Below are positions 1-56,979 of a stretch of DNA of 56,979 nt, in pieces. Both the position numbers and the translations under genes were made by a program. The DNA is from Armatimonadota bacterium. GTDB taxonomy: Bacteria; Armatimonadota; Armatimonadia; Armatimonadales; Armatimonadaceae. The stretch spans positions 1 through 56,979 of the forward strand of contig JAYUUO010000035.1 in NCBI GenBank assembly GCA_043754515.1. The letters are read 5' to 3'. The notes under the pieces are model-generated. The model worked only from the letters and a program-made list of their open reading frames with translations, had not been told where the DNA came from and ran no database searches. Numbering within the stretch: position 1 is the first letter of the stretch; the number at the start of each line of letters is the position of its first letter.

Positions 1-689
1 CCGCCCTCGCCCTTGCCGAAGTGCCGGAGCGTGAACGGCATCTTGACGCCCGTGCCGTAGACATTGCCGAGGCAGACGAGTTCGTGGGCGTATTTCGCGA
101 GGAGCGCGTTCAGCACCTCGTCGCGCACGGCGTACACCTTCGCGCCCGTGCTCGGAGACGTGCCGAGCATATCCTCCTCGCAAAACTCCTCGCCCCATTC
201 GTCCTTATCAATAGAGAATGCGGCTTGCACAGTCAGCGTCGCCGTGCGAACATCGGCGCGTTCCGACAGGTGCGGTAAACTCCCCTGCCGCTTGATGATC
301 CCGCGAAACGCCATGTCCTCGTGCCAGCGGTTCTTCGTCTCGACGCGCGAGATCTGCCCCATGACGCAGATCATCGCGTCGGCGTGGCGCATGACGAGGT
401 AGACCATCTGGCCGCGAATCCGGTCGGCTTGCGACGCCTCTAAAATATCAATCGTGATCTCGGACGTGTCGGAGGGAGACCCGACGACGCCGACGGGCGG
501 GTGGCTCTCGTCCATCACGACGTTGAGCACCTTGCCTTTGCGCTCGAACTTGTCGGGGCGGGCGGCGAAGCCGTTCATCGGGCGGTTAGGCGACAATGCG
601 GAAACTGCGTTTCCGGCAGAGGCAGCGAACACGGTTCTCGGCGACAAGCCGCCGCTGTCTTTGAGTCGTTCGGTGATCTGGTCAATCAT
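1..689 (-). CDS. HerA/DUF87-like ATPase, N-terminal part (runs off the window)
   Basis: Not in the ORF track. Manual translation from ATG 689 is open to the edge: MIDQITERL...VGVVGSPSDTSEITIDIL...GQMVYLV...VMGQISRVETKNRWHED...GTSPSTGAKVYAV...LGNVYGTGVKMPFTLRHFGKGEG, resembling a HAS-barrel preceding a HerA ATPase domain. ATGA overlap with upstream ORF. Walker A lies outside the window. Confidence 0.6.
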   Translation of the reverse strand, partial: MIDQITERLKDSGGLSPRTVFAASAGNAVSALSPNRPMNGFAARPDKFERKGKVLNVVMDESHPPVGVVGSPSDTSEITIDILEASQADRIRGQMVYLVMRHADAMICVMGQISRVETKNRWHEDMAFRGIIKRQGSLPHLSERADVRTATLTVQAAFSIDKDEWGEEFCEEDMLGTSPSTGAKVYAVRDEVLNALLAKYAHELVCLGNVYGTGVKMPFTLRHFGKGEG

Positions 690-1015
690 GGGGCGGGTTT
701 GTTCTCGATGGCTTGTACGGCGGGCAGCACTCGGGCGATGGCGAGCTCGACTTCTAGCTGGAAGCGCGTCGTCTGGGTCTGTACTTCGGCTCGCTCGGCG
801 ATGATCTGCGCACGTTCCGCCGAAAACTGGGCGCGATCCGATTCTCGTGCGGCTTCGATCCGCGTGACACGCTCACCAATCGCCGCTATTTTATCGCCGA
901 GTCGGTCAACGTCGGGCTGCAACTTATCCACCCGCTCTTTCTGAAAACGCTGTTGTTCGGAAGCGGTGAGAAGAAGGCGCGTCGTCTCGCCGATGCGGTC
1001 GAAAACATTACTCAT
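686..1015 (-). CDS. hypothetical coiled-coil protein
   Basis: 109 aa with heptad-like pattern; AGGAGG RBS; overlaps both neighbours. Confidence 0.7.
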   Translation of the reverse strand: MSNVFDRIGETTRLLLTASEQQRFQKERVDKLQPDVDRLGDKIAAIGERVTRIEAARESDRAQFSAERAQIIAERAEVQTQTTRFQLEVELAIARVLPAVQAIENKPAP

Positions 1016-1265
1016 CGAGCCTCCTGTTTACCTCCACAAACGTATCGTGTAGTCGCTCGAGCGATTCAGTCAGAGCAGCGGAACTAGTTGCCATGCTCCG
1101 TGCCGCCGAGACCATTTCGTCCAACGCCATGTCAAGCCGCGACTCCTCCTCAGTGCTCATCAACAACTCCGTAGGCAAAAGAACATGCCGCCCTTTGTAC
1201 AATCCCTCGGTCGTGATCATCGCCTCCAGAAGCCCCGTCGCCGGGGCTGCTAACATTGTCGCCAT
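1008..1265 (-). CDS. hypothetical helical protein
   Basis: 85 aa; GGAGG RBS; 8-bp overlap with downstream ORF. Confidence 0.65.
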   Translation of the reverse strand: MATMLAAPATGLLEAMITTEGLYKGRHVLLPTELLMSTEEESRLDMALDEMVSAARSMATSSAALTESLERLHDTFVEVNRRLDE

Positions 1266-1420
1266 AATCGTTCCTCCCGCCTCTATTGTACGGTACTACC
1301 GGGCGCGGTGCGAAATGCGGAAACGCCAGCCGCGTCGTTTTATAAAACAGCCACGACGGCGGACGCTCTAAATCGGTACGTAACATGCCAATTGCTGCGT
1401 ATCGGAAGGAATTTTCCCTC

Positions 1421-2005
1421 ATGCGCTCGTCATTCTCGACCAAACGGTTCCTGCCCGTTGCCTGTGCTTTTGTCGGCCTCGCGCTGTGCGCGGCGACGGC
1501 TAGCGGTCAGGGTGCGGCGAAGAACCTGCTGAAAAACGGCGACATCGAAGTGGGCACGAATGATGTCCCGAACGACTGGAAGCCGGGCGCGAAAGTGGAT
1601 GGAGTGGCCTACGAATGGGCGGGCAAGACTGGCTACAAAAGCTCACATTCCCTCTGTCTGCGAAAGACTGAGAACCGCTATTTTCCCATCGCGTCGTGGA
1701 ACCAGTCATTCGCGCATGACGCCAGGGCGAGGAAACTGCATGTGTCTGCTTATGTTCGCGCCGAGAATGTGACCAAAGCGGTCCTTGACGTGTCGTACAA
1801 CAGCGCGGCGGGAGAAGCGACGCACAAATGGGCGTTCTACGTCGGCAACAAAGGAACAGGCGCAAGGCCCCTCACGCACGACTGGAAGCTTATGACCGCC
1901 GATGTGTCCGTCCCCGAAGGCACCGAAACGATCACGGTCTCGCCACAAATCTACGGACCGGGTACGGTTTGGATGGACGACATCCGTGCCGTGTATGTGC
2001 CGTAA
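1421..2005 (+). CDS. secreted carbohydrate-binding (CBM4/9-like) domain protein
   Basis: Signal peptide, NLLKNGDIE...W start and GPGTVWMDDI end typical of galactose-binding-like fold. Confidence 0.7.
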   Translation: MRSSFSTKRFLPVACAFVGLALCAATASGQGAAKNLLKNGDIEVGTNDVPNDWKPGAKVDGVAYEWAGKTGYKSSHSLCLRKTENRYFPIASWNQSFAHDARARKLHVSAYVRAENVTKAVLDVSYNSAAGEATHKWAFYVGNKGTGARPLTHDWKLMTADVSVPEGTETITVSPQIYGPGTVWMDDIRAVYVP

Positions 2006-2019
2006 CCATGCGATACGCC

Positions 2020-2310
2020 ATGAAGAATGTAGTTTTCGTTGATGTGGACGATACCCTGTTGCGCGACATCGGCGGCAAGCAAATACCGATTCCGGCGACG
2101 GTGCGGCATGTGCGTACTTTGCACGACCAGGGCGCGACTTTGTACTGCTGGAGTTCGGGTGGCGCGGAGTACGCTAAGACAAGCGCGGAATGGCTAGGTA
2201 TCGCGGATTGCTTCGTCGCGTTTCTGCCAAAGCCGGATGTGATGATTGACGACCAAGCACTGTCCGAATGGCGCACGTTGCGCATCGTCCACCCGAATGA
2301 GGTCGCGTGA
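2020..2310 (+). CDS. minimal HAD-superfamily hydrolase
   Basis: VFVDVDDTL (DxDxT), WSSGG, LPKPDVMIDD motifs. Confidence 0.75.
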   Translation: MKNVVFVDVDDTLLRDIGGKQIPIPATVRHVRTLHDQGATLYCWSSGGAEYAKTSAEWLGIADCFVAFLPKPDVMIDDQALSEWRTLRIVHPNEVA

Positions 2311-2569
2311 GCCGCCCAACGCTAGCACAATCACGCCATCTTCCAATAGCACCGCCGCGTCGGCATACGTAGCTATCTTCGGGTACGGCACCATCAAACT
2401 CCTTGTGATCAACGAAGTTACCGCGCTAGATTTTATTGATCTACCGCACGATTCGCGCCCGTGTCGTCACGCCGCGTAGACTTAGCAACCATTCGTCTAC
2501 AGGACATGTACCGTTAGCGGAAATCAACTTATAAACCCGGCGCGGCGTGGCAATCACGAGCGCGGTGTT

Positions 2570-3241
2570 CTACACCAAACCTTGCCGCGCCGCAAGCAAT
2601 GCCGCTTCCGCTCGCGTATTGACTTCAAGTTTGGCGAAGATGTTGCTGATGTGGTTCTTCACCGTCTTTTCGCTGATGAACAGGACGTCCGCGATCTCCC
2701 GGTTGCGCTTGCCTTTGCCGATTATCGCCAGCACCTCGCGCTCGCGCTCCGTCAACTCCGCGAACACGGCGTTGTCGGCGGCACGCTGGATGCTCAGCCT
2801 GCCGAACTCGGACAGCACGCGCGACACGAGCGAGGGGTGGAGCAGTGCCTCGCCGCGCCCAACGGCGCGCACGGCGGCCAGCGTCTCCTCCGGCGGCGAG
2901 TCCTTCAGGACGTACCCTTTTGCGCCCGCCTTAATCGCGGAGAACACCCGCTCGTCGTCGTTGTAGATGGTCAGGATCACCACCCCCACTTCGGGCAGTT
3001 CGCGGTGCAACGTCTCCGTGAGTTGGATGCCGTTCACGTTCGGCATTCCGATGTCGGTCAGCACGACGTCCGGTTTCTGCGCCCGTACTACGGACAACGC
3101 CTTCGCGCCATCGCCCGCCGTGCCGACGACCTGAATATCGTCTTCGAGCGAAAGGAGCCGCGCCAGCATCTCGCGGGTCATTGTCTCGTCCTCGGCGATT
3201 ACGAGGCGAATGGGGCGGGGATGTTCGGGGTTTGTTTCCAT
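2570..3241 (-). CDS. NarL/LuxR-family response regulator
   Basis: REC domain (AED, VLTDIGMP, GYVLK) plus LTEREREVL...ISEKTVKNHISNIFAKL HTH. Confidence 0.95.
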   Translation of the reverse strand: METNPEHPRPIRLVIAEDETMTREMLARLLSLEDDIQVVGTAGDGAKALSVVRAQKPDVVLTDIGMPNVNGIQLTETLHRELPEVGVVILTIYNDDERVFSAIKAGAKGYVLKDSPPEETLAAVRAVGRGEALLHPSLVSRVLSEFGRLSIQRAADNAVFAELTEREREVLAIIGKGKRNREIADVLFISEKTVKNHISNIFAKLEVNTRAEAALLAARQGLV

Positions 3242-3321
3242 TGTGTTGCCGTCGTTAGCTCCGCCGTATTGTACTGCATGTGGAAGTCGTCACGCCCGAG
3301 TTGAGGCTTTCTCCAGACGGT

Positions 3322-4671
3322 TCACGCATGTCTCCTAACGCGGAGGGCCATGCTCCCCTTCGGGCGCAATGTGATCAAAGTCTCCACCTCCTGCGCCATC
3401 TCCCCGTCATCAACCGACACGCCGACGCGGCTCAAGACGGTGGCGACCACGATCTGCATTTCCATCAGCGCGAACGCCGCGCCGATACACACGCGATGCC
3501 CGCCGCCGAACGGCAGGTAGGCGAAGCGCGGACGCGTTTTCTCCGCGTCCGGCGAGAAGCGCGACGGGTCGAAGACGTCGGGGTCGGGGAAATAATGGGC
3601 GTCGCGGTGCATGAGATAAACGTTCAGGATGATAGCCGACCCAGCCGGGACGTGGTAGTCGAGCAGTTCGGTATCCACCCGCGCGCGGCGGGTGAAGGCG
3701 AACGCGGGTGGGTAAAGGCGCATCGCCTCTTTGATCGCGACGAGAGTGCGCGGAAGTTTCTCGATGTCCGCGTACGTCGCGGGACGTCCTCCCAGAACTG
3801 CCCGCGCTTCGGATTCGACACGGGCGTGTTCCTCCGGGTGCCTCGCGAGCAGGTAGAACGTCCACGCAAGGGCGTTCGCGGTGGTCTCGTGTCCGGCCAG
3901 AAAGAACGTCATCACTTCGTCCCGCACCTGAGCATCCGGCATCGGTTCACCCGCCTCGTCACGAGCGTTCAGAAGCAACGACAGCAGATCGTTCCCAGTC
4001 GCCCCCGCGCGACGCCGCTCCGCGATCAATCCGTACACAGCGCGGTTGAGAGTAGCAATTGCCCGGCGCACGTCCGGCCTCCAGAACGGAACGCCAGCGA
4101 ACGGGGAGCGGATAGGCGAGCGTAGCACGCGGATGAAGTATCCCATCGCGGTCGTAATCGCGCCGCCCAGTTCGTCCGCGTTCCCGCCCAGCCCGCGCAC
4201 CCCAAACAGTGTTTCGCCGACGATCCTCAGCGTCAGCCGCGTCATTTCTCGGTGAAAATCCACGGTCTCCCCGTCGTCCCACCGGGAAACCATCTCACCC
4301 GTGGCGTTTGCGATCCCCGGAGCGTACTGCGCGATTCGGGCGGGCGTAAAGACAGGTAGGATTGTTTGCCGTTGCTTTTTGTGGAAGGTGCCCTCGCTCC
4401 CAAGCAGCCCGTTGCCCAGCATCGGTCGCAGGTACTTTGAGAGTTCGACGCCTTTCGTGTAATCCCCTGCCCGCGTCAGCAACACATCGCCCGCGGCCTC
4501 AGCGGCATAAAGGAGGATCACATTGCGGGTACCGAAACGCATCCGAAACAGGTTGTTCGGGGGAGCGGCCTCGCGCACGGCGTCAAAGAAACGCAAACGA
4601 TTCGCCCCGAATAACACGCTCCAGGGTATTCGCGCGGCGAGCATCGGGATTTGTCGGGTAACATCGTTCAT
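3322..4671 (-). CDS. cytochrome P450
   Basis: AGHETT I-helix, EAMR (ExxR), FDPSRF, FGGGHRVCIG heme motif; start uncertain. Confidence 0.95.
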   Translation of the reverse strand: MNDVTRQIPMLAARIPWSVLFGANRLRFFDAVREAAPPNNLFRMRFGTRNVILLYAAEAAGDVLLTRAGDYTKGVELSKYLRPMLGNGLLGSEGTFHKKQRQTILPVFTPARIAQYAPGIANATGEMVSRWDDGETVDFHREMTRLTLRIVGETLFGVRGLGGNADELGGAITTAMGYFIRVLRSPIRSPFAGVPFWRPDVRRAIATLNRAVYGLIAERRRAGATGNDLLSLLLNARDEAGEPMPDAQVRDEVMTFFLAGHETTANALAWTFYLLARHPEEHARVESEARAVLGGRPATYADIEKLPRTLVAIKEAMRLYPPAFAFTRRARVDTELLDYHVPAGSAIILNVYLMHRDAHYFPDPDVFDPSRFSPDAEKTRPRFAYLPFGGGHRVCIGAAFALMEMQIVVATVLSRVGVSVDDGEMAQEVETLITLRPKGSMALRVRRHA

Positions 4672-4680
4672 CACATCCAA

Positions 4681-4706
4681 AGACGTCTCGGCCAGCACCG
4701 GGTTCC
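4681..4706 (-). promoter_or_regulatory. putative ECF-sigma promoter for the P450
   Basis: GGAAC-N16-CGTCT on the minus strand, 6-9 nt before GTG/ATG. Confidence 0.45.
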
Positions 4707-4831
4707 GGCCAAGACGGAGGAACATGCTACAGAGACGCACAAGGTAGCGGAGACTGTGCAACCATACGTGCGGCGTCAGGTCGCGCGGATGAAGGCAGAT
4801 TCGCAAGCATCATCCGGTCGCTCTCGCGTTG

Positions 4832-5041
4832 CTAATGCAACGGTTTTCTTGGGGAGAAACAGGCGGCGACAAGCTGCACGAAACGCATCGTCCAGCAGAG
4901 TGGGCAACCCCGTAGGAGAATCAGCGCGCACAGAGCGAGTCCGGCTGAGAGCCACGGCTCGCTCTGTGCGCGTTGCGCGGCAATGAACAGCGTGACGCCG
5001 AACACGCCTTTTAGAAGATGAATCAATAGATCATTTCGCAT
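4832..5041 (-). CDS. small membrane protein with GCPxCW motif
   Basis: Two hydrophobic helices plus LRGCPLCWT; overlaps the sigma gene. Confidence 0.7.
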   Translation of the reverse strand: MRNDLLIHLLKGVFGVTLFIAAQRAQSEPWLSAGLALCALILLRGCPLCWTMRFVQLVAACFSPRKPLH

Positions 5042-5579
5042 CCGTCTTCCCCCCTGAGTCGGTTAAAAGGTACTCGCGCACCAGAACGCGGCCGCGATAT
5101 AGGCGTGTTTTCGCGGTCGCCAAGGGTAGCGTCAATCGCCGAGCAATTTGGCCCAAAGTCTCCTCCTCGAAGTCACGTAACAGCAGAACGTCGCGGTAGA
5201 TGACCGGGAGCGATTGTATTGCCAGGGCGATGTCGAGTCGTAACTCGGTTTCGGAGCGGGAAGCGAACAGATTCGGTACCGCTTCGAGAGCATTCGCGGT
5301 GAGCGAAGGCGAGCCGAAGCGGCGGGCGAGGCGGAGACATTCGCGCAGGACGACTGTCGCGAGCCAGCCGTCCAGCGACACGGCGGAGCGGAGCGTCGGA
5401 AGGTAGCGGCACAGGATTAAAAGAGTCTCCTGCACCGCGTCCTCGACCGCGCTCATGCCACACGTCCACTGTGCGTAGCGGCGGATGTTGGGGCGGAAGA
5501 TCGTCAGAAGCCGCTCCAACGCCCCCCGGTCGCCCTGCCGCGCCGCGACCCAATCCGCAGGGCAGGACGTCACGCTCAC
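5031..5579 (-). CDS. ECF RNA polymerase sigma factor
   Basis: AARQGDRGAL, VEDAVQETL, WLATV (region 2); LPVIYRDVLLLRD...TAKTRLYRGR (region 4). Confidence 0.9.
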   Translation of the reverse strand: MSVTSCPADWVAARQGDRGALERLLTIFRPNIRRYAQWTCGMSAVEDAVQETLLILCRYLPTLRSAVSLDGWLATVVLRECLRLARRFGSPSLTANALEAVPNLFASRSETELRLDIALAIQSLPVIYRDVLLLRDFEEETLGQIARRLTLPLATAKTRLYRGRVLVREYLLTDSGGKTDAK

Positions 5580-5800
5580 CGCGCGTCCGAACCGCTCTTC
5601 GCGGTGATCCTACGTCCGACCATCACGCACATCGGACAGAATCCGACGACCGCCGTAAGAAGGACGGCGACGCCCGATGCCGCAACGAGCCAACCAGTTG
5701 GAGTCGCCTTCAGCCCGATAATGCCGTAGAGGATAGCCATCGCCCCCGCCAAAACCCGCGCGATCCGCTCCTACAGCGGGAGGTTCTTTGTATATCACAT
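5576..5800 (-). pseudogene. DUF2892/YgaP-like membrane protein pseudogene
   Basis: M*YTKNLPL*ERIARVLAG...LTAVVGFCPMCVMVGRR; in-frame TGA (5795-97) and TAG (5771-73); GTGA overlap with the sigma start. Confidence 0.8.
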
Positions 5801-5862
5801 AGTTCATTTCCCCCTCTCAGAAACAAGAGGCGGCACGGGGCGCGGAAAGTTTCACGTCCGAT

Positions 5863-6875
5863 TCATTTGCGCGCACTATTTTTCAGGGCATCGTGGATGA
5901 ACGAAGTCTCACCCGCGTCGTAGGGCGTGCCGTCCTCGTGGAGCAGGTCGTGAAACCAGACGGGTGGCTCGCCTTTGTCCACGCTCCAGCCCCACGGCAT
6001 GTACGTCTGCGTTTTGCCGCGTACCAGTCCCCACGAGAAGCAGCCGACGTGCTCGGCGACGAATACCGGCAGGTGCGTCTCATAACGGCTTCCCAAACCC
6101 CGGCTCATCCACTCGGTACAGAGCACGGGGCGACCGGGAGCCTCCGCGCGGCACCACGCGATGTCGGAAATGAGGCGAGAAGCACTGTCGTAGCCGTGGA
6201 ACGTCACGATGTCGGACAGGGCGAAACTTTCCCAGTTCAGGTCTGGCAGGTCGTGGTTCCAGACACCGACCGTGAGCGGTTGCGCGGGATTCACATCCCG
6301 TGCCCAGTCGAACGCGGCGCGTAAAAGCGGCAGACTACGATTCGCCTGCTTTTCATTGCCCGGCTCGTTATACAGACCCCACGCTAGAACGCGTGTGTCG
6401 GACGCGAACGCACCGATCACACCGTGCGCGTATCGCTCCAACCGCCCGATCAGCCGAGAGCGTGTGACCCGGCGGGGGAGTCCAGCCGCTGTTGTGAACG
6501 CCGGGGATGGGCGGATCTTGCTTTCCGAGGTACAGCTCCTTGCCCGCGAACGCGCAGTCGTCGAACAGAATAAGGCAGAACGCGAATGCCGTACGTATCG
6601 GCGAGCGTCAGGAACGTGTCGAGGCGGGCGATGAAGCCGGATTCGTCGTGTTCCCAGACCAGGAACGGCAGGAAAACGCGCACGGCGTTGAAGCCGAGAT
6701 CGCACGCTTACTCCAACTCCTCGGCAATCGTCGCCGGATCAAATGTGTCGGCTTGCCACATCTCGGTGCTATTGACGGCGGTGCGCGGCAGGTAGTTGAC
6801 ACTGCATAGGAACGGCAACGCGTCGTACCAGAGCCGCGCCCGCTCGGAAGTCCATGGTTGTTTCATGCCGGTCAT
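5863..6875 (-). pseudogene. GH5/GH-A clan glycoside hydrolase pseudogene
   Basis: Fragments NYLPRTAVNSTEMWQ, LGFNAVRVFL, LFDDCAF, GVHNSGW, LYNEPGN, VLCTEWM, WFHDLL over three frames; TAA at 6708-10 plus two frameshifts. Confidence 0.85.
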
Positions 6876-6876
6876 G

Positions 6877-8808
6877 TTACCCGTCTTTCCGCAACCAAAC
6901 GCGCATCGCGCCCGGTTCACCGTTCGCCCAGGCGTAGTACGGCGTCAAAACTATTTGGACGGGACGCGGGTTCCCGGTCGTAGCTGCTCCTGCTTCGCTC
7001 CACGGTCTGTAAAGATCTGTTCGGGAGTCCGCCGATTCGTGGCACTCGCCGACCAGGGCGACCGCCCCTTCCAGTCTGTCATGAGATACCGGCTGAAAAC
7101 CTGTCGGATCGAGGTTAACTAGCAGGTCGCGAACGTCCACCGACTGATTATCCACCGCCTCGGCGCAGTACAGGAGCGGCCCCCGAAACACAGCGACCCG
7201 CCCCGCCGCATCTGTCACGCGTGGGTGCGCGACCACGTAGCGCGTTGGCATCGGCAGGCGGAGCGTGACGGTTTCCCCGGACTCCCCCCGAATCGCGACC
7301 GTTGCGAAACTTCCGGCTGACACGGGGCGAGTCTGGCCGTCCTGCATCAGTGTCGCGCCGACCGCCCACGCGGGGACGCGGAGATGGAGCGCGAAAGGCG
7401 CGGTCGCCTGTTGAAGCGTCACACACATGTCGCCGCCGTAAGGGTAGCCTGTTCGCGTCTCGAGCCGGACCGGCTCCGCGTTCGGGCGATCTACCGTCGC
7501 CGTCCCTTCGGCATAAAGGTTCACGTATACACCGCCGCTATCGTCAACCGCGTAGAAGTAGCCCGGTAGTTGCGCGAGGAGGCGGGCGACGTTCGGCGGG
7601 CAACACGCGCACCCGAACCATTTCTTGCGGCGGTGCGCTCCGTCGTCTTCGAGCGGGTTCTGGTAAAAGTATTCGTCGCCGGAGAGCGAAAGGCCCGGTA
7701 GCACGGCGTTATAGAGCGTGTGCTCTATAAGGTCAGCGTATTTTACATCGCCCGTCATTAACAGGAGGCGGTGATTCCACATCACGGACGCGATGGCGGC
7801 GCACGTTTCTGTGTAGGCGCGCTCGGCGGGCAACTCGTAGTCTTTGCCGAACGCCTCCCCTTCCCAGCGCGAGCCGAGACCGCCGGAAACATACGAACGC
7901 CGCTCGGTCATGTTGCGCCACTGCGCATGGATCGCGTCCGTCAATTCCGCGCCTCCCATCTCCAACGCGATGTCGGTCGCGCCCACAGCGAGGTAGATCA
8001 TCCGAACCGCATGCCCGGTGACCTCGCGTAGTTCACGGTACGGAATGTGATCCTGCATATAGCGTCGGTCGTGCTCCCCCGAACCCATCAGGCGGTACGC
8101 GGCGGACGGGTTCTGCCCGCGCGCGTCTACAAAGTACGCGGCGAGACGGAGGTAGCGCGGCTCGTCCGTCGCCCGGTACAACTCGACCAGCGCGAGTTCG
8201 ATTTCCTCGTGTCCGCAGGTGCCTTCGCGCTTACCGTCCATAACCCGCCCGAATGTCCGGTCCAAATGGTCGGCGACCCGGCGCGCGACGTTCAATAGCC
8301 TGTCTGAACCGGTGGCGCGGAAATGGGCGACAGCGGCTTGCACGAAATGCCCCATGCAGTACAACTCGTGCATGTCTCGCAGGTTGGTGTACCGCTCCCC
8401 TTCCCGCTCGAACGTGAAGTAGGTGTTGAGGTAGCCGTCCGGGAACTGCGCCCGCTCGATCAGGTCGGCGACGGTCTCGACCTGCCGCTCGATATTCGCG
8501 CGGTTTGACAGGGCGGGGTCCGCCAGCGCGGACGCGGCGGCTTCGAGCCACTTGTAGACGTCCGAGTCGTTAAAGAATATCCCGTCGAACGGCACGTCCG
8601 GCGTGTTATCCACGACGCGGCGGAAGTTGCGCAACCGGTTCGTGGATTCCAGATGCGCGTACTGCGACGGGATCGTCACCGCGCGGTTAATGGCGCGGCG
8701 CGGTTCGAGAAAGGCGTCGGCTAGGCGGACGGCGTCCAACGCCACCGGGCGCAGTCTGGCGGATGGGCTATGAGTCGTGTCGACGACGAATGTTTGGTTT
8801 GGCATCAT
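6877..8808 (-). CDS. GH127 beta-L-arabinofuranosidase family protein
   Basis: DSDVYKWLEA, HELYCMGH, GHAVR, YTETCA, CACCPPN motifs. Confidence 0.95.
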   Translation of the reverse strand: MMPNQTFVVDTTHSPSARLRPVALDAVRLADAFLEPRRAINRAVTIPSQYAHLESTNRLRNFRRVVDNTPDVPFDGIFFNDSDVYKWLEAAASALADPALSNRANIERQVETVADLIERAQFPDGYLNTYFTFEREGERYTNLRDMHELYCMGHFVQAAVAHFRATGSDRLLNVARRVADHLDRTFGRVMDGKREGTCGHEEIELALVELYRATDEPRYLRLAAYFVDARGQNPSAAYRLMGSGEHDRRYMQDHIPYRELREVTGHAVRMIYLAVGATDIALEMGGAELTDAIHAQWRNMTERRSYVSGGLGSRWEGEAFGKDYELPAERAYTETCAAIASVMWNHRLLLMTGDVKYADLIEHTLYNAVLPGLSLSGDEYFYQNPLEDDGAHRRKKWFGCACCPPNVARLLAQLPGYFYAVDDSGGVYVNLYAEGTATVDRPNAEPVRLETRTGYPYGGDMCVTLQQATAPFALHLRVPAWAVGATLMQDGQTRPVSAGSFATVAIRGESGETVTLRLPMPTRYVVAHPRVTDAAGRVAVFRGPLLYCAEAVDNQSVDVRDLLVNLDPTGFQPVSHDRLEGAVALVGECHESADSRTDLYRPWSEAGAATTGNPRPVQIVLTPYYAWANGEPGAMRVWLRKDG

Positions 8809-8948
8809 TCTGGTTCCTTAAGTCAGCCTAGAATTGTTTTTGGATCAACTCGTCAGCGTTCCTTGCTGGGGAGATGACCATCCTCGTACCGATCTCGGCC
8901 CCTACCGTGTCAGATCATCGGGCGGAATCGCCGGGTAATACTGCCGCA

Positions 8949-9514
8949 TTACATCGGCGAAGAACTAACATCGGAGCGGCACACCGTTAGTTTTTCGCCG
9001 ATCACTTCGATCATTTTATCTTTGAAGCAATACGCGTAATGCTTCTTCCGAGCGGAGTAGGTGGACGCATCTTGAGGGTTGCTCGAAAACGCGTTCTTCC
9101 AGACGGAGTTGCGTATCTCATAGGCGTTGTTCTGCCTTAGACCGCGCGAGTAGAGAGGATGCTTCTCAAAGTCGATTGCACTGATTATTTGTGTGCCCGT
9201 CGCGATCTCCTTGCTGAATACCAGAAACGAGTAACAAATTTTACCCGTCCTGTATATCATTATCCCCTTAACCCGGTGATCCAACAAGAGGGGGTTGCCA
9301 TCTCAATTCCATTCCTTTTCGGGCCAGGCTATGGGATTGGGGAACTCCTCGCCTTGTCGGGACGCCAACTCCCGCTCCAGGTCGGCTAGCTCGTCACTAA
9401 TCCACCGTACAAACCAGTCGGTCTAGGACCGCTCGTAGCGAAGAGTTCGTCTATTGAAGAACGTAATTCCGCGATCCGACCTTTGACAGAGTCGTCCGTT
9501 GGGTTGGGTGTCAT
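8949..9514 (-). pseudogene. disrupted hypothetical protein
   Basis: ATG 9514 (TAATG overlap), frameshift near 9425, then LADLERELASRQGEEFPNPIAWPEKEWN*DGNPLLL with TGA 9303-05, continuing HPLYSRGL...NSVW...KHYAYCFKD. Confidence 0.55.
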
Positions 9515-10275
9515 TACTGTGCTTCTCCGTACCATTTCGGGGTGTTGCGACGTGGGTCATCCGCAAGAGTGTGATCTGATCGCATCATTGAATTTGTCCG
9601 CATCTCCGCCTGACTGTAGATAGAATAGCCTATCTGGTACCCGGCAGACAGTGTTTTCCAATAGGTAGCCTCCCACCCGGCGAGGTCGCGGTCCACGCGA
9701 GAGTCCGGCACTACAATCCCGAGCGTGCTCGCGTCTAACTTGTACCGGTCCTCCACCATTTTACGGGTGCGTGATCTCATCCGCACCTGCAAACGGTTTT
9801 GTTGCTCCAGGGCAGTAGACTCGGGGATGCCCGCGCCGACGCCGAAAACATCGTCCCATGTATCTCCATCCGATTCCTCGTGACTCAGAAATCGGTCCCA
9901 GTCAGCTCCCGCTAACTCCTCCCATGTCGCTCCGCCTGTCGGAGTGAGTTGGTAATATGACAGATCCGTTTGCACATCACGCCTCACTTCATGCCTCGCG
10001 CGTAGTGCCGCGAGCAGCTCCTTTCGGGCTAGTTCGAGTGCTGACGAGGAGATGCGGAAGGGGTCGCGACGGTAATGATAAAACGCGATCAGCTCTTGCT
10101 GGTAGAGTTCCCACAGCAAGTCACAGCATTCCGTCAGTGTCACACCAAGCGGCTTTCTGTTGAATAGCACGCCGAACGTAGTCGGCCGGGTGCTTTCGAC
10201 GTTATGCAAGGCATTCGACACGGGAACCGGGTTCTCAACCCCCAACTCCAAGAGAATATGCTGTTTCGTGTTCAT
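9514..10275 (-). CDS. hypothetical protein
   Basis: 253 aa ORF in a lower-GC patch; YYQLTPTGGATWE...W and WEATYWKTL motifs. Confidence 0.75.
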   Translation of the reverse strand: MNTKQHILLELGVENPVPVSNALHNVESTRPTTFGVLFNRKPLGVTLTECCDLLWELYQQELIAFYHYRRDPFRISSSALELARKELLAALRARHEVRRDVQTDLSYYQLTPTGGATWEELAGADWDRFLSHEESDGDTWDDVFGVGAGIPESTALEQQNRLQVRMRSRTRKMVEDRYKLDASTLGIVVPDSRVDRDLAGWEATYWKTLSAGYQIGYSIYSQAEMRTNSMMRSDHTLADDPRRNTPKWYGEAQ

Positions 10276-10340
10276 ACTAATTTTGGCGTTCGGTAGCCGA
10301 GTGCCTGATATGGGCGTCTCTCATTGTAAAACGACAGGTA
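10272..10340 (-). mobile_element. IS3-family transposase C-terminal remnant
   Basis: YLSFYNERRPYQALGYRTP matches the IS3 integrase-core tail YNxxRPHxxLgyxTP. Confidence 0.7.
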
Positions 10341-10453
10341 ATGACCTGAGAAGTGTACGATCATTAAGGCGTCGTGCCCCACGATTGTAACACAAGTGCG
10401 TACCGCGTCCTTCCGCCGAACCGCCAAACCGTACTGCGTGACGCACGTGGGCA

Positions 10454-11488
10454 TCACGGCGCGGCTCCGATCAGCCCCGACACGGCGGAAACCGCCTGCG
10501 CCTCGCGCTCGTCCCAGCTCCCGGTCAGCGTCCGGTGCGGGTAGCCGTGTGCTTCGAGCAGGGCGCGGCAGTCGCTCTCGAACCGCGCCCGGTCGGCGTG
10601 GGCCGGCTGAATACGTTGCCCCTCGCGCTCCCACTCCTCGTGCGCGGACTGGATCAGATACAGGTCGTAGCGTTGCCGCGCCACCTGCTCCGTCACGAAC
10701 GCGGGCACGGTGCCGAGAAACAGGCGGCAATACAGAAGCGTGACGACGGCTTCCGTGTCGGAGAAAACCACGCGGTCGCACTGCCGCGCCATCGCTTCCA
10801 CGCTCGCCGCCTGCCCGACGATGAACCGGCGCATCGTCTCGGCGTCGAACCCGCCCGGCGCATATAGTCGTTCGAGATCGGCTTCGGGGATCGTTTCGAG
10901 GTAGGTCCGGGCGTACTCGGGCGCGAAAGTCGTGCCGAACCGCGCCGCCAGCCGCGCGGTCAGGGTGGACTTACCGCACGATTCCGGCCCGACTATCGCG
11001 ACACATCGGGCGAAATAGGGGCGGGTCGCGGGGAGCAAAAACTCCCAGTTCGCGAGCGGATCTTCCCGGATCGCCGTACCCGAAGTCGGGAAGCGCGTCC
11101 GGGCGTGATCCACCGGGATGTAGACCGCGCTCAGTGCTTCCGCGAGGGGAAACCCGTACTCCTCGGACGCGAACACGTAGTCCGGTTGTTTGCCGCCCGG
11201 CTCGCGACGTAGCAGGGACTCGCGCCACAGCCGCCAGAAGTTTCCCGGGTCCTCCTCGGGCGTTTGCGGGAGCGGGTCGGGGTTGTAGACGACCCGGATG
11301 TTGTCGCGGCCCGCGAACGTTTCGCGCATCCAGCGGAAGCGTAGTTCGCCGGGGATCGGCTCGGTCGGCGTCGCGCAGACATGCACCGTGACCGAGTCCG
11401 TAAATCCGGCGGCGAAGTTGACGAGGTACTCGTGCCCACAGTGTGGCGGCAGGAACTTGCCCAGTATCAGGCCGGTCGTTATCATCAT
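10454..11488 (-). CDS. nadR: NadR-like NMN adenylyltransferase / ribosylnicotinamide kinase (no HTH)
   Basis: GKFLPPHCGH (HxGH), SGTAIR, GPESCGKST P-loop, PEYAR. Confidence 0.85.
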   Translation of the reverse strand: MMITTGLILGKFLPPHCGHEYLVNFAAGFTDSVTVHVCATPTEPIPGELRFRWMRETFAGRDNIRVVYNPDPLPQTPEEDPGNFWRLWRESLLRREPGGKQPDYVFASEEYGFPLAEALSAVYIPVDHARTRFPTSGTAIREDPLANWEFLLPATRPYFARCVAIVGPESCGKSTLTARLAARFGTTFAPEYARTYLETIPEADLERLYAPGGFDAETMRRFIVGQAASVEAMARQCDRVVFSDTEAVVTLLYCRLFLGTVPAFVTEQVARQRYDLYLIQSAHEEWEREGQRIQPAHADRARFESDCRALLEAHGYPHRTLTGSWDEREAQAVSAVSGLIGAAP

Positions 11489-12789
11489 CCTTCCGCCCAT
11501 TCGGGTGGGTCGGCCAGGCGATACAGCATTTCGCCCGCCTTCGGGACGTACAGAACCCCTTCATCCTCGCGGCCCACATAGTCTCCGACTTCTATGGAGG
11601 CCGGGTCGCGGTAGCCCAGACCGATGCGCCGACATGTGTCTTCAGGAATGCCCGTCGCGAGCGTCACCCGGATGCGCGGCTTCTCGACACCGTTCTCGAA
11701 CGTGCCGACGCCGCGTACGTGCGTCGAATGCGCTAGTATTCCCCACGGCTCGTCCTTGAAATGATCCCAGTCCGCGAGGAAGTAGTCGCGGATGTGGTAG
11801 CCGATCCGCTCGATCCGTTCGCCGTGGACGCTCGACACCACGCGGATGTGCGGGGCGTAGATAATCAGTTCGCCGCCGTCGGCGACGACCGGTTCCAGTT
11901 TGTACATGCACTTGCCGCCGACCCAGAGGTCGGTGTACATAGGCGGCGCGCGCGATAGCACGGTCTGAAACGGTTTCTGTTTATGGACGATGTGAAGTTC
12001 ACGACTGAGATCCGCCGCCCGCGACCAGGCGGCTTGCGGTTCGCCCGCGTATAAACCCGCGAGTCCCCCGTCGCCACGGACACACAGGCAGAACGCTGTT
12101 GTCGGCACCGTGACGAAGGCCGCCGCCCGGTCAATCACGCGGCGAACCGGCGTCAACTTGTGCCCGATGACGCGGGGACTGGTGATCACCGCGCCCAGCC
12201 AGTGGAAGAAGTTGAGCAACTCCGCGCCGCCGATCCCCGGAAACAGGTACTTGTTGCCGCCCGAAAACCCGACCACTTCGTGCGGAAATGTCGGCCCGAC
12301 GATCATCAATCGGTCGTAATTGAAGATATGCCGGTTGATCGTGACCGGGATGTTTACCGAGAATCGGCCCTCCGTCAGGAGAGCGATCTCGTCCGCGCCG
12401 ATAATCCCGACTCGCGTCAGTGCGTCCGGGTCATCCCAGACATGGTTAAAAACGCGCACGCCCGCGTACCGGCTCCCCCGCTCCTCCGGCGTGATCTCGA
12501 GGCGGTGGTTGATCGCCGCCTCTGACATCGGCGGGTGCGTGCCGAGCGCGATCATCACGTCAACACCCGCGCCAGCGTCGGTCAACAGTTCGTGTAGCAA
12601 GCGGAACAACAGACCGATCGGCGCGGATCGGGTCGCGTCCGGGATGATCAGGAGCACACGTTTGCCGGATAGCGCGATCAGGTCCAGCGTAGACGCGATC
12701 ACGGCGTGTGCTTCCGCCTCGGTCAAAACACGATCCGTATAGCCCACTCCGAATATATCCGTTGGTTTCATCGTTTGCGCCATCACCAC
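11485..12789 (-). CDS. lactate racemase (LarA/DUF2088) family protein
   Basis: PDATRS, IALGTH, PHEVVGFSGGNK motifs. Confidence 0.9.
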   Translation of the reverse strand: MVMAQTMKPTDIFGVGYTDRVLTEAEAHAVIASTLDLIALSGKRVLLIIPDATRSAPIGLLFRLLHELLTDAGAGVDVMIALGTHPPMSEAAINHRLEITPEERGSRYAGVRVFNHVWDDPDALTRVGIIGADEIALLTEGRFSVNIPVTINRHIFNYDRLMIVGPTFPHEVVGFSGGNKYLFPGIGGAELLNFFHWLGAVITSPRVIGHKLTPVRRVIDRAAAFVTVPTTAFCLCVRGDGGLAGLYAGEPQAAWSRAADLSRELHIVHKQKPFQTVLSRAPPMYTDLWVGGKCMYKLEPVVADGGELIIYAPHIRVVSSVHGERIERIGYHIRDYFLADWDHFKDEPWGILAHSTHVRGVGTFENGVEKPRIRVTLATGIPEDTCRRIGLGYRDPASIEVGDYVGREDEGVLYVPKAGEMLYRLADPPEWAEG

Positions 12790-12849
12790 AACCTTTCGCT
12801 TCCAAGACCTCTAATCCCTTCCGACATTCACGGACTGTTCAAAAGGTTT

Positions 12850-12970
12850 AGGAGTTACGCGGTTGGTAGGTTCCGCCTCCCGTATTCGTCCGTCCGAAGG
12901 ACGTCCGGCAACGAAGTTGCCTATAGACACGGGTTTTAACCCACGTTCCTTGACGAACCGCGTAACTCCT
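12850..12970. mobile_element. 121-bp MITE-like element
   Basis: Perfect terminal IRs AGGAGTTACGCGGTT / AACCGCGTAACTCCT flanked by direct repeat AAGGTTT (12843-49, 12971-77); internal palindromes. Confidence 0.8.
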
Positions 12971-13333
12971 AAGGTTTATGCGCATTAATAATTCACTCTA
13001 CCTTCAGGTCACTGAGCGTGATGATTTGGCGGAACACAGATGGGAAGGGCGGAGTAGGTGTACCACGACTCGATTTGCCAACCTGCCCATGCTCGATCCG
13101 GGTACCCGCGCGCGGCGCGCCCACCGGAACGGTTCACCGTCCGTACAGTCCCGTGTCGCGGACGCTCCACATCCCGACCTGTGGGAGAAATATAACGAGA
13201 GCGATGTGCCTATGATGCGATCGCCCTGCTTCACCATGTGACAGAACACGCGAGTAACAGGTAAAATGGTACGGGGAGCGGTCATGTCCGGTGGACTCCC
13301 GCTCTAGCAAATGAAGAAGTCAAGGGGCTAAAG

Positions 13334-14209
13334 ATGTCAAATACAGGTACTGTTTCTAGTATGCTACCGGTGACGCTGAGCGAATCGCAGACCGAGGAGT
13401 TCATTACGAGGGGCTTCACCGTCGTCCGCGGGGCGTTCCCGCGCGGAGAGAGCATAGATTGGGTGCGCGAGGAGTGTGCGCTGGCTGGGTACAATCTCGA
13501 CGATCCCGGCACATGGGCGTTGGACTATGTTCGCCTCCGAACCACGCGTAAGGAGCGGATCGAAACCTACGCCCCAGTAGCCTGGGGCGCGATATGCGCC
13601 CTCATGGGCGGCGCGGGGCGTATACGTAACCGCGCAGCGATTGACCTGATGGCGGTTAATCTAAGCCAGGGGGCGGATCGCCCGTTCGTCCCGCCGTCCC
13701 CCGCCGCGCCGGGATGGCACAAGGACGGTTGGCACTTCCGGCACTTTCTGGACAGCCCGGAACAGGGATTCTTAGGCATACCCCTCCTGACCGATGTCTT
13801 GCCTCGGGGTGGGGCGACATTCATCGCGGCAGGATCCGTGGGTCCGGTCGCGCGGTTCCTCGCCGAGCATCCCGAGGGCGTGATGCCGAACGACTTTCCC
13901 GTGCGCGAACTGCTCTCGTCGTCCGGCGTCGAGTTCCTGGAAGCGACCGGCGAGGCGGGTGATTTTTACCTACTCCATCCCTACCTCCTCCATGCCACGT
14001 CGCAAAATGCACTACGCCGACCGCGCGCCATCTGCAACGTCCTGATCGAACTTACCGAGCCAATGCGATTCGACCGGACGGACAACGATTACTCGCCAGT
14101 GGAGCAAGCGATCCTGCGGGGCCTAGGCGTGGAGCGGTTTGACTTCGCCCCAACGCGGGAGCGGTACCGGACACCCGATTACGGCCCCATTGACCCCAAG
14201 TTGCGTTGA
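13334..14209 (+). CDS. phytanoyl-CoA dioxygenase (PhyH)-like Fe/2OG oxygenase
   Basis: F..RGFTVVRGAF, WHKDG (HxD), GEAGDFYLLHPYLLHA. Confidence 0.85.
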   Translation: MSNTGTVSSMLPVTLSESQTEEFITRGFTVVRGAFPRGESIDWVREECALAGYNLDDPGTWALDYVRLRTTRKERIETYAPVAWGAICALMGGAGRIRNRAAIDLMAVNLSQGADRPFVPPSPAAPGWHKDGWHFRHFLDSPEQGFLGIPLLTDVLPRGGATFIAAGSVGPVARFLAEHPEGVMPNDFPVRELLSSSGVEFLEATGEAGDFYLLHPYLLHATSQNALRRPRAICNVLIELTEPMRFDRTDNDYSPVEQAILRGLGVERFDFAPTRERYRTPDYGPIDPKLR

Positions 14210-14296
14210 CATCGGGCGACTATAGCAATGCAAACCCGATTCGCGGAGACGACGGCGTTACACACTCCGTATATCCATTAGAGGTAAATAAATATC

Positions 14297-15667
14297 GTGC
14301 CACCGATCACAGTTTCGCCCGGTGACTTCCTCGTCATCGGGACGCTGGTACTCTTGGAAGGGTTGCTTTCGGCGGACAACGCGCTGGTACTCGCTATACT
14401 GGTCAAGCATCTGCCGAAGCACGAGCAGAAGCGGGCGTTGCTCTACGGGCTGGTCGGCGCGTTCGCGCTACGCGCTGTCGCGATATTTTCCGCCCGCTAC
14501 CTGATGGGCGTCTGGTGGCTGTGCGGCGTCGGCGCGTGTTACCTGCTATGGCTCGCGGGGCACCACTTCGTCGCTACTGATGAGCCGGGGGCGAAGGGAA
14601 AGTCTGTCTCGGGGGGCCGGTTCTGGGTCACGGTGGCACAGGTCGAGTTTACTGACCTCGTTTTCGCCGTGGATTCCATCCTCGTCGCGGTCGCGCTCGT
14701 CCACAGACCGGAAAAGATCTGGGTGGTGTATATAGGAGGCTTTATGGGCATTTTCCTGCTCCGCCTCGCCGCGTCGTATCTCATCCGCTTGATCACCCGT
14801 TATCCCGCGCTCGACCACATGGCGTACGGCCTTGTCGGTTGGGCGGGCATAAAACTAGCGTCCACCGCAATGGATATTCGCGCCGACTCCCTCGGACTTC
14901 CGGAGCCACATTTTCTGCCACAATGGGCATTCTGGGCGGGCTTCTCCCTGATCGGATTAGCAGGGTCCTTCTACGCGACTCGGGCGGGGCAAGCGTCGCC
15001 CAACAGTAAACAGCGCGACGGCGTGTCAACACCCGCGGACAGCGGAGGACTATCCGCGACAGCCACCGTGACCATACCCCACCCGGTCATACCGATACGC
15101 AGGAATCGCGACCCATCCCTGAGAAATAGGCCGACGATGTTCGTCTTACGTCCCGCCACGCCCCTTGATGCCGATAAGTTATCCCCCGTGGCAACTACGA
15201 CATTCGCTGACGGCTGGGCGGACATCATCGGGGTGACTATCGCGGAGGGCTACGCCCAGAAGCATTTGACCCCCGAGCGGCTACGTTCCGAAATCGCGGA
15301 CACGGGCGTCGCCGTGTTTCTACTCGCGATCAACGCCGCCACGAGCGCGATCATCGGTTACGCCAAACTAGACACGGGACGCGCGGCGCACGAGAGCGTG
15401 ACTGGACAAGCTCCGGTACTTCTACAACGCCTCTACGTCGCCGAAGCGGGGCGCGGCACCGGCGTCGCCGACCTCCTGCTGGCAGAAATCGAGGGGGAAG
15501 CGGCAGCACGTGGTTTTCGCACGCTCTGGCTAGAATGCGATCCCCATAATCGGCGCGCCTGGGCATTTTATGAGAAACGAGGGTTTGCGGCGCGCGCCCC
15601 TTCCCCATACCATTACCCCGGCGGCGTGAACGAAAACGTACGCGTTATGGAGCGAGCAATCTCTTAG
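14297..15667 (+). CDS. TerC-family membrane protein read in frame into a GNAT acetyltransferase
   Basis: LEGLLSADNALVL and DLVFAVDSI (TerC); RLYV..GRGTGVA and N.RA..FYEKRGF (GNAT); internal ATG at 15137. Confidence 0.85.
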   Translation: MPPITVSPGDFLVIGTLVLLEGLLSADNALVLAILVKHLPKHEQKRALLYGLVGAFALRAVAIFSARYLMGVWWLCGVGACYLLWLAGHHFVATDEPGAKGKSVSGGRFWVTVAQVEFTDLVFAVDSILVAVALVHRPEKIWVVYIGGFMGIFLLRLAASYLIRLITRYPALDHMAYGLVGWAGIKLASTAMDIRADSLGLPEPHFLPQWAFWAGFSLIGLAGSFYATRAGQASPNSKQRDGVSTPADSGGLSATATVTIPHPVIPIRRNRDPSLRNRPTMFVLRPATPLDADKLSPVATTTFADGWADIIGVTIAEGYAQKHLTPERLRSEIADTGVAVFLLAINAATSAIIGYAKLDTGRAAHESVTGQAPVLLQRLYVAEAGRGTGVADLLLAEIEGEAAARGFRTLWLECDPHNRRAWAFYEKRGFAARAPSPYHYPGGVNENVRVMERAIS

Positions 15668-16533
15668 AACAGCGCGAGTTGAACCGAATGGGAGCGGGCG
15701 CGGTATACGAGTGACGGTTTGTCGCGCAACGCGACTTCGACCGCGGCGGGTGACGACTTGTATCCGGCGGCGAGGTACCGCTTCTTCCAGTAGCCGAGTG
15801 CCATGCGCGGCGTGTTGTTGACGTTCGACAGGTGCGACAGCCAGGCACGAACCGCCCCCCGTTCCGCGACATGCGACAGGAGAAAGTCGCACGCCGCATT
15901 ATTTGATAAATGCCCTTCGCGCGAAAGAATACGCGCTTTCACCGAGTCGGGATACGGCCCGAATCGCAATTTATGGATGTCGTGGTTCGATTCCAGCATA
16001 ATGAGGGACGCGCCGACGCACGCTTCTTTGAGTTCCGGTGTTAGCGTCCCGGTGTCGGTGGCGTAACATAAGGCGAAGTCGCGGTAGGCTACCCGGAAGC
16101 CGACTGGATCAGCGGCGTCGTGCGTGGTACGCGGCGCGTGAAGGCCGAACACTCCCACCGCGATCTCACCGTTCGCGGCTACCGACACCGTCGGGGCGTC
16201 GCGCCCTTCCTGGGTCAGAAGCGTCTGAAGCGTCCCCTCCGTGGCGATCAGCGGCACTTTATACCGCCGCGCGAACGGCACGGCCCCCCGGACGTGGTCA
16301 ATATGCTCATGGGTGAGTAGCACGCCGACCAGCGACTCCGGGGCAATGCCGCGCAGTTTCAACTCGCGCGTGATAGTTCGTACCCCGACCCCAGCATCCA
16401 CGAGAAGCGCGGAGCCACCCGCGACGACCAGTACCGCGTTTCCAGAGGAGCCGGAAGCGAGGCAGTGCACGGTTATGTCTTCGCCGGGGAACATCCCTTC
16501 ATTGTACGCAACGTAGTGCCACGCGTCAAACAA
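15664..16533 (-). CDS. MBL-fold metallo-hydrolase (YycJ/WalJ-like)
   Basis: LASGSSGN, LTHEHIDH, HDAADP, ESNHD, GHLSN. Confidence 0.9.
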   Translation of the reverse strand: MFDAWHYVAYNEGMFPGEDITVHCLASGSSGNAVLVVAGGSALLVDAGVGVRTITRELKLRGIAPESLVGVLLTHEHIDHVRGAVPFARRYKVPLIATEGTLQTLLTQEGRDAPTVSVAANGEIAVGVFGLHAPRTTHDAADPVGFRVAYRDFALCYATDTGTLTPELKEACVGASLIMLESNHDIHKLRFGPYPDSVKARILSREGHLSNNAACDFLLSHVAERGAVRAWLSHLSNVNNTPRMALGYWKKRYLAAGYKSSPAAVEVALRDKPSLVYRARSHSVQLALF

Positions 16534-16553
16534 TTGTTCGAGCCAGAAACAGG

Positions 16554-16586
16554 GTCGGCTCCCCCCAACTAAGGGAAGGAGCCGAC
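16554..16586 (-). terminator. hairpin downstream of the S8 peptidase
   Basis: GTCGGCTCC...GGAGCCGAC 9-bp stem; weak U-tract. Confidence 0.45.
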
Positions 16587-16614
16587 AGAGTACGTGATCA
16601 TCCGAAAGGGCGGG

Positions 16615-18546
16615 CTAGTCCTCCGGGTCGGGTACCAGTAGCCCCAGCACGCCGCCGCCCCAAAGCTGCGAGTCACCACCCGCGTACGACCCGCTCAAGT
16701 CACCCGCCATTCGCGGCAACGGCGGCGTGATATCAGTACCGTTCCCGCCCCACACCACGTTATTCGCGTTCACCAGAGCAGCGTCATTGGTGGTATAGGA
16801 TCGGTAAGGAGGAAGCAGATCCGTGCCGTTGCCACCCCACACCACGTTGTCTCCATAGACGAGCGCGGTTCGTATCGGCGATGCGATATCGGTGCCGTTC
16901 CCGCCCCACACCACGTTACTGCCGTAGACCAGGCTATCGTCCCACAGCCTTGATATAGGCGACGCGATGTCGGTGCCGTTCCCACCCCACACCACGTTGC
17001 TCCCCCATACAACCCGCGCCTGATCAATGGTCAACCCGGTTCTACCGCCCCAAAGAAGCGAGTTGCTCCACGACAACCCCGGACGCGACAGAATAACCGG
17101 GATGGTCGCCCCCGCCCACGGCGCATTCTCGCCCGCGATCAAACTACACATCGGCAGATTACCGGTAAAGCCGCAGCCGGGACGGATACATTGCGCCATT
17201 CTGACCGCGCCCGCGATGTTTAATTCGCCCGTCCCTTGCACGAACGGGTCGTAGTAGCCCGTTACCTGTGTCACCGGATCGTAACCGGAGAGAACCTGCG
17301 CGGTGAACATCATCGTCGCCTTCACCGCGACCGGGGTCAGTCTGTCATTCGCACCGATCATCAGAGCCGCCGCGCCACTCACGAGTGCCGTGCTCATTGA
17401 GGTGCCGGTCAGTCTCGCGTAGTCGGGCGAGGTCGAGAGGCGGGTCTGGATCGGGTAGAGCGTATCCAAGGTGGCACCGGGGACGCGGAGGGAAACGATG
17501 TCGTTGCCCGGCGCGACGAGGTCCGGCTTGATCAGCACGTCGTACGCGGTCGGGCCACGCCCGGTGAATGAGGTGATCGTATCGTCGCTACGCGCGGCGG
17601 TGCCACGCGTGTTGCTCGCGCCGACCGTGATGACTTTGGGGTCGTTGCCGGGCGCGCCGACAGTGCCGTACACGCCGCCGAAGTTGCCCGCCGAAGCGAC
17701 CACCACCAGCCCGGCGTCAACGGCACGCTCCGCGGCTTGGCAGATCGGGTCACCCGCCGAGGGTCCCGTGACGGTGGTAGACAGGGAAAGGTTGACGACG
17801 CGAAGGTTGTACTGGGTCTTGTGCGCGACACACCAGTCCAGAGCCGCGATGACGTCCGAGGTGCGCCCGGCACCGAACGCGTCGAGCACCTTCAGACCGA
17901 CGAAGTGTACGGCAGGCGCGACACCCCGGTAATTACGCTTCAAGCCGTTCGCGACACTACTCGCCCCGCTCCCCCCGATCAGTCCGGCGATATGCGTGCC
18001 GTGTCCGTAGTCGTCATAAGGGGTGTTATCATAGCCGTTAACATAATCTTTGAATGCCGCGACTCGCTGAGCCAGGTCGGGGTGCGTGCCCATGATGCCG
18101 GAGTCGATCACGGCGACGCCTATGCCGTCTCCCGTTTGATCACCTTCATAGCCCGACACACCGTTCACGATGTCGGTGCCGATGGCGGCGCGATCCACGT
18201 CCAGTTTCTGTTTACCCTGCGCTCGGACCACGCGATCCGCAGTCACCGAAACGATGCGCGGGTCGGTAGCGAGCTTCGCAACCTGCCCCGGCGTCGCCTC
18301 AACGACCGCGCAGTTCATCCCGGATATAGTGCGCCCGAGACGCATAACCCTGCCGCGAAGTGACAGTCGGAAGGAACGCCGGGGGAGTTCGTCGTTGTCA
18401 CGTACCCAAACGATGTATCGCTCGGAGCGAGCAACATTGCTCAGGCGGGAGAGAGGCACCTTGGCAAGGGCGGCGGTGCCGGAAAGAGTAAGCCCGGTTA
18501 TTGCAAGACAAGAACAACCCACCATCGAGCGTAGATTCTGTTTCAT
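16615..18546 (-). CDS. secreted S8 (AprX-like) serine peptidase with C-terminal VVWG repeats
   Basis: Signal peptide; IDSG, GHGTH, GTSMS catalytic triad; AGAGGA RBS before ATG 18546. Confidence 0.95.
   Translation of the reverse strand: MKQNLRSMVGCSCLAITGLTLSGTAALAKVPLSRLSNVARSERYIVWVRDNDELPRRSFRLSLRGRVMRLGRTISGMNCAVVEATPGQVAKLATDPRIVSVTADRVVRAQGKQKLDVDRAAIGTDIVNGVSGYEGDQTGDGIGVAVIDSGIMGTHPDLAQRVAAFKDYVNGYDNTPYDDYGHGTHIAGLIGGSGASSVANGLKRNYRGVAPAVHFVGLKVLDAFGAGRTSDVIAALDWCVAHKTQYNLRVVNLSLSTTVTGPSAGDPICQAAERAVDAGLVVVASAGNFGGVYGTVGAPGNDPKVITVGASNTRGTAARSDDTITSFTGRGPTAYDVLIKPDLVAPGNDIVSLRVPGATLDTLYPIQTRLSTSPDYARLTGTSMSTALVSGAAALMIGANDRLTPVAVKATMMFTAQVLSGYDPVTQVTGYYDPFVQGTGELNIAGAVRMAQCIRPGCGFTGNLPMCSLIAGENAPWAGATIPVILSRPGLSWSNSLLWGGRTGLTIDQARVVWGSNVVWGGNGTDIASPISRLWDDSLVYGSNVVWGGNGTDIASPIRTALVYGDNVVWGGNGTDLLPPYRSYTTNDAALVNANNVVWGGNGTDITPPLPRMAGDLSGSYAGGDSQLWGGGVLGLLVPDPED
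16731..17012 (-). repeat. four NVVWGGNGTD coding repeats
   Basis: Four DNA copies of cc(g/a)ccccacaccacgtt with variable spacers. Confidence 0.9.
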
Positions 18547-18666
18547 TACTAATCCTCTGAACACCTCTTCTATCCGAAAAAGGTTTGCACGGGCGAAGTT
18601 CAAGACGATTATTGGCCAAAGCGGGGTTCATCTTTGCCCCTTTCGAGGCAGATTTCCGAACTATTT

Positions 18667-19368
18667 TTAGCGCGCCAATGGGATAACGAAGGAACTTTTA
18701 GTGACAACAGGGGCGGTCCAGCGGCGTAGGAAACCGGCGACACGGCCACGTTGTAGGCGCAAGTCGGACTCATCACGCGCACTCACGCATGCCATCCGTA
18801 GGGTACCACCGGAAGCCCCTACCACTGCCCACAGCAAGTCAACCCCGACCGTACCGTCCGCGCGGCGTGTGTAAGCAGTGCGCTCGAGTGCCACTGCTCC
18901 CGTGGCTCCGATGCGCACGCGGCGTACCTCGCTGACACGAACCGTGCCTTTCCCACTCAGAACCGACAGGGCATAAGTGACGGCGTCGAACGCGGCGGCG
19001 GCGGACTGACCCAGTGCCACCGGCACGGTTGGTAGTAGCCGCGTCGCAACTCCACGAGCCGCTCGGCCTCCGTGAGACGCGGGGCGCGCCAGCAGATGCC
19101 GTCGCTCGAGACGGATGCCACCAGTTTTTCGTCCCGCGCAAAGCCAACCGGGTCGGCACTGGGTCGGGGCGTGTCGGGCAGGGCGTGGCATGGCCCGGAG
19201 CGGGGGCGCGGGCAGTACACCCATGAAGCCGTACCCGGAAACTCTCTCGTCCCTTTTTCGGTGTGAAAACCACTGCGTTGCCATTCTAAATTCCGCCCCT
19301 TCCCGACGTCCTGATTCAGTCGCTCCCGCCGGGCTGAAGGTTTGTTGCCTCCGATTCGACAGGCACAC
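18667..19368 (-). CDS. possible hypothetical protein
   Basis: Longest ORF filling the gap; no motif recognised; start uncertain. Confidence 0.3.
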   Translation of the reverse strand: MCLSNRRQQTFSPAGATESGRREGAEFRMATQWFSHRKRDERVSGYGFMGVLPAPPLRAMPRPARHAPTQCRPGWLCAGRKTGGIRLERRHLLARPASHGGRAARGVATRLLPTVPVALGQSAAAAFDAVTYALSVLSGKGTVRVSEVRRVRIGATGAVALERTAYTRRADGTVGVDLLWAVVGASGGTLRMACVSARDESDLRLQRGRVAGFLRRWTAPVVTKSSFVIPLAR

Positions 19369-19461
19369 AGGCGGCGACGCAATGTTCGCTCGATTAGATG
19401 AAAGATACCCGTCGCGCCTGCGCGCTAAACCACCCGCTAAACCACCACCGGCCCGCGCGAA

Positions 19462-20964
19462 TCACTCCGCATGAAGTTCGACATCATCATCGCCGGTGCC
19501 GTGATCGTCGGTGCCATTCTCACTTACGCTATGAACGTCGCCCGTCGGAGCGTTGTAGCGAAGTGGATCGGAGCCAGACACCGAGAACGGATCAGTAGGC
19601 ACACTCTTCAGGTAGGGGTTCGTTCCCCCGGTCAGCACGGCAAGCGAAGCCGGGGACGCACCGCCGTGCTCTCCCTTGTAAGCCTGCACCGCGAGCCGCC
19701 CGAGCAGGACGTGGTTCCACGTCGTCTTAACTACGAAATGTCGCAAAGCGCGGGTGGTGTCGGGAGCAATCATGTGTACGAGCGGGTTCGCCGACGGTTT
19801 TACTTCGCCGAGTTTCTTCGCCGACTGATAGGGAATTTTGCCCCGGCCGATTATGATGTCGAACTGCGACGCGAGATCGTTCACAATGCCCTGCTTGGTG
19901 AACCACATCATCGAGCCGTCATAAGCGAGTTCATCGGCCACTTTCCTGGTCGGTTCCGTGAGGCTACCAAAGGCAAAGTCACTCATCCCCGCGAAACTAC
20001 GCTCGTGGTACAGTTCTTTGACTATCTCGTATTGCATGTCACGCTCATATGTCATCATCTGGGAGAATCCGACCTGGTTTGTTAGAACCGTCTCCAGTCG
20101 TTTCGCTCCAGCCCGCGCGTCGGAGGCGGACAAATCGGCCACGTGCTTCATCCCCTCTTTCGCGCCGATCCCCTGGATGAGGACGCCGATCATTCCGTCA
20201 ATGATCATATGTCCCTGTCCGGTATCAACCCCGAGGCGGACTGTATCCAGCGACGACTCCATCGCCCCCACGTAGTCGCCCTGGTGGCCACGGTAGCTCG
20301 CGTCCGCCGCGAGTAATCGCGACATCTCCCGGAGCACAATGAAGTTCGGGACGGGGCGGCTGAGTCCCTGTCCTTTGAAAGGGTTCGAACTGTAGTAGTT
20401 AGTCTGGTGTTCGGGACAAAATGGGTAATTCATCCCCTGCCGGAGCAGGGCGAACGCCGGTTGCGCGACGGCGAGCGGTGCTTTCTGCACCGAGGCGGGC
20501 GCGTCCTTCAAGGTTAGGGTGTTGTAATCGGCATCCAGTGCCTTGTTCACCGCCTCTAGATCGAGGGCGTCGCCTGCCGCCATGTAGAACGTAGCCGCGT
20601 TTGGTTGCTTCAGCGTCCCCCACTTCGGCACGGCGTTCGACGGGTAGACCCCCTGCCCGGCCGGATACGTCGGCTCCTGATTAGCAACGAACCACCGCCC
20701 ACCCGCCGCGAGCGAGACCGCTAGCGTCACGTACGCGAGTCGGCGGGCGCGGACGATTCGCTCACGCGGGGTCAATCCGCGACGAGCGTGCTGTCGCTTC
20801 GCGCTCACCATCCCGTTAGCCATGGCCATGGTCGAAACTGCCTCGGATGCGTTCGTGGCGACGCTCAACGGAGCAGACTCCGCGACGGCCGCCAACGGGG
20901 AGGGGTCATATGCAACGACGGACGGGGCGCGGGATTCTTCTTTGGCGTGAAAAAGCGAACGCAT
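19462..20964 (-). CDS. membrane-anchored protein with C-terminal GspG-like motif
   Basis: TM segment; AY..EHG..PASL..L...YLKSVPTDPF...LRY...HSV..NG.DD.G.GDD; AAGGAG RBS. Confidence 0.75.
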   Translation of the reverse strand: MRSLFHAKEESRAPSVVAYDPSPLAAVAESAPLSVATNASEAVSTMAMANGMVSAKRQHARRGLTPRERIVRARRLAYVTLAVSLAAGGRWFVANQEPTYPAGQGVYPSNAVPKWGTLKQPNAATFYMAAGDALDLEAVNKALDADYNTLTLKDAPASVQKAPLAVAQPAFALLRQGMNYPFCPEHQTNYYSSNPFKGQGLSRPVPNFIVLREMSRLLAADASYRGHQGDYVGAMESSLDTVRLGVDTGQGHMIIDGMIGVLIQGIGAKEGMKHVADLSASDARAGAKRLETVLTNQVGFSQMMTYERDMQYEIVKELYHERSFAGMSDFAFGSLTEPTRKVADELAYDGSMMWFTKQGIVNDLASQFDIIIGRGKIPYQSAKKLGEVKPSANPLVHMIAPDTTRALRHFVVKTTWNHVLLGRLAVQAYKGEHGGASPASLAVLTGGTNPYLKSVPTDPFSVSGSDPLRYNAPTGDVHSVSENGTDDHGTGDDDVELHAE

Positions 20965-21033
20965 AGGGGCACGGTCTCCTTGATATAAACCTATTTATAG
21001 CAAGGAACGTGCCAACGCGCGACACGGTGTTTA

Positions 21034-21058
21034 CCTCCCGGAACCGGGATCCGGGAGG
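21034..21058 (-). terminator. hairpin after clpC
   Basis: CCTCCCGGA/TCCGGGAGG 9-bp stem about 10 nt past the stop. Confidence 0.55.
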
Positions 21059-21067
21059 CTTCCAAAG

Positions 21068-23542
21068 TTACGCGGCGAACGCCTTATCTATCTGCGTCTC
21101 GCGCGTCACGCCAGGGACGAGGAGGCGCGGGACGAGTTTTCCGTTCGCCCCGACATCCACAATCACGGTGTCCCCATTCTGGAACTCCCCGCGCAGGATG
21201 GCCGACGCGATCGGGTTGTCCACCATGCGTTGCACCGTGCGCCGGAGCGGGCGCGCCCCGAAGAGCGGGTCGTAACCATACTCGACCAGCGCGGCTTTCG
21301 CGGGGCCTGTCACCTGGAGCGTCATCTCTCGCTCCGCGAGAGCCTTTTCCGTCCCGCGCAGGACGAGGGCAACGATCTCGCCGATCTGCGCGCGGTTCAG
21401 CGCGTGAAACACGATCACTTCGTCAATCCGGTTGAGTAGTTCCGGCCGCAACTGACCGCGTAGTTCGCTATAAACCGAGACCGACATCTTTTCGTACAGC
21501 CGCTGGGCTTCCTCCGGAGACGCGTCCGCCGGGATCGCCTCGATTAGGTGCGACCCGATGTTCGACGTCATAATAATCACCGTGTTCTTGAAGTTGACCA
21601 CGCGCCCCTGCCCGTCAGTCAGCCGCCCGTCGTCCAACACCTGCAACAGCACGTTCCAAACATCCGGGTGCGCCTTCTCGATCTCGTCGAGCAGGATCAC
21701 CCGGTACGGGCGACGCCGCACCGCCTCGGTGAGTTGCCCGCCTTCCTCGTAGCCGACGTAGCCGGGCGGTGCTCCTATCAGCCGGGCCACAGTATGCTTT
21801 TCCATGTACTCGGACATGTCCACGCGCACCATCGCCGTCTCGTCGTCGAACAGGAACTCGGCGAGTGCCTTCGCAAGCTCCGTCTTGCCGACGCCGGTCG
21901 GGCCGAGGAACAGGAACGAACCGATGGGACGGCGTGGGTCGGACAGGCCCGCCCGAGACCGCCGCACCGCGTCCGCGACCGCCGTGATGGCCGCATCCTG
22001 CCCGATCACCCGCTCATGCAGATGCGTTTCCAGTTCCAGCAGTTTACGCGCCTCGCCGGACAGCATCCGCGCCGCCGGTATCCCAGTCATCTTGGCTACA
22101 ATCCCGGCAATGTCGTTCTCGTCCACCACGGAATCACGCCCCGTTTCCGCGACCCACTTCTCCCGCTCCCGCGTGAAGGTCGCGCGTAGCTCGCGCTCCT
22201 CGTCACGCAACTGCGCGGCCCGCTCGTACTCGCGTGCGTCCGCCGCCGCCTTGCCCTGCGCAACCAGTTCGGCAAGCCGCGCCTCCGTCCCCTTCAGGCT
22301 GGTCGGCATGCTCGACATCTGGATGCGCACCTTGGACGACGCCTCGTCAATCAGGTCAATCGCCTTATCCGGCAGAAACCGCTCCGTGATGTAGCGCGAC
22401 GAGAGCTTGACCGCCGCGACCACGGCATCATCCGTGATCTTGACATGGTGGTGCGCCTCGTAGCGATCCCGCAAACCCTTCAGGATCGCGATGGTATCGT
22501 CCACGGACGGCTCCCCGACCAGAATCGGCTGAAACCGACGCTCCAGTGCCGCGTCTTTCTCGATATTCTTACGGTACTCGTCTAGAGTCGTCGCGCCGAT
22601 ACATTGCAATTCGCCACGCGCCAGTGCAGGCTTCATCATGTTCGACGCGTCCATCGCCCCTTCCGCCGCGCCCGCCCCGACCACCGTGTGAAGCTCGTCA
22701 ATAAACAAGACGATCTTGCCGGACGCCTTTTTTACCTCGTCCATGACGCCCTTCAGCCGCTCCTCGAACTCGCCGCGGAACTTCGCGCCCGCGATCAGGG
22801 AGCCGAGGTCGAGCGACAACAACGTGCGGTCACGAAGCGACTCCGGTACGTCATTCGCCACGATCTTGCGCGCCAAACCTTCCACGATGGCGGTCTTGCC
22901 GACACCCGGATCGCCGATCAGCACCGGGTTGTTTTTCGTTCGGCGCGACAATACCTGCACGACGCGGGTGATCTCCTCGTCGCGCCCGATCACCGGGTCA
23001 ATCTTCCCCTCCCGAGCCAGCGCGGTCAAATCGCGGGCGTATTTAGCGAGGAGTTGGCTCTTCGGCTCCGGCCCCGCGTCCGTGTTCTTCTTGTCGCCGC
23101 GAATCTGTTGCAGGGCGCGGTAGATCTGCTCCTCGGTGATCCGCGATTGGGTGAGAATCTGTGCCGCAGGAGCGTCCCCATCTTTGAGTATCCCCAGAAG
23201 CAGATGCTCGACCCCGACGGACTCGTCCTTTAGCCGCTTCGCCTCGGTGTCCGCGAGGTCGAGAATGCGCTTGAACCGCGGGGTCATATAAATCTGCTGT
23301 TCGCCGCCCCGATCCGCCGAGTATACCTTCGGGGTCCGGGCGAGTGTTTCCTCAAGTCGGCGCAGGATGGTCGCCCGATCCGCCCCGACGCGCTCCACTA
23401 TCTGACTCGCCAGTCCATCCTCCTGCTCCAGTAGAGAAAGGAGAAGATGCTCAGCGTCCATCTGCGTGTGCTTATAACGGCGCAATACTTCCTGCGAATC
23501 GTATATCGCGCTCCGGGCGCGATCCGTGTAATCTTCAAACAT
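21068..23542 (-). CDS. clpC: ClpC-type AAA+ chaperone
   Basis: Clp-N repeats, [11 protein letters not shown]-like short middle domain ([10 protein letters not shown]), [15 protein letters not shown]. Confidence 0.85.
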
Positions 23543-23864
23543 CGTCCGTCTCTCCTTTCTCCCGCACCGCGTCCATCTCGCGTTGCAGAAGATCCATCCG
23601 CTCCAGTAAATCCAGTATAATCTGCACACCCGCCAGGTTGACGCCCATCTGTTGCGTCAGGTTCTGTATGCGACGCAACCGCTCGATGTCGCGCTCCGAA
23701 TACAGCCTATTTTTCCCCACGCGCTGGGGGCGCACCAGCCCCTCGCGCTCATACATGCGGAGTGTCTGCGGATGCAAAGGCGGTTCATCACCCTTCTCGC
23801 GCCGCACCAGACGCGCCGCTATCGAAATGGTGTAGACCGGCTCGTCGGAAAACGGGTTCGTCAT
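23535..23864 (-). CDS. hspR: HspR-like MerR-family heat-shock repressor
   Basis: PVYTISIAA...HPQTLRMYEREGL...RLYSERD...GVNLAGV; operon position after dnaJ. Confidence 0.9.
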   Translation of the reverse strand: MTNPFSDEPVYTISIAARLVRREKGDEPPLHPQTLRMYEREGLVRPQRVGKNRLYSERDIERLRRIQNLTQQMGVNLAGVQIILDLLERMDLLQREMDAVREKGETDDV

Positions 23865-24856
23865 GTCGCGCCCCCTTCCCGAAACCCTCTCAGTTCCTTC
23901 ATCAGTTCGCTCTCGCGCTCCGAGAGCGACTTCGGCACCGTGATCTTAACACGGGCGTACAGGTCACCGAACCCGCCGCCCGATTTGAGCCGCGGCATTC
24001 CCTGACCCCCGAGCCGAAGGGACTGCCCGGACTGCACCCCGGCGGGGAGGCGCATCGTCAGGCGCGTACCCTTGGGCGTCGGCACTTTCACCTCGCCGCC
24101 TAGCGCGGCGTCGTAGAACGGCACCGACACGTCCGTATACAGGTCGTCGCCTTTGCGCTCGAACACGTCGCTGGGCGCGATCTGGACGATTAAGTAAAGG
24201 TCGCCGTTTCCAGCGGATCCCGCCATGCCCTGGCCGGAGACGCGGATCTTCTGCCCCCCGGCCACGCCCGCGGGTATCTTCACCTCGACCCGCTTCACGT
24301 TGCCCCCGCCCTGCGCGTCGTATCGCGAATCCCCCGCGATGTTCAGGCTCTTCGTGACCCCGGCGTACGCCTCTTCGATCGAGATCGTCAAACCCGCTTC
24401 CGTGTCCGCGCCGCGCTGGGGGGCCTGACGCATCCCCGCGCCGAAGGGGGACGCGCCGCCGCGCCGCCCCCCGCCTGTCTGATCCCCGAAGAGCGAGGCG
24501 AAGAACTCATTCATGTCGCCGAACTGAGAAGGATCGCCGGAATACTCGACGCGGTACCCACCCGGCTGCGCCCCGCCCATCCCGCCGCCGGGGAAGCCGC
24601 CCCCCGTCTGCGAATAAGCCTTCCACTGGTCGCCGAACTGGTCGTACTTGCTCCGCTTATCGGGCTTGGACAGCACGTCGTAAGCTTCCTGCATCTCCTT
24701 GAACTTGTCCTCACTCCCTTTGTCACCGGGGTTGACATCCGGGTGATACTTCCGGGCAAGCTTTCGGTACGCGGTCTTGATCTCTTTTTCGGTCGCCGTT
24801 TTCGAGACGCCGAGCGTCTGATAATAGTCTTTATATTTCGGAGCCGTCGCCGCCAT
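23861..24856 (-). CDS. dnaJ: class B DnaJ/CbpA-like co-chaperone (no Zn finger)
   Basis: KDYY...HPD J-domain, G/F-rich linker, C-terminal domain, no CxxCxGxG. Confidence 0.9.
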   Translation of the reverse strand: MAATAPKYKDYYQTLGVSKTATEKEIKTAYRKLARKYHPDVNPGDKGSEDKFKEMQEAYDVLSKPDKRSKYDQFGDQWKAYSQTGGGFPGGGMGGAQPGGYRVEYSGDPSQFGDMNEFFASLFGDQTGGGRRGGASPFGAGMRQAPQRGADTEAGLTISIEEAYAGVTKSLNIAGDSRYDAQGGGNVKRVEVKIPAGVAGGQKIRVSGQGMAGSAGNGDLYLIVQIAPSDVFERKGDDLYTDVSVPFYDAALGGEVKVPTPKGTRLTMRLPAGVQSGQSLRLGGQGMPRLKSGGGFGDLYARVKITVPKSLSERESELMKELRGFREGGAT

Positions 24857-24893
24857 TCGTTGCCGCCTCTTGTTCACGCCAACGCGCAAACCA

Positions 24894-24942
24894 CCTTAGT
24901 TTAATACACTCATATTGTAGCACAATTTACGGGGCTTTGCTA
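24894..24942 (-). promoter_or_regulatory. internal promoter with HAIR-like operator
   Basis: CCTTAGT-N7-ACTCATA (24894-24914) next to TAGCAA-N17-TACAAT with extended TG. Confidence 0.6.
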
Positions 24943-25070
24943 GTCGCGCCAAAGCCCCTCTTTATCAGTCCCGGACGGTTCACCGGGGCTTACATCCCGC
25001 CCTCACCTTCAACACCCCACAAATAGACGCCAGCTGTCCGCTACGAAGACGAACCCTCGCCCGTCGCCGC

Positions 25071-25213
25071 CTAACTCGCGCCAGACTCGCCATTGTTCGT
25101 CGCGGGCACCTGTACCGCGTCCGAACCGTGTGCCACAACCTACACCTTGCGCGGCTTATTAGCCCGCGACTTCGGCAGATGGATCTCCAGCACCCGTCGT
25201 TTTTCGCTTTCAC
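25071..25213 (-). pseudogene. Hsp20 small heat-shock protein C-terminal remnant
   Basis: VKAKNDG/(frameshift)VLEIHLPKSRANKPRKV*V. Confidence 0.7.
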
Positions 25214-25271
25214 GAACCGAGCCCGCCGGGTGACGCGGGACTTATCCCGCGCCACCCGACCTGCTCACCCC

Positions 25272-27134
25272 TCACTTGGTCTCATTGAACTCCGCGTCAA
25301 TCACGTCGTCGCCCGCCTTGTGCCCTGTTCCCGCCGTGTTGAAGTCAGCGGCGTTGTACGCCTGGGTCGTGTCCGGGTTCGCCGGTCCCGCGCCCTCCGC
25401 GCCCGCGCCCTGATACAGTCGGCTCGAGAACGAATACGACGCCTCCTGCAAGTTCGCGGTCGCGGTCGCGATCCGGCTCTCGTCGTCGGTCTCGACGGCG
25501 GATCGCAATTCCGCGATCTTGCCTTCGATGTCCGTACGCTCGTCCGCCGTAACCTTATCGCCCAGATCTTTGAGTGTTCGCTCCGTAGATAGGATCAGCT
25601 GGTCCGCCTTGTTGCGCGTCTCCGCCTTCTCCTTAAACTGGCGGTCCGCCTCCGCATTTTCGGCGGCCTCGCGCACCATACGCTCGACGTCCGTTTTTGA
25701 CAGGTTGCTCGAACCGGTCACCACGATAGACTGCTCCTTGCCGGTGCCCTGATCCTTCGCTGATACCTTGACGATGCCGTTCGCGTCAATATCGAACGTC
25801 ACCTCGATTTTCGGCACTCCGCGTGGGGCCGACGGTATGCCCGATAGCTGGAAATCACCGAGGACCTTATTATGCGACGCGATCTCGCGCTCGCCCTGGA
25901 ACACCTTGACATGCACATCGGTTTGGCCATCCGCCGCCGTGGAGAACGTCTCGCTCTTCTTGGTCGGGATCGTCGTGTTGCGCTCGATGAGCTTCGTCAT
26001 CACCCCGCCCAGTGTCTCGATGCCCAAGGAGAGCGGCGTCACGTCGAGGAGCACGATGCCCTTGACTTCCTTATTCAGAACACCCGCCTGCACCGCCGCG
26101 CCGACCGCGACCACCTCATCCGGGTTTACCGAACGGTTCGGGTCCTTGCCGGTCATCTCGCGTACCAGATCCTGCACCGCGGGGATGCGGGTCGAGCCAC
26201 CGACCATGATCACCTCGTCCAGATCGCCGACTTTCAAGTTCGCGTCCGTCAGAGCCTGCTCGACTGACTTGCGGGTGCGCTCGACCAGATCCTTCGTGAT
26301 GTCGTCGAACTTGGCGCGCGTCATGGTGACGTCCAGATGAAGAGGACCGTCCTGGTTCGCGGTGATGAACGGCAAGTTGATGTTCGTAGTCATCGCCGCT
26401 GATAGTTCGATCTTGGCCTTCTCCGCCGATTCGCGCAAACGCTGTGCCGCGTTCTTATCCTTGCCAAGATCAACGCCATTCTCTTTCTTGAACTCGTCCA
26501 CAAGATACGTTACGATACGCGCGTCGAAGTCGTCGCCGCCGAGGCGCGTGTCGCCCGACGTAGACTTGACCTCGAAAAGACCGTCCTCAATCTCCAGCAC
26601 CGTCACGTCGAACGTCCCGCCTCCCAAGTCGTACACGAGAATAGTCTCGCGCTCCTTTTTATCCACGCCATAAGCAAGCGCGGCGGCGGTCGGCTCGTTG
26701 ATGATGCGGAGCACCTTCAAACCCGCGATCTCGCCCGCCTGCGTCGTCGCCGTGCGCTGGGCGTCGTTGAAGTACGCGGGAACCGTGATAACGGCCTGCG
26801 TCACCGGCTCGCCGAGGTAAGCCTCCGCGTCCGCCTTCAACTTCTGCAAAATCATCGCCGAGATCTGCTCCGGCGAGTACGGCGTGCCGTCAATGGTGGT
26901 GCGATGCGAGGTGCCCATCTGCCGCTTAATAGACACGATGGTGCGGTCCGGGTTCAAAACGGCCTGCCGTTTTGCCGGTGCACCGACCAGTTTCTCGCCC
27001 TGCTTATTAAACCCAACAATACTAGGCGTGGTACGCGCGCCTTCCGCGTTCGGGATCACGACCGGGTCACCGTTCTCGATCACCGCGACCACGGAATTCG
27101 TGGTTCCTAAATCAATACCGACTGTCTTTGCCAT
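25272..27134 (-). CDS. dnaK: chaperone DnaK
   Basis: [43 protein letters not shown]. Confidence 0.99.
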
Positions 27135-27218
27135 GTCTAAAAGTCCTTGCTTGCGCTGGTTGCGCGAAACGTTTCCCGTTCTAGTTACGCAACCGACACC
27201 GGAAAGTTCCTACGTTGT

Positions 27219-27248
27219 GTTATACCACTTTAGCCTAATGCAGTCAAG
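27219..27248 (-). promoter_or_regulatory. dnaK sigma70 promoter overlapped by HAIR operator
   Basis: TTGACT-N17-TATAAC; CTTTAGC-N7-AGTCAAG (27228-48) versus HAIR consensus CTTGAGT-N7-ACTCAAG. Confidence 0.8.
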
Positions 27249-27308
27249 TATCTTACGAGTTATTTTCTTGTAGTTCCTTGTATAATGATTTCGATAAGGA
27301 GTCGAACC

Positions 27309-27963
27309 ATGTCAACGAAATTAGGCGCGGCGACAACCACAAATGCGCCGCAACCTAAAGAATTTTCGCGGGAGCGTACTGGGTCATTACGCATCTATCC
27401 GGGATCGTTCCTGCGCTGGACAGACGACGGGTTCTTCGACTTCTGTCGCCGGAACAGTCAGTGGCGCATCGAGCGGAATGCTGACGGAGAAATCGAAATA
27501 ATGGAACCGAGCGGATGGGAGAGCGGCACGATGAGCGGCGAAGGTTTTTTTCAGACGAAAGCCTGGGCGAATGATGACGGCACGGGCAAGGTCGCCGATT
27601 CGTCCACGGGCTTCGTACTCCCGAATACCGCCACGCGCGCCGGACGCCGCGTGGGTATCCCGCTCACGCCTCGACCTGATCCCGAAGGAGCAGCGCAAGA
27701 AGTTTCTGCCGCTCTGTCCAGACTTCGTCCTGGAGATCACATCCCCCTCAGATAGCCTTGAGGAGACAAAACTGAAGATGGCCGATTACCTCGAGAATGG
27801 TCTTCGGCTCGGAGTCCTCATCCATCCACAGACGCGGGAGGTCTGGGTGTACCGCCCCAGCGCGTCGCCCGTCAAGTATGACGACCCGCCGACCGTCTCA
27901 TGCGAGCCGGAGATGCGCGGCTTCGTCCTCGACATTCAGAAAATTTTGAACGCCGACGACTGA
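27309..27963 (+). pseudogene. Uma2/DUF820 endonuclease-fold gene, frameshifted
   Basis: WRIERNADGEI...DSSTGFVLPN.ATRA then PDAAWV...CPDFVLEITSPSD...Y.ENG in another frame; one CG unit missing at about 27634-40. Confidence 0.85.
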
Positions 27964-28042
27964 CACGGCGGTGACAATATTGCAATGAAACGCGTCTTTT
28001 GTGTATAGAAGGTATATATAGAACCGCCAGAAAGACACTGCC

Positions 28043-28912
28043 ATGATCCGAAACTCTATTCTAGTTGCCGCCGTTACTCTCGCCGCTTTGGGGAGCGGCG
28101 TCACCACTGTTTTCGCGCAAGACACCGCCCCGGCCACCCGTGTTCCGGATGCCACCGCGACGCCCGCCCCCCGACAGAAAACACCGACCCGCACGCTGAA
28201 AGAAGTGCTGAAGAGACTACAGGAAGGCGCGGGCCCCGACGCGCGCGTCACCGCCGATTCCACGTTGCTAGGCGTAAGCGTTCCCCTGCCCGCCGACCCC
28301 ACCACGCCCGCGAACCTGGACTCTCAGTTAGCCGCGCTCGCGGGGTCGCTCCCCAAAGGCACCGTCTGGGCGAAACTGTACCTGCCCGCGGCGGACGCCC
28401 ATGCCTACAAAGGGGATGACCTGTCCGATTTCGCGGTCGCGCAGTCGCGCCTCTTCGGTACCGTAGTCGGCACGCCCAGCGGGTCGGTCGAGGTTCTAGG
28501 TAGGATGTTGCCCGCAGACAAGGCGCAAGCCGTGATTGACGCCCTTAACCTGAAGCCTGTTTATTTGCTTTCGAACCCGCAGGTGAAAGCGGTCGCGGGA
28601 GGGGACGCCGCCGCGTGGTTGAAACTCACTGACGAGCAGAAGGGCGCGTTCGCGAAGACCGAGGCGCAAAAGCGTCTCAATATGGGACCCGAGGCGTTCG
28701 GCAAAGAGTTCTCTAGCTACGTCGGCCAGCAGGCAGCCGTCATGGGGCAGATGTTCCAGATGATGACGCCCGAACAGCGCGACTCGTACCGGCAGGCAAT
28801 GATGGACTCATTCCGCAACAGCGGGGGGAACATGATGTGGGGCCGTGGCGGAATGGGTGGGCCACCACGAGGAAACGGTGGTCTGGGTGTGCCGCCCGCA
28901 CCGATCCAGTAG
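28043..28912 (+). CDS. secreted hypothetical protein
   Basis: Signal peptide (VFA-Q); 289 aa; Gly-rich tail. Confidence 0.8.
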   Translation: MIRNSILVAAVTLAALGSGVTTVFAQDTAPATRVPDATATPAPRQKTPTRTLKEVLKRLQEGAGPDARVTADSTLLGVSVPLPADPTTPANLDSQLAALAGSLPKGTVWAKLYLPAADAHAYKGDDLSDFAVAQSRLFGTVVGTPSGSVEVLGRMLPADKAQAVIDALNLKPVYLLSNPQVKAVAGGDAAAWLKLTDEQKGAFAKTEAQKRLNMGPEAFGKEFSSYVGQQAAVMGQMFQMMTPEQRDSYRQAMMDSFRNSGGNMMWGRGGMGGPPRGNGGLGVPPAPIQ

Positions 28913-28966
28913 CAACCGACTCGTGACGGATCAGGCGCAGCGGACGTTAGTCAGCCGCGCCTGTTT

Positions 28967-29434
28967 TCATACCTCCGGAACGCGGTTCGCGGTGTGTGTA
29001 GCCTCGCCTACAGCCGTGCTGACCATGACGAAGTGCCCGCCGATACCGGCAACATCGAATTCGGCACCCTCTTTAGCCCAGCCGCACCGCTCGTAGAAGC
29101 CGACCGCCGCCGCGCGGGCGTTGCACCAGAGGCGGGCGACGGCGTTCATCCGCGCGAATGACTCGGCGAAGCGGATGATGTCACGCCCCACGCCAGTGCC
29201 GCGCACGGAATCCGCCGTCCCCATTCCCCGTAGTTGCAATATACGTTCACTGTTTCGGAAGAGCGAAGCGCACCCGACGAGCGTGCCCGCTTCGGTATAT
29301 GCCCCGATATGCAAGCCATCTTCGTCAACCTGATAGATAGCGCGCGCTGACGATCTGCCCCCGTAGAGGGCGCGCATCCGCAGGTCACGCAGGGCTACGG
29401 ATTCGGCGACGAAGTCGAGGACGCGGACAGTCAC
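28967..29434 (-). CDS. GNAT N-acetyltransferase
   Basis: LRGMGT..VRGTGVG, WCNAR..AVGFYER.G. Confidence 0.9.
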   Translation of the reverse strand: MTVRVLDFVAESVALRDLRMRALYGGRSSARAIYQVDEDGLHIGAYTEAGTLVGCASLFRNSERILQLRGMGTADSVRGTGVGRDIIRFAESFARMNAVARLWCNARAAAVGFYERCGWAKEGAEFDVAGIGGHFVMVSTAVGEATHTANRVPEV

Positions 29435-29525
29435 GCTCCAGGCCGCTCTTCAACCCCGCGATCGAACGCGACTCGGTGGTGATTTGCCGTCACGGGCGAC
29501 AACGTATGTCGCACCCCGTCATCAC

Positions 29526-29819
29526 TCAAAAGCTATACGCCTTGCCGTCGCGTTGCCCAGAGCGGTGTTTTTCCGCCGCCGCGAGTGACCTCTCACCCGG
29601 CGCGTCATCCGCCTCCACAGCCGTCAAGAAATTGTCGTGCTCCGCGTTGTCCAGCGTTACGGTCGCGAACTCGGACTGCGCGGCTTCGATGCCGTGCCAC
29701 AGCACCCGCTTCAGGAATGCCTCGAACCCCTGCCCACGCTTGCGGGCTTCAGCGGTAACCATATCGGTGGTCGCTCTATTTAATGTCACCGTCACGATTT
29801 TTAGTGCCCCCAGCCTCAT
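29526..29819 (-). CDS. small RHH / DUF1778-like protein
   Basis: N-terminal beta-helix-helix pattern; VTLDNAEHDNFLTAVEADDAPGERSLAAAEKH tail. Confidence 0.55.
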   Translation of the reverse strand: MRLGALKIVTVTLNRATTDMVTAEARKRGQGFEAFLKRVLWHGIEAAQSEFATVTLDNAEHDNFLTAVEADDAPGERSLAAAEKHRSGQRDGKAYSF

Positions 29820-29834
29820 TGTACGATGTTTCCG

Positions 29835-31034
29835 CTACACCGCCATCGGAAGGGCGAGCGCGGCGCGGTGATGCGGGGCGTCAATGACCCGCCGCGAATC
29901 GTCGCGTTCGATCACGTTATATAATGGGTCGCGCTCGACCGGGTCGCGCCCCGCCTCCACGATCATCTGGACGAGTTGCTGTTGCGTCAGGTTCTGCGAC
30001 GTGTTCTCGTCGGAAATCTCGTGCGTGATCGTGTACTCTACGATCGTGCCGTCAATATCATCCGCCCCGTACCATTGCGCCGCCTGCGCGACCGGGGGCG
30101 TTATCATCATCCAGAACGCCTTGATGTGCGGAAAGTTATCCAGCATCAGCCGCCCGATGGCGATCGTCTTCAGGTCGAGCACGCCGGTCGTCGGCGGGAT
30201 GTGCGCAAGTTTGGTGCCTTTGGACGAGAACGCGAGCGGGATAAAGGTCAGGAACCCCCCAGTCTCGTCCTGCGCCTCTCTAAGCTTCATCATATGGATG
30301 ACGCGTTCCTCCAGCGTCTCGATATGCCCATAAAGCATCGTCGCGTTCGTGTGTAGGCCGACACGGTGCGCGGTCTTCGCCGTCTCCAGCCACTCCGTCG
30401 CCGTCTCCTTGCGCTCGAAGATGGCGTCATGCACCCGATCTGTCAGAATCTCAGCACCGCCGCCGGGGAGCGAGCAAAGGCCGTGCGCCTTGAGTTCGAG
30501 TAGCACCTCGGCCATCGGCTTCTTCGCGAGCTTCTGTATTTGGAGCAGTTCGACCATAGTGAATGACTTGATGTGCGCGTCCGGCCGCGTCGCCTTCACC
30601 GTGTCGAGCAGCTCCAGGTAATAAGAGTAGGGTAGCTTCGGGTGGATTCCAGCAACCATATGGATCTCGGTCACGGGGATGTGACGCGTGCGCTCGAGTT
30701 TGGCGCGGACGTCGTCCATGGTCATCGTGTACGGTGCCGGTCCGTCTTTTTGGGCGTAGAACGAGCAGAACTTGCACCCTTTGTTGCAAACGTTGGTGTA
30801 GTTAATGTGCTGGTTCCGGACGTAGTAAGTGTTGTTCCCGTTTTTAGTTTCGCGAGCGATATTGGCGAGGGCACCGATTCCGTTCAGGTCGCGCGATTTC
30901 CAGAGTTGCAAGCCGTCCGCGAAGGACAGACGTTTGCCTTCCATAACCTTGTCATAAATCGGCGCGAGCGGCGAGTGGCGCAGGTAGCGGTGCGCGATGG
31001 ACGGGCTGAGCGGGGCGTTCGGTATGTTTTTCAT
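29835..31034 (-). CDS. mqnE: aminofutalosine synthase (radical SAM)
   Basis: INYTNVCNKGCKFC, PGGGAEI, NATMLYGHIE, HIKAFW, GADDIDGT. Confidence 0.88.
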   Translation of the reverse strand: MKNIPNAPLSPSIAHRYLRHSPLAPIYDKVMEGKRLSFADGLQLWKSRDLNGIGALANIARETKNGNNTYYVRNQHINYTNVCNKGCKFCSFYAQKDGPAPYTMTMDDVRAKLERTRHIPVTEIHMVAGIHPKLPYSYYLELLDTVKATRPDAHIKSFTMVELLQIQKLAKKPMAEVLLELKAHGLCSLPGGGAEILTDRVHDAIFERKETATEWLETAKTAHRVGLHTNATMLYGHIETLEERVIHMMKLREAQDETGGFLTFIPLAFSSKGTKLAHIPPTTGVLDLKTIAIGRLMLDNFPHIKAFWMMITPPVAQAAQWYGADDIDGTIVEYTITHEISDENTSQNLTQQQLVQMIVEAGRDPVERDPLYNVIERDDSRRVIDAPHHRAALALPMAV

Positions 31035-31094
31035 GGTGGGGCGGTTCTATTCGGAGCAGTTAATTGAACTCGTTCACTTCGTGCTATTGATCAT

Positions 31095-31123
31095 AATGTA
31101 CCGCCACCCTCAAGCACTGTCAA
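31095..31123 (-). promoter_or_regulatory. sigma70 promoter of mqnE
   Basis: TTGACA-N17-TACATT. Confidence 0.65.
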
Positions 31124-31516
31124 GAGGAGAATTAACCGATTTGGCGCGAACAAACAAAAGCATGACGGTTTGGCGGCGCGGGGCTACCTCGCCTACGCCC
31201 CGGCGATACATAATCTCCGTTGGACCGGATGAGTACGTTCAAGGCGCGGCGGAACATGGCATAATCACAAATACAGGCGCGTGATCGCGCCGACGTGGTG
31301 TCCGCGCGGATGCGTGCGGTAACGGCGGAGATAAAAACATCAAGCGAGAACCCGTCTGGCACGAACCTTGCGATACAGACAACGGATAGACCTGCCAATA
31401 ATCACACAAATACATTCCCCGTCTGGGGCTGAACCGGTTGCGCCCGTGCCGGAAACGCTGAAATAGAAGGGGGACATGGCGGATGCCAACTTTACGCCCC
31501 CATCGGAGTAGATAGT

Positions 31517-33202
31517 TTGAGCCAACAATATATGGGAACAGGAGCAACAAAAAACGGAGCCGTGTCATTCGACGGCATTTCCTCCATGCCAGGAGGCAAA
31601 GGCGTTGCCTCTGCGGTTTACTCCATGTCCGGCAAGGGCAATACCAGTTTCGGTGCCCTTCCCGGCGGCGGGCGCGGCGGGATCAACCCCGTCGGGTGGT
31701 TCGTCGGCGCGGCCTTGTTCGCCGCCGCGTTCAGTTACTGGCACTTCATCATCGGGAACACACGCGCCGAGGCGTCGGTGACGCGCGCCTGGGCTAAGTC
31801 AGCGGCCGTTAAAAACGCGGCGCACGGTGCCGCGCTGTTGTCCGAGATGGGGCGGAAGAAATATGTCACCGAGCAGAGACCCGCACTGCTATCCGCCTTT
31901 AAATTGGCGGCGCGAAAGTCGGGCGCGGGGGATCTCGCCGCGCGGCCCGTTCCCCCGCTGCTGGCGGAAAAACTGGAGGCGACTCTGGTTAAAAATCCGA
32001 TGCTGGCGACGCAATCCCTGCTCAACGCGGCGGCTCGCCGCGAGGGCGATGGGCTACCTTTCTATCCGAAACTTGTGACCGACACGGCGGCCTACACCTA
32101 CACGGGTTTGGGACTGCTGGGTGGTTGCGGGGTACTCGCCCTCGTCGGCATCATCGGGCTGATCCCGAAGCGGCGAACCGGACTACGCGCAGACTACACG
32201 CGGGATACAGCGGCGGCCCCGCCCGCCCCGAACATCGCCGCCCCCCGCATAATGAGTCCGGTCGCGCCCGCCGCTACCGTAGTAGCTCCCGCGACCCCGT
32301 TCCCCCCCCCGCCCGAAGCGATGCCCCCGACCATTAACGCGCCCGCACGGGGTAGTATCGCCGCCGGGGTAGCCGCCGTCGCCTCATCGTCGTCCGAGGT
32401 AACGCGGCTCGTTAAGCGGCTTGAGGAGTTGGAGTCGTTGTCGGAGCGGCTTAAAGGAGAGCGGGACGAGACACGCAAAGAGCTATCCTGGACACAGGTC
32501 GCCCTGGACGATTTCAAGAAACGCGTCTCGGACGCCACCACAATGGCTGCGGCATCGGCGGCGCAGTCCGCCGGTGCCAGCGAACAGCGCGCCGCGCAGG
32601 CCGAGCAACGCGTGACGGAGGCCGTCGAACACATCAACGAAGCCTTGCAACGCGCTGTAGAAACCGAACATGGGGTCACCAGAGCGCAGGAGATAGCGCA
32701 AACCGCCGGGGAACGTGCCTCGAACGCGGAGACTCGCTCGCAGGAGATGCAGTACCAGTTGGCACGCGCCATGGAACGCCTCGCGGATCTCGAGCGGCTG
32801 GCGGCGACCACGCGCCTCGGAGGGATGGGCGGTCCGCCCGGCACCGTCGGCGGCTCGTTCGCGCATCCCGCCCTGCCGGCACCGGACATGAACGGCTACC
32901 GCAACGGGGCGTCCACGCCGTCGCCGATTGACGACATGCTCGCCGCCGCCGCGAAGCCAGCCACCCGGCCAGTCGTCATGATGCCCACCACCACCGTCAT
33001 GCCATCGCACCGCGACGACCCGGTGCCTATTGATGAACCGGACACCATGCCCACCGCTTCGTCCGCGCCGCGCCAGCAACGGACTCCGCCCCCCCGCCTA
33101 ACGAACACGAAGATGTCCGACATTGAGGCAGGTCTTAAACTGGCGCGCTCCATCCGCTCCCGAACCCAGAGAGCGGCGACCAAGTTCACCGGCGATGAAT
33201 AG
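31517..33202 (+). CDS. two-TM membrane protein with Pro-rich linker and long coiled coil
   Basis: 561 aa; two hydrophobic segments; heptad region. Confidence 0.75.
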   Translation: MSQQYMGTGATKNGAVSFDGISSMPGGKGVASAVYSMSGKGNTSFGALPGGGRGGINPVGWFVGAALFAAAFSYWHFIIGNTRAEASVTRAWAKSAAVKNAAHGAALLSEMGRKKYVTEQRPALLSAFKLAARKSGAGDLAARPVPPLLAEKLEATLVKNPMLATQSLLNAAARREGDGLPFYPKLVTDTAAYTYTGLGLLGGCGVLALVGIIGLIPKRRTGLRADYTRDTAAAPPAPNIAAPRIMSPVAPAATVVAPATPFPPPPEAMPPTINAPARGSIAAGVAAVASSSSEVTRLVKRLEELESLSERLKGERDETRKELSWTQVALDDFKKRVSDATTMAAASAAQSAGASEQRAAQAEQRVTEAVEHINEALQRAVETEHGVTRAQEIAQTAGERASNAETRSQEMQYQLARAMERLADLERLAATTRLGGMGGPPGTVGGSFAHPALPAPDMNGYRNGASTPSPIDDMLAAAAKPATRPVVMMPTTTVMPSHRDDPVPIDEPDTMPTASSAPRQQRTPPPRLTNTKMSDIEAGLKLARSIRSRTQRAATKFTGDE

Positions 33203-33222
33203 CCGGATGTCCGCGTCAGGTC

Positions 33223-33966
33223 GTGCCGCCATCCGGCCTGACGCGGGCAAGGTATTCTGCTCTCATGATGTTTCAGGGATTTTTGTACACGCTCACATGG
33301 GCACCCGCTAAAATCTTCGTGCGCGCCTTGCTCGCCCACTTGGGACGCGGGCGAGTTCGGGTAGTGGGCGCGGAGAATGTGCCGGTCACCGGCGGCGTTC
33401 TGTTCTGCCCGAATCACGTCAGCGACGCCGACCCGCTCGCCATAGCCGTGACGTGTCCCCGCAAGACCCCCTACTTTGTCGCAAAGCGAGAGCTGTTTGA
33501 CATCCGGTATCTGGGCTTCTGGCTACGTCTGTGGCGCGTTCTGCCGATCCAGCGCGACACCGCAGACCGCGCCGCCTTACGCCGTTTCGAGGAGTTACTA
33601 AAAGCAGGCGAGGCAGTAATACTGTTCCCGGAAGGCGGGGGGAACAGCGACAACACGCTCCAGCCGCTTCATCCCGGCGCGCTCCTGGTGGCTCTACGGG
33701 CAAAGGTGCCCGTCGTGCCGGTCGCGCTTCGCAACACGGGCGTCGTATGGACATACGGCGATCCCCTCCCTCACTGCGTCGGCACCCCCGCCCCGATTTC
33801 GGCGACGTTCGGACAGCCGCTCGACCTATCCGATCTATGGGGCAAGCCGGGCGCGACGAACGCCGCGACGCAACGTCTGGCGGTCGCGCTCGCCGAGATG
33901 CTGGGTCAGCCCGTGCCGATCGGTAAGCCCAAGAACCGCACCGACGAAGAGGCCCCGCTTCACTGA
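33223..33966 (+). CDS. PlsC-like lysophospholipid acyltransferase
   Basis: NHVSDAD (HxxxxD), AKRELF, FPEG. Confidence 0.9.
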   Translation: MPPSGLTRARYSALMMFQGFLYTLTWAPAKIFVRALLAHLGRGRVRVVGAENVPVTGGVLFCPNHVSDADPLAIAVTCPRKTPYFVAKRELFDIRYLGFWLRLWRVLPIQRDTADRAALRRFEELLKAGEAVILFPEGGGNSDNTLQPLHPGALLVALRAKVPVVPVALRNTGVVWTYGDPLPHCVGTPAPISATFGQPLDLSDLWGKPGATNAATQRLAVALAEMLGQPVPIGKPKNRTDEEAPLH

Positions 33967-33971
33967 GCCAC

Positions 33972-35273
33972 ATGCGTTATACTGGTCGCATGCAAAAGGA
34001 GTTCTGGTTCGGGCGGGCGCGCGCTCTTGACGAGGCGGACCCGCTGTCGCCTTTCCGGGAGCGATTTTACCGGCGCGACGGGGAGATTTACCTGGATGGA
34101 AACTCGCTCGGCCTTCTGTCGCGCGACGCCGAGACATGTGTACTCCGCGTCCTTGATGAATGGAAGACGCTTGGGATTGAGGGCTGGACACGGGCCAATC
34201 CGCCCTGGTTCTCGCTCGCGGAAACACTCTCCGATCAAGTCGCATCCCTGATCGGTGCCGATCCGGGCGAGGTGATCGTAACCGGCTCGACCACGGTGAA
34301 CCTGCACCAGTTGCTCGCGACTTTACTTCCGGCTGGTAACGGCGGAAACACCCGCATCGTTGCCGACGAACTCAACTTCCCGTCCGATATTTTCGCGTTG
34401 CAAAGTTACCTGCGCACGCACGGGTTAGATCCCGACACGCACCTGATCCGCGTGCCAAGCAGGGACGGGCGGACACTGAACGAGGATGATCTGATTGCGG
34501 CGTTAAGGCAACCGGGGGCGCGGGCGGCGGTATTCCCATCCGTCGTCTACACAAGCGGGCAGTTGCTGGACATGGAGCGCGTAACGCGGGCGGCGCGGGC
34601 GAGCGGCGTCCTCATCGGCTGGGACTGCTCCCACTCCATCGGCGCGGTACCCCACGCTTTGAGTGAATGGGGCGCGGACTTCGCGTTTTGGTGTCATTAC
34701 AAATACCTGAACGCGGGGCCGGGGAGTGTCGGCGGTCTGTACCTGAATCGGCGACATCTCGGTCAGGCGCCCGGACTCGCGGGCTGGTTCTCGTCGCGCA
34801 AGGACACGCAATTCGCGATGACGCACTCCCTGACCCCGGCGAACGACGCCGGAGCCATGCAAATCGGCACCCCACACCTTCTGAGCATGGCACCATTAGA
34901 TGGAACGCTACGCATACACGGCGAAGCGGGGATCGGCAGGATTCGCGCGGGGTCGCTGGCACGAACCGCGTTCCTACGCGAGATGGTGGAGGAGGAACTC
35001 GGCCCGTTCGGCGTCACGGTCGCGACGCCGACCGAGCCGGAACGGCGCGGGGGGCATCTCGCGCTGGTACATCCCGAAGCGGCGCGGATCAGCCGGGCAC
35101 TGCGCGAGGCCGGGGTAATCCCGGACTTTCGACAGCCAGACATAGTGCGCCTCGCCCCGGTCGCTCTCTACACATCGTTCGCGGACTGCGTCGAGGCGAC
35201 CTCGCGGCTAAGGGGAATCCTTTCCACGCGGTCTTATCTTTCGCTCGACACGGCGACGGATCAGGTCACCTAA
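33972..35273 (+). CDS. kynU: kynureninase
   Basis: IYLDGNSLG, NFPSD, WDCSHSIGA, WCHYKYLNAGPG, PDFRQPD..RLAP. Confidence 0.95.
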   Translation: MRYTGRMQKEFWFGRARALDEADPLSPFRERFYRRDGEIYLDGNSLGLLSRDAETCVLRVLDEWKTLGIEGWTRANPPWFSLAETLSDQVASLIGADPGEVIVTGSTTVNLHQLLATLLPAGNGGNTRIVADELNFPSDIFALQSYLRTHGLDPDTHLIRVPSRDGRTLNEDDLIAALRQPGARAAVFPSVVYTSGQLLDMERVTRAARASGVLIGWDCSHSIGAVPHALSEWGADFAFWCHYKYLNAGPGSVGGLYLNRRHLGQAPGLAGWFSSRKDTQFAMTHSLTPANDAGAMQIGTPHLLSMAPLDGTLRIHGEAGIGRIRAGSLARTAFLREMVEEELGPFGVTVATPTEPERRGGHLALVHPEAARISRALREAGVIPDFRQPDIVRLAPVALYTSFADCVEATSRLRGILSTRSYLSLDTATDQVT

Positions 35274-35959
35274 TGAGTATCCTCTATGACATCACGATCC
35301 CATTGCAACCCGGCCTCGCGGTCTGGCCCGGCGACACGCCCTACCAGTCGGTTTTGAGTTGGGACATGAGCGCGGGGGGATCGGTCAACGTCGGCGCGGT
35401 TACGATGAGCACGCACACCGGCACCCACGTGGACGCGCCGTTCCACTTCGACCCGGATGGTGCCCGCGTTGACACGCTCGACCCCGCGATATTCTTCGGT
35501 CCCGTCGCGGTAGTAGACGCGGCTGGGCGCGGGATAATCGGGCAGGACGCCTTCGATGGGGTTGACTTCCGGGCGACGCCGCGCGTGCTCATATACACCG
35601 GGGCGTGGGGGGATCACACGCGCTTCCCCGAGACGATCCCGACGCTAGCGGAGGACGTGCCGCCATTCCTAGGCGCGAACGGCGTATGCCTTTTCGGTAT
35701 AGACCTTCCGTCCGTGGATACACTTGACAGCTCGATTCTCCCTAACCATCACGCTCTCGCGCGACAGAAGATCGCCATACTCGAGTCGGTTGATCTGCGT
35801 CTGGTGCCGGTAGGCGTGTACCAACTGATCGCTTTGCCACTGCGCCTCGCTGGCGCGGACGCTTCACCGGTGCGGGCGATACTGACGCGCCAGGCGACAC
35901 CGGGAGAGCAGTTGACCCCGCGCGAAAATTGTTTCGATATAATTCCGCCCGAGTCTTGA
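35273..35959 (+). CDS. kynB: kynurenine formamidase (cyclase family)
   Basis: VWPGD, HTGTHVDAPFH, DLPSVD, ASPVRA; TAATG overlap with kynU. Confidence 0.9.
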   Translation: MSILYDITIPLQPGLAVWPGDTPYQSVLSWDMSAGGSVNVGAVTMSTHTGTHVDAPFHFDPDGARVDTLDPAIFFGPVAVVDAAGRGIIGQDAFDGVDFRATPRVLIYTGAWGDHTRFPETIPTLAEDVPPFLGANGVCLFGIDLPSVDTLDSSILPNHHALARQKIAILESVDLRLVPVGVYQLIALPLRLAGADASPVRAILTRQATPGEQLTPRENCFDIIPPES

Positions 35960-35984
35960 CAGGATAGCGCGTCGGTTGTACCAT
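35956..35984 (+). promoter_or_regulatory. sigma70 promoter for the CBM-GH9 genes
   Basis: TTGACA-N17-TACCAT. Confidence 0.6.
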
Positions 35985-36209
35985 CGGTTGATAGGTGCCT
36001 TCTACCACGGCGCGTTTCACCGAACGTTCAGTACACCCGGTGAAACGACGCGGGCCTATTACCCTGCGAAGTATATGACGCGGTCGTCATGGGATGATCC
36101 CCTCAGGGTGTAGTAGGCATTTAAGATTCGGCCCGATCCGACAAATAGATAGTGTTACGTGCAAGTAGAACATTTGTACAACTTTCAAAGGGAGAAGGAC
36201 GCCTACATA

Positions 36210-36890
36210 ATGCGTATCATCTTGAAACCGGGCGGATATGGTGTGCTATTAGTTACTATTGCAGTGCTGACAGTACTGACCGTCTTAAATAATGGCGGGA
36301 GGCGATCATCCATGACACCGTCAGCCGTCGTCACTAGCTCCGTTAGCACGTCTTTTGCCGGATTGCACGGCGGGGCGTCGAGCCTCCAGGATGGCGACTT
36401 CAGTGGCGATTTCGTACCCGCTCGCTTTTTTGGGAATAGTACCACCCCTCCCAAAGCAACCATCTCCGGGGTAATAGCCGACCCCTGGCTGGATAACTCG
36501 GACTGGGCTGATATTTCCGCTCACTACGACAAAGATACCGACTCCGCTGGCAAGCCCTGTCAGCGCATTGACGTCGGGGATGTACGTTTCGGGAAGGTGC
36601 AATTCATTCAGTTCCTGAGACTAACCCCCGGGGCGCGGTACACGATCCGAGCGCGCTTCAGGTCTTCCCAGCCGACCGTCGTGCAGTTCGGACTCCGGGA
36701 TATTCAAGCTGTGCCCGAGGAGACCGGCTACGCCAAAGATGTCGCTCTTTCGACAGAGTGGAAAGAAATCACGCTCAGCAAAGACGCCTTGCACTCGCAA
36801 CATTTTCTGCATCTCGCGGTCGGCCAGCCGCATGTCACCTACTGGATAAGCGACGTGCGAATGACGCAATCCGCCATCGCCGTAAAGTAA
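36210..36890 (+). CDS. membrane-anchored CBM4/9-like protein
   Basis: N-terminal TM; LQDGDF, WLDNSDW, LTPGARY, LSTEWK. Confidence 0.7.
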   Translation: MRIILKPGGYGVLLVTIAVLTVLTVLNNGGRRSSMTPSAVVTSSVSTSFAGLHGGASSLQDGDFSGDFVPARFFGNSTTPPKATISGVIADPWLDNSDWADISAHYDKDTDSAGKPCQRIDVGDVRFGKVQFIQFLRLTPGARYTIRARFRSSQPTVVQFGLRDIQAVPEETGYAKDVALSTEWKEITLSKDALHSQHFLHLAVGQPHVTYWISDVRMTQSAIAVK

Positions 36891-36911
36891 ACAATCCTGC
36901 CCGGAGTTTTA

Positions 36912-39900
36912 ATGACCACATCACGCCACCCGTCGTCTGTCTCAATCACGATCGCATGCACCCTTTCCCTCACTACGCTCGCTTCGGTTTCCTGCGCCCG
37001 GCGCGCCGAGAGCCAGGGAGACACGGCATTCGCCGCGTCACTCGTCGCGGCGCACCCGGCGGAGCCGCCCGCGATTGTCTCCTTCGACAAGCCGTTCCTG
37101 TTCACCTACCTCGCCTGGGAGAAGCGGGTGAAGGTGGAGAGCGGACGGGCGATCATCGGCGGGGAGGGAGTGACCCCGAAAGGCGGTGGCGGATCTAATG
37201 TGGAGCTCGACCTGTCCTGCTACGCCGAACTGTGTCCCGTCGCGCGGGTCAAAGTGGGGCCTAAAAACACACTCAAGACGCTCCGATTGACGCTAGTAGA
37301 CGACACAGTCAGCAAGCCTGACGCGGAGCGACACAGCGCGACGTTCAACTTCCCGATCCCGGCGGGGCCGACTCCGGGCTTCGTAAAAATCTATGCCTCG
37401 GGGGGGGCGACGCTCGCCAGGCCGAATGACAAGCCGGCCACGGGGGTCGCGGACCTGTCGCGCATCCGGCAATGGCAACTCGCGGGCGACTGGGGGGGCG
37501 ACGGGCCGGTTGACATTGAGGTGACGGGCATCACCCTCGCCGAGCCGAACGCCGAGGCGAAGGCCGCGCGGTTACAGACGGCGAAACAGGACTCCGAAAA
37601 GCAACAGGCGGCGGCGAAAGCCAGTGCCGACCTGGCGGAAAGGTACGGCAAGCGCACCGCCGACTCGCCGTCCGTGGTCGCTGTCTATCGCGTCGCCCCG
37701 GAGATCGTCGCCGTCGCCATCCAGGCGGGGCACGTCCTGCCGGGGCGGTATGAGCCGTATATGGCCAAACCCGGAGATACGACGAAGAAGGCGGACGCCG
37801 CGACGGTTCTCGTGCGCGGGGGCAAAGAGGTGGGCTGGCTGATCGGCAAAAAGAAAGATGGGCTGGTGCGCTACGAGTCTTTCGCGGGCGATCCCCTGCT
37901 CGACGAGCCGACCGAGAACGTCGCCACCTACACGGTCGTCGGTGCGGACGGTGCCGCGATCAAACCGGTCGCGGTCTGGCGCAAATCGAAGCCCAACGAT
38001 CAGACGCAACCCAGCGGCGAGGTCGCGATGTACCACATCGTTTACCTGAAGCTACCCGCACCGCTCCCGTCGAACCGTCAGTACAGCGTGCGCTTCGCGG
38101 ACGGCATGAACGTCCACCAGCCGGAAGTCAAGTTCTCAACGGATGAGTCGGCGGTTCGTTCGGAGGCGGTGCATGCCTTCCAGATCGGGTACCGCCCGGA
38201 CGATCCGCTCAAGGACGCGTTCCTGTCGGTGTGGCTCGGGACCGGCGGCGGCTTCGAGTACTCCTCCCCGCCCGCCTTCCGGGTACTGGACGCCGCTGGG
38301 AAGACCGCCCTCTCCGGGAAAGCGGAGCTATCCAAAGCCAAAGATGCCACCGAAAAGATGTGGAAGGGCAATGAAGCGAACTATGAGAAGACGGCGGTGT
38401 ATCGGCTCGACTTTTCCGCGCTAACCGCGCCGGGAACTTACCGCGTCGTGGTTGACGGCGTCGGGTCGTCGTACCCCTTCGTCATCGGGCGCGACACGTG
38501 GCGCAAGGCGTTCGTGACACAGATGCGCGGCCTGCTCAACGAGCGGAGCGGCGTGGAGCTAGGTATGCCCTACACGAAGTTTCACAAACCCCGTGATTTC
38601 TACCCCGGAGACCCCGACGTGTCTGTGACGCAGAGTTCTTACAGCGTGGTAGACGGCAACAAGGCGGAGGCATATGAGGCACTCGCGAAGGGCGATACCG
38701 GCAAAATCGTCCCTGAAGCGTGGGGCGGCTACCACGACGCCGGCGACTGGAACCCACGCCGCGTCACGCACATGAAGGTGACGATGGCGCATCTCGAACT
38801 GTTGGACCTGTTCCCCGCCTACTTCGAGCCGATCAGCCTGAACATCCCGAAGAAGCCCGGCGTGCCGGACGTTCTGACCGAGGCGTTGTTCGAGTTGGGT
38901 TTATTCCGCAGACTGCAAAAGCCGGACGGCGGCGTGCCATACCAGATCGAAACCAACGGCGACCCGATCGCGGGCGAACTTTCCTGGAAGCAGAGTATGG
39001 ACTCGTACGTGTCGGCACCCGATCCGTGGGCGTCCTGGTACTACGCGGGGGTGGCGGCGAAGGCGGCGAAGCTACTGGTCAAGTATGACCCGAAGCTCGC
39101 GGCGGCGTATCAGGCGTCGGCAGTACGAGCGATGGACTGGGGGGAGCGGGACTACGCCAAAAGGAAGGCGACCGGAACCGGACTGGATAAGATTCACTGG
39201 GAGATGAAAGACGCCCGTAACTATGCGGCGATCCTGCTCTACGATTTGACCGGAGCCGCGAAATGGCTCGACATCTTCCGCGAAGACACGTTGCTGAAAA
39301 CGGACGGCGCGAGCCTGTTCCAATTCGGCACGGCGGTGCAGAGCGACGCCGCGTTCGCCTATTTGCGCCTCCCGGCTAGCCGCAACCCGGACCCCGTTCT
39401 CAAAGCGCGAGCCGTCGTAGGCCTGCGCAAGCAGGCCGACTCCGCGCTCGCCTATGCGAACGGCAACTCGTTCCGCCTGACCACGCCCGACTCCGGCAAG
39501 CCGATGTTCATCGGCTTCTGGTCCACCCCCGACGCGATTGACCTGTGCCGCGCCCATTACGCGACGGGCGACAAACGCTACCTGGCGGGGGCGGTGCAAG
39601 CCTGCGTCTTCGCGGGCGGCGGCAACCCGAACAACATCACGTACACCACCGGTGTCGGCGCGAACCCCATCAAGCACCCGTTCATGATTGACTACCGGCA
39701 CACCGGGCAGACCCCGCCCGACGGTTTGACCGTGTACGGCAACTTCGACTGGCCGAACTGGCCCGATCAGGCATGGGCACTCTGGCCGATGCAGTACACG
39801 CTCGGGCCGAGGTGCAAGCCGAGTGCGTACGAATGGCCCGTCCCGGAGGGCTACTTTGACATCTACATGTACCCGGCGACGAACGAGTGGACAGTAGACG

Positions 39901-39950
39901 CTTGGACGCCGAACGTGTACGTCTGGGGCTACCTCGCGGCGCGGAAGTAG
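36912..39950 (+). CDS. GH9 glycoside hydrolase with Ig-like domain
   Basis: QIGYRPDD, DFS.L..PG.Y, GGYHDAGDW, GGNPNN.TY.TG, NEWT; signal peptide. Confidence 0.92.
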   Translation: MTTSRHPSSVSITIACTLSLTTLASVSCARRAESQGDTAFAASLVAAHPAEPPAIVSFDKPFLFTYLAWEKRVKVESGRAIIGGEGVTPKGGGGSNVELDLSCYAELCPVARVKVGPKNTLKTLRLTLVDDTVSKPDAERHSATFNFPIPAGPTPGFVKIYASGGATLARPNDKPATGVADLSRIRQWQLAGDWGGDGPVDIEVTGITLAEPNAEAKAARLQTAKQDSEKQQAAAKASADLAERYGKRTADSPSVVAVYRVAPEIVAVAIQAGHVLPGRYEPYMAKPGDTTKKADAATVLVRGGKEVGWLIGKKKDGLVRYESFAGDPLLDEPTENVATYTVVGADGAAIKPVAVWRKSKPNDQTQPSGEVAMYHIVYLKLPAPLPSNRQYSVRFADGMNVHQPEVKFSTDESAVRSEAVHAFQIGYRPDDPLKDAFLSVWLGTGGGFEYSSPPAFRVLDAAGKTALSGKAELSKAKDATEKMWKGNEANYEKTAVYRLDFSALTAPGTYRVVVDGVGSSYPFVIGRDTWRKAFVTQMRGLLNERSGVELGMPYTKFHKPRDFYPGDPDVSVTQSSYSVVDGNKAEAYEALAKGDTGKIVPEAWGGYHDAGDWNPRRVTHMKVTMAHLELLDLFPAYFEPISLNIPKKPGVPDVLTEALFELGLFRRLQKPDGGVPYQIETNGDPIAGELSWKQSMDSYVSAPDPWASWYYAGVAAKAAKLLVKYDPKLAAAYQASAVRAMDWGERDYAKRKATGTGLDKIHWEMKDARNYAAILLYDLTGAAKWLDIFREDTLLKTDGASLFQFGTAVQSDAAFAYLRLPASRNPDPVLKARAVVGLRKQADSALAYANGNSFRLTTPDSGKPMFIGFWSTPDAIDLCRAHYATGDKRYLAGAVQACVFAGGGNPNNITYTTGVGANPIKHPFMIDYRHTGQTPPDGLTVYGNFDWPNWPDQAWALWPMQYTLGPRCKPSAYEWPVPEGYFDIYMYPATNEWTVDAWTPNVYVWGYLAARK

Positions 39951-40133
39951 TTACCGAACCGGTGGAGCGGTGCACCCACTAGATTTATTGGCATGCACGG
40001 GCAGGAATCGGACGCGACGCCCCCTAACCTATACCGGCACTGGGAGCGATGGGTGCCGAGGGTGCGCACGGCGTGTGTACTCCGGGCCCGCGCCTCCGTT
40101 ATTTCAACGTTATCTACAGGAGTTAATGGGAAG

Positions 40134-41081
40134 ATGAACTACCGACGATTGGGGCGTTCCGGCCTCCAGGTTTCCGAGATATGCCTGGGCGCGTGGATCA
40201 ACTTCGGCGGGCGGATCGGGGACGACGACACGTTCGCCGTGCTGAACGCCGCCGTTGAGGAGGGGATTGATTTCTTCGACACCGCGAACGTGTACGCGGG
40301 CGGCAAAGCCGAGGAGGTCATGGGGCGGTGGATGACGGGTAAGGACCGCCGCGCCCTCACGGTCGCGACGAAGTGCCGCTGGCGGATGTGGGACGGCCCG
40401 AACGGCGAGGGCGCGGGACGCAAACACATCATGGATGCCTGCAATGACAGTCTGCGCCGTCTTCAGACCGACTACATTGACGTGTACCAGATCCACGGTC
40501 AGGACCGCGATACGCCCGCCGAGGAGACCCTGCGCGCGTTAGACGAGTTGGTGAAGGCGGGTAAAATCCGCTACTTCGGGTGGAGTAACTATGACGCGGA
40601 AATGATCGCGGAGAGCGCGCGGCTGTCCGAATCGCTCGGGCTGAACCGGGCCATTTCGCTTCAGAACAATTACAGCATGCTCGCGCGCGATACGGAGAAG
40701 CGGGTGAACTCGCGTTGCTTGCGGGATGGTTTGGGGCTGATCCCCTACTCGCCGCTCGCGCAGGGCTTGCTCTCCGAGAAGTATCTGGGCGGGTCGGTTC
40801 CGGAGGGCGCGCGAGCGCAGGGGAACGAGGGGTTGGAAAACCGACTCAAGGAGAGCCTCCCGACGATCAAGGCACTCGGCGAATTCGCCCGCGCCCGCGA
40901 TATTACCCTGTCGCAACTCGCACTCGCCTGGCTCCTGCATCAGCCCGCGATGTCCGCCCCGATCATCGGCGCGAGCCGGCCCGAGCAGGTGCGCGAAAAC
41001 GCCAGGGCGTCGGGCGTTAAACTGTCGCCCGACGAAATGACACAGATCGAGACTATTTTAACGCATCCCGATCAAAAGTAG
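40134..41081 (+). CDS. aldo/keto reductase
   Basis: LGRSGLQVS, FDTANVY, SLRRLQTDYID, PYSPLAQGLL. Confidence 0.95.
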   Translation: MNYRRLGRSGLQVSEICLGAWINFGGRIGDDDTFAVLNAAVEEGIDFFDTANVYAGGKAEEVMGRWMTGKDRRALTVATKCRWRMWDGPNGEGAGRKHIMDACNDSLRRLQTDYIDVYQIHGQDRDTPAEETLRALDELVKAGKIRYFGWSNYDAEMIAESARLSESLGLNRAISLQNNYSMLARDTEKRVNSRCLRDGLGLIPYSPLAQGLLSEKYLGGSVPEGARAQGNEGLENRLKESLPTIKALGEFARARDITLSQLALAWLLHQPAMSAPIIGASRPEQVRENARASGVKLSPDEMTQIETILTHPDQK

Positions 41082-41107
41082 CCTCGAAACGTCGCGCGGA
41101 CGAATCT

Positions 41108-41150
41108 GGGTTCGGCAGGCTTAGGGTCCGCCTCCACACCTGCCGAACCC
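41108..41150. terminator. inverted repeat between convergent genes
   Basis: GGGTTCGGCAGG...CCTGCCGAACCC 12-bp perfect stem. Confidence 0.6.
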
Positions 41151-41159
41151 CTCACGGTC

Positions 41160-42290
41160 TCATTCCGGCGCGATGACGATACGGGTTCCGTTGTGGGTAC
41201 GCGGGTCAATGGTGATCGTCATGATGTCGCCGGAGCGCAGATCGTCGGCGTTGATCTTCTGGTTGTCGAAATAGACCGGCACGCCCTTCGGTATTGTAAT
41301 CTGTCGCCCGTCCGTGGTGCGCAAAACGAACACGTTACGGTCGGAGCGGGCGTAATCTAAAAACGTTCCCTTGAAGACGGTTGACAGGGATTGCGCGGGG
41401 GCCGGTTTAGGCGACGGCGCGGGGGCCGACTTTGGTAGCGGCGGCGCTATCACATTCACCGCGCTCACCCGGTCGTCTCCCACCACGAGAACAGCGACGG
41501 TCGCGCCGACGTCAACGTGATCCAGGGTGACCCTCTGCTCCGGCGTGTCGGGACGCTGGATCGTCAACACGGTGTTGGGCTGCAGCGAGAACGTCTTCTC
41601 CCCATTTAACGCCCCCGGCGTGTTGTTCGGAACCCGCACCACAATCCGTTGCGGCATGACGTCTGCGTAGACGGCAGTTACTGTGCCCGAGATAGACGTG
41701 TCGGTCGTCCGCGCCTTCAGTTCGGCGGCGAGGCGAGCCTCTTCCGCACGCTTCCGAGCATTGTCCTCGCGCTTGCGGACTTCATCCGCCTGCAGTTTTG
41801 CCTTCTCGGTATCCCCGGCGACCGGCGCGGGGGCCGCGGCGCGGGTGTTTATCGCGACGGTGTTGGTAGTGACGTCGTACGTGACGTCGGCTCCCAGCGA
41901 TTCCGCGAGGAACCTTAGTGGGACCATCGTAGACCCGTTCAGCACTTCGGCGGGTGTGTCCAAGTTTACCGGTAGGTCATTGACGAATGCTTGCCGCGTG
42001 CCGACAGTGAGTGCAATCCGCTTCGTCGGCGTGAAGGCGGATACCGTTTGTGAAGCGGAATCGAAGCTAACGAACGCCCCCAGTTTTTCGAGTATCCCGC
42101 GGAGTGGCACCAACAGGCGGCTATCCCTTTCCACGGCGGGCTGCCCCTGGAACACGACGGGAGCCCGGTTGACGAAGATTTGCGGGGGGGCGGCCGGCGG
42201 CACGGCGGGAGTCGCCTGCGCCCACCCGATTGAAGTGGCCATGCCGGACAAAACAATGATGCCAGCGGTAATAAGAGGGTAATGCTTCAT
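41160..42290 (-). CDS. copper amine oxidase N-terminal (stalk) domain secreted protein
   Basis: LVPLRGILEKLGA and TMVPLRFLAESLGADV motifs; signal peptide. Confidence 0.9.
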   Translation of the reverse strand: MKHYPLITAGIIVLSGMATSIGWAQATPAVPPAAPPQIFVNRAPVVFQGQPAVERDSRLLVPLRGILEKLGAFVSFDSASQTVSAFTPTKRIALTVGTRQAFVNDLPVNLDTPAEVLNGSTMVPLRFLAESLGADVTYDVTTNTVAINTRAAAPAPVAGDTEKAKLQADEVRKREDNARKRAEEARLAAELKARTTDTSISGTVTAVYADVMPQRIVVRVPNNTPGALNGEKTFSLQPNTVLTIQRPDTPEQRVTLDHVDVGATVAVLVVGDDRVSAVNVIAPPLPKSAPAPSPKPAPAQSLSTVFKGTFLDYARSDRNVFVLRTTDGRQITIPKGVPVYFDNQKINADDLRSGDIMTITIDPRTHNGTRIVIAPE

Positions 42291-42524
42291 TTTTCAGCCT
42301 TTAATGGAGTCGCTTCCTGGGACGAACTTACCATATCAACCAAACGAGAAAACCCTCTCGTCCGTGACGATCACATCGGCGTCTCCCTGATTAGTAGTGC
42401 CCGTTACCGCTCCCGGGAAAACATAGCCGCCCTGTATCGTGATATTTAATTTTCAGAGGAACAATCTCAGCGGGTCGGGTAGCAGCCATTCCACCGTCCC
42501 ATTATCGGAGGCCGCAACCCATTC

Positions 42525-43661
42525 TCAGAGCGGCAAGGCTTTAGAGACGGACCGAGCGATGATCTCGTCGGCGGACAACTCGCGCCGTGCTTGCGCGGAG
42601 AGGTAGATACCTTCCGAGATGAGCATGGTGTTGAGGGCGATCTCTGCCGTCGGCAGAAGCGTCGTTTCGCCGCGCAACGCGGCGACCCAATGCTGTTGCG
42701 ACGATGAGAAGTAGTCGGTCTCGCCGTCCTCCGTCCGCAGTTTCCGCTTGCGGTAACCGAAGTCGGTCATGTTTGCCGTCCCCGTGATGTCCAGATCGCC
42801 CACGGATCGGAAGAACCCGAATGGCGATAGGCGGACACCGCCCTCGGAGCCGACGATGTAGGAACCCTCGAACGCGTCCAGGTGAACTGCCCACGCCTCA
42901 ATGATGTCCAGCGTCAGGTCGCCGCCCGCGAACCGAACCAGTCCCATTCCGAGTTCTTCCACGTCGGCACCTGAAAGTTCGGCGCGGGCGGGATCCATCG
43001 GCACGCGCTGGTAAGTCTGCCCCGACACGCGCTCGACCACGGGATTGCCGAGTAGGTAGAGCATCTGCGCGATGTGGTAGACGCCCATGTCATAGAGGGC
43101 ACCGCCCCCGCTCTGCTCTTTTTGCACGAAGTCGGGGCGTCCGTAGCCGTCAATGTAGGGCCTACCGCGCCGCCGGTAGCCCGTCGAACGGGCATGATAC
43201 GGCACGCCGAGTTGACCGCCCGCTATCAGATCGCCAGCTGCCCGTGTCTCCGGGGCATACAGCGTGCCGAGCTGGATGTGGAGCGGGAGGCCGAGTTCCT
43301 GCGCCCGATCCCGCATCGCCGCCGCGTCCCGGTACGTCCCTGCCATCGGCTTCTCGCAGTACACCGGTCGCCCCGACTCCAGCGCGGCGAGCGTGCCGGA
43401 TACATGAAGGTTGTTGTGGAGGCAAACGTCAACGGCGTCCAGATCGTCGCGCCCGAGCATCTCGGCAGCATCATAGTAGACGTGGGGAATCTTAAACTTC
43501 GCGGCACTCGCGTCCGCCGCGTCCTTGCGTATGTCGGCGCAGGCAATTACCTCGACGCCCGCTATCTCCGCATAGTTCTTGAGGTGCGTCTGCGCGATCT
43601 GTCCGCACCCGATGATGCCGATACGAACGGACCGGCCCGTGATTGGTGTCATTCTTCGCAT
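42525..43661 (-). CDS. Gfo/Idh/MocA oxidoreductase
   Basis: IGIIGCGQIA, CEKPMA, GGGALYDMGVYH. Confidence 0.95.
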   Translation of the reverse strand: MRRMTPITGRSVRIGIIGCGQIAQTHLKNYAEIAGVEVIACADIRKDAADASAAKFKIPHVYYDAAEMLGRDDLDAVDVCLHNNLHVSGTLAALESGRPVYCEKPMAGTYRDAAAMRDRAQELGLPLHIQLGTLYAPETRAAGDLIAGGQLGVPYHARSTGYRRRGRPYIDGYGRPDFVQKEQSGGGALYDMGVYHIAQMLYLLGNPVVERVSGQTYQRVPMDPARAELSGADVEELGMGLVRFAGGDLTLDIIEAWAVHLDAFEGSYIVGSEGGVRLSPFGFFRSVGDLDITGTANMTDFGYRKRKLRTEDGETDYFSSSQQHWVAALRGETTLLPTAEIALNTMLISEGIYLSAQARRELSADEIIARSVSKALPL

Positions 43662-43733
43662 TCCTTCCCCCGTCGAAAATCCGATTCGTAAGATCCGCTT
43701 GCTTTTCGTCGCGCGGTCCTATGGCCAACATGT

Positions 43734-44816
43734 TCAGCTCAAATCGAGTAGCGCGAGAAACATCTCCGCCGCGTGCCACGTGTGAGGAGTGCAAACCCGT
43801 ACCGTGGCGAGGGTGGGACTCAACCCATCCATAGGCAAGTAGTTCGCCTGACTCGCTTGTGCCTCCCATGTCAGCGGGAACGACGCGGGGTCAGGCACGG
43901 GACCCGGGAGCCGGTCGTGGAAGTGCGCCTCCGCCCAGCCGAGGTAAGGATAATTGTCCATATCACGCTCGCCGAAGCCTTTGCCGCGAATGTGCTGGTC
44001 GCGGTAATCCATCCAGAAGAGCGCACCGTACGAATCGAAGACGGCGGGGATGACACACTCCGAGTCGTCCAGATGGAGCCGGCGCAGACCATATTTCAGC
44101 CACTTCGTCTGATAAACTGGATGCTCGCTGAAGTCGGATAAGCCGGTTAGGTGACCATCCTGGCACGATTCCCGCGCGGCCGTGTGTATTTTCGGGATTA
44201 AAGGGTGATCCTGATCGCCCCCAGCCAGCGCGATCAGCGTCAACAACTGCCCCAGATTATCCGGCTCGCGGTGTCCCCCGTTGTTGCGGTCGAATGGCTC
44301 GTCCATCGCCGCGAGGCTCGCCACCCAGTCTGTCAAGAGCGCGATGTTTCCCGTCCGCTCCAGGCAAAGCCCGACCATCGCGGCGTCGCGGAGCCATGGC
44401 TTATCATACACGAGCAGGTTCGGGAGTGGTCCCCCACCCCGGTTAGATTCGGCAATATTGGTGAGCAGTTCGCCGTGCAACGCACGGAGGAGCGGGCCGT
44501 GGAAATGCCCATCGAAGCGCGGCAACGCGGGGATGGAATGGCTGTCTAGACACGTCGGCTGTCGGTCATCGGTCTGAACCCACAACCCTGTCTCGTCCTC
44601 ATGAATCGCCACCCGCTCCCCGCCTACAGTCCTCAGTCGGACGCGGTACTCCCACGGCTCGTACCATTCCTCGGCGGTTTCGAAGCTTTGTAAGAGTGCG
44701 CCGGAACGCGCCTCGATCAGCCGCCCTCGCTGGTAGATAAGTTTGGGGCGTGACGGTCCCATGCCGAAAAGGTGGAACCGCTCGGACGGCGGGGTGCTGA
44801 CCGGGCAGGTAATCAT
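43734..44816 (-). CDS. hypothetical protein, possibly six-hairpin glycosidase-like
   Basis: PN..VY.KPWLRDAAM, EPDNLGQ, PHTWHAAE. Confidence 0.7.
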   Translation of the reverse strand: MITCPVSTPPSERFHLFGMGPSRPKLIYQRGRLIEARSGALLQSFETAEEWYEPWEYRVRLRTVGGERVAIHEDETGLWVQTDDRQPTCLDSHSIPALPRFDGHFHGPLLRALHGELLTNIAESNRGGGPLPNLLVYDKPWLRDAAMVGLCLERTGNIALLTDWVASLAAMDEPFDRNNGGHREPDNLGQLLTLIALAGGDQDHPLIPKIHTAARESCQDGHLTGLSDFSEHPVYQTKWLKYGLRRLHLDDSECVIPAVFDSYGALFWMDYRDQHIRGKGFGERDMDNYPYLGWAEAHFHDRLPGPVPDPASFPLTWEAQASQANYLPMDGLSPTLATVRVCTPHTWHAAEMFLALLDLS

Positions 44817-45002
44817 GGTAGGTTTGCCGCGCGGATGTAGAGATTGCACCCGGAACGGTGGTCTGAATCTATCACGGAGGACTCTCAATGTCAAACGTTG
44901 CCGATCAGTGACCGCGCGCTGGGCGGGACGGGTGGGACATGGCTCGGTTGATCCGGCACACTGTCCGGGCGACGCAATATGATCTGACGTATAATTCGGA
45001 TC

Positions 45003-45965
45003 ATGTTGTCGTCACGAACCTTACTCGCCGCCTTCACTTTGTCCGCCGCACTCATCGCCGGATGCTCCCCCGCCGCCGGTGGTAGCGCGACGCCGCCTGT
45101 CGTGCCGGTAGTCGCGGCATCCGCGACTCCGACCATCTCCCCCTACGGGTTTGACGCTACCCGCTCCTTTAGCGATTTGAAGACGCAGGTGGATTTCGGC
45201 CCACGCTACTCCGGCTCGGACGGCTACCCGAAGATGCGCGACTGGCTACAGAAGTCACTCTCCGATGCATCGGGTATCCCGGCGAAGCGGCAAGATTTTT
45301 CCGCGAAGCCGGGCGCGAAGACGTTGCCGATGAGCAATATCTATGTGCAGTTCAATCCGGGCGCGAGGACGCAGGTACTGTTATGCGCCCACTGGGATAC
45401 GAGGCCGACCGCCGATCAGGAAGTCGACCCTGCTAAGAAGAAGATGCCGATCCCCGGAGCGGACGACGGTGCGAGCGGGGTCGCGGTACTTCTTGAAGTC
45501 GCGCGGGCGTTCAAGGCGAAAGCCCCGACCTGTGGCGTCCAAATAGTGTTCTTCGACGGCGAGGACTACGGACCGGGTGAGGCACAGATGTATCTGGGTG
45601 CCAAGGTATGGGCTAAATCCGCCCCGCTCCCGCAACCGACCTACGCGATTCTGATTGACATGATCGGCGACAAGAGCCTGCAAATCTACCGCGAGCAGGC
45701 GAGCGAATCGAAGGCACCGGAGATCAACGACAAGGTCTGGAACGCCGCCGCCGCGCTGAGGGTGTCCGGGTTCGAGAACACAGTGAAGTACGGAATATCG
45801 GACGATCACATCCCTCTCCAGGAGGCGGGTATAAAGGCGATTGATCTGATTGACTTCGACTACGGCTCCTGGCACACGCTCGACGATACACCGGACAAGT
45901 GCTCGCCCGACTCGCTCCGCGCGGTCGGCGACGTTTTGTCGAAGGTTGTTTACGACGAAAAGTAA
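45003..45965 (+). CDS. M28 peptidase / glutaminyl-cyclase-like lipoprotein
   Basis: LIAGC lipobox; AHWDTRP, GADDGASG, DGEDYG, SDDH, WHT. Confidence 0.9.
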   Translation: MLSSRTLLAAFTLSAALIAGCSPAAGGSATPPVVPVVAASATPTISPYGFDATRSFSDLKTQVDFGPRYSGSDGYPKMRDWLQKSLSDASGIPAKRQDFSAKPGAKTLPMSNIYVQFNPGARTQVLLCAHWDTRPTADQEVDPAKKKMPIPGADDGASGVAVLLEVARAFKAKAPTCGVQIVFFDGEDYGPGEAQMYLGAKVWAKSAPLPQPTYAILIDMIGDKSLQIYREQASESKAPEINDKVWNAAAALRVSGFENTVKYGISDDHIPLQEAGIKAIDLIDFDYGSWHTLDDTPDKCSPDSLRAVGDVLSKVVYDEK

Positions 45966-45984
45966 CGGGCGCAAAACGTTCGCG

Positions 45985-46021
45985 ACGCGCCCCAGCGGAT
46001 TCGCACCGGGGCGTGTTTTTT
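45985..46021 (+). terminator. intrinsic terminator
   Basis: ACGCGCCCC/GGGGCGTGT stem followed by a T-run. Confidence 0.7.
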
Positions 46022-46051
46022 CGTCCCCGCCTCCGCCCCGAAAACATTCCG

Positions 46052-46100
46052 AAAAAACTTTAACTTTTTCTTTAGCAAACGGGATGACCTGCGCTATACT
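46052..46100 (+). promoter_or_regulatory. sigma70-like promoter with UP element
   Basis: A/T tracts, then TTAGCA (46072-77)-N17-TATACT (46095-100). Confidence 0.65.
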
Positions 46101-46106
46101 GTGCTT

Positions 46107-47310
46107 GTAGGCGCGAATCACGTCCCGACCCGTCGGGACGTCTGCCAGGAAATTACTAACCTAGCGACCGGCAAATCTATTTCGTCGTGCCTCCGACGTT
46201 CGTACAGAAAGGAACATTCCATGTTTCACTTTTGGCAAAATAACACAACCCTGCCGCAAGAGAACCTCACGGAACCAGCCCTGTACGCCGTCGCCTTAAC
46301 GGAGGGGATTCGCGTCCTTTCCGATGGTATCTGCCCGCAAGGGCAATACCCCACCTCGCCACTCTCCACCTCGGAGTGTGCTGAAGCGAAACAGGGTTCC
46401 GGCATTGCCGGGACCACGGTCAGAAACCTGACCGGGATCATTACGAGCGTGCTATCGGGTAGTGGGGCATCAAGTAGTTTGATGCACCATCGCGCCAATA
46501 GCACGCGTGGCAACCCCGTTGGCAACAACGCCGGAGGGACCAGAAGCGTCGCTTATCTGCTTACAGGTAAGTCGCTTCTCGGTAACGATACAGGATTGAA
46601 CGAGAGCTCAATCTCCGGCAGCCGGCGAGAAGCCCGCGCAATGACAGCGACCGCGATTCGTAGCGCGTCGTTTGTAGCCGCGATAGGCACGTCGTATAAG
46701 AGCGACAGCCGCATATCACAAGGCTAGGAACACGCCGCGAGCGTGGAGCGCGAACGGTATGCCCTTGAAGAGGCCACCGTTCGGTCCGTTTCGCTAGCAA
46801 CACACAGCCGGAAAAGGTGCGAACTGAGTCGGCGCAGGACGGAAGGCGTCTGCGTTTCAGCAAGCGACACTTCCGCAATGTTCATCGGTGAATCCGGAGC
46901 CTATGGGCTTCCTCACCGTGACATCACATCATAACTGTGACCGATTATCATTTCGCGCCGGGAAAAGCAGTGCCGGTTTCTCCTCACCAGAGAGCCGCGC
47001 AGCCCTCCCCCGGACATAACGAGTAGAGCAGAAAACAAACCCATATCCGTTGGCGTACGTCCGCGTACCCGGTTCGTCAGGAAACTGAATCCTCCCCGCT
47101 TCGCAGGGGGCAGACTGTCTCCATGGCACTGGCACGAAATACATCGGTTCCCCCGTGTGTTTCGTCCGGTTCCGATGTTACCGGTTGCGCACTATATTAA
47201 CGGGCTGATCGTGACGAAAGTATAGGAGGCACTCTGCCTCCGATTCGCACGCGAAGCCTGAATCATGACGCACTTGGCTTGACCGTTTGTTTTTCTGCTC
47301 CCGATGATCA
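46107..47310 (+). ncRNA. candidate large structured ncRNA (~1.2 kb), family unrecognised
   Basis: Near-continuous stems, e.g. 46120-41, 46326-50 (GCAA loop), 46417-34, 46447-506, 46517-30 (GCAA loop), 46542-79, 46751-83, 46809-75, 46878-924, 47134-65, 47225-41; long-range helices 46270-84/46391-401 and 47026-40/47285-300; boundaries approximate. Confidence 0.7.
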
Positions 47311-47383
47311 TACAGAAAGTTCGGCCCTATGCCGGGGTTTGCCCCCGCCGCGCCGCCTTCCTGTAGAGAGTGGATGACGACTA

Positions 47384-47989
47384 ATGAACGCTATATTGAT
47401 TCGCGCGCGGCGCGGCGATGTCGCCGCGCAGGATGAGTTGAGGCGGGCACTGCGCCCGCGTTTAGAGTCGCTGGCCGGGTACTATGCTGCCCGCACCGGC
47501 ATGGATTCCGCCGACCTGTTGCAGGAGGCGTGGGTCGCCGTATTCGAAGCACTGCCGGGAATTGACCTGACCATTGGTACGCCGACGCAGTACCTGTTGA
47601 AGCATGCGCGGTGGCAGATATTGGACCACATTCGGTGGAACAAGCGGCGGTCGCACGAGACGCTCGATGATCTGGTGGTGGAGACGCCTGAGATCGCCGA
47701 GAACTCGTTCGGCACTGCCGTCAACCGCCCTGCGGCGTCGGAGGAGGTGGAGACCCGGATGATGATCAGCGACCTGGAGGGTCGGTTGAACGCGAAGCAG
47801 AAGGAGATCCTGCACGGGTTGCTGGACGGCTTCACCTGGAGGCAGATCGGTGACTCGCTGGGTTGCACGTCGGCGAACGTCGCGTACCACGTGCGCGGCA
47901 TCCGACAAGCCTACTCGGAACTGTCGGATGCGCCGGAAGGCGTTCCCGGCAGGACGGGGACCCGGCCCGCGCTGGCGGCACGGGCATGA
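47384..47989 (+). CDS. orphan ECF/SigH-like sigma factor
   Basis: RARRGD..A, DLLQEAWVAV, ILDHIR (region 2); LNAKQKEIL...G.TWRQI...LG (region 4). Confidence 0.9.
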   Translation: MNAILIRARRGDVAAQDELRRALRPRLESLAGYYAARTGMDSADLLQEAWVAVFEALPGIDLTIGTPTQYLLKHARWQILDHIRWNKRRSHETLDDLVVETPEIAENSFGTAVNRPAASEEVETRMMISDLEGRLNAKQKEILHGLLDGFTWRQIGDSLGCTSANVAYHVRGIRQAYSELSDAPEGVPGRTGTRPALAARA

Positions 47990-48026
47990 CGTGGGCTGTT
48001 CTCTCAAAAACGGTGACAGAGGTCAC

Positions 48027-48071
48027 AAACAAAACGCGCCAGGCGAATGATTCGCCCAGCGCGTTTTGTTT
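48027..48071 (+). terminator. intrinsic (possibly bidirectional) terminator
   Basis: AAACAAAACGCGC-ca-GGCGAA-tga-TTCGCC-ca-GCGCGTTTTGTTT. Confidence 0.8.
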
Positions 48072-48584
48072 CCCCGTCCTGCAAACCAGAGGGAAGCAGA
48101 TGCCGTAGTGCGGACGCAACCGCCCCCGTCTCTTTCCGAACAATGCCTTTACTAAAGTTATACTAACAGTCGGCGCGTTCCGTCCCGCGTCAAATACGAG
48201 AGGATGAGTCCGTAACTGCTCCCGATGAAAACAGTTTGCCCTGTCCCGTATGCCAATTCAAACAACTGTATTCGGAAAAGGTTCGCGAGATTTTAGCCCT
48301 TTTTCCGGGGTGGATTATTCCGACTCCACGCTTCTTTCCGCCGTTTGGTAGAAATGTCTGCCTCGTGCCGGTCGTGTCAACACATGCTTATCGGCTTCCA
48401 GCGAACGCCACGGATCCGGGTCGCGCGTCGGCGTCGGACTTGCCCCACGATGCGGTCACGGGACATCGCGTGGCACCCGTCCGTTCCGGGTATTCCTAGA
48501 TTCAGACAATCGGAACCTGACGATCATAGCCCATCTATTCCTGCCTGCCGCGCCACGATTATGTGCGTATGGCGTTGATCCGAC

Positions 48585-50609
48585 TCACTGGGTACGTACG
48601 GGCGGCACGCCGCCCGACGCCGACAAACGTTGGAGCGCGTCCCGCGTCTGTGAATTCGGGTACAGGGCGGCCGCCTTCCGGTAGGCGGGCAGGGCGAGAT
48701 CGGGCCGACGCGCGGCTTCGGCGGTACCCCCCCAGGCTACCAGTGACTCGCGCATACGGAGCATGATAGGCTTCTGCAACTCGTCGTTGCCCAGCCGCAT
48801 TGCGATAGCCAGGCTGTCGAAGTCGGCGTTGATCGCGTCTTTGCCGCCGCCCCATAGCGGCGCAGTCGCGGAGAACAGTGCTTCCCGCGTAGGTACCTTG
48901 TCCTTCAAGAAAAGCCGCTCGGTGAAACCCCACGGTACCCGCGCGAACCGTCGCGAGATGGCACGCTCCCCATACCACCAATCCGGTAATGGTGCCGGTA
49001 AGCCCGCTTTGCGACGCTCCTCCTGATAGCGGCGTATAACCGCGTCCACATTCGGCACCGGGGCAATGACCACGGGGCGACTCGCACGGAGCGCGTTCCC
49101 GAGAGTGGCCGCTAGCGCGGTGCCGTTGTTGAGGTCAGCCTCGGGAAGCCCGCGCGGCAGGTAGCCGTCAACGCGCGGGTCATGATCGCGCAGATGCACC
49201 CGGTACCAGCCTCCCAATGCGACCACCCCGGCGAACATATCCTGGCTGATGATGGTGACGTCAGGACGCTCGCCGCGCACGAACTGCAAGTACCAGAGCG
49301 ATGAGTAACAGGAGCCGCGAACCGCGAGCACCGCGCCGCGCGGGCAGGAGCGCAGTAGCCCGCGCGAATAGTCCGACTCGACTCGGTTCTTACTCTCGTC
49401 GCACTCCCCATAATGCGCGGAGAAAGGCAGGAATGCCGTGGCGAGCAAAACTGGGAGCGCGAGCCGGGCATATCGCCCCGTGGTAGCGTCATCCCACGCG
49501 AAACGAATCCGAACCCAGGCGATGAGAAAGGTGCCCGCGCAAGCGATACATACCGCGAGTATCAAGTACGACGGGATGTAGAAAACGAATATGTCCTGGG
49601 TATGGTATCCCGCCGCGAAGACGACGTCCGCGACGAAAATGGCGATGAATAACAGGGCGAACGGTCGCGTCCGGCGCGAAGCAGCGAGGGTGACGATGCC
49701 AACAGCCGCGACCGCCAGCAGGAAAATCCCATACTCCGTGGGCAGAAACTTGCCGAAGTAAAGCGTCGCGCCCGCCTTGAAGTCGGCGACGGAGGGGAAC
49801 ATCAGGTCACGGTATTGGCCCCCGGTTAAATGCAGCCAGAATGCGGAAGGAGTGTCGGGTTGCCCCCACTTGAGCGGCGAGTGGGAGTACTTTGTTGCGA
49901 GCGGGATGTAGATGTACAGCGAGAGCGGGAGTAGAATACAGCCGATTACCGATAGTAGCACCCGCCAGTCCTTGCCGAACAAGGACGGCTTCCGCCAAAC
50001 GACGAGTGCCACGAACGCGGGGAAGAACAGGGCGATAGTCAGGTGGTGTGTCAGTGCCAACCCGTAGACAAGCGCGAGAAGGCACAGTTTTCTGTCCGCG
50101 CCGTCGCCCGGCTCCGCGCGGATGAATTGGAGAGACAGGAGCAGGAGCAGGGCAAGGAAAAGAATGTTTGCTGTATAAACTTCACACGACACGGATTGGC
50201 TCCACAGAGTGGGCGTGAATGCGAAGGACAGCGACACGCCTGCCGCGATCTCGCGACTCCACGGCAGATCTTCCAGCAACTCCGCGATAAACCGGTAGGC
50301 GACAGGTATCGTCAGGGCACCGCAGAGCGCGGTAAAGATGTTGAGGCGGAATGCAGGCTCACCGAGGAAAGGGGTCATCACCGTCCATAACTTGCCGACC
50401 AGGATGAAAAGTGGGTAGCCGGTCGGGTGCGGCACGCCCAGCGTGGTGACGGCGGTGGCGATGTCGCCGTCGTCCCCGGTATAGATGGTGCGGCAGGCGG
50501 TGAGGCAATAAACGGCGAATGTTGCCACGAAAACCAGTCCCATGAGCAAACCGTGCGGAGGCGAGGAATGGCCGGGGGATGCAGGAATACCGCTGGCGGG
50601 GACGGTCAT
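48585..50609 (-). CDS. DUF2723 / TMEM260-like membrane glycosyltransferase
   Basis: GD......LGVPHPTGYPL, WSQS...EVY, THH; many TM helices; C-terminal TPR-like segment. Confidence 0.9.
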   Translation of the reverse strand: MTVPASGIPASPGHSSPPHGLLMGLVFVATFAVYCLTACRTIYTGDDGDIATAVTTLGVPHPTGYPLFILVGKLWTVMTPFLGEPAFRLNIFTALCGALTIPVAYRFIAELLEDLPWSREIAAGVSLSFAFTPTLWSQSVSCEVYTANILFLALLLLLSLQFIRAEPGDGADRKLCLLALVYGLALTHHLTIALFFPAFVALVVWRKPSLFGKDWRVLLSVIGCILLPLSLYIYIPLATKYSHSPLKWGQPDTPSAFWLHLTGGQYRDLMFPSVADFKAGATLYFGKFLPTEYGIFLLAVAAVGIVTLAASRRTRPFALLFIAIFVADVVFAAGYHTQDIFVFYIPSYLILAVCIACAGTFLIAWVRIRFAWDDATTGRYARLALPVLLATAFLPFSAHYGECDESKNRVESDYSRGLLRSCPRGAVLAVRGSCYSSLWYLQFVRGERPDVTIISQDMFAGVVALGGWYRVHLRDHDPRVDGYLPRGLPEADLNNGTALAATLGNALRASRPVVIAPVPNVDAVIRRYQEERRKAGLPAPLPDWWYGERAISRRFARVPWGFTERLFLKDKVPTREALFSATAPLWGGGKDAINADFDSLAIAMRLGNDELQKPIMLRMRESLVAWGGTAEAARRPDLALPAYRKAAALYPNSQTRDALQRLSASGGVPPVRTQ

Positions 50610-50640
50610 GGCGAGTCAGGCTCGCTCTGCCAACCATGAG

Positions 50641-51957
50641 TCATTTCTTTCCTTTGAACCAGCCTAGGAAGCCTTTTTTGGACGCGGGGGGAGTTTCCGA
50701 CCCGATGAAGCCGGACGAGTCCGGTAGCGATTCGGTTGAAAAAGCCACCCGCCACGCGACGACAGACGCCACTTCTCGCAGGAGCGGACCCTGTTCCTCG
50801 CTGAACAGCGGGTACTCACGGCGCAAATACTCTAGCAATGATTGTATGCCGCCCGCGTCACGCAACACGGCCGCGTTCAGAGAAGTTTTGACATCATGCC
50901 GCCTCGCCTCGCGTTCCGCCTCGGGTAGTACACGGTTCAGGTACAGTGCCTCCACGAGCCGCTTTAGCTCGTCAGTCGCTAGGTCATCCTCCATCAGGTG
51001 TTTGGCCTCGAGTTGCAGACGTGATTCCCAGGACACCTGAGTGAAGGCGGCGGCGACTTCCGGCGTGATGTTCGGGAGCCGACTGCCCAGCGCGGCGAGG
51101 GCGCGAACCGCGCCGATCTGATCCTCGCCCGCGAGCTCCTTCGCCCGGAGTAACATGCGCCGTGCCGCCCGCTCGCACTGTCCGGTCGGGTCGTCCGCGC
51201 CAGGCTCCGGCAACACGCGCATCAGACGCCGCGCGGTTCGCTCCGCCTCCGCGCCGTTCTCCATACGCAGGTGTAACGAAAGGAGGCGTAGCAACGCGTC
51301 GAAGTCGGAGTAGTCTTCGCAGTCGTCATTCACCACCGCGCTTTCGAGGGTGAATATGGCCGCGCCGAACTGCCCGGACTTCTCGTAGAGGCGTGCTAGT
51401 AGCATCTGCGCGTCGTGGTAACGCGGATTGAGCCGGATCGCCGCGCCGAGCACGGTTTCGGCGTCCTCATAACGCTCCTGGACGACAAGGCAACGAGCAA
51501 AGCGGTAGTGCAACGTTTCGTCGCGGGGGCGTTCGTTGAGCAGGTAGCGGTACTGACGTTCCGCTCCGACGTAGTCGGCGAGCCGGGTCAGGATATGCGC
51601 CAGGATCACCCGAGGGCGCGTGGCGTCCGGTGCCAGCGCGACGGCGGCTTTGATCAGGCTGAACGCTTTTTGCGGGTCGCGCTCGGCGGCGGCGGCGGCT
51701 TGATCCGTCAGCACGTCGATGCGGCGGCCGGCATCGCGCAACTGGTCGTATTCGCGCCGGCGCCGGGGGTCGGCGAGTACGCTCCCCGCAGTCTGAAAGC
51801 GGTGGTATTTCTCGGGGTCGGCTTCGGGGCGTACTTCGCGGATGAGTCGGTAGTAAGCGCGTTTAACCTCCTCGGCTGTCGCCGTTTCCGCGACGCCGAG
51901 TACCCCATAAAGACTCTCCTCCTGCTCCGAGCCGTTCATGCCGATGTTCACAGTCAC
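50641..51957 (-). CDS. J-domain-like + TPR protein
   Basis: LYGVLGV..AT.EEVKRAY...RPE...VL.DP..RREYD followed by TPR helices. Confidence 0.85.
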   Translation of the reverse strand: MTVNIGMNGSEQEESLYGVLGVAETATAEEVKRAYYRLIREVRPEADPEKYHRFQTAGSVLADPRRRREYDQLRDAGRRIDVLTDQAAAAAERDPQKAFSLIKAAVALAPDATRPRVILAHILTRLADYVGAERQYRYLLNERPRDETLHYRFARCLVVQERYEDAETVLGAAIRLNPRYHDAQMLLARLYEKSGQFGAAIFTLESAVVNDDCEDYSDFDALLRLLSLHLRMENGAEAERTARRLMRVLPEPGADDPTGQCERAARRMLLRAKELAGEDQIGAVRALAALGSRLPNITPEVAAAFTQVSWESRLQLEAKHLMEDDLATDELKRLVEALYLNRVLPEAEREARRHDVKTSLNAAVLRDAGGIQSLLEYLRREYPLFSEEQGPLLREVASVVAWRVAFSTESLPDSSGFIGSETPPASKKGFLGWFKGKK

Positions 51958-53057
51958 CGAGGTATCTCTTCTCTAAACCGGCGTGCCGGGTTTAGTCGCT
52001 TTCTTGCTATGCACGCTTCTTTAGACAGCGGATACCTTCGTATAAGTTCCGCTAAAAAAAGGGCACCAGCTTCTTGCTCCCCAGATATTTTTCGCGAACG
52101 TTCCGCGGCGCGAAGCAGACCGAGCGGCGCGTAAGGGGACCGGGGCGCGCGGGAGGCTATTTCCGCCCATAAAAGCGGCGCGTTCGCGTCCGGTATGGTA
52201 TCGGCGATTCGGGCACGGAGCAACAGGATGTGCGGCAATAGATAGGTGTCCGCGCCAGAGATGGCGGCGAGATCGGAAAGATCGGCGGCGGTTTTGAACC
52301 GCTTCTCGCGGTAGGCACGAAGCGCGTCATTATAGTAGCGGCGGGTCAGCCGCTCGGGATACGGGTAGGCGAACGGTGCCGGGGAAGACAGCCGCGCACC
52401 GCGCCCGATGTTCGTGAACGGACGCGTGTCATTAAGGGAATTCCGTGCGGCGAGCGGTCGCGGGGACGATAACGACTTCGGTATCTCCGACACGTCAGGA
52501 CGGGGCGCGGGCAGGCCACGGAAGGCGAGCGAGAGTAGCGCGAAGCCTACCGCGCCAGCCATCCCGGCGGCGGCAGAGCGAAAGACGTTCTGGCGGCGGA
52601 CGCGTCGCTCCCACGTGACGCCCGCCGCGCGGAGCCGCCCCAATTCGTCTGCGGCAGGCGTCGCCGGGAGCGGTATTGCATCGGCGGCGGCGAATCGTCC
52701 GGCCACGGCGAAGGCACGTGCTTGCCCGTAAGCACGCGCGTCCGCCTCCGGCACGGCTGGGTCGGCGGCGGCGACGAGGACCGAGAGTTCGCGCCATTGG
52801 TCGCTCTCGCCGACGCCTAAAGACGTCGCGGCCGCGAGATGCCGACGCGCGTCGGCGAAGTCAGATTTTAACGCCGCGAGCCGTGCCTCGGCGTAGGCCG
52901 CCGACCCCGCGCGGAGCAGGGAACGAACATCACCGCCCGTCGCGCCGCATCGGGGGCAGGAATCCTTCGCCTCACCGCCGCCACCCGCGCCGCATACTAG
53001 ACAACGGGACGAAGGAGGGATAAGGAGAACGGGGTTCGGCGACGGTTCGCTCACCAT
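51954..53057 (-). CDS. zinc-ribbon / TM / TPR-like hypothetical protein
   Basis: CLVCG...CPRCG, central TM, BamD/YbgF-like tail (LIRRYPLS.EA). Confidence 0.7.
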   Translation of the reverse strand: MVSEPSPNPVLLIPPSSRCLVCGAGGGGEAKDSCPRCGATGGDVRSLLRAGSAAYAEARLAALKSDFADARRHLAAATSLGVGESDQWRELSVLVAAADPAVPEADARAYGQARAFAVAGRFAAADAIPLPATPAADELGRLRAAGVTWERRVRRQNVFRSAAAGMAGAVGFALLSLAFRGLPAPRPDVSEIPKSLSSPRPLAARNSLNDTRPFTNIGRGARLSSPAPFAYPYPERLTRRYYNDALRAYREKRFKTAADLSDLAAISGADTYLLPHILLLRARIADTIPDANAPLLWAEIASRAPRSPYAPLGLLRAAERSRKISGEQEAGALFLAELIRRYPLSKEACIARKRLNPARRFREEIPR

Positions 53058-53169
53058 GTGTTCACGATAACACGCGGGATACCCCGCTCGCAACGGCGCG
53101 GACGGTTCGCCGCGCGGCGGGCGAAAAATAATCGAACAAACGCCCGCCGCCTGTACACTAACGGTGCGA

Positions 53170-53754
53170 ATGAACGAGATAATTAACGCTCTATGGGAGA
53201 CCACACTCCGGAAGCGGCTACGCGCGGGCGATCGCGCCGCGTTCGAGTTGGTGGCGAACGAGCGGTACGCCGCCGTCTACCGCCAGGTGTACCATTTGAC
53301 GGGCGGCGACGAGTCCCGAGCGGCGGATCTGACACAGGAGACATTCGTCGCGGCATGGCAATCACTCGAGACGTTCGACGGGCGATCCGCGATAGGCACC
53401 TGGCTCCATGTCATCGCGACACGGGTCTGGTACCGCTCCGTACGCGGGGAGAAACGCCAGGCCGGGCAGGTCTCCCTCGCCGACGCGCTCGGGGAGCTTC
53501 TCGCCGACACCGGCACGGTTGATCCGGCACGCCGCGTGACAGGCAATGCGGCGCGGGAAACGCTGGAAGCCGCCGTTCATGCCCTGCCGCCCGCGTACCG
53601 CCGCGCCGTTCTCCTGTTCTACCGCGAAGAGAAGCGTTATCACAAGATAGCGGACACGGAGAAAATCGCGCTCGGCACCGTGAAGTCGCGGCTCTCCACG
53701 GCGATCAGGATTTTGCGCGCGCGACTCGCGAACCGAAAGGAAGAACTGCTTTGA
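53170..53754 (+). CDS. ECF RNA polymerase sigma factor
   Basis: GDRAAF, DLTQETF, TWL..IA, LPPAYR, GTVKSRL. Confidence 0.93.
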   Translation: MNEIINALWETTLRKRLRAGDRAAFELVANERYAAVYRQVYHLTGGDESRAADLTQETFVAAWQSLETFDGRSAIGTWLHVIATRVWYRSVRGEKRQAGQVSLADALGELLADTGTVDPARRVTGNAARETLEAAVHALPPAYRRAVLLFYREEKRYHKIADTEKIALGTVKSRLSTAIRILRARLANRKEELL

Positions 53755-54705
53755 AACACACGACCGATGTCCCCGAAGGCTTGCTGGGGCGTTGCCTCGA
53801 CACGATCCCGGCGACCGCGACACGTAACCCTGTTACCCCCCGTCTGTTTCCCGACGCCGCGAGCCGGAAGCGCCTCGGCTGGCTATGCGTCGCGGCGGCG
53901 GCACCGGCTATAACCGTGCTCGCGGTGCTACCCATGAAGCACTGGATGGCGAGCCAGCTGTTTGAAATGTCACTCCCGCATCGAGAAGATACTCGAGTGC
54001 CGCGCCTTGTCCTGTATACCCGCATCGAAAGTTGGGGGCGCGTTGCTGGCAAGGGGAGAGTTAATCCGCCCACCTACTCCGTAGCCATCTATGACGCGAA
54101 AAAAAGGAAGAAGCGAATGGACCACGGATTCTTCCTATCGCACGATTGACGAGAATTATCCGTATGCGACGCTCCAAACGAAAACCGGTGGGTTCTGTTC
54201 GTCTTACTACAGATCGTACAAAAAATTTGTGATGAAGATTAATTTAGAGTAACGACGCAGGACGGACTAGACGGCTATTCGTGGGCATACACCCCGCGCG
54301 GCGGCATTGAGGGCTGGCTACGGCATTATCGGTCGCAGATCCGTGGTGGATGTAGCCGAGTGGAAGGGGGAGATAGTGACCCGACACACGTTCCGCTCGC
54401 GCACCAAAGAGGAACTAAGAAGGATCGAGCAGTCGCTCCGTGTCCTTGCCCTGCGGAAGAAACTCGGTACGTCCCAAACACAGTTGCCCGCTGAGTTGAA
54501 CGCACCCCCATGCCGCTGCGGGGTCTATACCGACCCTAGCACCGGTCGCGTCCTCGGCTCCCGCACATGGGCGTACTTCACCAAGTTCGCCGCCTCCGAC
54601 CCCGATGGCGTTCAAATGAACGAGTCGGCATATTACTATGATCCGCGACCGGATGACAGTCAGTTTTTCGATGTTGAACGTATACAGCGCGGTACCATTG
54701 TATAG
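53751..54705 (+). pseudogene. disrupted anti-sigma-like membrane protein
   Basis: Overlaps the sigma stop; TM helix; frameshift in A7 run (~54099-105), then in-frame TAA (54250-52) and TAG (54268-70) leading into the 54307-54705 frame. Confidence 0.55.
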
Positions 54706-54780
54706 GTCGGCAAGGGCAAGTATTTTCCGTGATGACGGGGTGTAGTCGCGTTTCCACTCGGAGGGAGGTCTTCGATTTAG

Positions 54781-54815
54781 GTCGCCCCGGCATTATTGAA
54801 GAATGCCGGGGCGAC
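54781..54815. terminator. 14-bp perfect hairpin
   Basis: GTCGCCCCGGCATT/AATGCCGGGGCGAC. Confidence 0.55.
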
Positions 54816-55128
54816 GATCGGTCATCACAAGCCGAACCTGTTGATCCCGAACCAGTGGAACGTCCACGCCGCGTTTTTCCAGTCGCTCGTGCCGCTAATG
54901 AGACGGAGGTAGTCGCGGTGTTAGTGTAACCCCGATCCCGCGAAATTCGGATCGTTGTCGCAATCCGCTCGCGCTTTTATTCAAGTGTCTGGTCCTGACT
55001 CACGACCGACGCGAGTAGACGGCTACACCACTTTATGCTACAATCTCCCCGGTTTGGGCAACCCGCGCAAACCGGGGTCATGCTCCCGACGGCTTGACAC
55101 CCCCGCTGACAGGAGTTTTCAACCACAC

Positions 55129-56631
55129 ATGCGCGTCGTTCTGCTTTCCTGGGAATACCCACCCATGCGCGTCGGCGGGATCGCCGCCGCCCTTGAAGGT
55201 CTCGCCCCCGCCCTCGCCCGACAGGGCTTAGAGGTTCATGTCGTCACCTGTGGCGCGTCCGGGGGCGAAGCGGACGAGCAAGAAGCCCCGAACCTGTTCG
55301 TCCACCGCGTCAACGTCGAGGCGCAAACGAACGACTTCCTGCACTGGGTTCACGAACTCAACCACCTTTTAGATCGCCGCGCCGACGCACTGATTCAGGA
55401 GTGGCTCTCCGAGCCGAACGCCCAAGACAACCCCATCGTGCTTCATGTCCACGACTGGCTCGGGCTTTTCGCGGGCAAAGAGCTGAAGTATCGCCACAAT
55501 CTGCCGCTCCTATCCACGATCCACGCCACCGAGTACGGGCGAAACAACGGTATTCACAACGACATGCAACGGTATATCAATCATTGCGAGTGGGAGCTAC
55601 AGTGGGAATCATGGCGCGTCATCGTCTGCTCTGGATTCATGCGTGGCGAGGTAATGCACGCCTTGCACACCCCATATGACAAGATCGAAATTATCTACAA
55701 CGGCGTCAACTCCGCAAACTATGATTTCCCGTTTAGCGACGAAGCAAAAGCCGCGTTCCGGTCCCGCTTCGCCGCGCCTCACGAGAAGTTGGTCTATTTT
55801 ATCGGGCGCATGGTGCGCGAAAAAGGGGCACAAGTTCTCATTGAGGCGATGTCCGCGGTGCGAGCGCGGTGCGGCAACGTCAAGCTCGTGATCGCGGGCG
55901 GCGGGTACCGTGCCCATCTGGAAGCGCGGGCGCGGGAGCTCGGGCTTGGCGACCAGATTCTGTTCACTGGGCGCGTCTCGGACGAAGACCGCGACAAACT
56001 CTACCGCGTCTCCGACGTCGCCGTGTACCCGTCGCTTTACGAGCCATTCGGGATCGTCGCGCTCGAAGCGATGGCCGCGAGAGTGCCGGTCGTAGTCAGC
56101 GAGGCCGGGGGACTCGCCGAGGTGGTGCAACACGACGTGACTGGCACGACAACGCTGGTTGATAGCCCCGAATCGCTCGCATGGGGAATCACCCGCGTCC
56201 TGCAATATCCGGTGCAAGCGCGCCAGATGGCGGCGAGTGCCTACGACCGCGTCCTGACCGACTTCAACTGGGACAACATCGCGGAGCAGACGGCGCGGGT
56301 GTACCGCCGCGTCTGGACCGAGTACCTGGAAAGCGACTGGGTGAAGGGGAGCATGGTCTACGCGCCACCCCTGCCGCCTGCCCTCCCAACCGGCGGTGTG
56401 ATACCCGCAGTCGGCATGACCTCCGGCGTGCCAGACTCCGTGTCGGAGATGATAATGGACGAGTCTCCGAAGAAAACCCGGCGCGTCTCCGCCAAGAGAG
56501 GGGGCATCGCCATGTCCCCGATGTCCGGCGGGGGCGCGCCCACCGTGGCCGCGACGCCACTCCTGAATGACATACTGAACGAGGTCGAAGCGAGCGGTGA
56601 CGTCACGGTAGCGGAGACGAAGCCGGGGTGA
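55129..56631 (+). CDS. GT4 family glycosyltransferase
   Basis: WEYPP..VGG, HVHDW, TIHATE.GR, GR.V.EKG, PSLYEPFGIVALEAMA. Confidence 0.93.
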   Translation: MRVVLLSWEYPPMRVGGIAAALEGLAPALARQGLEVHVVTCGASGGEADEQEAPNLFVHRVNVEAQTNDFLHWVHELNHLLDRRADALIQEWLSEPNAQDNPIVLHVHDWLGLFAGKELKYRHNLPLLSTIHATEYGRNNGIHNDMQRYINHCEWELQWESWRVIVCSGFMRGEVMHALHTPYDKIEIIYNGVNSANYDFPFSDEAKAAFRSRFAAPHEKLVYFIGRMVREKGAQVLIEAMSAVRARCGNVKLVIAGGGYRAHLEARARELGLGDQILFTGRVSDEDRDKLYRVSDVAVYPSLYEPFGIVALEAMAARVPVVVSEAGGLAEVVQHDVTGTTTLVDSPESLAWGITRVLQYPVQARQMAASAYDRVLTDFNWDNIAEQTARVYRRVWTEYLESDWVKGSMVYAPPLPPALPTGGVIPAVGMTSGVPDSVSEMIMDESPKKTRRVSAKRGGIAMSPMSGGGAPTVAATPLLNDILNEVEASGDVTVAETKPG

Positions 56632-56979
56632 CCCGATGAAATTAGGGGCAGGTTCCGGTTCCGGCGCGGCGGGGCAACATACTTCCACGGCAAAGCGGGC
56701 ATCGCGATCTCGTTCAACGCGGCAACGGTACGTGGGACAACCCGTCGCGCGGTGGAAAACACGCGGGGTATCTTGCAGGTCTAAGTAGCTATCACCGACA
56801 GCCACTCCCCGACCACTCCCACTGCAGATACCACCGCAATGCAATATCACTTCTCGCTTACCCCCGCGCAGAAGAATTTCTCGCCCCCGCCCCGGAGAAA
56901 ATCGCGGCGATCCTCTGGTGCCGCTCAGTGAAAATACGGGGCATCTCACGCGTACCGCGCCTGTTCCTCGTCTCGGCGG

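Follow-up and report, generated by a model that had tools for sequence, protein, structure and literature searches.

The window is the whole stretch of 56,979 nucleotides analyzed here, and its host is a bacterium of the Armatimonadaceae. The unit described lies between a peptidase M28 gene upstream and a convergent TMEM260-like gene, and has the following features:

45984–46021, plus strand: intrinsic-terminator-like hairpin with a U-tract, which ends the upstream peptidase M28 gene (45003–45965)
46052–46070, plus strand: A/T-rich tract upstream of the −35, putatively UP-element-like from its sequence; like tracts precede ortholog promoters
46071–46100, plus strand: promoter TTTAGCA-N15-GCTATACT (fuller motif at 46071–46098, promoter-like site at 46072–46100)
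46107–46220, plus strand: structured 5’ UTR, with a putative start point placed from the −10, and including the Shine-Dalgarno (SD) sequence AAAGGA (46208–46213) of the upstream ORF (uORF)
46221–46727, plus strand: uORF of 168 codons, strongly structured as RNA too
46359–46367, plus strand: candidate anti-SD CCACTCTCC in uORF codons 47–49, with predicted pairing to 47366–47373
46728–47365, plus strand: untranslated structured spacer
about 46817–46958, plus strand: near-invariant branched hairpin domain within the spacer, from alignments and folding (z-score of −4.1 for 46817–46962)
47366–47373, plus strand: SD of the sigma gene, GAGAGTGG
47384–47989, plus strand: sigma70-family factor of 201 amino acids with regions 2 and 4 only (PF04542, TIGR02937)
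48027–48071, either strand: strong, apparently bidirectional terminator hairpin (z-score of −6.2; inverted repeat I3, 91% complementary)

The upstream hairpin has a ∆G of −22.6 kcal/mol and a z-score of −1.7. Comparable hairpins occupy the same position in loci L003 and L004. The order of terminator, promoter, structured region, sigma gene, and terminator given in a preliminary description of this DNA is real, being supported by the hairpins, the promoter motif, the folding z-scores, and the Sigma70_r2 match. That description also reported no anti-sigma gene beside the sigma factor, which was borne out by the flanking genes. Between the two terminators there is no gene except the uORF and the sigma gene, and the co-encoded anti-sigma gene of a canonical ECF pair is absent from the unit. 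The other two ECF genes in the window (5031–5579, minus strand, and 53164–53754, plus strand) had been said to overlap membrane partner genes, and both do overlap small hydrophobic-looking ORFs (4832–5041, 5576–5752, and 53751–54149). The ORFs downstream of the sigma gene at ortholog loci form no cluster of more than five, and a conserved downstream protein partner was not found. No Cas12f-like gene flanks the unit. A search of viral contigs gave only one weak locus, so a phage element is not indicated.

The sigma protein contains the region 2 and region 4 helix-turn-helix domains of the sigma70 family. It matches Sigma70_r2 with an E-value of 2.8e-9, carries a GerE-like HTH, and scores 49.3 bits against TIGR02937 (cut-off 42.9). 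The predicted structure has two well-predicted helical domains, and its best Foldseek matches are sigma factors, the top one being an RpsH model. The best profile match to a solved structure is sigma-H 3mzy, which is weak (E 1.1e-6). These matches are weak (15–26% identity), and no NCBIfam equivalog comes near its cut-off. With regions 2 and 4 only and no anti-sigma neighbor, the protein resembles the non-canonical (“orphan”) ECFs and the SigH-like group 3/4 border. On sequence comparison, it belongs to an Armatimonadota clade that carries no ECF group assignment. The words “Leader” and “Armatimonad” are absent from the main text of the ECF reclassification (PMC7826278), as are “leader” and “translation” from a review of non-canonical ECFs (PMC8999054). 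A close ortholog is present in 21 of the 32 genomes of the family and in 58 of the 201 genomes of the phylum.

The structured region ahead of the sigma gene is 1.28 kb long. Folding z-scores are −2.5 for the 5’ UTR, −6.6 for 46221–46727, and −4.6 and −2.3 for the two halves that follow, compared with −1.5 for the sigma coding sequence and +0.6 for the upstream gene. Two-sided changes occur in 18 of 194 pairs of the uORF region in a three-sequence alignment. Of 41 related genomes, three carry the leader RNA sequence, and these three belong to a single genus. Ortholog leaders range from 190 to 1276 nucleotides and have a common architecture of promoter, SD, and uORF, with no detectable shared sequence. 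In a search for a family-wide spacer RNA motif, the branched domain gave a weak match in locus L165 only (nhmmer E 1e-4). Loci L005, L007, and L170 show a comparable outer stem whose apex is GCAAGCG-like. Nothing credible was found in the region by Rfam at gathering and E-value thresholds. One RNA run (X7) yields near-identical contigs over 46155–46847, 46874–47043, and 47783–48161, and none over the upstream gene. These contigs are not counted as evidence of transcription or attenuation, as all come from a single low-depth study and could derive partly from DNA.

The uORF was overlooked in the preliminary description, as was the dedicated promoter motif that recurs ahead of translation-stress genes. 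An open frame of this length occurs in 0.3% of shuffles, and the other five frames of the region contain two to nine stops in three genomes, in each of which the uORF frame is retained. All four indels in the uORF are in frame, compared with 20 of 24 frame-breaking indels in the spacer relative to L003. The overall dN/dS is 0.51–0.63. The encoded peptide is weakly constrained, as four of five strain variants alter a residue. About 40% of the leader RNA is under reading-frame selection. It is very likely that this is a translated cis-leader with a uORF. On this reading, the long folded RNA is the front part of the sigma mRNA and not a separate partner.

The sigma SD contains GGAGAG in 15 of 22 family orthologs, a sequence that is rare among host SDs (18 of 837 sampled). 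Its complement CTCTCC occurs in 16 of 22 family uORFs versus 1.7–1.9 expected, in two reading frames, and its occurrence tracks that of the GGAGAG SD (two-by-two counts of 14/2/1/5). In the window, the predicted pairing of 46359–46367 with 47366–47373 has a probability of 0.98–1.0 in seven of eight boundary and temperature settings and 0.84 in the eighth; the predicted value is 0.98 for the window and 0.95 for L004. Masking of the anti-SD segment raises the unpaired probability of the SD from 0.01 to 0.30 in the window and 0.25 in L004, a partial opening (0.25–0.38). The helix forms in 7 of 16 folded leaders and is absent in the sister locus L003. Cognate duplexes did not differ significantly from swapped ones (p 0.11 when each genus supplied one leader; Wilcoxon p 0.44), and covariation of the anti-SD and SD flanks across genera was not significant either. 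In distant orthologs, the 3’ part of the uORF pairs with the SD region of the uORF itself and not with the sigma SD, so the switch differs between lineages. On these folding models, the chance that the SD/anti-SD pairing is the switch is about even.

The same circuit could instead work as a transcriptional switch, in which uORF translation governs premature termination within the 650-nucleotide spacer, whether through Rho or at a non-canonical terminator, in the manner of whiB7. Rho is encoded, and a U-rich tract at about 47285–47296 is kept across the genus, although in the fold this tract is paired with 47027–47041, and the C/G ratio of the spacer is only 1.1. Of 66 ortholog leaders, 25 have a terminator-like hairpin just ahead of the sigma start, versus 1 of 66 on the opposite strand, but base-shuffled segments gave 12.5 of 66. 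No terminator was found between leader and sigma gene in the window, L003, or L004. When ribosome masking was simulated in 16 leaders, a terminator/antiterminator response was seen in four (L194/L202, L211, and L236), whereas the terminator formed whatever the masking in nine, and three were uninformative. Overall, this version is unlikely. It is compatible with control at the sigma SD, as an occluded ribosome binding site could itself trigger Rho.

The promoter of the unit is a variant of a motif found elsewhere in the genome. The fuller form at 46071–46098 has one match in the window versus none in 100 shuffles. The pattern TTTAGCR-N15-GC(G/T)ATA has 26 sites in the host genome versus three for the reversed pattern used as control. 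Twenty sites have a spacer of 15 nucleotides and six a spacer of 14, with zero to two at every other spacer from 5 to 39; a 16-nucleotide spacer, as a negative control, gave none in the host genome. A matrix scan at a score of at least 17 gave 74 matches at the right spacer versus 12–24 at wrong spacers, with a matrix derived from the same sites that it scores. The promoter is present at 75 of 100 unique ortholog loci across the phylum. The −10 of the regulon motif is GCGATA, while that of the sigma gene in this family is GCTATA. The unit promoter can also be read as a weak housekeeping-type promoter (TTAGCA-17-TATACT). Its sequence carries the regulon motif, and it is probably autoregulatory.

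The matrix scan places the motif ahead of hflX, mutS2, rsgA, typA, metG, RNA ligases, GNATs, and tRNAs. Scanning of 61 target ORFs gave 11 translation or RNA-repair families, with 20 ORFs lacking a Pfam match. Candidate targets are HflX, MutS2, RsgA, TypA, MetRS, Thg1, YceD, two RNA ligases, the N-terminal part of Pnkp, and RlaP. Transfer RNA genes immediately follow 4 of 59 fetched sites. Genomes G008 and G011 show the same pattern, with HflX, MutS2, an Rnl1-like ligase, Pnkp, TROVE, GNATs, and RIO1. Behind 24 sites in five family-2 genomes, no translation genes nameable by Pfam were found. Within the family, 203 sites occur in 21 sigma-bearing genomes versus 7 in 10 genomes of genus g5, which lack the sigma. 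Across the phylum, at least four sites are present in 15 of 58 genomes with the sigma versus none of 143 without it. Related genomes are not independent, so the p-values overstate the case. Outside the Armatimonadaceae, most sigma-bearing genomes have zero to four exact sites. It is probable, from this co-occurrence, that the sigma reads the motif.

Another factor could read the motif, given the 38 Sigma70_r2 proteins in the host genome, and the sigma would then be one downstream member of the regulon with other targets, like sigR in the WblC regulon. The GCTATA form of its own −10 is consistent with this. In genome G003, which belongs to the same genus and is 82% complete in 760 contigs, there are 26 motif sites; the sigma was not found there, and the unit is absent beside its M28 gene. 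One to three sites also occur in 36 of the 143 phylum genomes without the sigma, but the mean of 0.38 sites per genome is near the reversed-pattern control, and the motif is near background in genus g5. The motif has the form of a sigma promoter, with two boxes and a fixed spacer, and stands ahead of the sigma gene throughout the phylum. A second regulator is improbable.

Taken together, the preferred reading, to which a probability of roughly 0.58 is given, is that this is a translation-stress sigma factor that regulates itself and is gated by ribosome-dependent attenuation, and a functional analogue of WhiB7/WblC without being a member of that group. Sequence comparison supplies the architecture, selection on the uORF frame, the motif with its targets, and the joint occurrence of motif and sigma. 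Folding predicts the long-range helix and how it opens, and we infer recognition of the motif by the sigma and stalling as the signal. A single mRNA would start near 46107, run through the translated uORF and the 650-nucleotide folded spacer, and end at 48071. When ribosomes clear the uORF normally, CUCUCC would pair with the sigma SD 1 kb downstream, and no sigma would be made. Ribosomes stalled or queued in the first 50 or so codons, as with antibiotics, damaged or uncharged tRNA, or cold, would cover CUCUCC and free the ribosome binding site. With the sigma, RNA polymerase would then recognize TTTAGCR-N15-GCGATA promoters, that of the sigma gene among them. The products induced would be factors for splitting and assembling ribosomes, enzymes of RNA repair, tRNAs, acetyltransferases, and exporters. 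The leader would stand in for an anti-sigma factor.

The uORF peptide might be a functional product, such as a small soluble anti-sigma or an arrest peptide for one ligand, and not merely a track for ribosomes. The dN/dS falls to 0.23–0.30 over codons 1–45, and Trp occurs at codons 5–8 in 17 of 22 family uORFs versus 0.3% after codon 10. Against this, ortholog uORFs are 21 to 168 codons long and lack homology across the family, the peptide has no Pfam match, and CTCTCC is conserved in two frames. An arrest peptide would fit the attenuation reading, so the anti-sigma role is the only true rival, and it is very unlikely.

The preliminary description had called the region a structured RNA and the partner of the sigma. 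Excess folding was upheld, but 507 of the approximately 1280 nucleotides are an SD-led ORF with a kept frame, so its non-coding nature was not. Of the roles it offered, that of a giant regulatory 5’ leader is supported, while those of RNA anti-sigma, scaffold, and guide are not. The RNA sequence is in 3 of 41 related genomes, against 21 of 32 family genomes for a close sigma ortholog. The extensive structure with two-sided changes, the near-invariant 46817–46958 domain with no role assigned, a leader much longer than attenuation requires, and the absence of a conserved protein partner are what favor a whole or processed RNA that binds the sigma, but this is very unlikely, as the RNA sequence is restricted to one genus while sigmas 40–78% identical sit behind unrelated or 190-nucleotide leaders, the RNA and gene are not separated by a terminator or second promoter, the frame is under selection, and the apparent sigma targets are set by a fixed DNA motif, so that a guide is not needed.

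Several known systems can be compared. In the parts of the sources covered, whiB7/wblC has a long 5’ leader with a translation-sensing uORF and positive feedback at its own promoter (PMC10274678), and the regulon includes hflX, tRNA synthetases, tRNAs, GNATs, and ABC and MFS transporters (PMC7157823). The unit likewise has a uORF in a long 5’ leader, and the regulon predicted from its motif covers ribosome protection, tRNAs, GNATs, and efflux. Only Cys is missing from the amino acids encoded by the M. smegmatis uORF (PMC10274678), and the present uORF encodes all 20. Unlike WhiB7/WblC, the regulator is a sigma70-family factor with its own −35/−10 motif and not a Wbl activator acting with the housekeeping sigma. 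The 1.28-kb leader has no intrinsic terminator in this genus, with control predicted at translation initiation, and the regulon is rich in RNA-repair genes.

In translational attenuation of the ermC/ermB type, a ribosome that stalls on the leader peptide is believed to unfold a structure masking the downstream ribosome binding site (PMC5118997). Here, the helix predicted in the window and L004 extends over 1 kb and would control a global regulator instead of one resistance gene. The Anabaena translational-stress response has akin output genes (hflX, hen1-pnkP, rtcB, and a tRNA operon, for which a repressor is inferred), and no uORF-gated sigma was found in the passages covered (PMC8421152).

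OLE, GOLLD, ROOL, and 6S are large structured ncRNAs, and dCas12f-sigmaE is an RNA-guided, sigma-linked system. The unit is similar in that a large folded RNA lies near a sigma factor, but its RNA is partly coding, genus-restricted, and without an Rfam match, and does not have the form of an RNA that is non-coding, has a terminator of its own, and keeps a structure conserved alongside a partner. No description of such a system was found in the literature searched, most subscription journals being outside its coverage.

A broader and more doubtful proposal is that the Armatimonadota have, in a previously undescribed sigma clade, a convergent WhiB7 equivalent that controls a regulon for ribosome rescue and RNA repair. 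The leader of this genus would be a 1.3-kb dual-coded RNA in which a 1-kb helix locks the sigma ribosome binding site until queued ribosomes open it, and the 46817–46958 domain would act as a further sensor, binding a ligand, a protein, or the sigma, and add feedback. A predicted SD/anti-SD helix over 1 kb is unusual. The motif and regulon would be the first found, in the literature searched, for an Armatimonadota sigma factor. The regulon also offers a guilt-by-association list (DUF4291, DUF7873, ARPP, PrkA/YhbH, AAA ATPases, RIO1, and R2K ligases) of uncharacterized genes with possible roles in ribosome rescue or RNA repair. If the preferred reading is right, a leader that senses ribosomes would control the sigma in place of an anti-sigma factor, and a second phylum would have built a WhiB7-like intrinsic defense against translation stress from other parts.

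The unit has the order terminator, promoter, structured region, sigma gene and terminator that was assigned to it in the preliminary description. Its components, the first four on the forward strand, are as follows.

45984-46021, hairpin with a U-tract, upstream boundary of the unit
46071-46100, promoter-like site
46221-46727, upstream ORF (uORF) in the leader
47384-47989, ORF for a sigma70-family protein of 201 amino acids with regions 2 and 4
48027-48071, strong hairpin, downstream boundary of the unit

The DNA between the boundaries folds better than its shuffles (z of −2.3 to −6.6 by segment; coding controls, −1.5 and +0.6), and no Rfam family matched the structured region. The sigma protein weakly resembles SigH and belongs to a compact clade, with 53 clusters at an E value of 1e-30 or lower. 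As had been claimed, the unit contains no anti-sigma gene, and small hydrophobic-looking ORFs overlap both of the other ECF sigma genes in the window. One of these two, at 5031-5579 on the minus strand (region 4832-5752), has such ORFs on both sides, 69 and 58 amino acids in length. Downstream of it is a 494-amino-acid ORF that is cytochrome P450-like by eye.

An RNA anti-sigma role for the leader RNA is unlikely. Judged by its sequence, the RNA is apparently the translated leader of the sigma mRNA, and the earlier option of a giant 5’ leader is supported by a frame-conserved uORF behind a Shine-Dalgarno (SD) sequence. Of 41 related genomes, three contain the leader sequence, at 73-74% identity, and they belong to the window’s genus; AAAGGA-N7-ATG followed by an ORF of 160-168 codons is kept in all three. 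All four indels inside the uORF are multiples of three; downstream of it, 20 of the 24 relative to sister locus L003 are not. The dN/dS is 0.51-0.63 for the uORF, 0.23-0.30 for its codons 1-45, and 0.04-0.05 for sigma. The remaining five frames contain 2-9 stops, and an equally long open frame arises in 0.3% of shuffles. Two-sided changes occur at 18 of 194 predicted uORF pairs, a count reached in 0 of 500 shuffles, with three sequences compared and the structure derived from them. The frame-keeping indels and two-sided changes suggest that reading frame and RNA structure are both constrained in the uORF segment, the peptide only weakly, since four of five strain variants alter a residue.

Several other leader features were observed. 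A Trp codon lies at position 5-8 in 17 of 22 family uORFs (window, 46221-46250), compared with 0.3% Trp later, and is a possible arrest-peptide or Trp-sensing feature. A branched hairpin domain at 46817-46958 contains a block of about 60 nucleotides that is almost invariant in the three genomes, with flanks about 70% identical; a similar outer stem and GCAAGCG-like apex occur in L005, L007, L165, and L170. Relative to the two sister genomes, the window has a 54-nucleotide insertion directly upstream of the sigma SD (47321-47375). A predicted pairing of 46111-46118 with 47399-47406 would join the mRNA 5’ end to the first part of the sigma ORF and enclose the whole leader.

Members of the sigma clade were found across the phylum in 58 genomes of 201, and within the family in 21 of 32. 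The motif TTTAGCR-N14-16-(GC[G/T]ATA-like) was found upstream of sigma in 75 of 100 unique ortholog loci; among the 75, L165 is a spurious case and there are several near-duplicates. The 25 loci without it have upstream DNA of less than 600 nucleotides (15), 700-1100 nucleotides (7), or the full 1500 nucleotides (3). Leaders are 190-1276 nucleotides long (median 362, 74 counted), that of the window being the longest, and uORFs are 21-168 codons long (median 33, 71 counted after four doubtful calls were dropped). No downstream neighbour of sigma is conserved, the biggest cluster having five members. By these counts the promoter-uORF-leader architecture appears to span the phylum. Distant orthologs (L186-L240) have short uORFs ending in an ‘SPRSG’-like stretch, the bases of which pair with the uORF’s own SD region, and a strong conserved terminator-like hairpin between uORF and sigma start. 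Several family-2 genomes (L023-L027, L146, L020) carry a second motif copy directly downstream of the sigma gene, facing a convergent conserved ORF of about 250 amino acids; antisense or small-RNA output is possible.

Two forms of switch were considered. A terminator-like hairpin lies shortly upstream of the sigma start in 25 of 66 ortholog leaders, often those of distant orthologs, compared with a single leader when the opposite strand is read and 12.5 in shuffles (nine doubtful or duplicate leaders dropped). None was found in the window or its two sisters. Masking simulations gave switching in 4 of 16 leaders, two of the four being near-duplicates. For SD pairing, CTCTCC, which is complementary to the GGAGAG of the sigma SD, is present in 16 of 22 family uORFs (1.7-1.9 expected; six doubtful or duplicate leaders dropped), within codons 25-48 and in two frames. 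The GGAGAG SD precedes 15 of 22 sigma orthologs and 18 of 837 sampled genes of the window’s genome, and the two track together (both, 14; CTCTCC only, 2; GGAGAG only, 1; neither, 5). In the window, 46359-46366 is predicted to pair with 47366-47373 with P of 0.98-1.0 in seven of eight settings and 0.84 in the eighth, and a ribosome-sized mask over 46359-46366 raises predicted SD accessibility from 0.01 to 0.30, values that come from equilibrium folding of 1.3 kb, which is unreliable. The pairing is predicted in 7 of 16 leaders and absent from L003, and cognate and swapped SD/anti-SD duplexes did not differ significantly. The window’s genome encodes Rho, which could act on untranslated sigma message.

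With a 15-nucleotide spacer, TTTAGYR..GCGATA has 20 occurrences in the window’s genome. A 14-nucleotide spacer gives 6, every remaining spacing between 5 and 39 gives 0-2, and the reversed pattern gives three. With a weight matrix, 62 distinct sites reached a score of at least 19.5. At a score of at least 17 there were 74 hits, compared with 12-24 with wrong spacers, so part of the lower-scoring sites is noise. Sequence behind 59 of the 62 sites was retrieved, and 61 hand-chosen first or second ORFs were scanned against Pfam. Matches were found for 41. Translation and RNA repair account for 11 of these: HflX (N-terminal part, contig end), MutS2, RsgA, TypA/BipA, MetRS, Thg1, YceD, an Rnl1-like RNA ligase, a second RNA ligase, the Pnkp N-terminal part, and RlaP. 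MutS2 splits stalled ribosomes, according to the part of PMC10897456 available. Other matches include two GNATs, a Mef-like MFS protein, two ABC exporters, PrkA, YhbH, three AAA ATPases, and ARPP and DUF4291 proteins. Directly behind four of the 59 sites are tRNA genes. In two other genomes, G008 and G011, the motif lies upstream of HflX, MutS2, Rnl1-like ligase, Pnkp, TROVE proteins, GNATs, and RIO1. Of 90 ORFs behind motif sites of seven other genomes, 28 have a homolog in the window’s genome, where the motif also precedes 10 of the 24 non-sigma shared homologs. The motif probably marks a translation-stress regulon. In family 2, no nameable translation gene besides sigma itself lies behind 24 motif sites, and the regulon looks small. 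Genes of poorly known families (MXAN_6230/SCO0854 RING-type, DUF7873, ARPP-1/2) also follow the motif, at L068:505-2595, L059:159-893, L076:219-2977, and L072:1754-3154, and may encode new factors of RNA repair or ribosome stress.

Motif and sigma co-occur, as counted in related genomes that are not independent. Within the family, 21 genomes with the sigma have 203 exact sites and 10 genomes of a genus without it have seven. Across the phylum, 15 of the 58 sigma-carrying genomes and 0 of the 143 others have at least four sites (means, 2.97 and 0.38). The exception is G003, of the window’s genus, with 26 sites and no sigma found; the unit is missing at the syntenic site beside the M28 gene (L247:1660-3161). 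This genome has a completeness of 82%, its assembly is split into 760 contigs, and the sigma’s neighbours differ from genus to genus, so that an assembly gap is plausible.

The available part of PMC10274678 describes uORF sensing with positive feedback for whiB7, a logic that the present unit, as read from its sequence, appears to share for uORF sensing and may share for positive feedback. The motif-predicted regulon classes are similar to those of WhiB7/WblC in the portion of PMC7157823 available, and the predicted SD switch resembles erm translational attenuation as covered in part of PMC5118997. Membership in the whiB7 system was rejected because the regulator here is a sigma factor, which probably reads a motif of its own, and the window’s leader has no terminator. 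The literature search, which included the accessible portions of ECF papers PMC7826278 and PMC8999054, returned no description of such a sigma/leader system. The unit is real, and it apparently represents an undescribed variant form of leader control by ribosome sensing, here joined to a sigma factor with a probable role in directing translation rescue and RNA repair.

Follow-up and report, generated by a model that had tools for sequence, protein, structure and literature searches.

What is the roughly 1.2-kb, densely folded region that sits between an M28 peptidase gene (45003–45965; Pfam M28) and a gene for a sigma-70-family factor with regions 2 and 4 only, on a contig of an Armatimonadota bacterium? 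The window, by which we mean the whole stretch of DNA that was analysed (56,979 nucleotides), had been described from its letters alone, and this preliminary description proposed that positions 46107–47310 specify a large non-coding RNA on the scale of GOLLD, OLE, ROOL or MISL, possibly of a new class. A structured plus-strand RNA without a known family, whose helices show signs of covariation, is borne out by our analysis; the free-standing gene comparable to GOLLD, OLE or ROOL is not, its place being taken by the leader of a sigma-factor gene that includes an ORF. The region is a conserved cis-regulatory mRNA leader containing a translated upstream ORF (uORF), not a new class of large non-coding RNA. 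Positions 46107–47383 (+) very probably constitute the ~1,277-nt 5′ leader of the sigma-factor mRNA, in which the uORF has a regulatory function.

Boundaries, distribution and expression of the leader

The peptidase gene is closed by a hairpin followed by a T run (45987–46021, +), which was read directly from the sequence, was not called by the terminator scan, and separates the gene from the leader. Downstream of this hairpin lies a promoter (46071–46100, +) that consists of the −35 element TTTAGC, a 17-nt spacer and the −10 element CTATA within TATACT; it was identified by a sigma-70-type match, by the occurrence of the motif in relatives and by a peak in element spacing, and the predicted transcription start is near 46107. 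An A/T tract 5′ of the −35 element (46052–46069, +) resembles an UP element and may act as such; similar tracts precede the promoter in the loci of the family and in many loci of the phylum. No canonical terminator was detected within the leader before the sigma gene, the ribosome-binding region of which (47366–47373, +) was recognised from the sequence and from the GGAGAG-type sites in the family loci. The gene itself (47384–47989, +) encodes a 201-aa alternative sigma factor that is recognised by Pfam Sigma70_r2, weakly by GerE, and by TIGR02937 above the cut-off, with no named NCBIfam subfamily above its cut-off. A strong inverted repeat (48027–48071, +; 22-nt arms, 91% complementary), conserved in position in two relatives, ends the sigma transcript.

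Several additional features were noticed in the vicinity. Directly 5′ of the sigma ribosome-binding site, an insertion of ~55 nt (~47310–47365) folds as a hairpin and is missing in three homologs that cover the site. On the 3′ side of the sigma terminator, a non-coding block (48146–48264) with a palindrome near 48148–48158 is ~72% conserved in two relatives and is possibly a regulator site or a small RNA. The window also encodes a second, typical ECF sigma factor (53164–53754) that is unrelated to the leader and is followed by a short ORF, which may be its anti-sigma. A competence-type (SigH/ComX) role was considered and dropped because no competence gene is present among the 53 proteins scanned. 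A literature search at the level of titles and abstracts, mainly of freely accessible papers, gave no description of this sigma factor, its motif or its leader.

The sigma gene is present in 21 of the 32 genomes of the family and in 84 of the 301 genomes of the phylum. The order promoter–leader–uORF–sigma is the same in 66 of 98 sigma loci compared (20 of the 22 places in the family, two fragments being omitted, plus 78 others, with 90 of the 92 places from the phylum search covered). Among 70 leaders measured across the phylum, which range from ~190 to 1,277 nt, the leader analysed here is the longest, and the corresponding leaders of its relatives are ~190–1,100 nt long. This length ranking, together with the folding and the RNA contigs at 46155–47043, underlies the assignment of the interval as a leader. 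Other genera possess independently long leaders (L010, L022, L008 and L114; 880–1,100 nt) with little sequence similarity to the one described here, which suggests repeated expansion.

The long form itself is narrowly distributed. A DNA search detected it in 2 of 40 relatives, both from the same genus and with the same gene order, and a metagenome scan added 2 contigs, for five long homologs in total. A covariance model of the middle domain of the leader found no match outside the genus (29 loci, 32 genomes), viral contigs contained no match to the region, and no second copy was found in the genome, so that the region is single-copy. Given the shared promoter, the frame-conserved ORF, the lack of a canonical terminator, the single copy and the corresponding leaders of the relatives, a stand-alone non-coding RNA is unsupported.

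One metatranscriptome run (X7) contains contigs identical to 46155–46408, 46380–46847 and 46874–47043, plus one over 47783–48161 that reaches into the conserved block 3′ of the sigma terminator, and none over the upstream peptidase gene. These contigs give a weak hint of leader expression: the run comes from one study and provides contigs only, which give neither strand nor ends nor level and may stem from DNA carry-over. The gaps in RNA coverage at 47044–47782 do not constitute evidence. Three other runs (X18, X8 and X6) are probably DNA and contribute strain variants only.

Folding of the leader and conservation of its ORF

All 11 stem and tetraloop strings quoted in the preliminary description occur at their places, as does the helix between 47026–47040 and 47285–47300, and no family of related stems was found, in agreement with the view that the region is not a repeat array. 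Nor does the region belong to a known RNA class: Rfam 15 yields no match at the gathering score in the window and none in the region up to an E value of 10, and ARAGORN finds neither tRNA nor tmRNA in the window. As anticipated, the leader folds better than its dinucleotide shuffles, with plus-strand z of −8.3 for 46107–46727 and −3.9 for 46728–47383 (−5.4 and −5.0 for sub-domains), compared to +1.0 for the upstream peptidase gene, +1.2 for the downstream DNA and −3.1 for the sigma coding sequence. Four 300-nt windows of the leader have z of −4.3, −7.0, −2.4 and −3.7, and 3 of 107 random genome windows reach −4 or lower (mean −0.3). The earlier statement that almost every 30–60 nt folds is overstated, given that 150-nt windows yield z of −2 to −5.9 only with starts at 46025–46550 and −1.9 to +2.0 with starts at 46625–47300. 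There are 13 perfect stems of at least 7 bp versus 7.9 ± 2.5 in 60 shuffles (maximum 14), and 3 GNRA-capped stems on the plus strand versus none on the minus strand (shuffle mean 0.75, maximum 3). The claimed preference for the plus strand holds in all four leader segments by shuffle z, but in only three of the four 300-nt windows.

Conservation of the structure was assessed on an alignment of only five related sequences, too few for rigorous covariation analysis. Three segments have a consensus fold better than that of their column shuffles (z −13.4, −5.5 and −5.0), and in them 16, 10 and 20 pairs, respectively, are doubly changed, values reached by 0 of 25, 1 of 40 and 0 of 40 shuffles. The covariation check suggested in the preliminary description thus gives an excess of double changes in three segments, at the depth of five sequences and with a poorly conserved 3′ domain. 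The strongest local folding, corresponding to the first of these z values (alignment columns 250–700), is in a multi-stem domain inside the uORF (46436–46648, +). The middle, non-coding structured domain (46803–47016, +), delineated by double-change pairs, the conservation profile and a duplex scan, includes a nearly invariant block (about 46812–46877), has 9 doubly changed pairs out of 64 versus 3.5 ± 1.3, and was found in 3 of the 32 family genomes, all from one genus. The 3′ domain (47026–47300, +) is closed by the A-rich/U-rich helix mentioned above, which is kept in all five homologs; its interior is poorly conserved: of 101 consensus pairs, 64 are disrupted in one or more homologs, and cleanly varying pairs are fewer than in shuffles.

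The preliminary description overlooked the promoter, the ribosome-binding site of the uORF and the uORF itself, a conserved ORF of 168 codons (46221–46727, +) that begins with MFHFW, spans about 40% of the region and was identified by frame conservation, dN/dS and protein search. In all five homologs, this frame is open for 160–168 codons, with no premature stop at about 25% divergence, and all five indels inside it are in frame, versus 6 of 47 outside. The dN/dS of the uORF is 0.52–0.79, versus 0.08–0.10 for the sigma gene, with changes spread across all codon positions, and its synonymous divergence is below that of the sigma gene, which points to constraint at the RNA level. The maintenance of the frame, the weak constraint on the peptide and the low synonymous divergence, taken together, suggest that selection acts on translation as such and on the RNA sequence more than on the peptide.

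The uORF product matches no Pfam or NCBIfam family. A protein search gathered 19 uORF products, the one from this locus included, in which SPLS(A/T)SEC is among the most conserved blocks; the 12 closest matches are, with one exception, near 165 aa long. A tryptophan is present at residue 4–7 in 16 of 20 family uORFs versus 2 of 45 others. Across the phylum, a uORF with a ribosome-binding site follows the promoter motif in 66 of the 98 loci (64 by a stricter rule, under which the lengths are 15–168 codons), and these uORFs have no sequence in common. The ribosome-binding site of the uORF (46208–46213) and its start codon are enclosed by a helix seen in predicted folds (46201–46207/46281–46287; 46201–46287, +), which is invariant in all five homologs and hence lacks covariation support.

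The promoter motif and a candidate regulon

The motif TTTAGC-N15-19-C/G(G/T)ATA is found upstream of the sigma gene in 69 of the 98 loci, and several of the loci that lack it are second copies, while one has no DNA upstream. The −10 element is TATACT or TATAAT in the family, and a TATAAT-like hexamer lies inside the spacer in several other lineages, which suggests that two sigma factors recognise the promoter; the promoter of the leader is probably read by both the housekeeping sigma and the sigma factor encoded here. The genome contains TTTAGC and CGATA at a spacing of 17 nt 21 times and at 16 nt 6 times, with 0–5 occurrences at each of the other spacings (5 to 40).

Beyond this locus, the motif occurs at about 24 further sites in the genome, before HflX, MutS2, Thg1 and tRNA genes among others, and a one-base variant precedes RsgA and MetRS. 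We examined 38 motif regions of the genome (31 with TTTAGC and 7 with the TTTAAC variant). Eleven of these lead to HflX, MutS2 with an Smr domain, Thg1, an RNA ligase that scores below the Pfam cut-off, RsgA, MetRS and five tRNA loci, these being raw counts. Behind another four lie genes for two GNAT proteins, an ABC exporter and an HNH nuclease, and the other 23 lead to AAA ATPases, DUF4291, DUF444, DUF7873, other families, or nothing recognised. The motif is absent before five ABC-F-like and two release-factor genes. For rtcB, a contig end truncates the upstream DNA, which is therefore uninformative, and no RIO kinase gene was detected in the genome.

Several motif sites merit separate mention. 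Two of these, L083 (G000:C128:3772, +) and L088 (G000:C174:21236, −), share similar sequence 3′ of the −10 element, have no recognised gene directly after them and no Rfam match, and may represent short RNAs or regulon leaders. An ATPase-like gene that is apparently split across two frames (90 aa, then 187 aa) follows a motif variant at L097 (G000:C9, about 14802, descending). At L074 (G000:C75:1-2550, −), the motif is followed by three tRNA-Leu genes, a WGR plus DNA-ligase gene and tRNA-Arg, an arrangement that may be an operon for repair and tRNAs.

Occurrence of the motif follows that of the sigma gene. Summed by hand over the 21 family genomes with the sigma factor, there are 255 motifs versus 31 for the reversed control; in 10 genomes of a genus in which the sigma factor was not found, the same hand tally gives 13 versus 13, this genus being one lineage with small genomes, and related genomes not being independent in such a comparison. 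One genome, G003, has 27 motifs and no sigma match, at 82% completeness. Phylum-wide, a strict motif match was tallied by hand in 48 of the 84 genomes with the sigma factor, a figure that counts its own promoter, versus 24 of the 217 without. This co-occurrence suggests that the sigma factor reads the motif.

A predicted long-range switch and its counterparts in known systems

Codons 47–49 of the uORF (46359–46366, +), within the conserved SPLS(A/T)SEC stretch, form a predicted anti-Shine-Dalgarno (anti-SD) element complementary to the sigma ribosome-binding region at 47366–47373, as indicated by pairing probability and conservation. In whole-leader ensembles, the anti-SD:SD helix has a probability of 0.98 here, 0.95 in G001 and 1.0 in L103; in G002, it is 0.02 in the free fold and 0.97 when the 5′ part of the uORF is masked. 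Of 17 other family leaders, 8 have the element as the best partner of the SD, and masking of the uORF there lifts SD unpairing from 0.00–0.16 to 0.22–0.39; in the leader analysed here, masking changes SD-to-start accessibility only from 0.29 to 0.33. Most uORFs of the family contain a similar motif, which is not restricted to a single reading frame, and the complementarity beats that of shuffled uORFs (p ≤ 0.05) in 5 of 20 family leaders and 2 of 45 others. When the interior was shuffled, the helix survived in 15 of 25, 5 of 20, 10 of 25 and 22 of 30 trials, which implies that the interior fold is unnecessary for the helix prediction. A test of matched versus mismatched motif and SD gives p 0.016, which we do not count as covariation because the motif was picked by matched energy. 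The anti-SD element can alternatively form a local hairpin, and the best alternative partner of this stretch in all five homologs is the block 46812–46850 (−25 to −32 kcal/mol, bulged, p 0.03–0.09), which may thus be a decoy strand.

We favour, with some reservation, the interpretation that the leader senses ribosomes and controls a self-amplifying sigma factor of translation stress, similarly to whiB7/wblC and here probably via translation; judged from these models, a translational anti-SD mechanism appears rather likely overall. The hybrid promoter would yield a basal transcript. With few ribosomes on the uORF, the element at codons 47–49 would base-pair with the ribosome-binding site of the sigma gene, 1 kb further downstream, so that the sigma factor would be poorly translated, and the folded domains between the two would keep both ends near. 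When antibiotics, uncharged or damaged tRNA, or cold cause ribosomes to slow down, stall or form queues along the long, structured uORF, these ribosomes would cover the anti-SD element or make it pair with the invariant block instead, which would open the sigma start. The sigma factor would then transcribe its own promoter and the regulon, creating a positive loop. We derive the direction of this switch from the regulon, not from the folding.

This mechanism does not account for the 1.28-kb length of the leader in this genus. A bolder version, to which we assign a low likelihood, is a kilobase RNA sensor in which the uORF serves as a test track for ribosome speed or queuing, a three-way switch of the anti-SD element (local, with the invariant block, or with the SD 1 kb away) drives translation of a self-amplifying ribosome-rescue sigma factor, and the invariant domain is a second input or a lasting functional RNA.

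The strongest competing explanation, itself unlikely in our judgement, retains the leader and the uORF and differs in the output, which would be transcription attenuation as in whiB7/wblC: the U-rich tract at 47285–47295, behind the long branched stem, would act as a terminator except when disrupted by untranslated uORF RNA. At −15 kcal/mol or below, 22 of 64 leaders contain a terminator-like hairpin with a U tract before the sigma gene, versus 2–7 in three shuffles, and the 200–450-nt leaders of relatives often carry a terminator, so the output may be transcriptional there. For the long form, this explanation has on its side the preservation of the U tract with the closing helix in all five homologs and the better coverage of the leader than of the sigma gene by RNA contigs; however, contig coverage is unable to place RNA ends, no simple hairpin lies 5′ of the U tract here (best −1.3 kcal/mol), and a terminator/antiterminator switch is predicted in only 4 of 29 leaders tested, with the reverse in 1.

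Less probable still is that a stable structured RNA, corresponding to the leader or to its 3′ non-coding half, accumulates in addition and has a role of its own, such as binding a ligand, a protein or the ribosome, or forming an oligomer. The size of the leader, far above that in relatives, would fit this possibility, as would the signs of covariation in the helices and the 60-nt nearly invariant non-coding block, although the latter is explicable as the alternative anti-SD partner; the RNA contigs over 46155–47043 in one metatranscriptome, with none over the upstream gene, point the same way. Against it, the leader RNA was found in one genus only (3 of the 32 family genomes) and in none of the viral contigs, is single-copy and always directly 5′ of the sigma gene, and its best-folding part falls inside the ORF. 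Finally, we consider it very improbable that the ORF encodes a small trans-acting protein (an anti-sigma or co-regulator) in a two-gene operon with incidental folding, as might be suggested by the strong ribosome-binding site, the near-constant length among the closest matches and the early tryptophan, in view of the dN/dS, the lack of shared sequence at 15–168 codons across the phylum and the reduced synonymous divergence.

The favoured translational switch has partial counterparts in several known systems. In the translational attenuators ermC, secM-secA and mifM-yidC2, a conserved stalling peptide is encoded next to the regulated gene. The leader described here resembles these in the predicted release of a sequestered ribosome-binding site by a ribosome that occupies the upstream ORF; unlike in these systems, selection on the peptide is weak, 656 nt separate the end of the uORF from the gene, and the strands of the helix lie about 1,000 nt apart. 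In Escherichia coli rpoS, a distant segment of the long leader of a stress sigma factor blocks the ribosome-binding site and is opened by Hfq-bound small RNAs. A long stress-sigma leader with a distant blocking segment is common to both cases, whereas the blocking segment here lies inside a dedicated uORF.

With GOLLD, ROOL and OLE (PMC12286853), the region shares size, many stems and, as far as five sequences indicate, covarying helices, and differs from them in the lack of an Rfam match, the conserved ORF, the fixed position before one gene, the lack of matches in viral contigs and the narrow distribution. SigR of Streptomyces is likewise an alternative sigma factor linked to translation-inhibiting antibiotics (PMC4921905) and, according to PMC7157823, a thiol-stress ECF factor activated by WblC; the sigma factor described here, in contrast, scores below the cut-offs of named NCBIfam subfamilies and has a different promoter motif.

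The homologous series of leaders from ~190 to 1,277 nt, which apparently begins with a short terminator switch and ends with a very long, structured switch at the level of translation, provides a natural series for the growth of large regulatory RNAs. If the proposed mechanism is correct, the predicted promoter motif and regulon are directly testable, and the motif-led DUF4291, DUF7873, DUF444 and other uncharacterised genes become candidates for ribosome or RNA repair.

The closest parallel is the whiB7/wblC leader, which has a uORF of variable length and sequence, positive feedback and induction by translation stress (PMC10274678). According to PMC10274678 and PMC7157823, the leaders have in common a distal promoter, the variable uORF, an AT-rich element 5′ of the −35 element and positive autoregulation, which is predicted for the leader described here. 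The WblC regulon, as reported in PMC7157823 and PMC12421871, includes HflX, GNATs, ABC transporters, synthetases and tRNAs, the same gene classes that are found under the motif here. Nevertheless, this leader is not a member of the whiB7/wblC attenuators because a sigma factor that has its own promoter motif takes the place of the WhiB protein and because no canonical terminator is present; the 168-codon uORF, the 1.28-kb length and the predicted long-range SD-blocking helix are further differences. If our interpretation holds, a poorly studied phylum has independently built a WhiB7-like circuit for translation stress and intrinsic resistance from a sigma factor.
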